Positions 1-64,000 of a DNA stretch of 64,000 bases are shown here, one piece after another. Positions within the stretch are counted from its first letter, which is position 1; each line of letters begins with the position of its first letter. A program made the translations under genes and the position numbers. A model generated the notes under the pieces. The model did no database searches, was not told the origin of the DNA, and was given only the letters and a program-made list of their open reading frames with translations. Source of the stretch: Anolis carolinensis (taxonomy: Eukaryota); contig NC_085846.1 of the NCBI RefSeq assembly GCF_035594765.1, positions 6,249,190 through 6,313,189 of the forward strand, read 5' to 3'.

Positions 1-550
1 AGGTGATGCAATAGCTGTTAAACAGTAGAATTTCTCCTGTGGTGTGGGGCGTAGACATCCTATGATAATGCGGAATGTCTCCTTAAGAGCCACACCCACT
101 GCTTTAACATGGTGAGATATATTCCACACTGAGCATGCATATTCAGCAGCAGAGTAGCAAAGCGCAAGAGCAGATGCCTTCACGGTGTCTGGTTGTGATC
201 CCCAGGTTGTGCCAGTCAGCTTTCTCATGGTATTATTCCTAGCACCCACTTTTTGCTTGATAGTCAAGCAGTGCTTTTTGTAAGTCAGAGCACAATTCAG
301 GGTAACTCCCAGGTATTTTGGTGTGCTGCAATGCTCCAGTGGGATTCCTTCCCAGGTCATCCTCAGAGCTCTTAAGGTGAAAAGCACACGTCTGCATTTT
401 AGATGGATTAGGAATCAGCTGGTTTTCCCTGTAATAGGCAGTAAGAGCACCTAAAGCTTCAGAGAGCTTCTCTTCAACGATTTCAAAGCTCCCTGCTTGA
501 GCAGTGATGGCACAATCATCAGCATAGATGAAACTCTCTGTCCCTTCTGC
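1..550 (-). mobile_element. LINE ORF2 fragment (RT C-terminus), Vingi/Ingi-like, degenerate
   Basis: Minus-strand translation gives FIYADD...LTAYYRENQLIPNPSK...PKYLGVTL...RNNTMRKLTGTTWGS..., a non-LTR RT motif set; clade assignment is from recollection. Confidence 0.7.
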
Positions 551-597
551 AAAAGGAGATGATTGTGATGTTCTGCTCCTCCCAAGTAGCTATAAAT

Positions 598-714
598 CAG
601 GCATGGGTAAACTTGGGCCCTGCACGTGTTTTGGACTTCAACTCCTAGAATTTCGAACAGCCGGTAGATGTTGAAGTGCAAAAGACCTGGAGAGACGACG
701 TTTGCCCATGCCTG
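598..714. mobile_element. hAT-type palindromic MITE (CAGGCATGGGCAAAC TIR family)
   Basis: TIR-bounded hairpin; same family at ~3468-3689, 7260-7356, 15288-15421, 17026-17156, 20208-20317, 26937-27070, 43115-43231 and 43556-43660. Confidence 0.7.
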
Positions 715-777
715 ATTTAGCAACTTCCCAGTGTTTCAAATTGAAGACATTTTCAGCCCTTTCTTTGGTGATGTTAG

Positions 778-1026
<249 letters not shown>

Positions 1027-1179
1027 TGAGGCAGCGCTTGCCTAGTTGGCATTCATGGGGGGGGGGGGGGCTCTAACTGTATTTACCACAGAGGCTTCAC
1101 TTCAAATTCATCTCAGTTCATGCCTGGTTGGGGGATTCTGGGAGTTGTAAGGGTTTTCTTTCAGGCTCTGCCATTGTAA

Positions 1180-1813
<634 letters not shown>

Positions 1814-3091
1814 TAAAGCAAATGAAAAAATCAGAACAACAGCCTTAGCAGGAGGAATTCCATGGCCACTTCCAGTTTTTCAAGTCAGGAGATGCAGAAT
1901 TACTATTAAATATATTAGGATACAAAGCCCAGACATAGATCTTCACTATTAAAGGGAGTTCTTTGGCCAAAAGGGTATCTAAGACCACTTTTTCCATATT
2001 GGGGGTTGGGATTATGGGGGAAGGCTCAGTGAAAATGGTGAGCCAGATTATTATGATGCGAACTGCAGTATCTTACCGTATTTATATCAGTCTGTATAGT
2101 GGCCAACCTTGAAGCTTGGGGTATAGTTCGGATCATAAGGAGGTGGGAAAAGGTGCAGAAAAAACACGTAAAGTATCATATATACTCGAGTCGAATGCGC
2201 CATCAAATCAAATGCACACTTCAATTTTCAAAACCCCAAACCCAAAAAAAGTATTTTCTGCAAAATGTAATGTGCAGGAGCAAAAGGCGCACTTTTTGTC
2301 ATTTGGCCATTATGGTTGCTGCCTGCTTAGAATTCCTTCTTTAAAAACAAAAGTGTTAGGACAGCAAAGCTTCCAGCAATTGAAAAAAAAATTGGGGTGC
2401 ATCTATGTTGTAGAATGAACCCACTTTAATTTTCCAGCAATCGAAAAGAAAACCTTGGGATGCATCTATGCTGTAAAATAAATCCACTTTAATTGCTGTG
2501 GTTCTGTGCTGTGGAATCATGGCGGCTGTAGTTTGACAAGGCCTTCAGCCTTCTCCGCCAAAGAGTGTGGATGCCTCCCTCACCAAACTACAAATCCCAG
2601 GATTTCATAGCATTGATCTATGACAATTACATTACAGATGACACCACTCAAATAGGAGCTCCATTTGCTCCTGAAATATCTTCCCCTTTTGTTTTGACTT
2701 GGCACTAAGACTACCGTATTATGAGAATCTAATGTGCACCCTAATTTTGGCCAGATAAATTAGACAAAAAAAAGATGAGCGTTAAATTCAAGTAAATGCA
2801 GTAATAATCTCCCTAAAAGCCAACTGAGTTTGCAAAACGTGAGCAGGACGGTTCATAACCAAGATTCTGAGCAGTCTCCAGCTTGTAAGGTTGCTGTATT
2901 TAGCCAGCTTGATAACAATAATACCAAGGAACAACTTCCCCACAAAAAGTTACATATTGGGGCTTTTAGGCTGAAAAAATGAATGCAGTGGAAAACGGTC
3001 TACAAAGTGTGAAGAAAGTGGGGCAAGGCATTGTTTTCCTGCCTCTCTCCTGCAACCGAGACCCATAAAGGATGTTTGGCAATCCACCTGA

Positions 3092-3253
<162 letters not shown>

Positions 3254-3904
3254 TGAGTTGGGGCCTGATTGTTTTGCATGGTCTCTGAGCAATCCCTCAT
3301 CTTCCAGACCCTCATACTTGGGGACAAGGGTCACTTGATGGCTGGAAAGATCTGCTACTGTAATGTATGGGATCGTACCTGCATGTGTGTAATTTAAGGG
3401 GAGACGTGGTCCATGGGAGGATAGTGTAGAATCTGCTCTTATGTTGGCCAACCTCTGAGTATATCTCAGACATGGGCAAACTTGGGCCCTCCAGGTGTTT
3501 TGGACTTTAACTCCCACAATTCTGAACAGCTGTGGAATGGTTGAACAGAAGCTCTCTGAAGCTTTAGGTGCTCTTACTGCCTATTACAGGGGAAACCAGC
3601 TGATTCCTAATCCATCTAAAACTGTGCTGTTAGGAATTGTGGGAGTTGAAGTCCAAAACACCTGGAGGGCCCAAGTTTGCCCATGCCTGGGATATCCCAT
3701 CTCCATTCAGAAGTTACGGGCATCAGTTCCTAGTTGCTCTTATGGATGTCAGTTCGTCTTACCAGCCTAGTGAGGAGGGATCATGGAGGTTGTACTCTGG
3801 TGCATCTGGGATGGAGAGGGGTTACATTCAGTATAGTTTTGTGTAATTCCTCACAGGTTGATGTCGATATGTCTTGTTCACCTTCCCTGTTCTCTCCCTC
3901 CCAG

Positions 3905-4031
3905 GTATTGTCTGATGCAGTCAATAAAGCACTGTCAGGTCCAGCGCGAGAGCCTGGTGCGGTCCGGGAAGAAGATCGCCTACCAGGGCCGGGTGAAGGA
4001 CGAGCCGGCCTACTACTGCAATGAGTGTGAC
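3905..4031 (+). CDS. KDM6B: KDM6B coding exon ([16 protein letters not shown]...YYCNECD; first CxxC of zinc-binding domain)
   Basis: cccag acceptor, gtaggt donor. Confidence 0.96.
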
Positions 4032-6992
4032 GTAGGTTTCCGTGTCTTTTTGGCCTTCCTTTGCCGCAGCGGCTGTGAGTGAGCTTGTGTCCGTTCTGCA
4101 GTTAGGTGCCAGACACGTCTTTTATTTTGTTCTTGTACTTGCTCTTCCTCCTCAGTTGGGCACTGCCATTCCTCCACAGCGGTGCTGTGCCCACAAAATG
4201 GCAGTGTAAAAGGGCATTTCCCGTTCTGAGACAGTGGCTGGACCATTCTCCTGCTGTCCCAAAATGCCGTGGCCGAACAAATCTGTGTTTGATCCGTCGT
4301 TCCTTTCGCCTTCACTTCCAATATGGGAGCTCCTTTTTGCCTTCGCTTCACACTCATATGCTGTGAACTGTGCCCCGTTTCTCATGGGGAGACGTTCCCA
4401 GCAATCTCTAATGACTACCATGGGTTTCCCTCCTGCCAGGAAGCAATCTGACAGGCTGGTTTTATTCCCTGCCATGAACTTCTTGGAGTAAACTCTTCCC
4501 AAAAATGGAAAGAGGCCCAACTTCCAGGGGTTATCCGTATGCCCTGTGGTGTGAACAATGTTTTTTCTGAGACCTGTTTGTCTTTAAAATGCCTCCTGTA
4601 CCCACATGTAGTTTGATGTTTCCATGCCTGAGAGTGCTGAGGAGCAAGAAAAACCATAAGCAAGTAGAAGGGTCAAACAGTGAGTATGAATTATGTGTTT
4701 TTAAAAAACGGCGGTGAAGAAGAAAATCAGTCTGAAGACAGATTGGAGTTCCAGCTGCAGGAATGGAAAAGAATACACAGATATCACATTGAATAGATTT
4801 TTCGACCAATGTGGCACCGTGAACACAGTGCTGAAAATTCAGATAGAAGACTCTCATTTCTCCTGGGATGAAATGGAAGACTGAGGTGGCAAGACAAAGA
4901 AATGGAAAAAGAGAAGAGGTCTTACAACAGGGCAACAGTCCGGTGACAGGTTTGTCTCATACAGAAAGCCTGCTGAGAAGAAAGGTAAAGGGTCTCAAAG
5001 GAGAGAATGGGAAGAAAGGCTCAGCAAGGTGACAAGAAGGCAATACATCACAAATATCTCCGGGCAACCAGCTTGGATAGAGATGACTGAGCAACCCTGA
5101 AGTAGCTGGCAGGATTGCCTTATTTGAGCCAAGTTCACCAGCTCTTCCAGAAGTGGACACAGATTTGACTTAAGCCAGGAAGAAATCTTAGCAAGCTCCT
5201 TCAAGACGGGACATGGAAGATTTGACTAAATTGAGAAAGTCAACCAAGAATGCAGATGAAGCAGGGAATTGGCAAATAGAGCAGTAGTTGAGTTCAGTTT
5301 AGGGGTGCCCTAAATAAGGAATGAAATCGTTCATAAGAGACGAAATGTCAAGACAACTTGGACTACCACATCTGAAGGAAAGAAGCCACACTTTCCAGAG
5401 TATCCACAACTGGATGCACTCCTGATACTGAGCCCAGTCGTTGCCCTGAGTGGAAGCCAGGGCTGGATCACATCAAACAATTCCTCCGAAAGATGCATAG
5501 GGCAAAGCAGACAAGACACCTGGACATCAGATGCACTCTGGTCCCTAAGGTGTGGCCAGGACCTGCCAGAATAGCAAGTCTTTGTGTAGATGTGATTCCA
5601 GTGAGATGCGTAAAATCAAAAACGGGATGAAGAAGAGAGGCTCAATACCTGGATTTTGTCATTGGTTAGGTGCAGCTTGCCATTGGGTTGTAATGTGGAA
5701 GAAAAGTCTCTGTGGTGGGGTTTGTTTTAAACAGAAAGCCAGAGAAGAAATAAACTCCTTCCCTCTCCGTTCTGTGTTTGTCTCGTTCTTCCATGGTTCT
5801 CCACTTGTAGCTCTCTTCATAGCCTCACCCTCTAGAAAGAAATCCTGCTGTAACGCCATGTTTTCGTCGCTCTTCTTTCTTTGCTGGGGTCCTCTGTGAT
5901 CCTGGCCCTTTGAAATTCCTGCCATTTCCCAAGGAGTAGCCATGGCCTCTTCCTCACGATCCAGTTACAGCTGTTTCATACTTCTCTTACCGTCGAGGCT
6001 TTATCCTATGGAATCCAATGGTTTATAGTTTGGCGAGGCACTGGAGCTCTTTGGCAGAGAATTCTAAATACTTCCCCAAACTACAAATCACAGAATTCCA
6101 CAGCATGGAGTTATGGCAAATAAAGTGGTATCAAACTGTTCTCATTGTGTGGTGTGAAAGAGACCCGAATTAACCTTTTTTCAGGAAAACAGAACATTCG
6201 TATAGCACCTTAAAAGACAAACAAGTTTATCCTCTAATTGTTTACAGGATTCTGTTTGTTTGTTTTTTCCTGTTGTTGTTTTTCTGCTTCTTGTCTGTGT
6301 CTTTGCATAACCAAGATTGCAGTAAGCACGAATGTGGTTTTTTTGGACTACAACTCCCACAATCTCATGCCCAGCATGACTATGGGAGTTGTTGTCCAGA
6401 ACTACGTAATGACACATTGTAGCCAATCTCTCACTTTAGCTAATAAAACAGAAATGATTTGCAAATGTGTAAGAAGAATTATGCATAACAGGATAATTCT
6501 AAATCACACATTTTCCTTGCAGGCTAAAATTAATGGATTTTTTTTCCTCCTTGGGTTTAGCAAGCATGGATTTCTTTAATTGCTGGAACTTTGTACTCAG
6601 CAAAATGTAGGGGGAGCACAGGGATGGAGTCTGGAAACAGCTTGGAAAAGTTAACTTCTCCTCTCTCCTTTTGGACAACAATTCTCAGAATCCCCCAGTC
6701 AGCCACGGGTATCTTGGGGATTCTGAGAGTTGTCGTCCAAAACAAAGAGTGGGAAGAAAAAAATTGCTCTTCTAAGGTCTGACAAATTCCACCAGGACTC
6801 TTCTTCCCTGTTTACTTTCTGAACATTGATGGAGCCAGGCTCTTTTTATTCCACAGGATAGTCCCCGTCAATTCAGTTTCTCAGCCCTTCCTCTTTTCCA
6901 ACACTCGGCATCGATTCACGAAGAGTGGAGAAGGGCTGAGGCCCCGTTCCCTTTTTTGGCAGGCACCTGACCTCCACGTGTTCCCCCCACAG

Positions 6993-7163
6993 GTGGAGGT
7001 GTTCAATATCCTCTTCGTGACGAGCGAGAATGGGAGCAAGAACTCCTACCTGGTGCACTGCGAGGCCTGCGCCCGCAAGCGCAACTCCTCCCTCCACGGC
7101 GTAGTGGTGCTGGAGCAGTACAAGACGGAGGAGTTGATACACATCTACGACAGCTTCACCCTG
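6993..7163 (+). CDS. KDM6B: KDM6B penultimate coding exon ([10 protein letters not shown]...HCEAC...YDSFTL; second CxxC)
   Basis: ccacag acceptor, gtgagt donor, 171 nt phase 0. Confidence 0.97.
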
Positions 7164-7367
7164 GTGAGTCTCCCGGACTATGACCATTCGCCAACACTAA
7201 AGCCTGAAGTAAATCATACAGGAATATGTTGAAGAGAGTAAGAGCCAGACACTATACACCAGGCATAGGCCAACTTCACCCCTCCAGGCTGTTAGGAGTT
7301 GTTGGAGTTCAAGTTTCAAAACACCTGGAGAGAGAGCTGTAGTTTGCCCATGCCTGATTTTGGTGTA

Positions 7368-7706
7368 CAGTATTCCCTCACTTATTGTGGAGATTAGATT
7401 CCAGGACCACCTGCAATAAGTGAAAATCCGCAAAGTAGGGACACTGTATTTATTTTAATATTTATAAATTATTTTAGTAGTTATACACTATTTTAAGTCT
7501 TTATCAACCAATCGTGTGTTGATAAATTGTGTTCTTCTCCCCCCGTTGTCGCTCGGGCTCCTTTTCTCGCCCTTCGGCTTCTCCTTCCTCCCTTCCTTAG
7601 GCTGTAAATTGTAATTTTTATTTATAATATTCTTTTAGAGTTTATTGAAAAACCGCAAAACAGTGAATCTGCAAAAAGTGAACCGCGAAGTAGTGAGGGA
7701 TCACTG
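7368..7706. mobile_element. Tc1/mariner (Tigger-like) MITE
   Basis: TIRs cagtattccctcact / agtgagggatcactg with TA on both sides. Confidence 0.75.
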
Positions 7707-7769
7707 TAATCTCTTTCCCTGCATGTTCATTTCCACGCCCTACTCAATGCATTTCAAGTCTGTTCAGGG

Positions 7770-7991
7770 TTTATTTATTTATTTATTTACAGTATTTATA
7801 TTCCGCCCTTCTCACCCCAAAGGGGACTCAGGGCGGATCACATTGCACACATATAAGGCAAACAGTCAATGCCTTAACATAGAACAGAGACAGAGACAAA
7901 TGCAGGCTCCGAGCTGGCCTCAAACTCATGACCTCTTGGTCAGAGTGATTTGTTGCCGCTGGCTGCTCACCAGCCTGCGCCACAGCCCGGG
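7770..7991 (-). mobile_element. Anolis-type tRNA-derived SINE, internally deleted
   Basis: Same head (ccgggctgtggcgcaggctggtg) and (TAAA)n tail as the longer copy at 25674-26157. Confidence 0.7.
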
Positions 7992-8088
7992 TTGTTCATT
8001 CAGCTCTAATGTTACACCAGAACAGTCTGCCTGTCACCATTTTGTTTAACCCCCCACTCCTTTTTCTCCTCCCTGTTTTTCTTGATAG

Positions 8089-8112
8089 GCTACATCGCCC
8101 AGCTCCAGATGA
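8089..8112 (+). CDS. KDM6B: KDM6B last coding exon (ATSPSSR*)
   Basis: Long polypyrimidine tract plus tag acceptor; resembles human C-terminus APASTSR. Confidence 0.88.
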   Translation, partial: ATSPSSR

Positions 8113-10370
8113 GCCATACCCTGCCCGGACACAGCCAGCGGTCTGGGCTCCTTTTTCCTCCCGGCCGGCCGGCCAGCGAGCAGCTCCTCTGCCCTTTGCC
8201 CAGCGGCAGCAGCAGCAGCAGCGTTGGGGGTGAGGCGGAGGGGTCCCTCCAGCCTGCCCCCTTCTTCTCCCCTTCTTCCTTCCCTCCCTCCCTCCTTTCA
8301 GAGCAGCTGAGCCTCCAACCTCCACTCACTCACCCTTCTCTCTCTTGGGCTGGAGTGACACAACAGAACCGGAATAACCCAGACGTTCCAACCATGGACC
8401 CCTTTTTAATTTATTCTTCTTCTTTTTTTGAGATGAACTCTTTTTTTTCTTCTCCCCCTCTGTGGGTGGTGCTGATTTTGTATTAAAAGAGAAAAAAAAC
8501 AATTATAGAAAAAATAATAAGGGCAGCAAAAATTGATTGGAAAGGCAATGGGTGTTTTCTCTCCCTCCCGTCGGTCGGTTCCGCGTGGGACTCCTCCGCC
8601 TCCGTCTGTCCGTCCGTCGTGCCTGGTTTTCCCCTCGGACTGCAACGCATCAGGAGCTCCCGAGGCACAGATGACCAGGAGGCGGCGGAAGGAAGGCTTT
8701 CTTTCACAAGAGCATTAATTTCCCCTTTTCTCTCTGATTCCTCCTCCTTGGACTGGGGAGAGCAAAACGTGTGGAACAGAGAGATGGATTCCTTGGCGGG
8801 GGGTGTGTGTGGTTTGGTTTGGTTTCTTTTCGATTGCATTTCTTTTCCTCGTTGGAACTTTTTTTAGAAAGGAAAAAAAGAGAGTTTTTGGAAAACACAG
8901 AACGCAAGCAAGCAAGCAAGCAAAAAAATTTAATACGGGTTTCTTAACACAGGACTTTTATGGGTTCAGTTCTCTCTGGGCGAACTTCTCACTTGGGAGG
9001 CGGGAGAAGTGTGTACATGGATTTATATATATCGGGCGGGGTGGGGAAGGGAGACCTGTTGCGCGTGTGGTTTTTAATTATTCCGATGGACATTTTGATT
9101 TCTTACATCCTTTTATATATTATATATATAAATATAAGGGAAAAAAGTTTCCTGGTTTGTATTAGAAACTGCTTTTAAAAAACAAAAACAGAAAACTCAA
9201 CAAAAAATATTATTATATTATACACACACAGACACAGAGACACGGAAGTCCGGTCGAAAGGTTTGGCGCGATGAGTTTGGGATGGCAAAAGGCCCAGCCC
9301 CGTGCGAAGGATATGGTGCTTGCCCCAAATATAGACACACGGGTAGATGGGAGAACTGGTTTGCAAAAAAGGGGGAGCGACCTGTGGGGTCTGCTCCTCC
9401 TCCTGTCCCTCTTCTGCCGCTCGATTCCCCCCTTCGTGCCATTTGGGGAAGGGGCAAACTAACCGCGGACCCTTAACGCTCTATTTAACTTTCACCCTCC
9501 TGATCTAACGAAAGACACCCTCAAATGTTTCCTCTTTAGCGGATTACCTGATTTAAACCTTAATTCCTAAACCATTTTTTAACCTTCTTCCTCGAGGAAG
9601 AAGCCTCCCCTCCCTTCCCCTCGTTCTGCATGCTTTTTAGCTCCCAGTTCATTTTACAAACAAATGTCGCAGATTTGGGGTAATTTTCGTTTTCTTTTTT
9701 TTTCCTCTTTCAAAATAACGCGTACCTCCATGCCTCAGAATTGTTTTGCAATTTGTAAATGTTCAGTGTCTTATCTCTCTTTTTTCAGTCTCGCTCTCTC
9801 TTTTTTTAATTTATATGTCTTTTTTTGGTAATGATTTCTCTATTTATTGGTCCTTTAATGGGGTTTGATCCAGCTTTTTTTTAAAAAAAGAAAGAAATAA
9901 CTTTTTACAATGTTAATGTATCTCTGTTTTTAAGTGTCTCCTCTTTTTTGTTGTCGTTCCTTCTACTCTGGAATTTTTATTGAATTTCTAAATGTTTTAT
10001 TATTATTTTTGTCTTGTAACATTTTCCTTAACATGATGGTGCTCAGTTTTCTAGCCGGGGAAGGAGGCAAGCCAAGCTTCGCCCCGGTTCATCTGTTGAT
10101 TTCCATTTCGAGCAGAGCTTCTCCCGGCCCGACATTGTAAAAACCTCTTCCTTCTGAAACCTGCACTTTTGAATTCCCGAATTCCCGAATCCCCGGCCCC
10201 TCCTTCCCGACACAAACACACTGTAATAGAAACAGACGACCATCTAGCTACTCTGGAAACAAAGATACACAGAAATGGATTCTTATTGTACTGTAGGGGA
10301 CAAGGAGAAAGCAAATCTTATTTTGTAAATGTAAAAAAAAAAATTAAATTAACTCACAGAGATAAAAGAA
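8113..10370 (+). other. KDM6B: KDM6B 3' UTR (about 2.2 kb) with candidate ATTAAA poly(A) signal at 10343-10348
   Basis: Transposon-free, U-rich/low-complexity tract after the stop; miRNA seed matches; end is approximate. Confidence 0.65.
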
Positions 10371-10680
10371 ACCAGCCTCTGTCTTTTTCACTATTTTTCT
10401 TTGTTGCAGGATAAGAGTTTGCGTTAGGAAGTTGCAGAGCCGGAGACTGAGAATATCGGGCGCCCTGGTCAGATAGGAGAATGAATGATATGTTTGGATT
10501 GAAAAGGAAAACCACACAGGAAACAAAAGCCAGAAATTATTCTTTCATGGGAAACAGAGAATCCCAAAATAAGCAAAATGCAAAATACGCAGCAAGCTTA
10601 TGAGATTTTCAGGGCATGTCTTTGGGGTTGATGACGCATTGGTGTTGGTTCTTGGTTTGTTGGTTCTACCTCAGCTAAAT

Positions 10681-10949
10681 TGTGTTGTTGAAGGCTTTCA
10701 TGGCTGGAATCACTAGGTTGCTATGAGTTTTCCGAGCTGTCTGGCCATGTTCCAGAAGCATTCTCTCCTGATGTTTCGCCCACACCTATGGCAGGCATCC
10801 TCAGAGGTTGTGAGGTCTGTTGGAAACTAGTCAAGTGGGTTTATATATCTGTGGGATAATGTCCAGGGTGAGAGAAAGAACCCTTGTCTGTTGAAGGCAA
10901 GTGTGAATGTTGCCATTGTCCACCTTGATTAGCATTGAATGGCCTTGCA
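10681..10949 (-). mobile_element. Penelope-like element fragment
   Basis: Recurrent repeat with hammerhead-like core; related copies at ~13602-13820, 16027-16297, 21720-21860, 22196-22385 and 61104-61776. Confidence 0.65.
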
Positions 10950-11282
10950 ACTAAATTATTTTTTTTTGGATGTTTCTCCTTCAGCCACTTTGAGTCCCAC
11001 TATCCTCTCAAGTGGAAGTGGGATCTTAATAGATATAATAACAAGAGTCACCACCCACCTTTTTTCTTTTAAAATGTCTGTACTGAAGAAGCGTTTTGAA
11101 GAATCTCAAAAGATCGTGTGGTTTTGGTGGTGGTGATTCCTAAAGAAAGAGTATCAATTATCTTTTTACCCAGAAAGGGCCACACCATTTAAAGCCAAAC
11201 TTCTTGTTGAGAAGATGAGGTGTGTTGGGCTTCTCAAAAAAATCGGGGAGCAGATGGAAGTTGTCGGTGGGTTGCTTTCAAT

Positions 11283-11558
11283 AGTAAAGATAAAGGTTTC
11301 CCCTTGACATTATGGTGCTTGCCCCTCTGGTTTGAGGTGCTTAACTCCATTTCTATCCGAAGAGCCAGCATCTGTAGGTGCCATTACCTTCCCACTGTAC
11401 GGTACCTATTGCTCTACTCAAATTTGCATGTTATAAAACTGCTAGGTTAGCAGAAGCTGGGACTAACAACAGGAACTCAACCTGTCTGGTGGATTTGAAC
11501 TGCCAAACTCGTCAGCAAGTTCTGCAGCTTAGCTGCTTATCGCGCTGTACCACTGCTC
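11283..11558 (-). mobile_element. Degenerate Sauria SINE
   Basis: aaaggtttcccc tail and gtacctattg...ctgctaggtt core shared with better copies. Confidence 0.65.
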
Positions 11559-12333
11559 AATAACATAACCAAAAGCAAAAACATATCCAAAAGATGGCTT
11601 GACAACTCCCAGAAGTCCTCAGATGGCAGCAAGTTACTTTTTGGGAGTTCTCTCCAAAAGTAACTTTCCCCCATCTCCAGTCTTGCTTAAGTCTTGGTCA
11701 TTTTGATGCCTTTAGAGTGCTTTTAACAGATGTTGGATGTCATTTGTTCCGTTGTGCATTGCTTCGGGGCAGAATGGAGTTGGGCTAAGTGGCCTTTGGG
11801 GGTCCCTCCCAACTCGGAAATTCTTTGAGGCTCAGTCCAATCTACCCAATTTTAGGAATTGTAATCTGACAGAAAAGGAATGTTTTCCCCCTAAGGGTAG
11901 AGACTGGGATCTGGTAGATGGGGAGGCAAAGTTGTGGCTATTTGGGTCTGAACGCAAGTGGCTCTCTACTTGGCTCACAGCATTAGGGAGGAATACCTTT
12001 GGCTCCCCGTTGAGGGTCCTTTAAGCACATGGCCAGCGCATGGGGCTTACTTAGCAGGGCATGAATGGCGAAAAAGGGAGGAGAAGCATCTTTGGAATTT
12101 GAGTGCTAGGGAGGGATACTGCTCCTTTATCCCTCTGTTTTTTAAAGGAATGAGCCTGCATCCCTTGGGATGGACAAGGGTGGGAGGGGACCTGAAAGAG
12201 GACTGGGGTCTGTTTTTGGCCTGGAGGGGGAAGGAGAAGCATTCCTGGAGGATCCTAAAGGGAGGGAGGGAGGGAGGCTGGGCCAGTGGGAGGAAGGCAG
12301 GGCAAAGGGATGGAGAGGGAGGGAGGAATGGGA

Positions 12334-12343
12334 CCTATAAAGG
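12334..12343 (+). promoter_or_regulatory. TATA box embedded in a perfect CArG box (CCTATAAAGG) upstream of TMEM88
   Basis: CC(A/T)6GG ending 57 bp upstream of the ATG at 12401. Confidence 0.55.
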
Positions 12344-12400
12344 ATGCAGGGTGAGCTCTGTGCCGCTTGTGGAAGGAAAGCATCCATCCTAGAGGGGAAG

Positions 12401-12649
12401 ATGGGTTCAGACAGCCGTTTGCCGGAGACCTCGGGGTCCTCCTCCCCTCCGGCACCCCCTCCGTACCTGGGAGGCGAAGGGTCCCTGGAGCTCCGGGGGT
12501 CTTTAGATTGCTGGGCCTGTGCCGTCCTGGTCACCCTCCAGAACCTTTTGGTGGCTGGACTCAACCTGCTCCTGGTGGCACTCACCTTCGGCATCGTCCT
12601 GCTCCCGGCCGGGGTCCTGGTCGCCTTCGGGGTCCTCTGCCACTCCAAG
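12401..12649 (+). CDS. TMEM88: TMEM88 exon 1 (MGSDSRL...PPPY...LELRGSLDCWACAVLVTLQN...LCHSK)
   Basis: TMEM88 family motif LELRGSLDCWACAVLVT; aag|gtaggt donor; synteny KDM6B-TMEM88-NAA38. Confidence 0.93.
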
Positions 12650-14012
12650 GTAGGTGCTCTTTGGGACTCCCGGCATCCCTCTTATAGCAATCCACATTGG
12701 CGGCTTTGAAGAGAGGGCTCAAAAGACACTTTAGGCACGCCCAGAGGTCCTCTTGTGCACCAAACAACCTCAACCTGTTCTCCAGGGAAGGAAGGGGTGT
12801 CCTTTTTAGCCCATTTCCTTTAAAAGACATTAATTTCAGCCCTTGGTGATTTCCAGCTTCTGGTCTTAGGAAAAAGCTTGGCAAAAAGCTCTCCGAATGA
12901 CCTCGGGTGGAAAAGGCAACATTTTTGCTCATGCATGAGATTCTTTTCTCCCCTGCCAGAACTAAGCTGAGTTTAAACTTCTTTTCCCTATTATTTATTT
13001 AATTACTATATTTTTACCCTGCTCTATCTCACCCCGAAGGGGACTCAAATTGGCTTCCAAATTGGCAATAATTCAATGCAATATAAACATAAGCATATAA
13101 ATACAATATATACATACATTAAAATCAGTAAAAATTAAATATATATATATAAATACATTAAAATCAACTATTAAAACCACACATGATCCAAAGTCAAAAT
13201 CCAGGAGCCATTCCAATCATATTACCATGACTAAAGAGGGGGTTGCTTTTCCTTACTGCCTTTTAATGGATAATATTCAGGTCTTCCCAATATTACGAAC
13301 CTTTTACAGACCAGCTTTGAACCCCAGATCTTACTTGCTTCCTCCACTCCAACAATGCTTCATCTCTGTTCTTTTGTGATGATGGAGTCAAGCTTGTCTC
13401 TTTCCCCCTCTTCTGAATGGCTTTGCAAAGGGCTTTATGTGCATTTGCTTAATGAATATACCAATTTTTATGGACAGGGAAGACCAAGGCCACATTGGTG
13501 TGTGTGTGCTTTATCAAATTCCGGTCATCTATTGATTATAGATGTCATTCCATTCCACACCTTTACTGGGAGACCTGAGAACAGATCAAACAATATAAGC
13601 ATTGCTGTGAGTTTTCCGAACTGTATGGCCATGTTCCAGAAGCACTCTCTCCTGACGTTTCACCCACATCTATGTCAGGCCTCCTCAGAGATTGTGAGGT
13701 CTGTTGGAAACTAGGCAAGTGGGGTTTATATATCTGTGGAATGATGTCAAGGGTGGAAGAAAGAAGTGAATGTTGCCATTGCTGGGCTTGATTAGCATTA
13801 TATGAGCTTCAAAGCCTGATATAAGCATTTCAGATCAACATCGATAAATAATACAAACAAGATAAAAAAATTAAAATAGGTCAAAAAAGTAAAACCACTT
13901 TTAAAAGGTTAAAAATGTTTTTAAATATGTACCTAAAAGTACATTAGGGCCCCAATAAATTAATAAAATGTATTGAAAAGCAAACCAATATTATTGATTG
14001 CAGAGTGTAGAG

Positions 14013-14147
14013 CAGTGGTTCCCAATCTCTGGGCCTCGAAGTGTTTTGGACTTCAGCTATCACACTTCCCAACAGCTGGTAAGCTGGCTGGGATTTCTGG
14101 GAGTTGAAGTCCAAAACACCTAGATGCCCAAAGGTTGGGAACCACTG
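14013..14147. mobile_element. hAT MITE (CAGTGGTTC TIR family), 8-bp TSD GTGTAGAG
   Basis: TSD at 14005-14012 and 14148-14155. Confidence 0.85.
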
Positions 14148-14168
14148 GTGTAGAGGATGGATCTACAC

Positions 14169-14299
14169 CAGGCATGGGCAAACTTTGGCCCTCCAGGTGT
14201 TTTGGACTTCAATTCCCACAATTCCTAATAGCCTGGTTGTTAGGAATTGTGGGAGTTGAAGTCCAAAACACCTGGAGGGCCAAAGTAGGCCCATGCCTG
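14169..14299. mobile_element. hAT MITE (CAGGCATGGG family), 8-bp TSD ATCTACAC
   Basis: TSD at 14161-14168 and 14300-14307. Confidence 0.85.
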
Positions 14300-16382
14300 A
14301 TCTACACTTTAGAATGCATGGAATTTGACACTGCTTTAATAATATAATAGTAATAAAACTTTATTTATATACCGCCCGATCTCCTGAATAGGACTCAGGG
14401 CGGTTTCCAATCATAAAACAACACATACATTACATTACAGCATAATAACACATTTAAACAAGGTAAAACTATACAATTAAATAGCAATAAATAACACACA
14501 ACCTGATCAAGGGGACGGGAACCATAAACCCAATATATTAAATAAATCATCTCAGGATAGATAAGTCTTGTGCTGCATATTCAGGTCCAGAGATCGTCGG
14601 TATTCCAATGTAATTACTCAAAAACTTGCCGAGGAGTTCTGAGAGTTGTAGTTTTATAAGGCCTTTCGCCTTCACCTCCAAGGACTGGTCCCTCACCAAA
14701 ATACAACTCCCAGGCTCCCATAGCATTGAGCAATAGCAGTTAAAAGTGGTGTCAAACCACATTCATTCTATAGTGTAGATACAAAGGAACCCCTACCAAT
14801 ACTTTGCAGGCTGGCAACTTGGATCAGATAACAGCCAACTATGGACGCCCATTCTGCCCTGGCAGGCCTCCTAAAGGGCTGTTTATACAGGTTTTGTTTG
14901 TTTATTTTTTCAGTGGAAAAGGGCCGTGCTTTTCAGGAAGGCTTCCCTCCACAAACACGTGCCCCAGATTACATTTTTTTTTAAAGGGATGGAATTTGCT
15001 TGATTTTCCGCCCTGCTCCCAAGTCATGAAAATCCCTCCGGCTTCTCCAGATGCAAGGCTGCGGAGCTCCAGGGTGGTCTCCCTTCAGGGGGAGTGTGAA
15101 GGGCCAGCCCTGTGTGTGTCAGTGGGGCTACTGTGGAATGCATGGAGATTAAGCCGCTCTTGGGGTAAGCTCCTATTTGGGGGGCCTTTCCCTCACCCTG
15201 TGCCATCTCAGATGTTGCTTCTTATTCTTAGGATTGAACCCAAGCAGTTAGAATCATATCAAGCTGCATTCTTGCAACAGTGGACACCAGGCCTGGGCCA
15301 ACTTCGGCCCTCCAGGTGTTTTGGACTTCAACTCTCACAATTCCTAACAGCCGGTAGGCTGTTAGGAATTGTGGGAGTTGAAGTCCAAAACACCTGGAGG
15401 GCCGAAGTTGGCCCAGGCCTGGTGTAGATACACTCAACTGGAGTATCCACAAAACAAGCTCGCCATTTCTTCCTACATGCCTTTCTTTTATAGATGGACC
15501 TCTGACCAGGAAACCTGGGCGGCCAGAGCCAAGGGCCCCTCCCTGCCCAAAGTGACAAAAGCCAGATGGCCGGTGCTTCTGGCCGAGCTGATAACCTTTT
15601 GGGGCAAAGCGCACATTCCAGGCCTGGCCGGGCTGCCATTTCCTCTGGTATCTGCAAAAGCGCTATTCCCCTCCCTCTCTTCCTTTCCTTTTTTTAAAAA
15701 GGGTCTTCATATTAAAGTTTATCAGCAAAACAAGGCTAGATCGGAGGCAGACGATGCACAAAGGGAAATGCCTCTGCGGCAGAGTTGAGAAATGGTTGGA
15801 GAGTGGAAGTATTTTCCTTTCCAAAATGATAAGGGTCTTGCTATCCAAGTGTGCACCATGGTGTCAGGTTGTGATGCGGGAGGAAGAGTTTTTGACAATG
15901 ATAAATACAAGTTGAGCATCTCTTTGTCGGGAATAGGGAAACCCAAAATACTCCAAAACCATAAGTAGCTGAGATAAAGAAACCACTTGTTAAATGTACA
16001 CGATTTTAATTGATATACACAATGATTGCTGAAAGGCTATTCAGTGCTAATCAAGGTGGCCAATTGCAACATTCACACTTGCCTCCACAGACAAGAGTTC
16101 TTTCTCCCACCCTGGATATTATTCCACAGGTATACAAACCCCACTTGACTACTTTCCACCAGATCTCACTAGCAGTGAGGATGCCTGCCACAGATGTGGG
16201 CGAAACATCAGGAGAGCATGCTTCTGGAACATGGCCATACACCTGGAAAACTCACAGCAATCCAGTGATTTGAGCCATTAAAGCCTTCAACAACACATTT
16301 GTTATTTCATTTATTTTATCTTTTTGAGTATCATCCCCAGTTAAGCTTGTTATAATTTGAAACTGGACCTCATCATATAGAT

Positions 16383-16514
16383 CAGAGGTTCGCAACCTGT
16401 GGGTCCCCAGATGTTTTGGTCTACAGCTCTCAAAAAATCCCAGTTTACCAGCTATTAGGATTTCTGGTAATTGAAGGCCAAAACATCTGGGGAACCACAG
16501 GTTGAGAACCACTG
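16383..16514. mobile_element. hAT MITE, 8-bp TSD ATATAGAT
   Basis: TSD at 16375-16382 and 16515-16522. Confidence 0.85.
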
Positions 16515-17202
16515 ATATAGATGGTTATTCCAATTTTTCATTGTCATTTTTTTGTGTCTTTCCACCCCTGCTTGTCCTGCCCAACTCATACTTTTGAACA
16601 ATTCTTGTTCTTTTGCTTTGATTCTGGTGTCACCCATTACTCCCATTAATAGCATATCTAAATCTAAATATTTTCTCTATCATTTTAAAAAATCTTTTCC
16701 CAGAAGGGCATTACCTTTGGGCATTCCCATCACATGTGGGAATAACATCCCTTATTTTTTCTGCAATACCAACACTTTGGGTTTAATCCCTTTGGTTTGA
16801 CAAGTCCTTGAGCCTTCTCTGCTAAAGAACGCCGATACCTTACCAATGTAGAAATTCCAGGATTGCATAGCATTGAGCCTTGGCCATTTCATTAGAGATG
16901 AGGTCCCTCAGAGAGGGGCTCCAGGTGCAACACCATAACATGGATAGGGATGTGTATGTTGCCACCTTGGGCACACAAATCATCTTGAGATTGTATTTTA
17001 TTCATATCCAGGAGATGTGAAAATAGGTATGGGCAAACTCTGGCCCTCCAGGTGTTTTGGACTTCAACTCCCACCATTCCTAACAGCCTACCGGCTGTTA
17101 GGAATGGTGAGAGTTGAAGTCCAAAACACCTGGAGGGCCAAAGTTTGTCAATGCCTGCTTTAAAAGATGTGTTCTCTCCTCTCTTGATCTTTCTCTCTCC
17201 AG

Positions 17203-17469
17203 TTCTTACACACCCAGGCCTCCTACTGCACGGCCCACTTGCACGACTCAGCCTCGGTGGCCCTGCTGGTGGTGGGCTTCACGCTGGCCGTGCCACTCCT
17301 GGTCCTGGCCCTGGCCGCCTACTGCCGCTTGGCCCGCCGCCTCCAGCTGGGCTACTGCCTCGTCCCGTACAGCAAAGCCGTCTACAAGAACCTGCCAGCC
17401 TCCCAGTACCATAGCTCCGGATGCTGCTGCACGCAGGACCTCGACCCTGTGGAAAAGGTCTGGGTTTGA
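17203..17469 (+). CDS. TMEM88: TMEM88 exon 2 (FLHTQASYC...RRLQLGYCLVPYSKAVYK...EKVWV*)
   Basis: Polypyrimidine plus cag acceptor, phase 0; C-terminal VWV Dishevelled-PDZ-binding motif; total 171 aa. Confidence 0.93.
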   Translation, partial: FLHTQASYCTAHLHDSASVALLVVGFTLAVPLLVLALAAYCRLARRLQLGYCLVPYSKAVYKNLPASQYHSSGCCCTQDLDPVEKVWV

Positions 17470-19455
17470 GGAAGGGGTGGCTACAGGGGGACGTGGGTTA
17501 GGGATTGAGAATGTCAAACTCTGAGGAAATGGCTTCCCTCCCCTTCCAAATGAAGGGGGGCTACTACATTGTATATCAGACCTGTTCCCAAGCCTTGGGA
17601 CTTGCTTGTGCATACTACTGTTGTAAACGCAAGAGGTGTGACATCCGACCAAGAGATCTCTGGACGCAGTAAACACAAAGGAGGAAACAAGAAATGGAAG
17701 ATTCGGCCAACTGCATCGGTGTCAAGACTTCCTCCCAAAGCCTGCCAACAATTCTGCTGGCAAAGACAACAGGAAAGACTTTTGTGTCGTTGTGGGGTAA
17801 AAGTAGCAACAAATCCCTTATGGATGCAAATACTCACGCCCCTGTGCCTTCCAGCCCCATAGAAGATAGATCTTAAAGGCCCAGAGAACTTGTAAAGTAC
17901 AATTTTTTGTACTGGAGGTGAATGGATAAATCACCCCTGCTTTTCTATATTCTGGGGTCTAACTGGTGGTAGTAGATATTAGTGCCTTTATCTCACTTCT
18001 TCTCTTGAGCACAACTGTTAATGCCAGAAATGGGGGAAACATGGCCTGTATGCCAAATATGGGCCCCCAGCTTCTTGTATTACGGTCCTCAACTGCTTTG
18101 ATCCTTTTTGTAAAACACTGCATGTAGGTTATTCAAGTAAAGCTGGTGAAGGCACAAAAGCAGTGCTTGGCTTCCTAAGGAGTCTCCAAATTTATCAAAA
18201 ATATGCAAAGAACCTTAGTTTCATATGAAAGGGTTGTTTGAAAGGTGGAAGGGAAAGAGGAGGGGATTTCGGCCCAGCAGAAATGCCTATGGAACTCACT
18301 GCTCCATGAAACTGCTCTTATATATGTAAGCCCTTCACTTGTATTATGCTATCACCTCTTTAGCTAATGTATATACCCCAAATCCATATGCAGTTTGCGT
18401 GTTCATTTCATCTAAACATTATGTCAGTGAATGGAATTTGTACAGTTCTGTCCATATACAGACTATAACTTTGTTACACACCTCTGTGTGTTTTCATTTT
18501 TTTTTTCTATCCCTTTTTTCTCCCCTGGGTTTGATAAGGAACTTCTGCAAACTGAGGTTTTTGGTTATGAAAAGAATGATGTCTTTCTCTTCTCTGCCAC
18601 AATTGTGTGACAAGAGAAAAATTCATTGGGTAATGCTTTTATGAAGGTGTGACCTGAGCTCAGAAAACTTCATTGTTTTAGAACTGCTGTTCCCAAGGTC
18701 CCTGATTACAGCATATTCTGGAAACTGCAGTGTAAATTAAGAACTTTTCCAAACTTTGCAATCTTCTCAGAATCTCCAGCCAATAAGCTAGATATTCCAC
18801 TAGCAATGCTTGTCCTGATACAGAGATGTAAGCAGTGCTTCAAAAAGTTCTTTTCTTGGCCTATAATTCGCAGAATCTCCCAAAGCCTGAATGACCACTG
18901 GTGATTCTTGGAGTTCTGTTCTCCAAAAATCAGCTTTCTCTCACAACTTTTAACAGAAAACATTTGCAGAAATGGGATGTAGATCTCGAAATAGAGGGGC
19001 CGAGTCCGGAAAGGACACTGACAACTAACTGATGGGCCATCCGTTCGCGTGGGGTCAGAGCGGAGAATATCCTGTTCCAAACAGGATAAGGAAGAACTGA
19101 GTCAGCTCCGGGCGCCAAAAGGTTCTTATGGAAACGCCATGTTCTGGAGAGGAAGGAACCTTGGATAAGATAACACGGTTCTCTTGGCTCCCACAAGCTC
19201 CCCATTGTGGTGTGGGGCCATCTATCTATAGATACCATTTCCTGCCTTATGTGCAATCAATGCAGCGGCCCCAGGGGTCAGTGCATTGGGAGGAGAAGGC
19301 AAAAGTTCAATCTGTGCACAGGCTGAACATCTCTAATGCAAAATGTTTGGGGATAGCAGTGTTCGGGATTTCAGATTTGGGGATATTATTCACATATATA
19401 CAATTAGATATCTTGGAGGTTGAAATAGGAGATTCATTGATGTCCCATATACATA

Positions 19456-19693
19456 CAGGCAGTCCCCAAGTCACAAACATCCGACTTACAAATGACTCAT
19501 TATTAAGAATGGGATTGAAAAAACAAGAAGTGAGAGGAACCTACCCCTCGGAATAGAAATGCACTCCAGGAAGAATTATCATGAGAAAAAGGGGTCTCAA
19601 ATAAAACTTTATCACCAATCTCCTTGCTTCCACAACACAGGAATATAAACATCTTCCTATGCTATCCAAAGCATGCATGCATATGTGTGTGTA

Positions 19694-19728
<35 letters not shown>

Positions 19729-20041
19729 CCTGCCAACCTAGCAGTTCGAAAACATGCCAATGTGAGTAGATCAATAGGTACCACTGTGGCAGGAAGGTAA
19801 CTGTGCTCCATGCAGGCATGCCGGCCACATGACCTTGGAGATATCTATGGACAACGCCGGCTCTTCGGCTTAGAAATGGAGATGAGCACCAACCCACAGA
19901 GTCAGTCACAACTGGACTTAACATCAGGGGAAACCTTTACCTATATATATATATAGCTGGAGTTACACTTAAAAATGTACCTGTTCCAGCTTAAGAACAA
20001 ACCTATAGAACCTCTCTTGTTCATAACTTGGGGACTACCTG
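19456..20041. mobile_element. Tigger-like MITE with nested 5'-truncated Sauria SINE (~19729-19942, +) inside a (TA)n tract
   Basis: TIRs caggcagtccccaag / cttggggactacctg, TA flanks; SINE 3' half ending acctttacct. Confidence 0.75.
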
Positions 20042-20531
20042 TATCCTGAAGGCAATTGTATACACAATATTTTAATAAAGTTGTGAATAAATGAAAGTTA
20101 GTGTACGCAGAACCGCCAGAAAGCAAAAGTGTCACTATCCTGGCCACCTATGGAGGTGATTTTGGAGTTTTTTCCAATTCCAAAAGCAATGGTCAACCTG
20201 TATTATCAGCATGGACAAACTTCAGCCCTCCAGGTGTTTTGGACTTCAACTCCCACAATTCCTAACAGCCAATTCCTAAGTCCAAAACACCTGGAGGGCT
20301 GAAGTTTGCTCATGCTGGATCTAGGTGTTGCAAAAATCCACTTCCTAATGATGGCAGGACTCTTCCTGGAATAAGCATTTAATCAAAACATTTAATAAAC
20401 AGTACAGAAATATCTACTTTCACAGTGCAAGGGCTTCCGAAATCCCGAATGGTGTCTTGTTCAACAGCAAGGTTAAGCCAGTCTTTTGGTCAAAAAAAGA
20501 AAGCCAATGGCTGCTGCCCTCTGGTGCCACA

Positions 20532-20644
20532 TCAGAGGTACTGCAGGGAAGCCAGGCTCTCCAGCTCCACCTCGATGGAGACAATGTGATGCCCTGGGAC
20601 CATGGCCAGGCCCAGCACCCGGGGCTCTCCGGCTGAGAAGGAGT
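20532..20644 (-). CDS. NAA38: NAA38 exon 3 ([37 protein letters not shown])
   Basis: Sm2 motif; ctgcag acceptor on minus strand; ATTAAA signals at ~20378-20396. Confidence 0.95.
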
Positions 20645-21912
20645 CTGCAGAGTACAGGAGACAGAAGCAAGCCTCTTTAAGACCCTCTGGAGAGCCAACT
20701 CTCTTTTTCAAGACAATCCCAGCCTCCTCCTGAGAGCCTTCTTTCTCCTCAGATAATACACAAAATGGAAAGACAGCAGAGACAACGAAGAGACCTAATA
20801 CTGTATTTACAACTTGTTCATTTCAGTGTGTGCTTTCATAAACTTCAATTATTTTCTTTAGGAAGAAAAAAGAGCTTTTTAAAATATGTGCTTTCCCCCC
20901 ATGATTGGGATTTAAGGCAGCTTGCCAACTGCAATGATTACTACTACTACCACTACTACTATTATTATTACAATACTTATATCCCACCCTTCTCACCATA
21001 GGAGACTCAGGGCAGCTTACAATAAAACACAATATAAAAATATTACAATAATTCAATCAATTAAAATTAGATATATTAAACATTGATAAAAAATATACAT
21101 ATAAATATGCAATTGGCGCATTTCGAGTCTGATAGCTGGTCTGTCATTGAGTTCTAGGATGGTAATAATTGATGCTACTGCTACTACTACTACTACTATT
21201 ACTACTAATATAATAATAATAGTAAGTGTATTTCCCATTTTTCCTTGCAGTTTAAGGCAGGGTACAACATAAAGAAAAATAAAACAGAACACTATTAATA
21301 TACATATAATAAGATACACACAAGACCAACATCGATAAAGTGCTGGTTAAAATTCACTAGTTAAACTGATTGGAAGAGATAGGTCTTCAGTCATGTCTTA
21401 AATTGACAGCTGATTTAGCTGTCAAATCTCTTTCAGTAGGTCATTCCACAGTCTTGGAGTAGCTAAAACTATTGAGAAGTATGAAAAGCTGTAAAATTTA
21501 AAGCAATGATTGCAAAAGCCATTTCTCCAAAAGCCTTCAGTTCTAGGAACAGCCATTGAAAGGCTCTTATCTCCCAAGGATCTCAGGATCTGGACCAATT
21601 CATACAGATAAATCAACAAAAGCTCACGCTAAAATAAACCAGTAGTTTTGAAGGAGCTTCTACATTTTTTCTTTTCTCCCCCTCCTTAGGATTTTTATAC
21701 TGAAAGCTCAAGTGATCACTGGGGTGTTATGTGGTTTCTGGGCTCAATGGCTATGTTCTAGCAGCATTTTCTCCTGATGCTTCACCTGCAGGCAAATCGT
21801 CAGGAGAAAATACTGCCAGAACACAGCTATATAGCATAAAAACTGCATAACACCCTGGCTATTGCTCCTGTTCAATCTGAAGCAGGACTTAGACCTGGCA
21901 GAGAAGACTCAC

Positions 21913-22096
21913 CGGAGGCTTTCAAATACTCTTGAGCTGAGCCGAGGATGACGTTGCAGTCGCGGTCGGTGCAGAGGAAGCAGCCCACCAGGGTCCGCCC
22001 GTCGGTCATCCGGATGCGCATGCTCTTGTTGAGCAGGTTCTCCAGCTTGCGGCGGGCGCGCAGATAGGGCGGATCGGCCTTGTCCTCCACAAAGTC
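21913..22096 (-). CDS. NAA38: NAA38 exon 2 (…[39 protein letters not shown]…)
   Basis: Sm1 motif of NatC auxiliary subunit LSMD1/NAA38; AG/GT boundaries. Confidence 0.96.
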
Positions 22097-22528
22097 CTGG
22101 CAGGAATATCCCCCAGTAGTTACACTCCATGGAACAGAGGCATCTCTCCAGAGCACTGAATAGGACAACTTATTGGATGTGTTGGTAGGAATCACCCTCA
22201 AAACTATTGTTCAATTAACACCTCCCAACAAAGGATTCCCTCAGGCAAGAAGCAGGCAGGCTTACAATCTGCAAGGCCATTCAATATTAATCAAGCTGGC
22301 CATCTGCAACATTCACACTTGCCTCCAACAGACAAGAGTTCTTTCTCCTAACTTGGACTTTCCACAGATATATAAACCCACTTGTTTGGAGATATTATTT
22401 ATACCATATTTATTCTTATTATTAATTTCCTGCTTTGTGTCCTGGGAGCTCAAAGTAGCTGACACAAGGAACCAATAATGCATTTAATGCTGTGAGACTG
22501 GCATATAAGTACAATAATAATAATAATA

Positions 22529-22563
<35 letters not shown>

Positions 22564-22845
22564 TCCATGCCTTGTCTCCAGGGAGTTCAATGCTGTGAGA
22601 CTGGAATATAAGTATAATAATATAAGTGGGATCAAAGCAACACCTAACCCAGTGAGTATGTTTCCCAGTCTCTAGTTCTTCAGGCCTTTGCACTCCAACT
22701 CCCAGAAGCCTCAGCTGCCTTGGCCAATGGATAGGGGTTCTGGGAGATGAAGTCCAAAATACTGTGGAGACCAGAAAAATCGCTCCCCGTCAAGGACATC
22801 TTTTTCGAGGGGACAACCCACCCCCACCCCCCAAAGCCTCCTTAC

Positions 22846-22920
22846 CCCAGGACCGGGGCTGTTCCCACAGCCGTTCTCTTCTCCCCTCGGCAGGGGGCCT
22901 GGAAGAGCAGGAGCCGCCAT
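22846..22920 (-). CDS. NAA38: NAA38 exon 1 (MAAPALPGPLPRGEENGCGNSPGPG)
   Basis: ATG at 22920, gtaag donor, phase 0; EENGC motif resembles the human N-terminus; total 123 aa. Confidence 0.85.
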
Positions 22921-23105
22921 TATCCCTTGCGCAGGCGCAATAGGCCTCGGCGGCCTCCTGTGCACAGGAAACAACGTCACGTCTATCACGTGACACAACT
23001 CGGCTTCCTCACGTTCCGTTGGTGGCCAAGTCGTGTCGCGTCACGTGATGGACGTGACGTCGTTTCCATGGCAGCGCTGGGCGTCCTTCCTCAACCGCAG
23101 CAGGC
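22921..23105. promoter_or_regulatory. CpG-rich bidirectional promoter NAA38/CYB5D1 (NRF1-like, two TCACGTGA E-boxes, CRE-like, RFX X-box-like)
   Basis: 185 bp between divergent ATGs; TGCGCAGGCGCA 22928-22939, TCACGTGAC 22986-22994, GTCACGTGA 23040-23048, GTTTCCATGGCAGC 23062-23075. Confidence 0.85.
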
Positions 23106-23232
23106 ATGGAGTCGTGCAGGCCGCGCTACTACACTCCGAAGGAGGTCTCGGTGCACAACCGGCCCGGGGACCTCTGGGTCTCCTATTTGGGCCGCGTCTA
23201 CGACCTCACCCCCCTGGCCGCCGCCAACAAGG
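23106..23232 (+). CDS. CYB5D1: CYB5D1 exon 1 ([42 protein letters not shown])
   Basis: Cytochrome b5-like N-terminal motif; g|gtgag donor. Confidence 0.92.
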
Positions 23233-23319
23233 GTGAGCATTTTCAGCAAAGTTAAAGATCCCGTCATTGTTGTCATTATTAGGATGCTACATAAGTAAAA
23301 ATAAAGTTTATATAGAGTA

Positions 23320-23858
23320 CTAGCTGTGCCCGGCCACGCGTTGCTGTGGCATTGTCTGGTGGTGTTGGTGAGAAATTGTTGAGGTAGTGGTGGTATTGAA
23401 TGTCTGTTGTATGGTTGTCTTTATGTTTAGTATGCACACTGAAGTGGATTATATGGCAGTGTGGAGTCAAGATAATCCAGTTCAAAGCAGATAATATAAG
23501 ATTCTAAATGGGTTATGTAGCTGTTTGGAAGGGCCTTGAGTCTACACTGCCATATAATCCAGTTAAAATCTGATAATCTGTGGAAGAGGCCTAAGTGAGG
23601 CCTAACTGTGCCTGTCCCCTGGGCTGAGTGAGTTGCTAGGAGACCAAGTGGGTGGAGCTTAGCTTTCAAACTGGCAGCAATTGGATAAAAACTATTATTC
23701 CTCTCCCTGTAATTAGAACTTTATTTTTCTTTTCTTTTTGTTGTATCAACCTAGAGCTGTGAATGATGGGTTGTGTTGTCAAATTTCGAGGTTGGGGGGC
23801 CTGTAGTTTTGTTGTTTTGTCCGCTGCCCTGATGCCATCACTCTTTTATATATATAGA
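23320..23858 (-). mobile_element. Non-autonomous Helitron
   Basis: 5'-TC start, 3' GC-rich subterminal segment then CTAG, inserted between A and T; same family as 61209-61542. Confidence 0.75.
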
Positions 23859-24190
23859 TTGGAACCTCCCAGTGCTTATACAGTATGTATTATAAATGTG
23901 TATCTATCTATCTGATGTCGTGGAAGCAATGCAGTATAAAAAGTATCTCCAAACTGCAATGTTTATACATTATTTATTACTATATGTGTTTATTTAGTTA
24001 CATCTATCTATCTGATGTTGTGGAAGCAATGCAGTATAAATAATATCTCCAAACTGCAATGTTTATACAGTATGTATTATTATATATGTCTATCTATATC
24101 TATCTTATTTATCTGTCTGATGTTGTGGAAGCAATGTGGTATAAATAATATCTCCAAACTGCAATGTTTATACAGTATACGTTATTATAT

Positions 24191-24525
24191 AGGTAAAGGT
24201 AAAGGTTTTCCCCTGATGTTAAGTCCAGTCGTAACTGACTCTGGAGGTTGGTGTTCATCTCCATTTCTAAGCCGAAGAGCTGGCGTTGTCCGTAGACACC
24301 TCCAAGGTCATGTGGCCGGCATGACTGCATGGAGCGCCGTTACCTTCCCTCCGGAGCGGTACCTATTGATCTACTCACATTGGCATGTTTTCGAACTGCT
24401 AGGTTGGCAGGAGCTGGGGCTAACAGCAAGCGCTCATTCCACTCCCGGGATTTGAACCTGGGACCTTTCAGTCTGCAAGTTCAGCAGCTCAGCGCTTTAA
24501 CACACTGCGCCACCACCAGGGGCCC
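24191..24525 (-). mobile_element. Full-length Sauria SINE
   Basis: tRNA-like head gggcccctggtgg...gcgcagtg, (ACCTTT)n tail; a 3' partial copy on + lies at ~24655-24806. Confidence 0.9.
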
Positions 24526-25673
24526 GTGTTACTATATATGTCTGTCTATATCTATCTTATCTATCTATCTGATGTTGTGGAAGCAATGAGGTACATATAA
24601 TTTCTCCAAACTGAAATGTTTATACAGTATGTATTATTATATATGTCTATCTATAACTGCGCTCCATGCAGTCATGCTGGCCACATGACCTTGGAGGTGT
24701 CTATGGACAACGCTGACTCTTCAGCTTAGAAATGAAGATGAGCACCAACCCCCAGAGTCGGAAACGCCTGGACTTAATGTTAGGGGAAAACCTTTTCCTT
24801 TACCTATCTATATACCTATCCCAATGCTTATACAGTATGTATTATAAATGTGTATCTATCTATCTGATGTTGTGGAAGCAATGTGGTATAAATAATATCT
24901 CCAAACAGCAGTGTTCATGGAGTATGTAATTTTATGTATGTTTAACTATCTGTATCCATCTATCTGATGTTGTGGAAGCAATGCAGTATAAATTATATCT
25001 CCAAACTGCAATGTATTGTTTATACAGTATGTATTATTATATATGTCTGTCTATCTATCTATGGCCTGGGGGCCAGATGCGACCCTTTGGGCGCTTACCT
25101 CAGGACCTCATTTTCCCTGTCCTCTTGGCATAAGGACATGGCAGCCCATCAAGTCCTTATGTCAAAAAGATGGGGGAGATAGGCACGCAGCAGCTGAGAA
25201 CCCTCTGGAGCATTCCTAGCCACCACCTGTCGTTCCCTCCTCCCAGCATAATGCCAAGAGGATAGCCCAAGGATCGGAGAAGGGGGATCAGGAGGAGAAT
25301 CGGGGCAGCTGACGCGTGTCTCGCCTTCCTCCTGAAGTGAGCAGTCCCGTCCTTATGCCAAGAGGACAACCTGAGGATGACCTGGGCCCTGCTCTGCCCC
25401 CTCCTTGCCCCACCCTCTGCTGGGCTATCCTCCCTTCTGGCCGAGCCCACAATGTGAGCCCAAAGCAAAAAAGTTTGCCCATGCCTGATGTATCTGATGT
25501 TGTGGAAGCAGTGTAGTATAAATAGTCTCCAAACTGTAATGTTTATACAGGATGTACATTTATATATGTCTGTCTATGGGCCCTTCTACACAGCCGTATA
25601 ACCCAGAATATCAAGGCAGAATAACCCACCATATCTGCTTTGAACTGGAATTTCTGAGTCCATACTACCATAT

Positions 25674-26157
25674 GCCGGGCTGTGGCGCAGGCTGGTGGGC
25701 AGCCAGCTACAATAAATCACTCTGACCAAGAGGTCATGAGTTCAAGGCCAGCCCATGGCCGGGTGAGCACCTGGCAATTAAAAATAAAAAAATAGCCCCT
25801 GCTCATTGCTGACCTAGCAACCCGAAAGATAATTGTATCTATCAAGTAGGAAATTAAGGTACCACTTATAAAGTGGGGAGGCTAATTTAACTAATTTACG
25901 ACTCCATAAAAATTATCCAGCCGCCATTGGAATGAGAACGTGCCGTTGCAGTGGATGATGAAGCAGCTGCTCCCCCTGTGGCCGGAATCGAACATCCCCT
26001 CAGGAGAAGGTTAAATTGTGTCTGTGTCTGTCTTTGTTCTATGTGTATATGGCATTGAATGTCTGCCTTATATGTATATACAATGTGATCCGCCCTGAGT
26101 CCTCTTCGGGGTGAGAAGGGCAGAATATAAATACTGTAAATAAATAAATAAATAAAA
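25674..26157 (+). mobile_element. Anolis-type tRNA-derived SINE, full length, nested in a MITE (~25578-26212)
   Basis: Head gccgggctgtggcgcagg, tail ccgccctgagtcc...ggtgagaaggg...(taaa)n. Confidence 0.75.
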
Positions 26158-26648
26158 TATATCCCAGTTCAAAACAGATAATGTGGGATTTTATTGAGCT
26201 GTGTGGAAGGGACCTATCTGTCTATATCCATCTATGTATCTATCTGCGGTTGTGCAAGCAATACAGTATTAATATCTCCAAACTGCAATGTTTATACAGT
26301 ATGCATTATTAGATATGTATATCTCTATCTCTCTGATGTTGTGGAAACAATGCAGTCTAAACAGTATCTGCAAACTGTCGTTATTTCCTTTTGAGGGGAT
26401 TGAGGGCAGAGCAAAAGCATTTTTCAAACCGAAAATATGCTGAGTTTTTTTAAGTATTTTCAGCGGAGTTTTAAAAATGTCATGCCACTTGATTGCCAAG
26501 TCTAGCGATTTCTCTCTTAAAGCTAAGGGAAAGTGAATGACTAACACAACTTACTTGATTATTGTGACATAATGACAAGAAGTTCCATTTCAGTTATTCA
26601 TTGGCATGATCACCCCTTGTTGTGTGTTATTTTCTCTGCCTTTTCTAG

Positions 26649-26725
26649 GTGATCTCTTGATGAAACCAATCCTAGAAGCAGCAGGGAAAGACATTAGCCA
26701 TTGGTTCAACCCCAAAACCAAAGAT
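26649..26725 (+). CDS. CYB5D1: CYB5D1 exon 2 ([26 protein letters not shown])
   Basis: tag acceptor, gtgagt donor, DISHWF motif. Confidence 0.95.
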
Positions 26726-27265
26726 GTGAGTACCTGCAAGCTCCAAAAATCAGGGTAACTTCCATCTAAGTCTAACTCAGAGAGGTAACTTTTTATTTGG
26801 TTTAAGAGTTTTCACCTCCACATTTTCTTATTTAACTTTATGGTCTCCAGTATCCTTTAGATTAAAAATGTAAGAAGATAAAAGGCAAAACAAGAAAAGA
26901 TGCATACCAGGCTAAAGTACTAAAATAGGATGAACCAGAACATGTGCCAGCTTTGGCCCTCAAGGTGTTTTGGACTTCAACTCCCAAAATTCCTAATAAC
27001 TCATTGGCTGTTAGGAATTGTAGGAGTTCAAGTCCAAAACACCTGGAGGGCCAAAGTTGGCCCATGCCTGGGATAAACCAATGCAGTATTCTGAAAGCTT
27101 TGAAACAATTTATAAAGTGCCTGATACTAAAATCTAAATGAATAGTTTGATGATCACCTCTCTACTCCTTCATCCAAGTCTTTATGGAAATCCATTCTCC
27201 TATTTGCTAAGTGTAGAAATAAGAGCTCCTCATTAACCAATTTACCATTCCTTTCTTCCTTCCAG

Positions 27266-27484
27266 ATACAGACACACATTGATCCTCTAACGGGATGTCT
27301 CAAATATTATACCCCGCAAGGCCGCTTTGTGCACATTCCACCTCCGCTGCCTCGCTCAGACTGGGCCAATGACTTTGGTAAGCCCTGGTGGAGAGATCCC
27401 AAATATGAGGTGGGCATCTTGTCCTCCAAAACAAGGCATATACGAATCATCAACACTCTGACCTCTCAGGAGCATACCCTTGAG
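27266..27484 (+). CDS. CYB5D1: CYB5D1 exon 3 ([11 protein letters not shown]...[12 protein letters not shown]...SQEHTLE)
   Basis: cag acceptor, gtaagt donor, 219 nt. Confidence 0.95.
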
Positions 27485-27708
27485 GTAAGTCCTGTCCCAT
27501 CTCTACATTGAATTTGTATTAAAAAATTAAGCATTTGACTCCTATGTTGCTAAAGCTTTGGTAAGATGATGTTATGGAAGTCAAACAGCGATACCATGTG
27601 TCTTCTGCTCCATCCTATGTCTTAAAGGATATGGCAGCTGGAGGGAGTTCTTTGGTTCTGGGATGCATTCTGATCCTCTTGTAATTCCACTCCTGGAGTT
27701 TTCTGCAG

Positions 27709-27939
27709 GTATGTTCAGAGGAAAACATGTGGGAGATCTTGCGACGCTATCTCCCTTACAATGCCCATGCTGCTAGCTACACATGGAAATATGAAAGAGT
27801 CAATCTAGACATGGAGAAGACCCTTCAACAAAATAACATTCCAGATGAGGATGAAGAGTTCTACGAGCTCAACATGGATGCCGATGCCTTCACACCAGCC
27901 ATCTTACTGTACTTCAATGATGATCTCACTGAGCTCTAG
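27709..27939 (+). CDS. CYB5D1: CYB5D1 exon 4 ([18 protein letters not shown]...[11 protein letters not shown])
   Basis: Conserved C-terminus YFNDDLTEL; total 217 aa. Confidence 0.95.
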
Positions 27940-30900
27940 GTAACTCTCTGGAAATGTTATGTGGCTTGGTTCTGAGGTACCCCCTGTGTGATAGTGGGTT
28001 CTTCCTCTGACCTCTTAGAACTCTGTTCCATTTTGTTAACTCACTTAGTGCCCACTTGCTTGTCCTTTCTTTTAATTTCCTCTATGTGGTTTTCTTTCCC
28101 CTGACATTTTTAATGTGAAATAGCCCACTAATTCAGTTCACCTTTCAGTGGTGGCATCTTTTGGGTTCCCGTGGGCAAGAGTTGTGAGGAGCCATAAATG
28201 ACTAGAGATAATGGGGAGCCTTTGAGTTCCAGCTCTTATCAGCCTCAACCAGCATAACCAAAGACCAAGAGTGATAGCAGCTATAGTCCAACAACAGGTA
28301 GAGGGACACCAGTATCCCACCTTTAGAGCCGACCAATGTTTCTTACAGAATTGATTGGCACAAAGGATTCTTCATTAGACTGAACTGAGGAAACATTCTA
28401 CTACAACTTATAATTAAAAATACTTAAGGTGCTGGGTGTTCTCAGTAGATAGATGTAGCTGGGATACTGAGAAAATAATTCTGAAAACAGGATGAGTTCT
28501 GGAACAGTTTCCTCCAGTCAGAGGAAGGTAGGTTGTCATGAAAAACTCTTTGCGTGAACTATGCGAACTTCATTTACTCTATATTTATCACTTAGGAACT
28601 AATGATCCATCTCTCGTATCAAAACTGTGGCACCTGCTTTTCCTGCACAGACCACAGAGGTATTTCCCCTCAAGCTCCCTTGGAATCAGGTACTACGAAA
28701 ATAACAAATGCAGCTCTGCTGAAATGTCATGCCAGGCAGCAGTCTCCCATTTCAGTGAAATGCTTTCTGGTTTAGAGACATACAACCTTTTTTCTTGCAA
28801 TGAATGAATCCATCTTTACAGAACAATTAAAAATCATTATTTACAAAAACCAAATCTTTTGTTCATCTTTGGGAGGGGGGGCTGGGGGCAGAAGGAACTT
28901 TTGTGGCCATTTGTTCGTGTCAGGGTTGCATTTGGTCTCCCAGTACCAGGCACTGCTATTTGCTGAAGGTGAAGAAGTGCCAAAAGTTATTACTTCCAGT
29001 GACTCAGATGAATAGGTTCTTGAAATATGATTTTACAGGCCCATGGATATGTCCATATCTTGCCTTGTTTCGCTCATCTTAAAATTCCTGAGCAAGTTAC
29101 CACTCTTTGCCAGTAGATGTCATCTGTGGCTCATCTAGCAGCCATTTTGAAGCTGCAACCATTCGTAAAATGGTTTTATATAGAAAACAGTGAGTCTTGG
29201 GGAACAGCGCAATATTCCCCAATGTGATGATGTTTGAGAGAAATACAGCTATTATTTTCTTTTTCTTTTGGGTCATAATGGAAGGGAGAGGAATAGCATT
29301 TAATACACAACCTTTGGTGGCTTGTGGTCCAAGCTGGAGGGATCATCTCACAGTGGTAAGATGGAACCACCTGGCTCACATCATGATCTGCCAGCATTGA
29401 ACCAAACTCAGATTTGGTTCTTAATATTACTAGTATCCTCTGTCCATACTGAGACCCTGGTGGCAACTGAATTATAATCGCTGTTCAGCTATGAAGTCAG
29501 TGGGTCAGCTTGGGTCAGCTTAACTTACTTTAGAGGTAAGAATGCAGATCTGTATGAATGGTAGGAGTACTGTACAGAAAAGACATCACTGGTTGGGCTG
29601 TCTTCTCCCATCATAATACTGATATGCTGGGGAAATCAGCATTCTTCTCGTGTGCCTCTATTTCCCATCTTTTTGAAGAGGAAAATAGTTATCAGGGCCA
29701 TATTCCATTTTTTTTTAGCTTACTCTCTATGTTTAGAATTGCAGATTCTGCTTTGACTGCAGATTGCAATATCTGCTTTGACACACTATAGACAATACAT
29801 GTATAGAAAAAAATCAATGCATTCCCATGCACTTGAGAAGTATACGTATTTCTCCCCACCTTTAACCAAATGTCACTGTATCCTTACAGTTCATTAATAG
29901 GGTTATAGATTTTGATAGCTGGTATCTTCTGGTATTTTCGAATCCTATACAAATTGGACTGAACCATTCATAAAAAATTACCATATTAAAGAGCTCCATC
30001 AGTGTTGAACTATTCAACAGTTCTAAAAACGGAGAACTTGCTATTTAAAATAGAGGACTTAAAAGAACTCCATATCTACCTGAGAATTATCAAAATGTGC
30101 TTATTACAATGCAAAATCATCATGTTGCTTCTAAAGTGCACTTTGACAGATTTTCATTAGTATTGGGGAGCAGCCATTGGGAGAGCATCTCAGTGTGCTT
30201 TTGACTTTAGAGCGCACTCCTTAGAGGTTGCTAATCAAAGGTAGTTTTTAGCTCAGCGAGCAGATTCGAATAGGACACACACAGAGAAGAAAGGGTTTCT
30301 CAGTCTCCAGTTCTGCAATATGACACAAGAGACATCTGTGGATCATACTACAAGGACATCACCCAGTTTAGCAGAAAAGGAGCAATTGAGAGCACAGCCA
30401 TACTAGACCCCTGGGGAGCAGGGAAATCCTGTGGAGAAGGATCTCCCCTCCAGTCGGGAAACTTGTGTGTTAATTGTCCGATGGGTGTTTCTTTCCCAGC
30501 AAGGAGCAGCTGGGCTCTCCGCCTGCTGACCTATGCCTGTAGACAAAGTGGCAGCGCTTTGAGAGAGGCAATGGGTGGGATCTTGCTTCAGAAGGTGAGA
30601 ACATGACAGGTCTCAAGGGGAAGTTACTGAATGAACAAAGCTTAAACTTTAAAAGGCAGTATCTGACATAACCCCAAATGTTTGTGAATGTTAAGCTCAA
30701 AGTTGCTCCTTATTGCAGGCTGTCATGGAAACTTAGCATGAGTGGAAGGGACATAGAGGATTCCTATCCTCAACCTGCACAACTGAAAAAGACTGGCAGG
30801 TAGGATATTTTCTCACAGCAAAAAGGAATAATTTAAAGCGTGCTTTGAACCAAACAGGCATTAAACACACCTTAGTTCTAAATACATTGTGTGGAAAGAG

Positions 30901-32135
30901 GTCCCACTGCTGTTAGTGCAACTAATCTCATAATCAAACATTTGGAACATGTGGTTTGGTCCTCCAAAGACCAATTAGATTCTAGCAGTTTGATTTTCAA
31001 AAGTCTTTCCCCTGTTGCTATTAGAAGATATAAGATTGATGGATTCATCCATTCAGAGAACAGCTGGATTGCCTATTGCAAGTGAAATAGTACAAAAGAA
31101 AGGAGAAAGATTTGCTTCTTAGGCTAGCCTCTTAGAAACGCCCTTTCATAAATATGTGAAATATCTGCCTTTTAAAAATCTAGAGATGTGGAATGTGGAT
31201 TTTATATTGTATGCCATTAAAGGAAACCTCTTTTGGATAGGAAGATGATCAGATTGTCAGAGGAAAAGGGCCAGAAGAGCTAAAATATCTATAGGCAGCA
31301 TATGGATTGTCCATATGAGGATGGTGGAGTGTCTTCTCAAGAACAACCCCCACAGCCCCTTTTTCACTTGCTCCTCAGTTTTTGACAAGTCAGGCCTGTT
31401 CCCTAGGCTTTTACAAATACTGCTCGCATGTACAGCAAAAATACCACATGGGCAAAAAGGTCATATCATGAAGCAGCAAGACTGAATCAGGTACATATCC
31501 TGGGTATACCTTTTGTTCAAATCTCCAATTCGCTGGAATGAAGATGAAGTTCTCCCAGATAGTTGAAGATAAGAGTTCCTTCAGTCACAAGGTCTGATGG
31601 AAGGGATGAGATTATTTTCTTTCTTCTGCCACAGCCTCTTTGCTTGGTTGCAGCTCTCATGATCCTTCTGTGAATTCACTCATTCATATATCACTTTTGG
31701 TAAGGGGGGGGGGGGAATGAAGAATGGCTTAGAGTGCATAATAATGTGGCAGTGTTCCTGTTGACTCTGCAGTGGGCTTGCAAATTACATTATATACAAA
31801 ATCTGGTGCAAAAAGTACCAGGAAAACTTGAATCCTTATTGTTTGCTTGTTGTGTGCCAAGTTGTTTCCAAGTTATGAAGATCTTAAGAGTGAACTGATC
31901 ATGGGGATTTCTTGACCAGATCTGTTCAGAGTTTTGCCTTTGCCCTTCTCTGAAGCTGAGAATGTAACTTCCCCAAGGTCACCCAGTGGCCAATAGGCAT
32001 TTGAACCCTGGCCTCCAGAGTCAGTCCAATACTCAAATAACTATATGCTGCTGGATTCTTGATTGAATATGCAAAAAGGTAATGTTTTATGGGCCACAAA
32101 GAGTTGGCTCACAATGATATCAATGAATTACAGGC

Positions 32136-32185
<50 letters not shown>
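32136..32185. repeat. (ATT)n microsatellite
   Basis: Direct reading. Confidence 0.95.
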
Positions 32186-32186
<1 letters not shown>

Positions 32187-33850
32187 GTATTTATACCCCA
32201 CTTTATCTCTCCTGCAGGAGAGATCACAAAATGTCAATATAAATGTTAGTGAATATTGTCACAGTAAATAGTGGAACATATACTTGCAATGCAAAAAAAA
32301 ACAAAACAAAAAAACAATTCAATCTCTGCCATTTTCCTCTAAAGATCTGGAACAGACTTCTGTTTGAATCATTGAAGTACACAGTGCAACAGCCTGGCTT
32401 GATGCTACCTTAGACCATTAAGTGGTAGAAAGGCAAGATGAAAATTACATTAATAAAGATGGACCAATGATCTGATTTGGAATAAGGCCCAATGGCCGCT
32501 TTCTGTGCTCCTAACATCCATGTTCCATTCCCCAGCATTTGTAGTATCTTCTTTGGAATATTTATCTCCCTCTTCTGTCTCTTGGGCCAGCACATCAAAC
32601 TCTTTCAGGTATGGCGGAGACAAAGGGCATCTGTTTACACCTGCATAGCAACAAGTAGGCCCCACGCTCTCATAACACCAAGCCAGCTGTTCTTCCTCTT
32701 TACCTTCTCAGAGAGCTGTCCTTGGCAGCTATTGTAGGGCAAGTGTAGGTAATGAAATAGGACTGGAATGCTAAACATTGTCGTGTACCAATTGATCACA
32801 TTACATCAAGGATCGAGTCAGTTCTATCAGGAAGAGATAGGATCCATCATCCAGACTTCATCTTTGACAAATCCTGTTCAACCTTTTAAGAAAGCAGAAC
32901 TGATTTTGCTATGGATGTCTTTCCTTTCTCCTCTATTTCCCCTTCTTGAGCCACCTTCTTGCCTCCTTGTGACTCACACAGATGGGCATACAGGAGTGGA
33001 ATTGCAATTTGGCCCTCTTCTTTTTGGAATTGCAATTTGGCTTTCTCCTCTTCTGTAGGAAGAGTGGCTCTTCTGTAGAGGGCTTGGCAGGGTGCCTGTA
33101 GGATAATTCACCCTTTATTTCCTGGCAGATTCTACTTGTCATTTGGCAACTCCGAGGTTTAAGTCCCTTACACATTTTGCTGGAAGGAAGACCCCTTATA
33201 AACAGTGTGTGATAAACATGTGGTAAGAGCTCTTTGATAGTGGAATATGATGCCTGAAAAGCAGTGAACCATGGGCATTTCTTGTTCAGAATTCCAAAAT
33301 CTGAAACTTCCATATGAGTTGCTGATATATAGCATTTGTATTTAAACACGGGTACTAACTCCAAAATATATTATGTGTTTATGTGCAAATACAGGTATTC
33401 CAAAATGCTTGGATTCTTCCCTGGGAGAATAATGAAATAGCAAGTTATTCTGCTTTTAAATTTTTAATGTTTACATTCTATTCTATGCTTTGTTTTCAAA
33501 TGCTTATTTGTTTAAACACGTATTTTAGCGGTGTGATGCCTAATTGTCGTAATGTTTCACCATTGTCTTATGTTGGTGTCAAATGTGATAATTTATTTGT
33601 TTTTGGCTGCATTTGAAGGCATTGAATGTTTGCCGTTGTATGTTGTGAACCTCCCTGAGTCTGCACTGGAGAAACAGTGTGGGATAGAAATATAAGTTTT
33701 AATAATAATAATAATAATAATAATGGATTACAAGTACAATAAATAAATTAAAATCTGAAAAAATCTGAAATTCAAAACATTATTTGGTCTCAGGCATTTT
33801 GGGTAAGGGGTGCTTAATCTGTCCTATAAGAACTATAATAAAACCATATT

Positions 33851-36617
33851 ATAGAATCATAGAATCATAGAATCATAGAATAGTAGAGTTGGAAGAGACC
33901 ACATGAGCCATCTAGTCCAACCCCCTGCTAAGAAGCAGGAAATCGCATTCAAAGCACCCCCGACAGATGGCCATCCAGCCTCTGCTTAAAAGCCTCCAAG
34001 GAAGGAGCCTCCACCACGGCCCCGGGGAGAGAGTTCCACTGTCGAACAGCTCTCACAGTGAGGAAGTTCTTCCTGATGTTCAGGTGGAATCTCCTTTCCT
34101 GTAGTTTGAAGCCATTGTTCCGTGTCCTAGTCTGCAGGGCAGCAGAAAACAAGCTTGCTCCCTCTTCCCTATGACTTCCCTTCACGTATTTGTACATGGC
34201 TATCATGCCTCCTCTCAGCCTTCTCTTCTGCAGGCTAAACATGCCCAGCTCTTTAAGCCGCTCCTCATAGGGCTTGTTCTCCAGACCCTTAATCATTTTA
34301 GTCGCCCTCCTCTGGACGCTTTCCAGCTTGTCAACATCTCCCTTCAACTGTGGTGCCCAAAATTGGACACAGTATTCCAGGTGTGGTCTGACCAAGGCAG
34401 AATAGAGGGGGAGCATAACTTCCCTGGATCTAGACGCTATTCCCCTATTGATGCAGGCCAGAATCCCATTGGCTTTTTTAGCAGCCGCATCACATTGTTG
34501 GCTCATGTTTAACTTGTTGTCCACGAGGACTCCAAGGTCTTTTTCGCACACACTGCTGTCAAGCCAGGCGTCCCCCATTCTGTATCTTTGATTTCCATTT
34601 TTTCTGCCGAAGTGAAGTATCTTGCATTTGTCCCTGTTGAACTTCATTTTGTTAGTTTTGGCCCATCTCTCTAGTCTGTCAAGATCGTTTTGAATTCTGC
34701 TCCTGTCTTCTGGAGTGTTAGCTATCCCTCCCAGTTTTGTGTCGTCTGCAAACTTGATGATCGTGCCTTCTAACCCTTCGTCTAAGTCGTTAATAAAGAT
34801 GTTGAACAGAACCGGGCCCAGGATGGAGCCCTGCGGCACTCCACTTGTCACTTCTTTCCATGATGAAGACGACGCATTGGTGAGCACCCTTTGGGTTCGT
34901 TCGCTTAGCCAATTACAGATCCACCTAACCGTAGTTTTGTCTAGCCCACATTTTACTAGTTTGTTTGCCAGAAGTTCGTGGGGGACTTTGTCGAAGGCCT
35001 TACTGAAATCCAGGTACGCTACATCCACAGCCTTCCCTGTATCGACCCAACTCGTAACTCTATCGAAAAAAGAGATCAGATTAGTCTGGCATGACTTGTT
35101 TTTGGTAAATCCGTGTTGACTATTAGCAATGACCGCATTTGTTTCTAAGTGTTCGCAGACCACTTCCTTAATGATCTTTTCCAGAATTTTGCCTGGTATT
35201 GATGTGAGGCTGACCGGACGGTAATTGTTTGGGTCGTTCTTTTTTCCCTTCTTGAAGATAGGGACCACATTCGCCCTCCTCCAATCTGCTGGGACTTCTC
35301 CCGTTCTCCAAGAACTCTCGAAGATAATTGCCAGTGGTTCTGAAATAACTTCCGCTAGTTCCTTCAGTACTCTTGGGTGTAGCTGATCTGGCCCTGGGGA
35401 CTTGAATTCGTTTAGAGAGCCCAAGTGTTCCTGGACAACTTGTTTCCCTATTTGGGGTTGGATTTCCCCCAATCCTTCGTCCATTCCGTGTTGCTGAGGT
35501 TGAAGATGGCTTTCTTTTTCTGAGAAGACCGTGGCAAAGAAGGCATTAAGTAGTTCTGCCTTTTCCCTGTCCCCTGTCGCCATCACCCCATCTTCTCCTT
35601 GCAATGGCCCTATCGCCTCCTTTTTCTTACTTTTTCTACCAACGTAAGCAAAAAAGCCTTTTTTGTTGTTTTTTATGTCCCTGGCAAGCCTGAGCTCATT
35701 TTGCGCTTTAGCCTTGCGAACCTTTTCCCTACAGGTGTTGGCTATACGTTTGAATTCTTCTTTGGTGATTTCTCCCCTTTTCCACTTCTTGTGCATGTCA
35801 CTTTTGAGCTTTAGCTCAGTTAGAAGTTCTTTGGACATCCATTCTGGCTTCTTTGCACTTGTCTTATTTTTCTTCTTTGTTGACACTGTTTGCATTTGCG
35901 CCTTGAGTATTTCACTTTTGAAAAACTCCCATCCATCCTTAACTCCCTTGTTTTTTAATATCGGCGTCCATGGAATGCCGCTCAGTAATTCCTTCATTTT
36001 TTGGAAGTCAGCTCTCTTAAAGTCCAGAATGCATGTTTGACTTGTCTTAGTTTCAGCATTCCTTTGTATTGCAAACTGCAGGAGCACATGGTCACTTGCC
36101 CCTAAGGATCCAATCACTTCAACTGTATTGATCAGGTCTTCCACATTTGTTAAGATTAGATCAAGAGTTGCTGATCCCCTTGTTGCCTCTTCTACCTTCT
36201 GGACCATAAAATTATCTGCAAGGCAAGTGAGGAATTTGTTGGACTTTGTACTCTTGGCTGAGTTTGTTTTCCAGCAGATATGGGGATAATTGAAATCGCC
36301 CATGACTACTATATCTCTTCTTTGTGCCTGTTTGGTCAGCTGTTGACAGAAGGCTTCATCAAGTCCTTCATCCTGACTCGGAGGTCTGTAGTAGACACCC
36401 ACGACAAGATCTTTTTGAGTCCCGGTTCCCTTGATTCTTATCCAGATGCTTTCAAGCTGGTTTCCCGGATTACAGTCTTGCATTTCTTCTGCAACGTAAC
36501 TGTTTTTGACATATAAAGCTACTCCCCCTCCTCTCCCCTTTGTTCTATTTCTGTGAAAGAGGTTATAGCCCTCAATGGTTAAATTCCAGTGATGGGAGTC
36601 ATCCCACCAGGTTTCAG
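33851..36617 (-). mobile_element. CR1 LINE, 5'-truncated, uninterrupted ORF2 (partial APE endonuclease + RT)
   Basis: 844-aa ORF 33949-36483 with VMGDFN, SDH, GVPQGS and KFADD; frame stays open to 36615 (ETWWDD); (ATTCTATG)n 3' tail at 33851-33880. Confidence 0.97.
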
Positions 36618-47511: not shown

Positions 47512-50500
47512 ATCTTTTGAGTGCTTAGGATATGAATTCTGATAGTGGATAATATATTATTCTGAAAAGGTACTATAGTTTTTCGTCAGTCAGATATGGG
47601 ATAAATGTGGATCTGATTATGTTCTCACTATTTTGCCTAGAATTTTCTTCAGATTATACTGCTGACCATGCAAAGTATATTTGAGCTGGGCTTTGATGTC
47701 AGATCTCTGCGGCCTAAACCGAATATTCTAACAATGAATGATACTGTAGCTCATGAAAGTCTGGAATAATGTTATTTCAAACCAGTCAATCCATGGAATT
47801 TAAAGCGATCAGGGCGAACTATCAATGAAGAGGCCAACCATGTAATGGTCACCTCATATTCTGCATATTTTGCCTCTGCTTTTTTCTGTCTCATTTTGCT
47901 TCCAGTGCTGAGGATAAGCAGTGATGTCAATTTAGCAGTACTTACTGGTTATTTTTCTATATTGAAGGAAGATCTCATGGGTTCCCATCATGTTAATGAT
48001 TCATAGGCTTCCTTTACATGGACCATAGGCCATCCTAGTAGTGATGTTAAATAGAGTTACCTCACCTGTCATTTTAACCTGTCATTCAAGGTGCACAACA
48101 CTCACAAAACATCTTACAAAATCCATGAACATGCATTTGCATCCTGAAAAAAATTGCAGCTAGAGATGTACTTTAAGACCACAGTTCAACTAGTTCTGAT
48201 GTATAGGAAAGAGTAGCAGGTTAGGAATTACAAGAAAGGAGTGTCAAGGCACTACCAAGAGGGTGAAGAAGTGAGATCGGGCAGATCTAAAGCAGTAGAA
48301 AAGGTGGCATGCTAATCCAGATCCAAAGAAGGAAGTCAGGATATTGCCTTGAACAGGAGACAGGAAAAGAAAAGGCCAGCACAATTCAGCAGTGCAATCT
48401 CTGTTTAAAGTATCGTAGGCAATAGTTGAGGCAACCTGAGGAGAGTATTGTACTTGTGGAGGCAATGAACATATGTAGAGATTCCATTATACTCTGGATA
48501 GGCCATACGGAAGTGTTTTAAAAACTCCAGTCCTCTCCTTGGCTGTCTATAGGCTTCCTCTTGCCGGCTGAATTCGACCTGTGCACTTTCCTCTTCTATT
48601 TACTCTTCAAGCTGCCTTTTTTTAGCCCATCCTTCTTTCCCTGTAAGTCTTTCACTTCAACAAGGTAGTTCCTTCCCTCCGCTTTTGCAATACAGGAAGG
48701 CCTGTGTGCTCTGGGAGGAAGCCCGGATGCCCTGACCTCACCCGGCTGCTGCGTAGGAGCATAGATCTGTCGGCCTGTGTGCCAGCAATGCTCCCTTGCC
48801 AGCTGGTGCCCTTCTAGTCTAGATTTGTAGCGGTGTAAACTGGCTGGAAGACAACCATCCTGTTTTCAACCACTGGCTAGATGTGACACAGCTGGTTGTC
48901 AAGCTATTTTTGTAAACCCAGTTGCTTCATTCCTGTTTCTGTTTTACCATGCCCAACTCTGGAGAAACCACAGTTTAGAAAAGCCTGTTTCGCTATTAAA
49001 CCAGCATTGCCTTTTGTGGACAAATAATAGAATTGAGCTGCCCCGTAAATCTTTCTACATCTCACGAAATACGCTATTTTTCCCCTTGCCACCCCCATTT
49101 CCGCATGACTGTTTTTACCCTGATGATTAAGATTTTTCACTAATGGAAATGGCTGTTATTCTCCTCCATTAACTGACACAGATAAAAGGCGCTGTTCTTT
49201 TTTCTTTCCAAATTGGCCGTCCATTTTTTTGTATTAAATTGAAATACATAAATACCGTTTCTCGTGAAAGGGATGGCAATTCTAAGCTGGGTTGATCTTC
49301 TGTAATTTGTAGTTATGGCTACAATTCTACATTCCTTTTCCCCCTCCCCCATTTCCTTTCCAGATCCTTTGTTAGCCTTATATAATATATATTTTCAAGG
49401 TAGGGAGTAGAAATATCACGTGTGTGGAAAATTCTAGTTGATTGCCTGCCAAATATAAGAATCTTCTGCGCATGTGTGCCAATATTATGATTAGGAAAAG
49501 GGGGGTTAAGGGGGAACAAGAATGCGTGGAAGAAGTAGGAAGAAAAAAAGATTGATAGATGGATTAGAAATTGACAAGAGTTGCGGGGGAGGGGGTGTCT
49601 GATAAACCTACCCTGATGTATTTCCCCCCCTCGTATTTGTCAATTCCATCCCATCAGAAGCGGAAGGAAGGCGGCATTGTATGAGGGAAATGCAACAAGG
49701 TGAATCAGCTTGGAGGATTCAGAGATAAATGTTGTATTGTCAGAAGGAGCTGGGATTGTACAGATGCAAAATGTCGCAAGCGGGAACGGGAGGGAGAGGT
49801 TGGGGGGGGGGGGGGGCTGAATAGTCATTATTGCACCAGTATCCATTAATCTTAAAGGCATTTGTGTGGGGGAAGCTTATGAAGTCAATGAATGTTTTGA
49901 GTTTTATCTGTAAAAATACTGATTTTAAAATCCCTTCAAAAGGGCTTGGTTGGCTCATGATAGCCAAATGTGTTGCAGTGTTCATCCATGCCAATGTCTC
50001 CCAGTTTGAGAGTTCCTGTAATGAAGTGTCCTTGGTTTGTTTGAACCCTAATTTTTTCCCACCTATTTTTATTCTGGGATGTTAAAATTAGAAGGTCTGC
50101 TAAGGATGTTAAAATTAGAAGGTCTGCTTTTTTTGGACTGCATTTCGAATAGGGATCTGACCATTTTCTGGTTTGTCTTTTGAAATTTGGCAAGCGTGCT
50201 TGCATTGTATGAATTGATTGATTTTAGATACTTGAGAAAAATGGGTGGGTGAGTGCATGGGTGGGGGACAGATGTGAACTAAGGTGGGGTTGGGCTGACA
50301 GAGTCAATGGCTATGTGTGAATCTCCCCCCACAGGCCTGGTATAGCTGCTGGAACATCTCCTGTGACTATTTTGAATTTAGCACTGTTAGAAACGGGAGC
50401 CAGTTTGGTGTGAGCGAGGAAGCTCTGGCTGCCCAAATTCTGATGCTAGGTGGGTGGAGAGAAAGGGGTTGAATTTGCATGCACTGCAAGGGGAAGATGT

Positions 50501-51859
50501 AGGCTCTCTGTGTACCCACAAAGGGTGGACACCGTGCTATTCTCATGCATGCTGGCTTTCTCTGTAGTCAGTATGTTTAATCTTTGACCTAGAGGAACCC
50601 CCCTGCGGGAGCACAAGAGGGCAGTTTAGCTTCCTGCAGCCCTGTTTAGCCTGCGACCTCTTGGCAGAGCTGCTGGCGCAGGGAGCCAATTAGTGCCAGC
50701 TGTGATTTATACTGTAGTTTGTGTCCTGTGGCTTGTGGGGTGTGTGTCTGTGAGAAGGGAAGGGAGCAGAAGGGGGCCAAGATGCAAGAGTGTGACAACC
50801 AATTGCTTTGTAGGTCATCCAACAGACACTGGGTGGGAGTGACTTCTAGCTCCTTGTAGATCAACTGTTTTGCTGGAGACAAATGTCTTTCTCTGTCCAG
50901 GCCATGCTGTGGACAGTGTTCTCATGTCTAGGTTGAAACACGTTGATCTCCCAGATGCTAAAAATAGCAGAAAATGTTCTAGGCTATCACGGGAAGCCAA
51001 CTCTGTGATGTGCATGTCTAATTATGGGAAACTTTTATTTTGAGGTGGCAGCAGAGAAGAGGAGAGAATTAGTCATTTTTGAGAGGTGGTTGTGGGAGGG
51101 CCCTAGGGGTGGAACGAATTCTTGATTTGAAAACATAACAAAAAAAAACCCCAGGTCAGATAAACCAGAATAGATACTTAGTCTGGCATACTGTTCCCAT
51201 AATGTCCATGGGCAGCCCATTAGCGGGACATTTTTTGCTGTAGCATCATCCTAGGTGCTAATATTATGAAGTGTGTGAAAAATGTTCAGTTACCCATTGA
51301 TCCACTGCATCCGTAACTCTACATGTATCCCTATTGTCTCCCTTTACTCAGCTTTTTGGAAAGTAAACAGATTCAAATGTAAGCTCCTTTTGTAGTAATG
51401 GAGTTGACACAGCCCCTTGATCATGTTGGTATCTCCCTTCTGTACTTTTTTCAGATCTTCATTGATCATTTTCAGGGGTGGTGATTAGAAACTGTACATA
51501 ATGTTTCAAGCGTGGTTGGACCACTGATTTGTATGTTAATTGGTAGGGGGGGTTAGAAATTTATTTTCCAATTGCTTGGTCCACATTTTTAACAAGCTTT
51601 TTGCTTCATTGGCCAACTGCTGTCTTCTTAGATCTCATTAGGGTGACATCAGGGATGAGAATTATTCATATTTTCAAATGTTGGCAGAGTGTAAGCTCCA
51701 GTAGCCCTCACTAGCATAACAAATGGTTAGGAATTCTGGGAGTTGCAATCTGACAACCTCTTGAAAAATGACATGATTTCCAAGACAGCTATGGACAAAC
51801 CACATTATGAATCACTTTGTATTTGAATCTCATTTACCAATTTAATACTCATTTCCCAG

Positions 51860-52170
51860 TTTGGGGAGTCATAGAGAGGAGAGAGCAAGCTTGTTTTCTG
51901 CTGCCCTGGAGACTAGGACACGGAACAATGGCTTCAAATTACAGGAAAGGAGTTTCCACCTGAACATTAGGAATAACTTTCTAACTGCGAGAGCTGTTCA
52001 GCAGTGGAACTCTCTGCCCCAGAGTGTGGTGGAGGCTTCTTCTTTGGCTTTTAAACAGAGGCTGGATGGCCATTTGTCAGGGGTGCTTTGAATTCAGTTT
52101 TCCTGCTTTTTGGCAGGGGGTTGAACTGGATGGTCCACAAGGTCTCTTCCAACTCTATGATTCTATTATT
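51860..52170 (+). mobile_element. CR1 3' fragment
   Basis: Matches the 3' end of the 33851-36617 element (…[14 protein letters not shown], ctatgattcta tail). Confidence 0.85.
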
Positions 52171-54949
52171 CTTCTGAAACATTTCTTAGTCTGTTTTTTT
52201 ATTTTCCCTATTTAAACTAATTTTGTGTCATTGATAAACTTGGCCATTTAATGGATAATGGTAATTAATGGATGGGTTTAAAAAACAACCACCATTTCCT
52301 CAGGGATCCATGCATAGCTGAGCCAAGTCAGCATTTCAATAGACATGTCTGTGATTGGGCTGTTAAACATTTGCAGAGCTGAGGTTTTTATAATCTGCAG
52401 GCCACCATAGAGAAGGGCCTATCAAGAGGATCGTCATATGGATAGGCCAGGAGGTGGGCTCCGAAGATCTTAAAATCTAGTTAGGTTTATATAGATGCAG
52501 ATGATCCCATAAAAATCCCAGACTTAAAAAATTGAAACCAGCAATGAAATGCACTGGATGACATCTGCTTTTCCCTGTAATGACGACTTCGTATTAAGAG
52601 TCGACATAACCAACTTTTGCAATTTTATGACAATACAAGGAGATGATTTTAATAAAAAGGTGAACACTGAAAAGAGGGATCCATGTCTCCTGGCTATTGT
52701 GACTAACATATTTTAAGGGACTGTCTAATTATGAATAAATGAAGGAATAAATGAATCAGTACTTTATATTAATTATTTAGCCAGTCACTGATTTTATTAG
52801 CTGGCAATTTCAGTCATTAAAGAGCCCTCTGATTTTTTTTAACTGCCCACCCAAGAGAGGATATTTCCAATTTTAGAAGTTGTTAAGTTGCCCTTTGAAG
52901 TACACTAGCTTAATTTATGGCTGGGTGAAAGTTTGTGAAGATAGGAAAGTTTCTTGATTGGGTTTTTAAGCAGTGAATGAAACTGGAACTTCAACAAGCT
53001 TTAGATTAGGCCCACGGATGACAACAGTACATGTGTTTCTCAGTTAACAAAGTAGATGTGTTTCTGATTATTACTTCTTTAACGTATTTTTGACCAAAAG
53101 TAGAAATAATGTAGAAACAATAGGGATAGTTTTCTATATGACTAAAAAAGAGAGCAGTCCGGTGTGTTTCACAAAAGTTTTTATTCAGAATTAACAATAG
53201 GCTAATATTGTGTAGTGGTTTGAGTGACCCTGGGGGGAAAAAAAGATTCAAATCCATACCTGGTCATGGAAACCCACTGGATAAACTTGTGCACATTGCA
53301 CCATCTCAGCCTCAGAGGGAAGTGTAAGTAAACCCCTTCTGCACAAATTTTGCCAAGAAAACTGTTGCTAAAGTTGCTGTAGGATTGTCATAGCTCAGGA
53401 ACAACCTGGAGACACGTGTGAGATGAAACAACCAGCCCAGGTAGGTTTTGCAGAAGTAAACAAATATTTTGAATCTTAAAGGCTACTTGAAAGAATCTTC
53501 CATAATGCATTTTCTTTCACAAACTTTCACTTTTATGGTTTTGATTTTGTTGGCCATCCTTATAGCTCTGTACCTTATAGACCTAGGTCGACGGCACTTT
53601 GTGAAGAGAAAAAGAAGAGCAACTGAACTAGAAGCCCTGGGATTCACTCTCACTCTGTTTTTTACTTGTCATCTTTTCCAGTGGACTTGGAGCAGTGTTT
53701 GTGGGAAGTTTTCTAATAGTCCCAAATCTAGCACCACTTTCTTTGGAATTTTTCCTGTAATGACTATGCAGAACTGATGTGGAACCCTTTTTTGCAGTCT
53801 AGTCATGGGAAAAAACAACAATCATGGGTCTTCTGCCACTAAACTCTGCTTTAGCTTTTGGTGGTAGAAGTGGCAGAAAAGGTAGTGGATAAGATTTAGT
53901 AAGAATTGCTTAAGTGCTGCAGGGCAGGTGCCGTATATGTGCAGGAACACTCTATGAATGATGATCATTACACAACCAAAAAGAAAGAACATATTGTGAA
54001 TAACGATTGTTACATAATCAAATTCATTCCATCTCCTACATGATAAACTTTTCTTTTCTCCAAACTTAATATTCCGTAGGTCCCTAAGTACAGAAGCTCT
54101 GTCATGTTTTACCACTACTATAACCACCTATTTTCTTTGTTGTTGTGTGCCTTCAAATCATTTCAGCAATCATAAGGCAACTACTGTTTCACAGGATCTT
54201 CTTGGCAAGATTTGTTCTAAGGCTGAAGGAATGAGACTTGTCCAACGTCATTCAGGGGCTTTCCATGTCTGAATGGGGAACTGAATCCTGGTCTCCAGAC
54301 ATAGTCCATGGTCAGACCACTACATTGTGCAAGCCTATTTGTTTGGGAAAAGAGGACCTAGGTTTACATTGACACATTCTTTCACATGAGCCTGCCTGAG
54401 TATTGAGATCTTTGAGGGGACCTTCTTGATCTTGCCACCAACAGAGATACTTTTGTTAGGGCACGTGGTATTTTCCAGGCTTTGGGACTCCCTCCCATAC
54501 AAAGTTAGGTTTAACTTTGTTGTCTTTCTGCCAGCACTCAATGATCTTTTTGATTCAAGTAGACTTTCAGCAGTTGATTGCCTGCTGAGAAAAGAGCTTT
54601 GAAGGATGGGTTTTAAAAATGGCTTTAATATGTATTTGAATGATATCATTTCCTGTGTTCTCTGTTGCATCTTTATGCTTTACCTATAAAGAAGGAGCCA
54701 TCCAGAAATGGGTTTACCTCAAGTCATCTTGAGTTCCATTTTGCCAGGAAGGCAGAATATAAATCAAACAGATAGTTAAGCCTTTTAGTTAGTAGTGCTA
54801 GCTGCCGTATGTCAGGAAGCACCCTTAGTGAGGCTGAGGTGTGCATAAAACCATCGGCCCCATGATCTCTTTAATTGAGACTGAATCCAAAGAGCATTCT
54901 CACCTTATTTGCAGTAATTTAGACCTAGATTGGGGGAAGTATCTAGATT

Positions 54950-55470
54950 GTCAGCTGGAATCCTGTGTCCAATTCTGGACACTACAACTAAAGGCCGACA
55001 TTGAGAAGCTGGAACATGTCCAGAGGAGGGTGTTCAAAATAGTCCAAAATGTGGAAACTATGAAGCACTACGAGGAACAACTTAGGAAGTTGGGTATGTT
55101 TATCCTGGAGAAGATAAAGTCTAGAGCAGTGGTTCTCAACCTGAGGGTCCCCGGGTGTTTTGGCCTACAACTCCCGGAAATCCCAGCCAGTTTACCAGCT
55201 ATTATGATTTTTGGGGGTCGAAGACCAAAACATCTGGGGACCCACAGGTTGAGAAGCATTGGTCTAGAGAGAATATGAGATCCATGTTTAAATATTTGGA
55301 AAGATGTCATATGGAAGAGCCAGCTTGTTTTCTGCTTCTCCAGAAACTAGGACATTGAGCAACTGATTAAAATGACAGGAAAAGAGATTCTATCTAAACT
55401 TTAGGAGGAACTTTCTGATTGCAAAAGCTGTTCAACAGTGGAATATTCTGCCTTGGAATGTGGTGAAATC
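54950..55470 (+). mobile_element. Old CR1 fragment interrupted by a hAT MITE (55127-55261, TSD GTCTAGAG)
   Basis: LESCVQFW...LEHVQRR...YEEQLRKLGMF; TSD at 55119-55126 and 55262-55269. Confidence 0.8.
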
Positions 55471-56576
55471 TTTGGCAGCATCTACAAGAAGGCTGTCACT
55501 CTCGTTGCTTCCTAATGTCACTGGGAAGTTGGTGGGACACAGAGATAGGCCTCTTCTGAAGATCATAGAGCTTTATACAAATAGCTTGGACCCAAGCCTC
55601 ATAGATCTTTATCAGTGATAACCAGCACTTTGAATTGTACCTAAATATGAGACCTTTCAGCCTCGTTCTAGTTCTCTGCTCCAGCTGCAGTGAGTCTAAC
55701 ACTGAACCTCAGCCCCTTACCCCTCTGGTTGCCTAGTAAAGGAATTAAATACCATAAAGTGGTATTTGTTGTCCAGGCCTGGGAGAGATTTGGACAGCCA
55801 GTGACAGGAGATCTGACATCTTGGCCCTTTCACTGTATAGAACGTTTCTCCCCCTCCCAGCAGTGACACTTAGTAGGGTAACATCCCCCATTAATCACAG
55901 CCAGGTTAACGGGTGAGCCTTCTCCGTCTCCCTCCCCACCAGCCTTGTCTGGCAAGACAAGAGAAATTGCTCAAGGGGCCAGAGTGGCTCTGGAGCGTCT
56001 AATTACCACGGAGGCGGCTGTCCTGTGATATTAACGAGTCGGTGGCAGCGTCTGTAGTAGTCACATGCGCTCATGGTAGATAGACCTTCCTCTGAACACC
56101 AAAGGGAGCAGGAGGTTGAAAAGCTGTCGGAGAAAATGCGGAGGATTAATGGTCCCTCCTCTGTCTTAATATACTGAAGTAATTTCCGTTGATGTTGGCG
56201 GAGTCACTTCTGATTTACAATAAGTGTGAACGAGAGGTGGCCCAGGTGACTCCGATTAAGGGAGTTATGCTTCGTTGCTGCACCTGCTGCATTGTGGAGA
56301 ATCCGTGTCCATGAGAGTCAACCTTCTGATACCCTTGCGGGACTTTCCAGACTAGCCCTCTGTCTTGTTTTCCGGCTTGCTGCAGATTGCAGCCTTTAGA
56401 AGGCTGTTGACCTGATGAAATTGAACTGCCAGGGCAGGAGAGATAGTAGTGCCTTGGAGCATCCAGAAGCAATATCAAGAGCTCACTTGGCAAGGCTTCA
56501 ATCTGAGTGTCAAGATCATGGCAAAAGCAGAAAAGTAAATGCTGTTAGGAGCCAGGCAGCAGATAAAAAGCGTCTT

Positions 56577-57725
56577 TTTTTTAAAAAAAAATTTTTTTTA
56601 AATTTTTATTACATTCCAACAATTAACAAAATTTTAGCGATGCATGTCTTATTTCAATATACATAATACCAAAAGTAACTAATGCTTAAATGACATTTTA
56701 AACGATCCTTTGGAATGTAACACCCCCCCTCCCCTCCCCTGTCCCCCCCCCTCCCCGGAACAGCAATTCAATATATTATCATTGTATCATTTTAACTGTG
56801 TGGAACGCCTGGTTCAAGGTGGTGTATCTTTCGTCTCCATCTATTTTGTTAATTAGGACTGACCATTTCCTGAACCAGTCAGGTTCTTTTAGACAATTTG
56901 TATATTTTCCTTTGATTAATGAAATCATTGATTATATATTCTGATATATAAGACCACCAAATTTCTACGTTCCATTTTGTCTCATCCCTCCATCCTCGGG
57001 CTATTGTGGCTTGTATTGAGGCTGTCATATATTTTAGGATCTCGGTCCAATTATTGTTATCTTCCCTTATCTTTATTGTGAGGGACATAAATCTGGCTTT
57101 GTCCCATATTAATTCTTTCCCTATTATTTCTTCCATTTCTTTTCTTATTTTGCTATTAAAGATTTGAATTTTTCTACAGTCCCACCACATGTGGGAGAAT
57201 GAACCTATTCCCCCACATTTATGCCAACATTTGTTCGAGGTACTTCCCGTTATATGAGCCAATTGTAGGGGGGTTCTATACCATTTTGTGATTATTTTCC
57301 TTTGTGTTTCTTTGATCCTTATATGATTAATTTTATGAATATTATTGATCCATGACCCAATTAGTTTCTCAGTAAAGTTTTTTTCTTGTTTCCAGATCTC
57401 TGTAAGCGTTTCTTTTGTATTATAAGTTAAGGTAATTAGTACATCATACCATAGCCCAATCATTCCTTTATCTTTTTCTAATTTCCTTCTAATTATTCTA
57501 TCCAGGGGGGTTTCACCTGCTTCTCTTCTTTTCATGGCCTGGGCTTTACTGGACAAACCTGACCATGCTATCCAGTTCCCTTGGCCACATTTATCTTTTA
57601 TTTTATCCCACTTTAATATTTCTCCATTGGGGTCCATAAGGTCACCAATCCTTTTAATACCATTTTCCTTCAGTGCCTTAATTATATTCCTAAATGTCTT
57701 GTCCTTATTTTCCAATGTTTCTAAT
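56577..57725 (-). mobile_element. 5'-truncated L1-clade LINE (ORF2 C-terminus) with TSD
   Basis: 278-aa ORF with CWHKC...HMWWDC zinc knuckle; AATAAA and A-tail near 56577-56610; TSD GATAAAAA(A)GCGTCTT at 56562-56576 and 57726-57741. Confidence 0.85.
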
Positions 57726-59573
57726 GATAAAAAAGCGTCTTGTGCCTCCGGCTCATACGCATTTGGGGATATTCTACTCTGAGTCTTAGGAAGGTTTACT
57801 GTTTGTGGTATAGGGCACTGTCAGTGAGTGTTCACAGTGATATCAGGAATATAAGAAACATGCTTAGTCAAAGGCTTTCCTAATCCAGTTTGCTTTGTGG
57901 ACAGCAAATTAGCCACCAAAAGCAAGAATGCACCTACATTTTCGTTTAATTTTCCCTCCCAACTAATATGCAGAAGGATATTGGTATATGGAAGGATTCT
58001 GCTATTTGAAATATCCTGGAGGGGAGTTATTTGGAGACCATAGTGCACCAAAAACACATCTAAGTCAATCAAGCCTGAAATCTCACTGGAAGCCAAAATT
58101 ACTGAACTGAGATTATTGTAATTTCAACGCATCATGAGACATTGTGACTCCTTTGGAAATACAATAATATGTATTTGGTAACATAGTAGGAAAAGACAGG
58201 TAGATACAATGAAGCCATGGCTGTCCTAAGGTCTTACTATGCCTATTAGTGAGACTTGGAGATCTCTCATTTATAGAGCTGCCACAAGGACTTGACAATA
58301 ATTACTGACAACAGTTGTCTCTGATATTGGAAGTCACATATAACTGAGCAACTATTGTTGGTCCTAGTTTCCATGAATTTCTTGTATCTTTTGAAGCCAT
58401 CCAAGTTTTCATCTGTGGTGTATCTTACGGTAGTGAATTCCACAGCTTCACTATGTGCTGTATGAAGAAGTTCTTTATATTCATCGCAAAACATATACTA
58501 TTTGATGACCCCAGCTTGTGCTATTAAAAGAAAGGATTAAAAGTGGCTCCTTGACTTTTTGCCTCATTAGTACAAGAGAGAATATAATATTTTAAGCTTC
58601 ACTGATATGAACAAAATTGCCCAACAGTAAGCATTTGTTTGGGCAGGCATACTTCATTTCTAGCCTTATTTTAAAGGCAGTTTGTCCAGACTTCTGTATA
58701 CTTTATTTTTTAATCCCCACTGCTTTAAGGGTTGGTTGTAGAGTTGGCCCTATAGGGCCATAGATTCAACCATTGATTGATTTTTTTAAAGTGAAAAGGG
58801 TACATTTTGATTTTGTCATTTTAGACAAGGGACACCATTTTACTATGCGATTATATAATGGGATTTGCAGATCCACGTTTTGATATCCATGGAGTCCTGC
58901 GACCAAACCCCTGCTGGACAAGGGCACACTATATTTAATAAACCATACATGAGAACAAATTTCTCTGTTAGTGTTTTACATTGTATTTCATAATTAAAAT
59001 TTTGTCACATTCTCCTTGAGTGGGTACAGGCCCTAAAGGGTAGGTTGTTATCTATTTAATATCAATTGTAATATAATTGTAACACTATTTCTGTAGCCTT
59101 TGTAGCTGCTGTGTCACATCTGAGCTTCCCACTTCCTGTGCTAAAAATCCACCTCCTCCTCCTGCTGTTCTTCATGGCTTCAAGTGGTCTTTGAAGCAAA
59201 GCGAGCCTCGGTCTTTGTGAAAGTTCCTTGGAGGATTGTAATCGGTGCCCTGCAACTGTCTGGGGAGTGTTGGAACAGATGGCAGCTCTTCTGGCTGAGG
59301 GGGAATAAAACAAATCAGTGTGTGTTTGTATGTGTGTTGTTTTTAAAGAAAAACATTGAGCCTGCCTAGGTACGATTGACCAGTGCTTCCGATAGCCTGG
59401 CTCTTTTTAGCTTAGTGGCAAGGCTCACTGGCAGAGAGTACAATTTGAGGATTGGATGTGAAAAGGAGAGGATAATTGCTTCAACTTGTGTGCATGAGCT
59501 TGTGGTGGCAAAGCAGATGATGTGAATCCTTTCTCTTTCTTGGGGTTCTTTTTTCTGCACCCCTTTATTACAG

Positions 59574-59692
59574 ACGAAGAGGAAAAGGAGTTGCGCAATC
59601 CAGAGAGCCCCCTTGTCATCAAGAAGAAGAAGCGAGGGCCCAAAAAGCAGAAAGAAAACAAGCCAGGGAAACCCAGGAAGCGCAAAAAATTA
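59574..59692 (+). CDS. CHD3: CHD3 exon 2 (DEEEKELRNPESPLVIKKKKRGPKKQKENKPGKPRKRKKL)
   Basis: tacag acceptor, gtaagt donor; RGPKKQKENKPGKPRKRKK is CHD3-specific. Confidence 0.95.
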
Positions 59693-60244
59693 GTAAGTTG
59701 TGTGAGCAGAGCCTTCTCCCTGTCTCCCCTGTGTGTGCATGTGTCTCTGTGTGTATGCTCATGCTTTATTACTGCTTGAAGGAAGTGGGCAGTTGAAGGT
59801 TGTGGCACCATCAAGGTATTGATTAAAATTATGTTACTGGAATCAATTTGTAATCGCCGGATGGGCTCGATTTCTATCTCCATTTGTTCCCTGCAGAGTC
59901 AGGAACAAATGGCACAGTTTAGCACCATGTCATAAGTCCATGCCAATCTCTTGTCACTAGCTAGTTGGTTCTTGGTTATACTGATCTTGCTACCATTTCT
60001 GCAGAAGAGGGATCCTGTTTTTGTTTCAGGCACTAGTAGAAAACAAAGGGCTTATGGGAGGTGGGAAAAGACCTATAGCACAGCATCTTGGGTTTCCCCC
60101 TTTTGTTTTAAGTGAAAATGAGTTGCTTGTGTGGGTTTTTTTCTTGCATGAATCAGAGATATGTTGGTACTTCTCTGTCGGTGACCTACAACTCCCTTGG
60201 GGCTCCTGCTTTGTAATTGAAAGCTTCCTGTTGGTGTTTTCCAA

Positions 60245-61000
60245 CAGTGGTCACGATGGTCTACGCTCTGGTTACATCCCGCTTGGATTACTGCAATGCG
60301 CTGTACGTGGGGCTGCCTTTGAAGATGGCCTGGAAGCTTCAATGCGTACAATGGGCGGCAGCCAGGCTTATAACCAGAGCAGCGTACAGGGAGCATACCA
60401 CTCCTCTGTTGCGTCAGCTCCACTGGCTGCCAATATGCTACCGAGCCCAATTCAAAGTACTGGTCTTGGCCTACAAAGCCCTAAATGGTTCTGGTCCAAC
60501 TTACCTGTCAGAATGTATTTCCTCCTATGAGCCTATGAGAACTTTAAGATCATCTGGGGAGGCCCTTCTCTCGATCCCACCTGCCTCGCAAGTGTGGCTG
60601 GTGGGGACGAGAGACAGGGCCTTCTCAGTGGTGGCTCCTCGGCTGTGGAATTCCTTCCCTAGTGACATCTGGCAGGCTCCATCCCTTCTGGGTTTCAGAA
60701 AGAAATTGAAGACCTGGCTATGCGCGCAAGCGTTTAAAGAATAAGCTCTGTTGGCTTTGTCTTGGTCTGGATCAAGGTTTATGTACAAGGTTTTGTAGAT
60801 AAGTGGTTTAAGCACTTTGTATTGTTTTAAATTTGTATATTGTATATTGTTATTTGTTTAGCAGTTTTTAACTGCTTTATGTTTTATTCTATTGTATTGT
60901 TGTTTATTGGCATTGACTTTTGCCAGATTTGTAAGCCACCTTGAGTCCCCTCGGGTGAGAAAAGTGGGATAGAAATGATGGAAATAAATAAATAAATAAA
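60245..61000 (+). mobile_element. L2 LINE 3' fragment
   Basis: ALVTSRLDYCNALYVGLP...LHWLPI...RAFSVVAPRLWNS; (TAAA)n tail. Confidence 0.88.
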
Positions 61001-61208
61001 TTTTCTGCTCTGTCAGCTCTGCAGAGTTCACTCCTTTCACAGAAACTATAGACAGTTAACCTAGCAAAGCCCCTTCCCTCACATTTGTCTCAAGAGGAAG
61101 TAGGTTGGGTTGCTGTGAGTTTTCCAGGCTGTATGACCATATTCCAGAAGTATTCTCTCCTGATTCAGGCATCATCAGGGGTTGTTAGGTCTGTTGGAAA
61201 CTAGGCAA

Positions 61209-61542
61209 TCTATATATATAAAAGAGTGATGGCATCACGGCAGCGGACAAAACAACAAAAGTAAACACCCCACAACCTCGAAAATTGACATCACAACCCC
61301 TCATCCATGCCTCTAGGTTGATACAATAAAAAGAAAAGAAAAATAAAGTCCTAATTAGAGGGAGAGGAATAATTGTTTTTATCCAGTTGCTGCCAGTTAG
61401 AAGGCTAAGCTCTGCTCACTTGGTCTCCTAGCAACCCACTCAGCCCAGGGGACCCTTTACCTTAACTACCACCAATTCCTCAACACTTTATTTCCCATAC
61501 CACCATACTTCGCCACAGCAACGCGTGTCCGGGCACAGCTAG
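61209..61542 (+). mobile_element. Non-autonomous Helitron nested in a Penelope fragment
   Basis: A|TC...CTAG|T termini; the flanks rejoin into the Penelope sequence. Confidence 0.78.
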
Positions 61543-62132
61543 TGAGATTTATATATCTGTTGATTGTCCAGGGTGGGAGAAAGAACTCTTGTCTGTTGGA
61601 GGCAAGTGTGAATGTTGCAATTGCCCAACTTGATTAGCATTGAATGGCCTTGCAGCTTTGAAGCTGCCTGCCATAGATGTGGGTGAAAAATCAGGAAAGA
61701 ATGCTTTTGGAACATGGCCACACAGCCTGGAAAACACACAGCAACCCAGTTATTCCGGCCATGAAAGCCTTCGATAATAGAAAGTGGGTTGGCTGCTTGT
61801 GTGTGCATGTGTGTGTGTCATCAGTTTTTATTTCGCACCGATCACAGATTCCTAAGACTTCCCTGCACTTGTGACCTAAACTTTCCTAGAGGCTCCTGCT
61901 TTGCAGCTGAAAGCTTCCTGTTTATATGTTCTGCTCAGTCAGCTTTCAAAGCTTATTCCTGTCACAGAAACCATGCTTAACTTAGCAAAGCTGCTTTCTT
62001 ACACCACGCTGAAAGAGATACCCTTGCTCTGGCATGGCGGCTTCTCTTTGCCCAGCAGAAAGGCCTGCTTTTAATCAGTCCTAATGTTCTCACTTGGCGG
62101 TGTCTTCTTGTTCTCCATCTTCTTCTTGGCAG

Positions 62133-62306
62133 CTCAGTGAAGATGAGTTTGAATCAGACCGAGAAGAGTATCGGGCCAAGTCGGAGAGTGGCGGCAGCGA
62201 TTATGGAGGAGTGGGGAAGAAGAAGCGAAGGAAGCACCGGGAGAAGAAGGAGAAAAAGACCAAGCGGCGGAAAAAGTCGGAAGAAGATGGAGTGCAAAAG
62301 CCAAAG
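62133..62306 (+). CDS. CHD3: CHD3 exon 3 ([24 protein letters not shown]...[11 protein letters not shown]...QKPK)
   Basis: gcag acceptor, aag|gtagga donor, 174 nt; gene continues past the window. Confidence 0.95.
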
Positions 62307-63290
62307 GTAGGAAGGCCCTTGGAACCTAGGGGAGAGTGGGCTAAAGTTGCTGCCTCGCACTTGATGGTTGAGCTAAAAAGAAAAAATACAGTCAGAATTT
62401 AGAGAAGTTACTGTTTTGGACTCTAACTCCTAGGATCCCCTGTCCACATGGCTGGTTTCTCTCACATCCTGTGCCAGCACCCAGATGGATGCGGTTGGGT
62501 TTCTTTACAAGAACTGAAGAAAGGCAGAAACTGTGTACAAGCAGGAATAGCTGTTTGATTGTTGTAATGTTGTAATTGTATATGTGCTACTTATTTATGC
62601 CAAGTGACCTCACTAGATAGGATCCAGAAGCACAGGTATCAAAATATTACCCAAAAAAACAAAACTGTGACGCAAAATCAAACAGGCTCGACTACAAGAC
62701 CGAAGCAATAAACAAGGGGCAAAAGTTTCTTCTTTTATATTTGTAACCAAACACAAATAAGATGGTTCCAGTTAACCAATCAAAGAGCCTGAAGCCTAGA
62801 ACCTTCCTATACTTAGTCTATGTATTCTTTCTCACGTGACTCTTTGACAAGGGGAAGCGCAGGGTGAGGGGGGGATGCTTCTCATTCATGACTCACATTG
62901 TAACCTTGAGTTCACTGAAGACCACGTGGGTCTTTCTGGTGACACAAGTTGTGCACTCATTTGAATCCTTGTTGATTTTATATTTTATAGAATTCATATA
63001 TCACACCCGCAATGTAAGAAGGTCTTATGGAAGTCCTAGTTTAAAAATAAGAGCAATCTCAGTGTACAAATATCTCCCAACAGTATGAAACAGGATAAAA
63101 GAATAACCGTAAATAAAAATCAGAAGGCCAAATAAAGCATTATAGAAATGGACATCCTTGGGGGGGAGGGGAGAAGCCTGAATAATTTTTCCATGTATAT
63201 CAAGTGCAGCAAAGAACCAGCATGTTGTAGCAGTTTAAGTATAAATTGGATCTACAATGTAGAATTGATGCAGTTTGACTCCACTTTAAC

Positions 63291-63430
63291 TTATTTATTT
63301 ATCCTATCAGAAGCAAAACAAGTTTGTTTGTTTGCATGCTGCAAGTCACTTCTGGTGTGAGAGAATTAGCCATCTACAAAGACATTGCCCAGGAGACGCC
63401 TGGATGTGTGGAGGCTTCTTTCATGTCCCC
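63291..63430 (-). mobile_element. Short non-autonomous retroposon (Vingi-like ends) with 12-bp TSD
   Basis: TSD CTCCACTTTAAC at 63279-63290 and 63431-63442; (TAAA) tail; family assignment is from recollection. Confidence 0.65.
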
Positions 63431-64000
63431 CTCCACTTTAACTGCTATGACTCCATTTTATAGAATCTTGGGATTTGTAGTTTGGCAGAAAAGAGTAAAG
63501 ACTTTGTAGAACTACAGTTTCCACGATTCCATAGCATCGAGTCATGGCAGTTAAACTAATGTAAAACTGCATTGAGTCTACAGAGCAGACTCCCGGAGAC
63601 CAGGGTTGGAAATCTATGAGGTGACCTTGAGCAAGTCACACTTTCTCAGCTTCAGAGGATAGTAGTAGCAGACCTCGGGATAAACCTTTGCAAGAAAACT
63701 CATGACAGATTCGCCAGAAGTCAGAGCCGTCCTGAAGGCACATAATAGCAGCAAATCAGGTGTAACACAGAATACATCACAGAATCCCACTTGGTTCTCT
63801 TCCCCTGCCTCCAATCCTTTGGGACTATCTCGGCATGCATCAATTGCCAGAGTGTGAAGGGATTACAGTAATGCTCGAACAGCCACAGAGGCTGAATTTG
63901 TCAGGGCATGCTTGACCTCCCTTCACAGCACACTGGTGTAGTGATACGTATGTCCACCTGTGTGTCCCAGATGTGTTTCTAGCCTTGCATTTCTTCTCTC

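What the first reader, a model, noticed from the sequence alone, without database searches (positions are those of the whole stretch)
4032..6992. KDM6B intron splitting the zinc-binding domain looks like a regulated (retained or alternatively polyadenylated) intron
Seen: unlike other introns here, its first ~1.9 kb has no recognisable TE and has exon-like composition, with a strongly purine/GAAGA-rich stretch (~4640-5400) and extra consensus donors (GTGAGT at 4075 and 4680, AAG|GTAAAG near 4984). Read-through gives ...[21 protein letters not shown] (stop 4080-4082), which removes the second CxxC. Established: temperature-associated intron retention/truncation of KDM6B (JMJD3) and JARID2 is reported in reptiles, and CLK kinase/SR-protein control of temperature-sensitive splicing is known. 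Inference: this may be the regulated intron, with GA-rich SR-binding or decoy-exon elements as the cis-acting switch, retained even in a lineage with genetic sex determination. I cannot confirm the intron number from this window.
Basis: partly seen in the sequence, partly recalled or inferred. Interest (0 to 1): 0.7.

Follow-up and report, generated by a model that had tools for sequence, protein, structure and literature searches.

The report
Lizard KDM6B retained intron 18
This intron of the lizard histone-demethylase gene KDM6B stays unspliced in part of the RNA while the upstream introns are removed; it is the counterpart of the intron already known to be kept at low temperature in dragons, turtles and alligators, and here it likely acts as a cold-sensitive brake on making the full enzyme.

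Summary
Window 4032-6992 is the second-last intron of KDM6B. By exon landmarks it is 'intron 18' of the bearded dragon, whose cold-linked retention is reported in dragon, turtle and alligator; a skink retains what is probably the same intron. In 4 of 4 RNA-like runs (4 studies; all picked because they hold the intron) upstream introns are spliced while this one is covered from the exon onwards. Read-through stops at 4080-4082 and loses the second CxxC. The donor is the weakest of 11 scored. The GA-rich block is real, single-copy, with no coding or transposon signal found. The 'switch' idea is not supported so far: extra donors occur at chance density, and the co-regulated JARID2 intron has no such block. 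Small new detail: four clustered A>G changes in a repeat hairpin at 6008-6025 look like ADAR editing. Temperature dependence in this species, nuclear location and cross-species conservation could not be tested. Verdict: new member of a known kind; modest interest.

The parts
867..1015 (+). KDM6B exon matching the dragon's exon 14 (four in-frame Met codons); numbering landmark
   Evidence: PMC9020659 says exon 14 holds four in-frame AUGs
3905..4031 (+). KDM6B exon 18 (dragon numbering); ends in the first CxxC (CNEC) of the zinc-binding domain
   Evidence: spliced to upstream exons in 4 of 4 runs
4029..4039 (+). True donor GAC|GTAGGTTT; weakest predicted U1 pairing (-5.4 kcal/mol) of 11 KDM6B donors scored, next weakest -5.7
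   Evidence: prediction
4032..6992 (+). Retained intron, 2,961 nt, second-last intron, counterpart of dragon intron 18
4080..4082 (+). In-frame TGA reached 16 codons into the retained intron; 3,081 nt upstream of the end of the next exon
4075..4080 (+). GTGAGT donor-like site; no use seen, density of such sites at chance level
4680..4685 (+). GTGAGT donor-like site; no use seen
4640..5400 (+). Purine/GAAGA-rich block, single-copy, non-coding; candidate SR-protein landing pad (untested)
6003..6106 (+). Hairpin of a short interspersed repeat (repeat 6006-6139); A>G changes at 6008, 6017, 6018, 6025 in RNA-like contigs, likely ADAR editing
6341..6401 (+). Second repeat-like hairpin (window fold z -8.2)
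6669..6742 (+). Third repeat-like hairpin, 30-nt arms, 90% complementary (window fold z -5.5)
6993..7163 (+). KDM6B exon 19; carries the second CxxC (CEAC), lost on read-through
8089..8112 (+). Coding part of the last exon (ATSPSSR, stop); its junction lies downstream of the early stop

Best explanation
This is the lizard's copy of the known reptile KDM6B retained intron: it stays in part of the otherwise spliced transcripts and puts a stop before the second half of the zinc-binding domain, and it likely works as a cold-favoured detained intron that holds transcripts in the nucleus until warmth releases splicing. Shown here: identity of gene and intron, selective retention from the exon boundary onwards, early stop. 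Inferred: full-length retention (from contig lengths); slow splicing because the donor is weak; temperature control through cold-active CLK kinases and SR proteins (from other reptiles); nuclear holding rather than translation, because the stop lies far upstream of a later exon junction and an exported transcript would be expected to undergo nonsense-mediated decay. Untested: which sequence inside the intron, if any, carries the control; the GA block is a candidate (about 0.25).
For: Gene: spliced model 479 of 505 alignment columns identical to dragon KDM6B; exon 6993-7163 hits KDM6B structures best (E 2e-24, against 3e-17 for KDM6A). Intron number: a 4,944-nt intron (dragon intron 9: 4,704), five exons later an exon with four in-frame Met (dragon exon 14), then 3905-4031 as exon 18; distance between the two introns 7,521 nt here, 8,062 in dragon. 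Lengths: dragon 3,217, alligator 3,114, turtle 2,426, here 2,961. Retention: 4 of 4 runs show GT..AG joints over the four upstream introns at depth 119.8, 42.7-79, 45.8, 90.3, and intron contigs from 4004 to the end of the laid stretch (6240) at 11.8, 15.2, 22.7/12.9, 16; unique parts of upstream introns 0 in three runs, 7.1-8.7 in the fourth. In X1 and X2 the contig is 3,019 nt, which would end at 7022, 30 nt into the next exon. A turtle RefSeq isoform (P0277) ends in this intron. Literature: retention only at low temperature in embryos of three reptiles; reversible within 2 days in turtle (PMC10560553); reptile CLKs peak at 25 C, are inhibited at 35 C, and CLK inhibition lowers JARID2 retention (PMC12795684).
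Against: The runs were found by searching with the intron, so they show that retention occurs, not how often. They are only guessed to be RNA and carry no temperature or tissue record. Contig depth is a poor measure of level, and contigs do not phase upstream splicing with retention on one molecule. Adult dragons showed the opposite sex-reversal pattern to embryos, and alligator brain KDM6B retention was low and not temperature-dependent (PMC7715621). The CLK inhibition result concerns JARID2, not KDM6B. Orthology rests on exon landmarks, not on aligning the intron between species.
Confidence: 0.7

Rival explanations
1. The GA-rich block and nearby cryptic sites are the cis-acting switch: phosphorylated SR proteins bound inside the intron, or a decoy exon, block its removal in the cold.
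For: GAAGA excess over background and over shuffles; block single-copy and free of detected repeats; two strong acceptor-like sites at 4070 and 4156 close to the weak donor; decoy exons regulate retention of introns over 1 kb (PMC7373989, search listing only); intron length similar across reptiles.
Against: The JARID2 counterpart in the same genome (1,724 nt) has at most 49% purine per 500 nt and 4 GAAGA, against 65% and 17, and shares no stretch with E<0.6. Donor-like sites at chance density; acceptor-like sites 2.0 per kb against 0-2.0 in controls. No cross-species evidence could be had.
Confidence: 0.25
2. The retained transcript is exported and translated into a truncated KDM6B that keeps the JmjC domain but lacks half of the zinc-binding domain.
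For: Proposed as an option for the dragon; a review notes that the high abundance suggests escape from decay (PMC11346455); the tail here holds two cysteines (CRSGC).
Against: Of 120 fetched relatives (of 158 hits), 18 read into this intron and none has a tail like this one, so the tail is not conserved. The stop lies 3,081 nt before a later junction.
Confidence: 0.15
3. Unregulated slow splicing: a long intron with a weak donor near the 3' end is simply caught unspliced.
Against: Upstream introns absent in 3 of 4 runs; the same intron switches from about 0.26-0.59 to under 0.006 between 28 and 36 C in dragon embryos; far above all other introns in skink.
Confidence: 0.12
4. The intron mainly serves intronic cleavage and polyadenylation.
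For: AATAAA at 5749, 6119 and 6442; the first is followed by a U/GU-rich stretch.
Against: AATAAA density 1.0 per kb against 0.95 in control; contigs run through 5749 in 4 of 4 runs and through 6119, and by length reach the next exon in X1, X2 and X7. Contigs drop rare forms, so a minor isoform is not excluded.
Confidence: 0.07
5. The 5' 1.9 kb is an old transposon remnant (I suspected a DIRS-type gag) and the GA richness is its decayed reading frame.
For: Purine-rich sense strand; one frame (4705-5571) has 6 stops against 15 and 19 (shuffle P 0.02, limits chosen at stops).
Against: No second copy in the genome; no Pfam family in six frames; 0 of 147 gag-like proteins hit at E<0.01; profile finds no domain; frameshift-aware score 18.2 (+) and 21.0 (-) against shuffles 13.5-22.0, positive control 189; no match to 20 tyrosine-recombinase element loci outside the 6006-6139 repeat; no codon periodicity.
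Confidence: 0.1

Closest known systems
kdm6b intron 18 of Pogona vitticeps and its alligator and turtle equivalents (PMC5470834, PMC9020659)
   Same: Same gene, same position by exon landmarks, similar length (2.4-3.2 kb), selective retention, early stop removing zinc-finger residues.
   Different: Another lizard; temperature dependence not measured here. The parts of these papers that I read describe no element inside the intron and no editing.
Kdm6b intron 22 of the skink Bassiana duperreyi (10.64898/2026.06.15.731768)
   Same: Retained in a lizard with sex chromosomes, in all sexes and tissues examined; second-last intron if exon 24 is the last (inferred from the figure legend).
   Different: Numbering differs; sequence not compared.
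JARID2 intron 15 (11) retention in reptiles
   Same: Co-regulated, intron before zinc-finger exons, also repeat-free in this genome.
   Different: Not paralogous; no GA-rich block and no shared sequence here; CLK dependence reported for JARID2, not KDM6B.
Detained introns (Boutz et al. 2015, PMC4281565; abstract and section headings seen)
   Same: One internal intron far more abundant than its neighbours; a subset answers to CLK inhibition.
   Different: Nuclear location, half-life and CLK response not tested here.
Decoy-exon-regulated retention (PMC7373989; search listing only)
   Same: Long intron with internal splice-like sites that give no visible joints.
   Different: No enrichment of such sites and no conservation evidence here.

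Membership tests
Reptile KDM6B temperature-linked retained intron | Gene is KDM6B | tested here: met
Reptile KDM6B temperature-linked retained intron | Same intron as dragon intron 18 | tested here: met
   exon count from the 4.9-kb intron and the four-Met exon
Reptile KDM6B temperature-linked retained intron | Retained above neighbouring introns in RNA | tested here: met
Reptile KDM6B temperature-linked retained intron | Early stop that truncates the zinc-binding domain | tested here: met
   TGA 4080-4082
Reptile KDM6B temperature-linked retained intron | Retention rises at low temperature | not testable with these tools
   runs carry no temperature record
Reptile KDM6B temperature-linked retained intron | Intron sequence conserved across reptiles | not testable with these tools
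   no other reptile genome held; indirect tries empty
Detained introns | Single intron left in otherwise spliced transcripts | tested here: inconclusive
   upstream joints and retained contig meet at 4004-4033 but contigs do not phase molecules
Detained introns | Nuclear location, escape from decay, CLK response | not testable with these tools
   likely editing at 6008-6025 fits nuclear double-stranded RNA but does not show detention
Decoy-exon-regulated introns | Internal exon-like unit with clustered donor sites above chance | tested here: not met
   5.1 per kb against 3.8-5.0; acceptor-like sites within control range
Intronic polyadenylation | Transcripts end inside the intron | tested here: inconclusive
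   main contigs run through the signals; contigs cannot show ends
DIRS-type retrotransposon remnant | Similarity to gag (LAP2alpha-like), RT/RNase H or tyrosine recombinase frames | tested here: not met

The most novel reading that the evidence does not exclude
The intron is a self-contained RNA thermostat for KDM6B: a weak donor, a GAAGA landing pad for SR proteins phosphorylated by cold-active CLK kinases, and repeat hairpins whose ADAR editing marks the held transcript. If the GA block is conserved in dragon, turtle and alligator, it is the missing cis element of reptile temperature-dependent KDM6B splicing and can be deleted to test its role in sex determination.
Probability: 0.2. Interest if true: 0.65.

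Novelty: new member of a known kind. Interest (0 to 1): 0.3.

Why it matters
[quoted passage not shown] The finding adds one more lizard with the retention, which fits a general reptile temperature response rather than a sex switch, as the dragon and skink papers already argue. It fixes exact coordinates for minigenes and names three testable parts: weak donor, GA block, edited hairpin. The core phenomenon is not new.

Tried and rejected
DIRS-gag origin of the GA block: suspected by eye, rejected. Tyrosine-recombinase elements of this genome: 20 loci, no match apart from the short repeat at 6006-6139. RRM-like look of frame 4705-4881 (recalled motif): no Pfam or PDB hit; the Atlas gave no answer. 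Structured RNA family: 10 Rfam matches at E<=5, none near its gathering score; the best are the repeat hairpins matching a microRNA precursor model. Donor locked in a hairpin: predicted paired at 20, 28 and 36 C alike, region z +0.45, so no thermometer signal. Conserved read-through peptide: not found. Orthologous introns: metagenome scan gave 2 loci at 54% identity, too distant and not analysed; a search with an intronic open frame gave 6 candidates, none at E<=1. zf-C5HC2 search found KDM5 genes, not JARID2; JARID2 was found through JmjN. Earlier findings: two look-ups, nothing. PMC8187015 is not held. One of three supplementary files of PMC5470834 could not be searched, and figures are not held, so intron diagrams there were not seen. 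My automatic exon model set one upstream acceptor (exon 11) a few codons early; the exon count is not affected.

Full report
Anatomy. The window holds the 3' end of a lizard KDM6B on the + strand. Exons lie at 867-1015, 1202-1316, 1621-1808, 3111-3252, 3905-4031, 6993-7163 and 8089 onwards. The spliced model from the upstream neighbour stretch to the stop is identical to dragon KDM6B at 479 of 505 columns, and exon 6993-7163 matches KDM6B structures better than KDM6A or UTY. The finding, 4032-6992, is the second-last intron and splits the two CxxC pairs. Read-through adds 16 residues and stops at 4080-4082. No call names the species; my guess of an anole, and so of XY sex determination, is recalled and unverified.

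Which intron. Whiteley et al. (PMC9020659; I read parts 1-3 of 6 and the KDM6B and most JARID2 rows of data S1) report retention of intron 18 (3,217 nt by coordinates), a partly covered intron 9 (4,704 nt) and four in-frame AUGs in exon 14. Here a 4,944-nt intron is followed, five exons on, by 867-1015 with four Met codons, and nine exons on by 3905-4031. So 4032-6992 is intron 18. The spacing between the two introns is 7,521 nt here and 8,062 in dragon. The alligator and turtle introns measure 3,114 and 2,426 nt. In a skink the retained intron is number 22 within exons 19-24 (passages and one section read), which fits a second-last intron.

Retention in this species. A run search with 3900-7165 listed 14 guessed-RNA runs of 5 studies holding 0.84-0.99 of its words. 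I laid 4 of them, one per study, on 800-6240. All four show GT..AG joints over the four upstream introns. All four cover this intron from 4004 to the end of the laid stretch: one contig in X1, X2 and X11, two in X7. Depths are 11.8, 15.2, 22.7/12.9 and 16, against 119.8, 79, 45.8 and 90.3 for the flanking spliced contig. Unique parts of upstream introns have no cover in X1, X7 and X11, and 7.1-8.7 in X2. The X1 and X2 contig is 3,019 nt long, which would end 30 nt inside the next exon; that end is inferred from length. No joint at 4075, 4680 or 4985 is listed (4 joints not shown), and the contigs are unbroken there, but contigs drop rare forms.

The internal features. The GA block is real: 63.2% purine (6 of 1,744 background windows), 10 GAAGA (0 of 1,744; 7 of 500 shuffles). 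It has no second place in the genome (these searches miss old diverged copies), no Pfam family in six frames and no codon periodicity. I suspected a decayed DIRS gag and tested it with 147 fetched relatives by three methods; all were at chance while a positive control scored 189 bits. The repeat-free 1.9 kb stands out among this gene's introns but not among genomic windows, of which 16-22% are also free with my small library. The true donor has the weakest predicted U1 pairing of 11; its exonic part is the Asp codon of CNECD, present in all 120 fetched relatives. Donor-like and acceptor-like sites inside the intron are not denser than in controls. The JARID2 counterpart in the same genome (1,724 nt, identified with recalled peptide motifs and exon order) has no GA block and no shared sequence, in line with Deveson et al. 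(PMC5470834; parts 1-2 of 5 and passages read), who found the two introns not paralogous.

Likely editing. The only four letter differences listed inside the laid part of the intron are all A>G, at 6008, 6017, 6018 and 6025: all four in X11, two in X7 (6017-6018 uncovered), none in X1 and X2. A fifth A>G, at 3583, lies in a multi-copy repeat of the upstream intron and was set aside. The four lie in one arm of a repeat hairpin that holds 9 of the 623 A's of 4004-6240; three face a C in the predicted fold, the mismatch that ADAR prefers (recalled). Other copies of the repeat have A at 6008 (7 of 7) and T at 6017 (7 of 7), so reads from other copies do not explain these two; they have G at 6018 (5 of 7) and 6025 (4 of 7). 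No DNA of the same animals was laid, so alleles are not excluded. A search for KDM6B, A-to-I editing, reptile and temperature together found no paper.

Mechanism. Most likely a cold-favoured detained intron. Retention occurs at low temperature in embryos of three reptiles, at 0.26-0.59 at 28 C against under 0.006 at 36 C in dragon, and reverses within two days in turtle (PMC10560553, passages). Reptile CLKs are most active at 25 C and their inhibition lowers JARID2 retention (PMC12795684, passages). CLK controls a subset of mammalian detained introns (PMC4281565, abstract and headings). The early stop lies 3,081 nt before a later junction, so abundant retained RNA is easier to explain by nuclear holding than by export. 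The tail is not conserved among 18 read-through proteins, which speaks against a selected truncated protein. Against a simple picture: adult dragons differ from embryos, and alligator brain shows low, temperature-independent KDM6B retention (PMC7715621, passages and one section).

Novelty. The regulated intron is known, also in lizards with sex chromosomes. Searches for transposon or conserved-element analyses of it and for anoles (6 listings, abstracts' starts only) listed nothing that describes a cis element; most subscription papers are not in the library, and two key papers (Haltenhof 2020, Marroquin-Flores 2021) were seen only as citations. What this work adds is one more species, exact coordinates, a negative on decoy donors and on a shared GA block with JARID2, and probable editing. 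Interest 0.3.

Noticed in passing
L002:523-2304 (G000:C5:144.35 Mb): A single 594-codon open frame with a LAP2alpha (DIRS gag-like) domain, 41-55% identical to 16 proteins including bird 'LAP2A' entries; looks like a domesticated retroelement gene kept in reptiles and birds.
   Followed up: partly
G000:C4, about 78,822,804-78,822,840 (L067): The donor of the JARID2 retained-intron counterpart is duplicated in tandem (18-nt unit), giving a second donor-like site 18 nt downstream.
   Followed up: no
L025-L044: At least 88 tyrosine-recombinase matches in this genome; the 20 fetched mostly have RT and recombinase frames of retroelement type, many still open.
   Followed up: partly
proteins P0214, P0220, P0186, P0207: Unnamed proteins of mammal-like sequence read into or through this same intron, which there is short (about 28-34 codons when in frame), against 2.4-3.2 kb in reptiles.
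   Followed up: no
window 33949-36618: An 889-residue open frame on the - strand with the look of a LINE endonuclease/reverse transcriptase (family recalled as CR1-like, not tested).
   Followed up: no
window 17111-17524 and 41031-41510: Open frames that look like exons of neighbouring genes (one with a hydrophobic stretch, one acidic with a start Met); not identified.
   Followed up: no
PMC9020659 data S1, alligator sheet: The column headed for the warmer condition holds the higher retention (0.96 against 0.66), opposite to the paper's text; the headings may be swapped, so I used no direction from this sheet.
   Followed up: no

What the first reader, a model, noticed from the sequence alone, without database searches (positions are those of the whole stretch)
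22967..23067. Mirror-symmetric bidirectional promoter: an inverted duplication gives NAA38 and CYB5D1 the same motif cassette
Seen: arm 1 (22967-22994) GGAAACAACGTCACGTCTATCACGTGAC versus reverse complement of arm 2 (23040-23067) GGAAACGACGTCACGTCCATCACGTGAC is 26/28 identical. Similarity continues inward (ACAACTCGGC vs ACGACTTGGC after a 5-nt indel), leaving a ~20-bp centre. Each arm has, towards its gene, an E-box (TCACGTGA, USF/TFE-CLEAR type), a CRE-like GTGACGT and an RFX half-site GTTTCC. Inference: either a promoter module duplicated in inverted orientation or arms homogenised by conversion; cruciform formation is possible. Such extended true symmetry is unusual for bidirectional promoters.
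Basis: partly seen in the sequence, partly recalled or inferred. Interest (0 to 1): 0.7.

Follow-up and report, generated by a model that had tools for sequence, protein, structure and literature searches.

The report
Inverted-copy promoter between two lizard genes
In an anole lizard, the 185 bases between two back-to-back genes hold a single-copy 40-base stretch repeated in reverse, which likely arose from one DNA-copying slip that duplicated a cluster of predicted transcription-factor sites, a rare but not unique kind of event in this genome.

Summary
The inverted repeat is real: arms 22967-23006 and 23028-23067, 34/40 identical (26/28 outer), lying between the start codons of NAA38 and CYB5D1 in a CpG island. 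It is far beyond chance (score 50; best of 1000 shuffles 26), single-copy in 1.85 Gb (not a MITE end) and spanned by contigs of independent runs. Positions outside the motifs also match (13/19), so the arms share an origin: most likely one template-switch copy, probably from the CYB5D1 arm to the NAA38 arm. All six mismatches avoid the 21 motif positions, a post hoc hint that both copies are constrained. The cassettes are not equal: a 12/14 RFX X-box lies only on the CYB5D1 side and an NRF1-like site only on the NAA38 side. Cruciform extrusion looks costly. The symmetry is rare, not unique: 2 of 147 control CpG-island loci carry comparable single-copy palindromes, and direct duplications are commoner. 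Spliced RNA contigs cover both arms, so each may also be 5' leader. Orthologous DNA was unobtainable; translated upstream stretches in other amniotes show no matching E-box. Verdict: new member of a known kind; modest interest.

The parts
22967..23006 (-). Arm 1 of the inverted repeat (NAA38 side); likely the copy
   Evidence: lacks three CpGs that arm 2 has; covered by spliced contigs joined to NAA38 exon 2
23028..23067 (+). Arm 2 of the inverted repeat (CYB5D1 side); likely the donor
   Evidence: its outer end runs on into the intact X-box; covered by spliced contigs joined to CYB5D1 exon 2
23007..23027 (.). Spacer, 21 bases (20 bases, 23005-23024, in the 5-base-shift register); holds one more CACGT
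22986..22993 (.). E-box TCACGTGA in arm 1 (USF/MiT-TFE type; assignment recalled, binding untested)
23041..23048 (.). E-box TCACGTGA in arm 2
22974..22983 (-). CRE-like / second ACGT-core element of arm 1 (TGACG half-site 22975-22979)
23051..23060 (+). CRE-like / second ACGT-core element of arm 2 (TGACG half-site 23055-23059)
23062..23075 (.). RFX X-box-like site, 12/14 to a recalled consensus; only its first six bases are inside the arm
22956..22969 (.). Perfect 14-base palindrome overlapping the outer end of arm 1, where the X-box is cut off (8/14 left)
   Evidence: background 17 in 56,889 positions of control cores
22928..22939 (.). NRF1-like site, NAA38 side only, outside the repeat (motif recalled)
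22846..22920 (-). NAA38 coding exon 1 (ATG at 22920, donor GTAAGG 22845-22840)
   Evidence: spliced contigs
21914..22093 (-). NAA38 exon 2, translated part (LSM domain)
23106..23232 (+). CYB5D1 coding exon 1 (ATG at 23106; next exon near 26649)
   Evidence: spliced contigs
22800..23300 (.). CpG island (GC 0.56-0.64, CpG o/e up to 1.15; flanks near 0)

Best explanation
The single-copy 40-base inverted repeat in the NAA38/CYB5D1 CpG island is likely the relic of one short-range template switch during replication that copied a cluster of predicted transcription-factor sites in reverse orientation. Shown: the repeat, its uniqueness, the two head-to-head genes, the motif content, the asymmetric extras, and that both arms occur in spliced RNA contigs. 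Inferred (about 0.8): common origin by local copying rather than independent motif selection. Inferred (about 0.6): direction arm 2 to arm 1, because the X-box is whole beyond arm 2 and cut at arm 1's end, and arm 1 has lost three CpGs and an ATG that would be in frame with NAA38. Inferred (about 0.55): both copies now act as ordinary double-stranded binding sites, with bHLH-ZIP (USF-type) and bZIP (CREB/ATF-type) dimers holding a shared nucleosome-free region open for both genes, while RFX adds a ciliated-cell input nearest CYB5D1 and NRF1 a housekeeping input nearest NAA38. On this reading the symmetry is a by-product of how the sites arose; the hairpin itself is not the working element.
For: Uniqueness: 2 matches at up to 3 mismatches in 1.85 Gb, both here; BLAST finds only self; no target-site duplication visible. 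Common origin: 13 of 19 non-motif positions match (binomial p 2e-4 at match rate 0.27), inner 12 bases 8/12 (p 0.004), 5 of 6 mismatches are transitions; among 9 genome-wide pairs of TCACGTGA 30-60 bases apart this one scores 50, the other 8 score 16-32. Constraint: 0 mismatches in 21 reader-defined motif positions against 6 in 19 others (Fisher p 0.007). Mechanism precedent: four-point template switches create new inverted repeats in one step; types 1-4-3-2 and 1-3-4-2 made up 31% and 23% of high-confidence human-chimp events (PMC5453318, passages); a 28-base event made the mir-4713 stem (PMC10710096, passages). Recurrence: L070 (47-base arms, 3 mismatches) and L084 (38-base arms, 7 mismatches) are single-copy CpG-island palindromes in the same genome. 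Mouse Cyb5d1 is listed 'Down low' in Table S1 of an Rfx1/2/3 knockout study (PMC7498320, one supplement row, genotype block not identified).
Against: No ancestral or orthologous DNA was obtained, so the four switch points cannot be fitted; origin, age and direction are inferred from one genome. The constraint test is post hoc: motifs were named after seeing the match, 4 of 6 mismatches sit in the inner 12 bases, and on the outer 28 alone it is 0/21 against 2/7 (p about 0.056, my hand calculation). No binding, reporter or start-site data exist for this locus. Spliced contigs cover the arms, so they may lie downstream of some starts, and the out-of-frame ATGs at 23048 and 23068 would then sit in the CYB5D1 leader. 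Rattlesnake and leatherback NAA38 extensions are compatible with a CRE-like 7-mer (19/200 and 5/200 shuffles), so part of arm 1's motif content could be older than the repeat, which fits correction of a pre-existing quasi-palindrome.
Confidence: 0.65

Rival explanations
1. Recurrent arm homogenisation: an old, loosely symmetric pair of E-box/CRE clusters is repeatedly corrected by template switching or conversion, so the outer 28 bases stay near-identical while the inner part drifts.
For: Identity steps from 26/28 (outer) to 8/12 (inner), and two registers exist for the inner part; the mechanism is documented in yeast (PMC8604942, abstract); a CRE-like word may be present upstream of NAA38 in a snake and a turtle; one 41-base, depth-1.9 contig of run X16 is a fold-back at the arm-2 E-box, probably a library artefact.
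Against: Mismatches persist in the outer part, three CpG losses are all in arm 1; none of 5 same-species runs laid shows a differing letter in the arms (contigs drop rare variants); none of 9 extended NAA38 homologues is compatible with TCACGTGA while the anole control is.
Confidence: 0.2
2. Neutral duplicate: the origin is as in the best explanation, but arm 1 is a functionless passenger and only arm 2 plus the X-box and NRF1-like site drive both genes.
For: Arm 1 carries the CpG losses and the cut X-box; local duplications are common in control CpG islands (direct repeats scoring 50 or more in 8 of 147), so they need no selection.
Against: All 21 motif positions, including three CpGs, are intact in arm 1 while 6 of 19 others differ.
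Confidence: 0.25
3. Convergence: selection assembled the same three motifs independently for each gene.
For: Mismatches fall only outside motifs; reviews describe a symmetric arrangement of factor sites in housekeeping bidirectional promoters (PMC10887517, passages).
Against: Identical spacing and 13/19 identity outside motifs; the composite GTCACGTSNNTCACGTG occurs 5 times in the genome against 3 for the control, so it is no favoured grammar; 8 other double-E-box sites lack such symmetry.
Confidence: 0.04
4. Structural switch: the repeat works by extruding a cruciform under divergent-transcription supercoiling, or as an RNA hairpin / pre-miRNA.
For: Single strands fold strongly (DNA z -5.5; RNA z about -9 for a molecule holding both arms); divergent promoters generate negative supercoils (PMC7999016, passages).
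Against: 21-base spacer and 15% mismatch; rough extrusion cost 79 kcal/mol, repaid only near sigma -0.07 (87), against 34 for L070; spacers and mismatches lower structure formation. No spliced contig holds both whole arms; no Rfam family at its gathering score.
Confidence: 0.06
5. Transposon relic (MITE terminal repeats).
For: The other 18 of 19 inverted repeats scoring 45 or more in this window look like members of high-copy repeat families by eye, so this is the prior in this genome.
Against: Single copy; no target-site duplication; CpG-rich and motif-dense.
Confidence: 0.02

Closest known systems
Short-range template-switch mutations, four-point model types 1-4-3-2 / 1-3-4-2 (Loytynoja and Goldman 2017, PMC5453318; Monttinen et al. 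2023, PMC10710096; passages seen)
   Same: Single-copy inverted repeat of tens of bases, short spacer, flanked by dissimilar sequence, later point mutations.
   Different: Those studies fit events against an ancestral sequence, which was not available here; the passages seen concern mutation clusters and miRNA stems, not duplication of a promoter cassette.
Vertebrate head-to-head CpG-island (bidirectional) promoters (review PMC10887517, passages seen)
   Same: Divergent genes under 1 kb apart, CpG island over both first exons, NRF1-like and E-box sites, a midpoint of symmetry.
   Different: The symmetry described there is of composition and site arrangement; here it is letter-for-letter over 40 bases and comes from copying.
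RFX X-box promoters of ciliary genes (PMC5838959, passages seen)
   Same: Imperfect palindromic X-box within a few tens of bases of the start of CYB5D1, an axonemal gene (PMC13505981, search listing only).
   Different: Binding untested in lizard; the copy toward NAA38 keeps only the half-site.
Quasi-palindrome correction / arm homogenisation (PMC8604942, abstract seen)
   Same: Near-identical inverted arms with a short spacer.
   Different: Predicts perfect arms after an event and concerted change across species; six mismatches here, cross-species test not possible.

Membership tests
Bidirectional CpG-island promoter | Two genes head to head with starts under 1 kb apart | tested here: met
   ATGs at 22920 (-) and 23106 (+), spliced contigs to exon 2 of each gene
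Bidirectional CpG-island promoter | CpG island over both first exons | tested here: met
   GC 0.56-0.64, CpG o/e 0.64-1.15 over 22800-23299
Bidirectional CpG-island promoter | Mapped divergent start sites and promoter activity both ways | not testable with these tools
   Only contigs were served; they cannot show starts or strand
Template-switch inverted repeat | Single-copy local reverse-complement copy, similarity beyond motifs and chance | tested here: met
Template-switch inverted repeat | A difference cluster against the ancestral or orthologous sequence explained by one reverse-complement fragment | not testable with these tools
   No orthologous promoter DNA obtained
MITE / DNA transposon terminal inverted repeats | Dispersed copies | tested here: not met
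   2 matches genome-wide, both arms; self only by BLAST
MITE / DNA transposon terminal inverted repeats | Target-site duplication flanking the arms | tested here: not met
   Flanks differ by inspection
Cruciform-forming palindrome | Near-perfect arms, short or no spacer, extrusion repaid at physiological supercoiling | tested here: inconclusive
   85% identity, 21-base spacer; rough cost 79 against relief 37 / 62 / 87 kcal/mol at sigma -0.03 / -0.05 / -0.07 (supercoil constant recalled, junction cost and kinetics ignored): unfavourable but not excluded
CLEAR element (TFEB/TFE3) | 10-base consensus around CACGTG (recalled) | tested here: inconclusive
   9/10 in each arm by inspection; USF reads the same site (recalled); neither gene is lysosomal by its annotation
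MHC-type S-X-Y module (RFX / CREB / NF-Y) | CCAAT Y box at fixed spacing from the X box | tested here: not met
   No CCAAT on either strand in 22800-23250
Known structured RNA / pre-miRNA | Match to an Rfam family at its gathering score | tested here: not met
   Best 24 bits against cut-off 100
Amniote-conserved element | Same cassette upstream of NAA38 in other amniotes | tested here: inconclusive
   0 of 9 N-terminally extended homologues (22-140 codons) compatible with TCACGTGA; 3 of 9 compatible with the CRE-like 7-mer; extensions may be spliced or mispredicted

The most novel reading that the evidence does not exclude
Template switching is a working route for promoter evolution: it copied a whole E-box/CRE cassette in reverse, both copies were kept by selection, and transcription starts at the centre so that each arm is the upstream activator of the opposite gene and at the same time gives both mRNAs a near-identical 40-base leader. 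About 1 in 75-150 anole CpG islands may carry such a palindromic module (L070, L084), forming an unrecognised, testable class.
Probability: 0.2. Interest if true: 0.62.

Novelty: new member of a known kind. Interest (0 to 1): 0.3.

Why it matters
As one locus it is a neat but modest case: a known mutation mechanism acting in a known kind of promoter. Its use is as a natural experiment. Two near-identical cassettes in opposite orientation, with one-sided extras, allow a clean test of whether site position or orientation sets the direction of transcription, and with anole relatives sequenced it can be dated. If the control result holds (single-copy palindromes in roughly 1% of CpG islands), template switching would be a measurable source of new transcription-factor sites, which the literature searches here did not show as studied.

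Tried and rejected
Orthologous DNA: runs of three other organisms (X21, X22, X24) laid at 80% likeness touched only coding exon pieces (X21, X24) or nothing (X22); a hole proves nothing. A metagenome scan gave 2 loci; L013 is a fish-like NAA38 gene with 186 bases upstream of its ATG and no E-box cassette or comparable repeat, but no CYB5D1 in view, so not a test; L014 was not examined. Searches with translations through the arms found nothing; CYB5D1 exon 1 gave 1 hit; no look-alike window in other genomes. Start sites: no listed holder is on record as RNA. X19 and X20 are spliced and their contigs end at 23035/23003 (NAA38 side) and 23027/23025 (CYB5D1 side), but both are one study and contig ends cannot show starts, so the central-start idea is not counted as shown. 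Rfam: no family. Composite motif as a favoured grammar: rejected. MITE: rejected. First control run (6 of 80 CpG-rich loci scoring 50 or more) was inflated by repeats; rerun with masking: 277 loci, 187 CpG-island-like, 40 dropped as repeat-dominated, 147 kept; inverted score 40 or more in 4 (L070, L098, L067, L084), 50 or more in 2; L098 and L067 look repeat-derived by eye and were not tested for copy number; masking also hides simple GC repeats, so counts are lower bounds. Genes beside L070 and L084 were not identified. Literature: no paper on this promoter in the listings (17 papers); PMC9435742 holds none of four promoter-related terms. Subscription journals and bioRxiv supplements were not searched and could hold anole start-site or chromatin data.

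Full report
1. Observation. The ungapped repeat is longer: 22967-23006 against 23028-23067, 34/40, 21-base spacer. The 5-base-shift register for the inner part (8/10, 20-base centre) is also present. The score of 50 compares with a maximum of 26 in 1000 dinucleotide shuffles. Contigs from runs X12, X16 and X17 span both arms without a differing letter in them, and 15 of 24 listed runs hold all sampled words, so it is not an assembly error.

2. Setting. NAA38 starts at 22920 on the minus strand and CYB5D1 at 23106 on the plus strand; 185 bases lie between the two start codons and the repeat's axis (23017) is close to their midpoint. The region is a small CpG island. NAA38 exons 1-2 match a record named Anolis carolinensis letter for letter. 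Each arm carries TCACGTGA, a second ACGT-core element with a TGACG half-site, and a six-base RFX half-site (motif names recalled). The cassettes are not equivalent: on the CYB5D1 side the half-site continues into a 12/14 X-box, on the NAA38 side it is cut to 8/14 at a point overlapped by a perfect 14-base palindrome (background 17 in 56,889 positions). An NRF1-like site lies only on the NAA38 side. No CCAAT box lies in 22800-23250.

3. Not a transposon. The 28-base arm occurs twice in 1.85 Gb at up to 3 mismatches, both here; BLAST finds only the locus itself; no target-site duplication is visible. This matters because the other 18 strong inverted repeats in the window look like repeat-family members (by eye).

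4. Common origin, not convergence. Of 9 genome-wide pairs of TCACGTGA 30-60 bases apart, the other 8 score 16-32. The two-core composite occurs 5 times against 3 for its control. Short-range template switching makes such repeats in one step (PMC5453318, passages; PMC10710096, passages); those authors favour inter-strand switches. I could not fit the switch points without an ancestral sequence.

5. Direction and constraint (inferred). Three mismatches are CpG in arm 2 and CpA in arm 1; a fourth removes, in arm 1, an ATG that would be in frame with NAA38. With the X-box whole beyond arm 2, this suggests arm 2 was the donor. CYB5D1 is an axonemal protein (PMC13505981, search listing) and mouse Cyb5d1 appears as 'Down low' in a table of an Rfx knockout study (PMC7498320, one supplement row and supplement legends; genotype not identified), which fits an old X-box on that side. 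All six mismatches avoid the motif positions (0/21 against 6/19, p 0.007). The test is post hoc and falls to p about 0.056 on the outer 28 bases (hand calculation), so it is a hint that both copies bind factors, not proof.

6. RNA. Runs X19 and X20 (one study; labelled RNA by guess, but their contigs join exon 1 to exon 2 of each gene) cover arm 1 in the NAA38-joined contig and arm 2 in the CYB5D1-joined contig. So the arms occur in RNA. Contigs show neither strand nor start, so I do not claim central start sites; if they are central, each gene's upstream cassette is the opposite arm, both leaders begin alike, and CYB5D1's leader holds two out-of-frame ATGs. No spliced contig holds both whole arms and Rfam has no family at threshold.

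7. Cruciform. Single strands fold well, but converting the duplex to two hairpins costs about 79 kcal/mol against rough supercoil relief of 37, 62 and 87 at sigma -0.03, -0.05 and -0.07 (constant recalled, junction and kinetics ignored). Spacers and mismatches reduce structure formation (PMC7999016, passages). Possible, unlikely to be the working principle.

8. How unusual. I sampled motif-anchored loci from the same genome: 277 loci, 187 CpG-island-like, 147 after dropping 40 repeat-dominated cores. Inverted repeats scored 40 or more in 4 and 50 or more in 2; direct repeats in 11 and 8, some of low complexity. L070 (47-base arms, 3 mismatches, no spacer, NRF1-like sites) and L084 (38-base arms, 7 mismatches, CCAAT and ETS-like sites) are single-copy; L098 and L067 look repeat-derived. 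Their genes were not identified. So extended symmetry is rare, of the order of 1%, but recurrent, and local copying of promoter pieces is common here. Earlier unchecked notes of this scan on tandem promoter modules in the same genome point the same way and are not counted as support.

9. Relatives. No orthologous promoter DNA was obtained. As a substitute I tested predicted NAA38 proteins whose N-terminal extensions translate upstream DNA. None of 9 (22-140 codons; 8 long enough to reach the anole distance) is compatible with TCACGTGA, while the anole control is; mammalian ones are compatible with a CGCG/BANP-type word and a python and a marsupial with a ZNF143-type word; 3 of 9, among them a rattlesnake and a turtle, are compatible with the CRE-like 7-mer. 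Back-translation is ambiguous and extensions may be spliced or mispredicted, so this only suggests a fast-changing promoter and a lineage-restricted arm 1.

10. Verdict. A real, single-copy inverted duplication of a binding-site cluster in a head-to-head CpG-island promoter, most likely made by one template switch and probably used as ordinary double-stranded sites. Known mechanism, known promoter type; I found no description of this locus in the searches (open-access library only). New member of a known kind, interest 0.3. The bolder reading (crossed layout with shared leaders, and a class of copy-made palindromic promoter modules) has probability about 0.2 and would deserve about 0.6.

Noticed in passing
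L070:329-422 (G000 C2, about 281,577,383-281,577,476): Single-copy near-perfect 94-base palindrome (47-base arms, 3 mismatches, no spacer) with an NRF1-like site in each arm inside a CpG island; rough extrusion cost only 34 kcal/mol, a better cruciform candidate than the finding. Gene not identified.
   Followed up: partly
L084:523-598 (G000 C3, about 237,932,657-237,932,732): Single-copy 76-base palindrome (31/38, all 7 mismatches transitions) with CCAAT and ETS-like sites in the arms, beside an E-box and a 36-base direct repeat.
   Followed up: partly
L007 / L302:4952-5021: Second double-E-box CpG island with partial symmetry (14 perfect bases plus 8 after a shift) and an X-box-like site about 200 bases away.
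   Followed up: partly
window 23041-23070, run X16 record 4: 41-base contig at depth 1.9 that is a perfect fold-back around the arm-2 E-box; probably a library artefact, but it marks the E-box as a natural switch point.
   Followed up: no
G000, e.g. L132/L133, L138/L139, L140/L141, L152/L153: A perfect X-box word occurs as same-strand pairs about 3-5.5 kb apart at many places (112 matches against 4 for the control), as expected of the two LTRs of a retroelement family carrying an RFX site.
   Followed up: no
L102, L109, L115, L128, L080, L098, L067: GC-rich, internally inverted repeat-like elements carrying NRF1-like or E-box words that mimic CpG-island promoters and inflate motif-based controls.
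   Followed up: partly
L199, L245, L275, L201, L188: Direct duplications of 45-195 bases in CpG-island-like loci, some including the YY1- or CGCG-type word.
   Followed up: no
window 23247 and 23249: Two differing letters in CYB5D1 intron 1 in run X16.
   Followed up: no
window 22687-22758 and 23442-23564: Repeat-like hairpin elements flank the CpG island closely on both sides.
   Followed up: no
P0137, P0100, P0090, P0092, P0049: Translated upstream stretches of NAA38 suggest different promoter words in different amniotes (ZNF143-type in a python and a marsupial, CGCG/BANP-type in placental mammals).
   Followed up: partly
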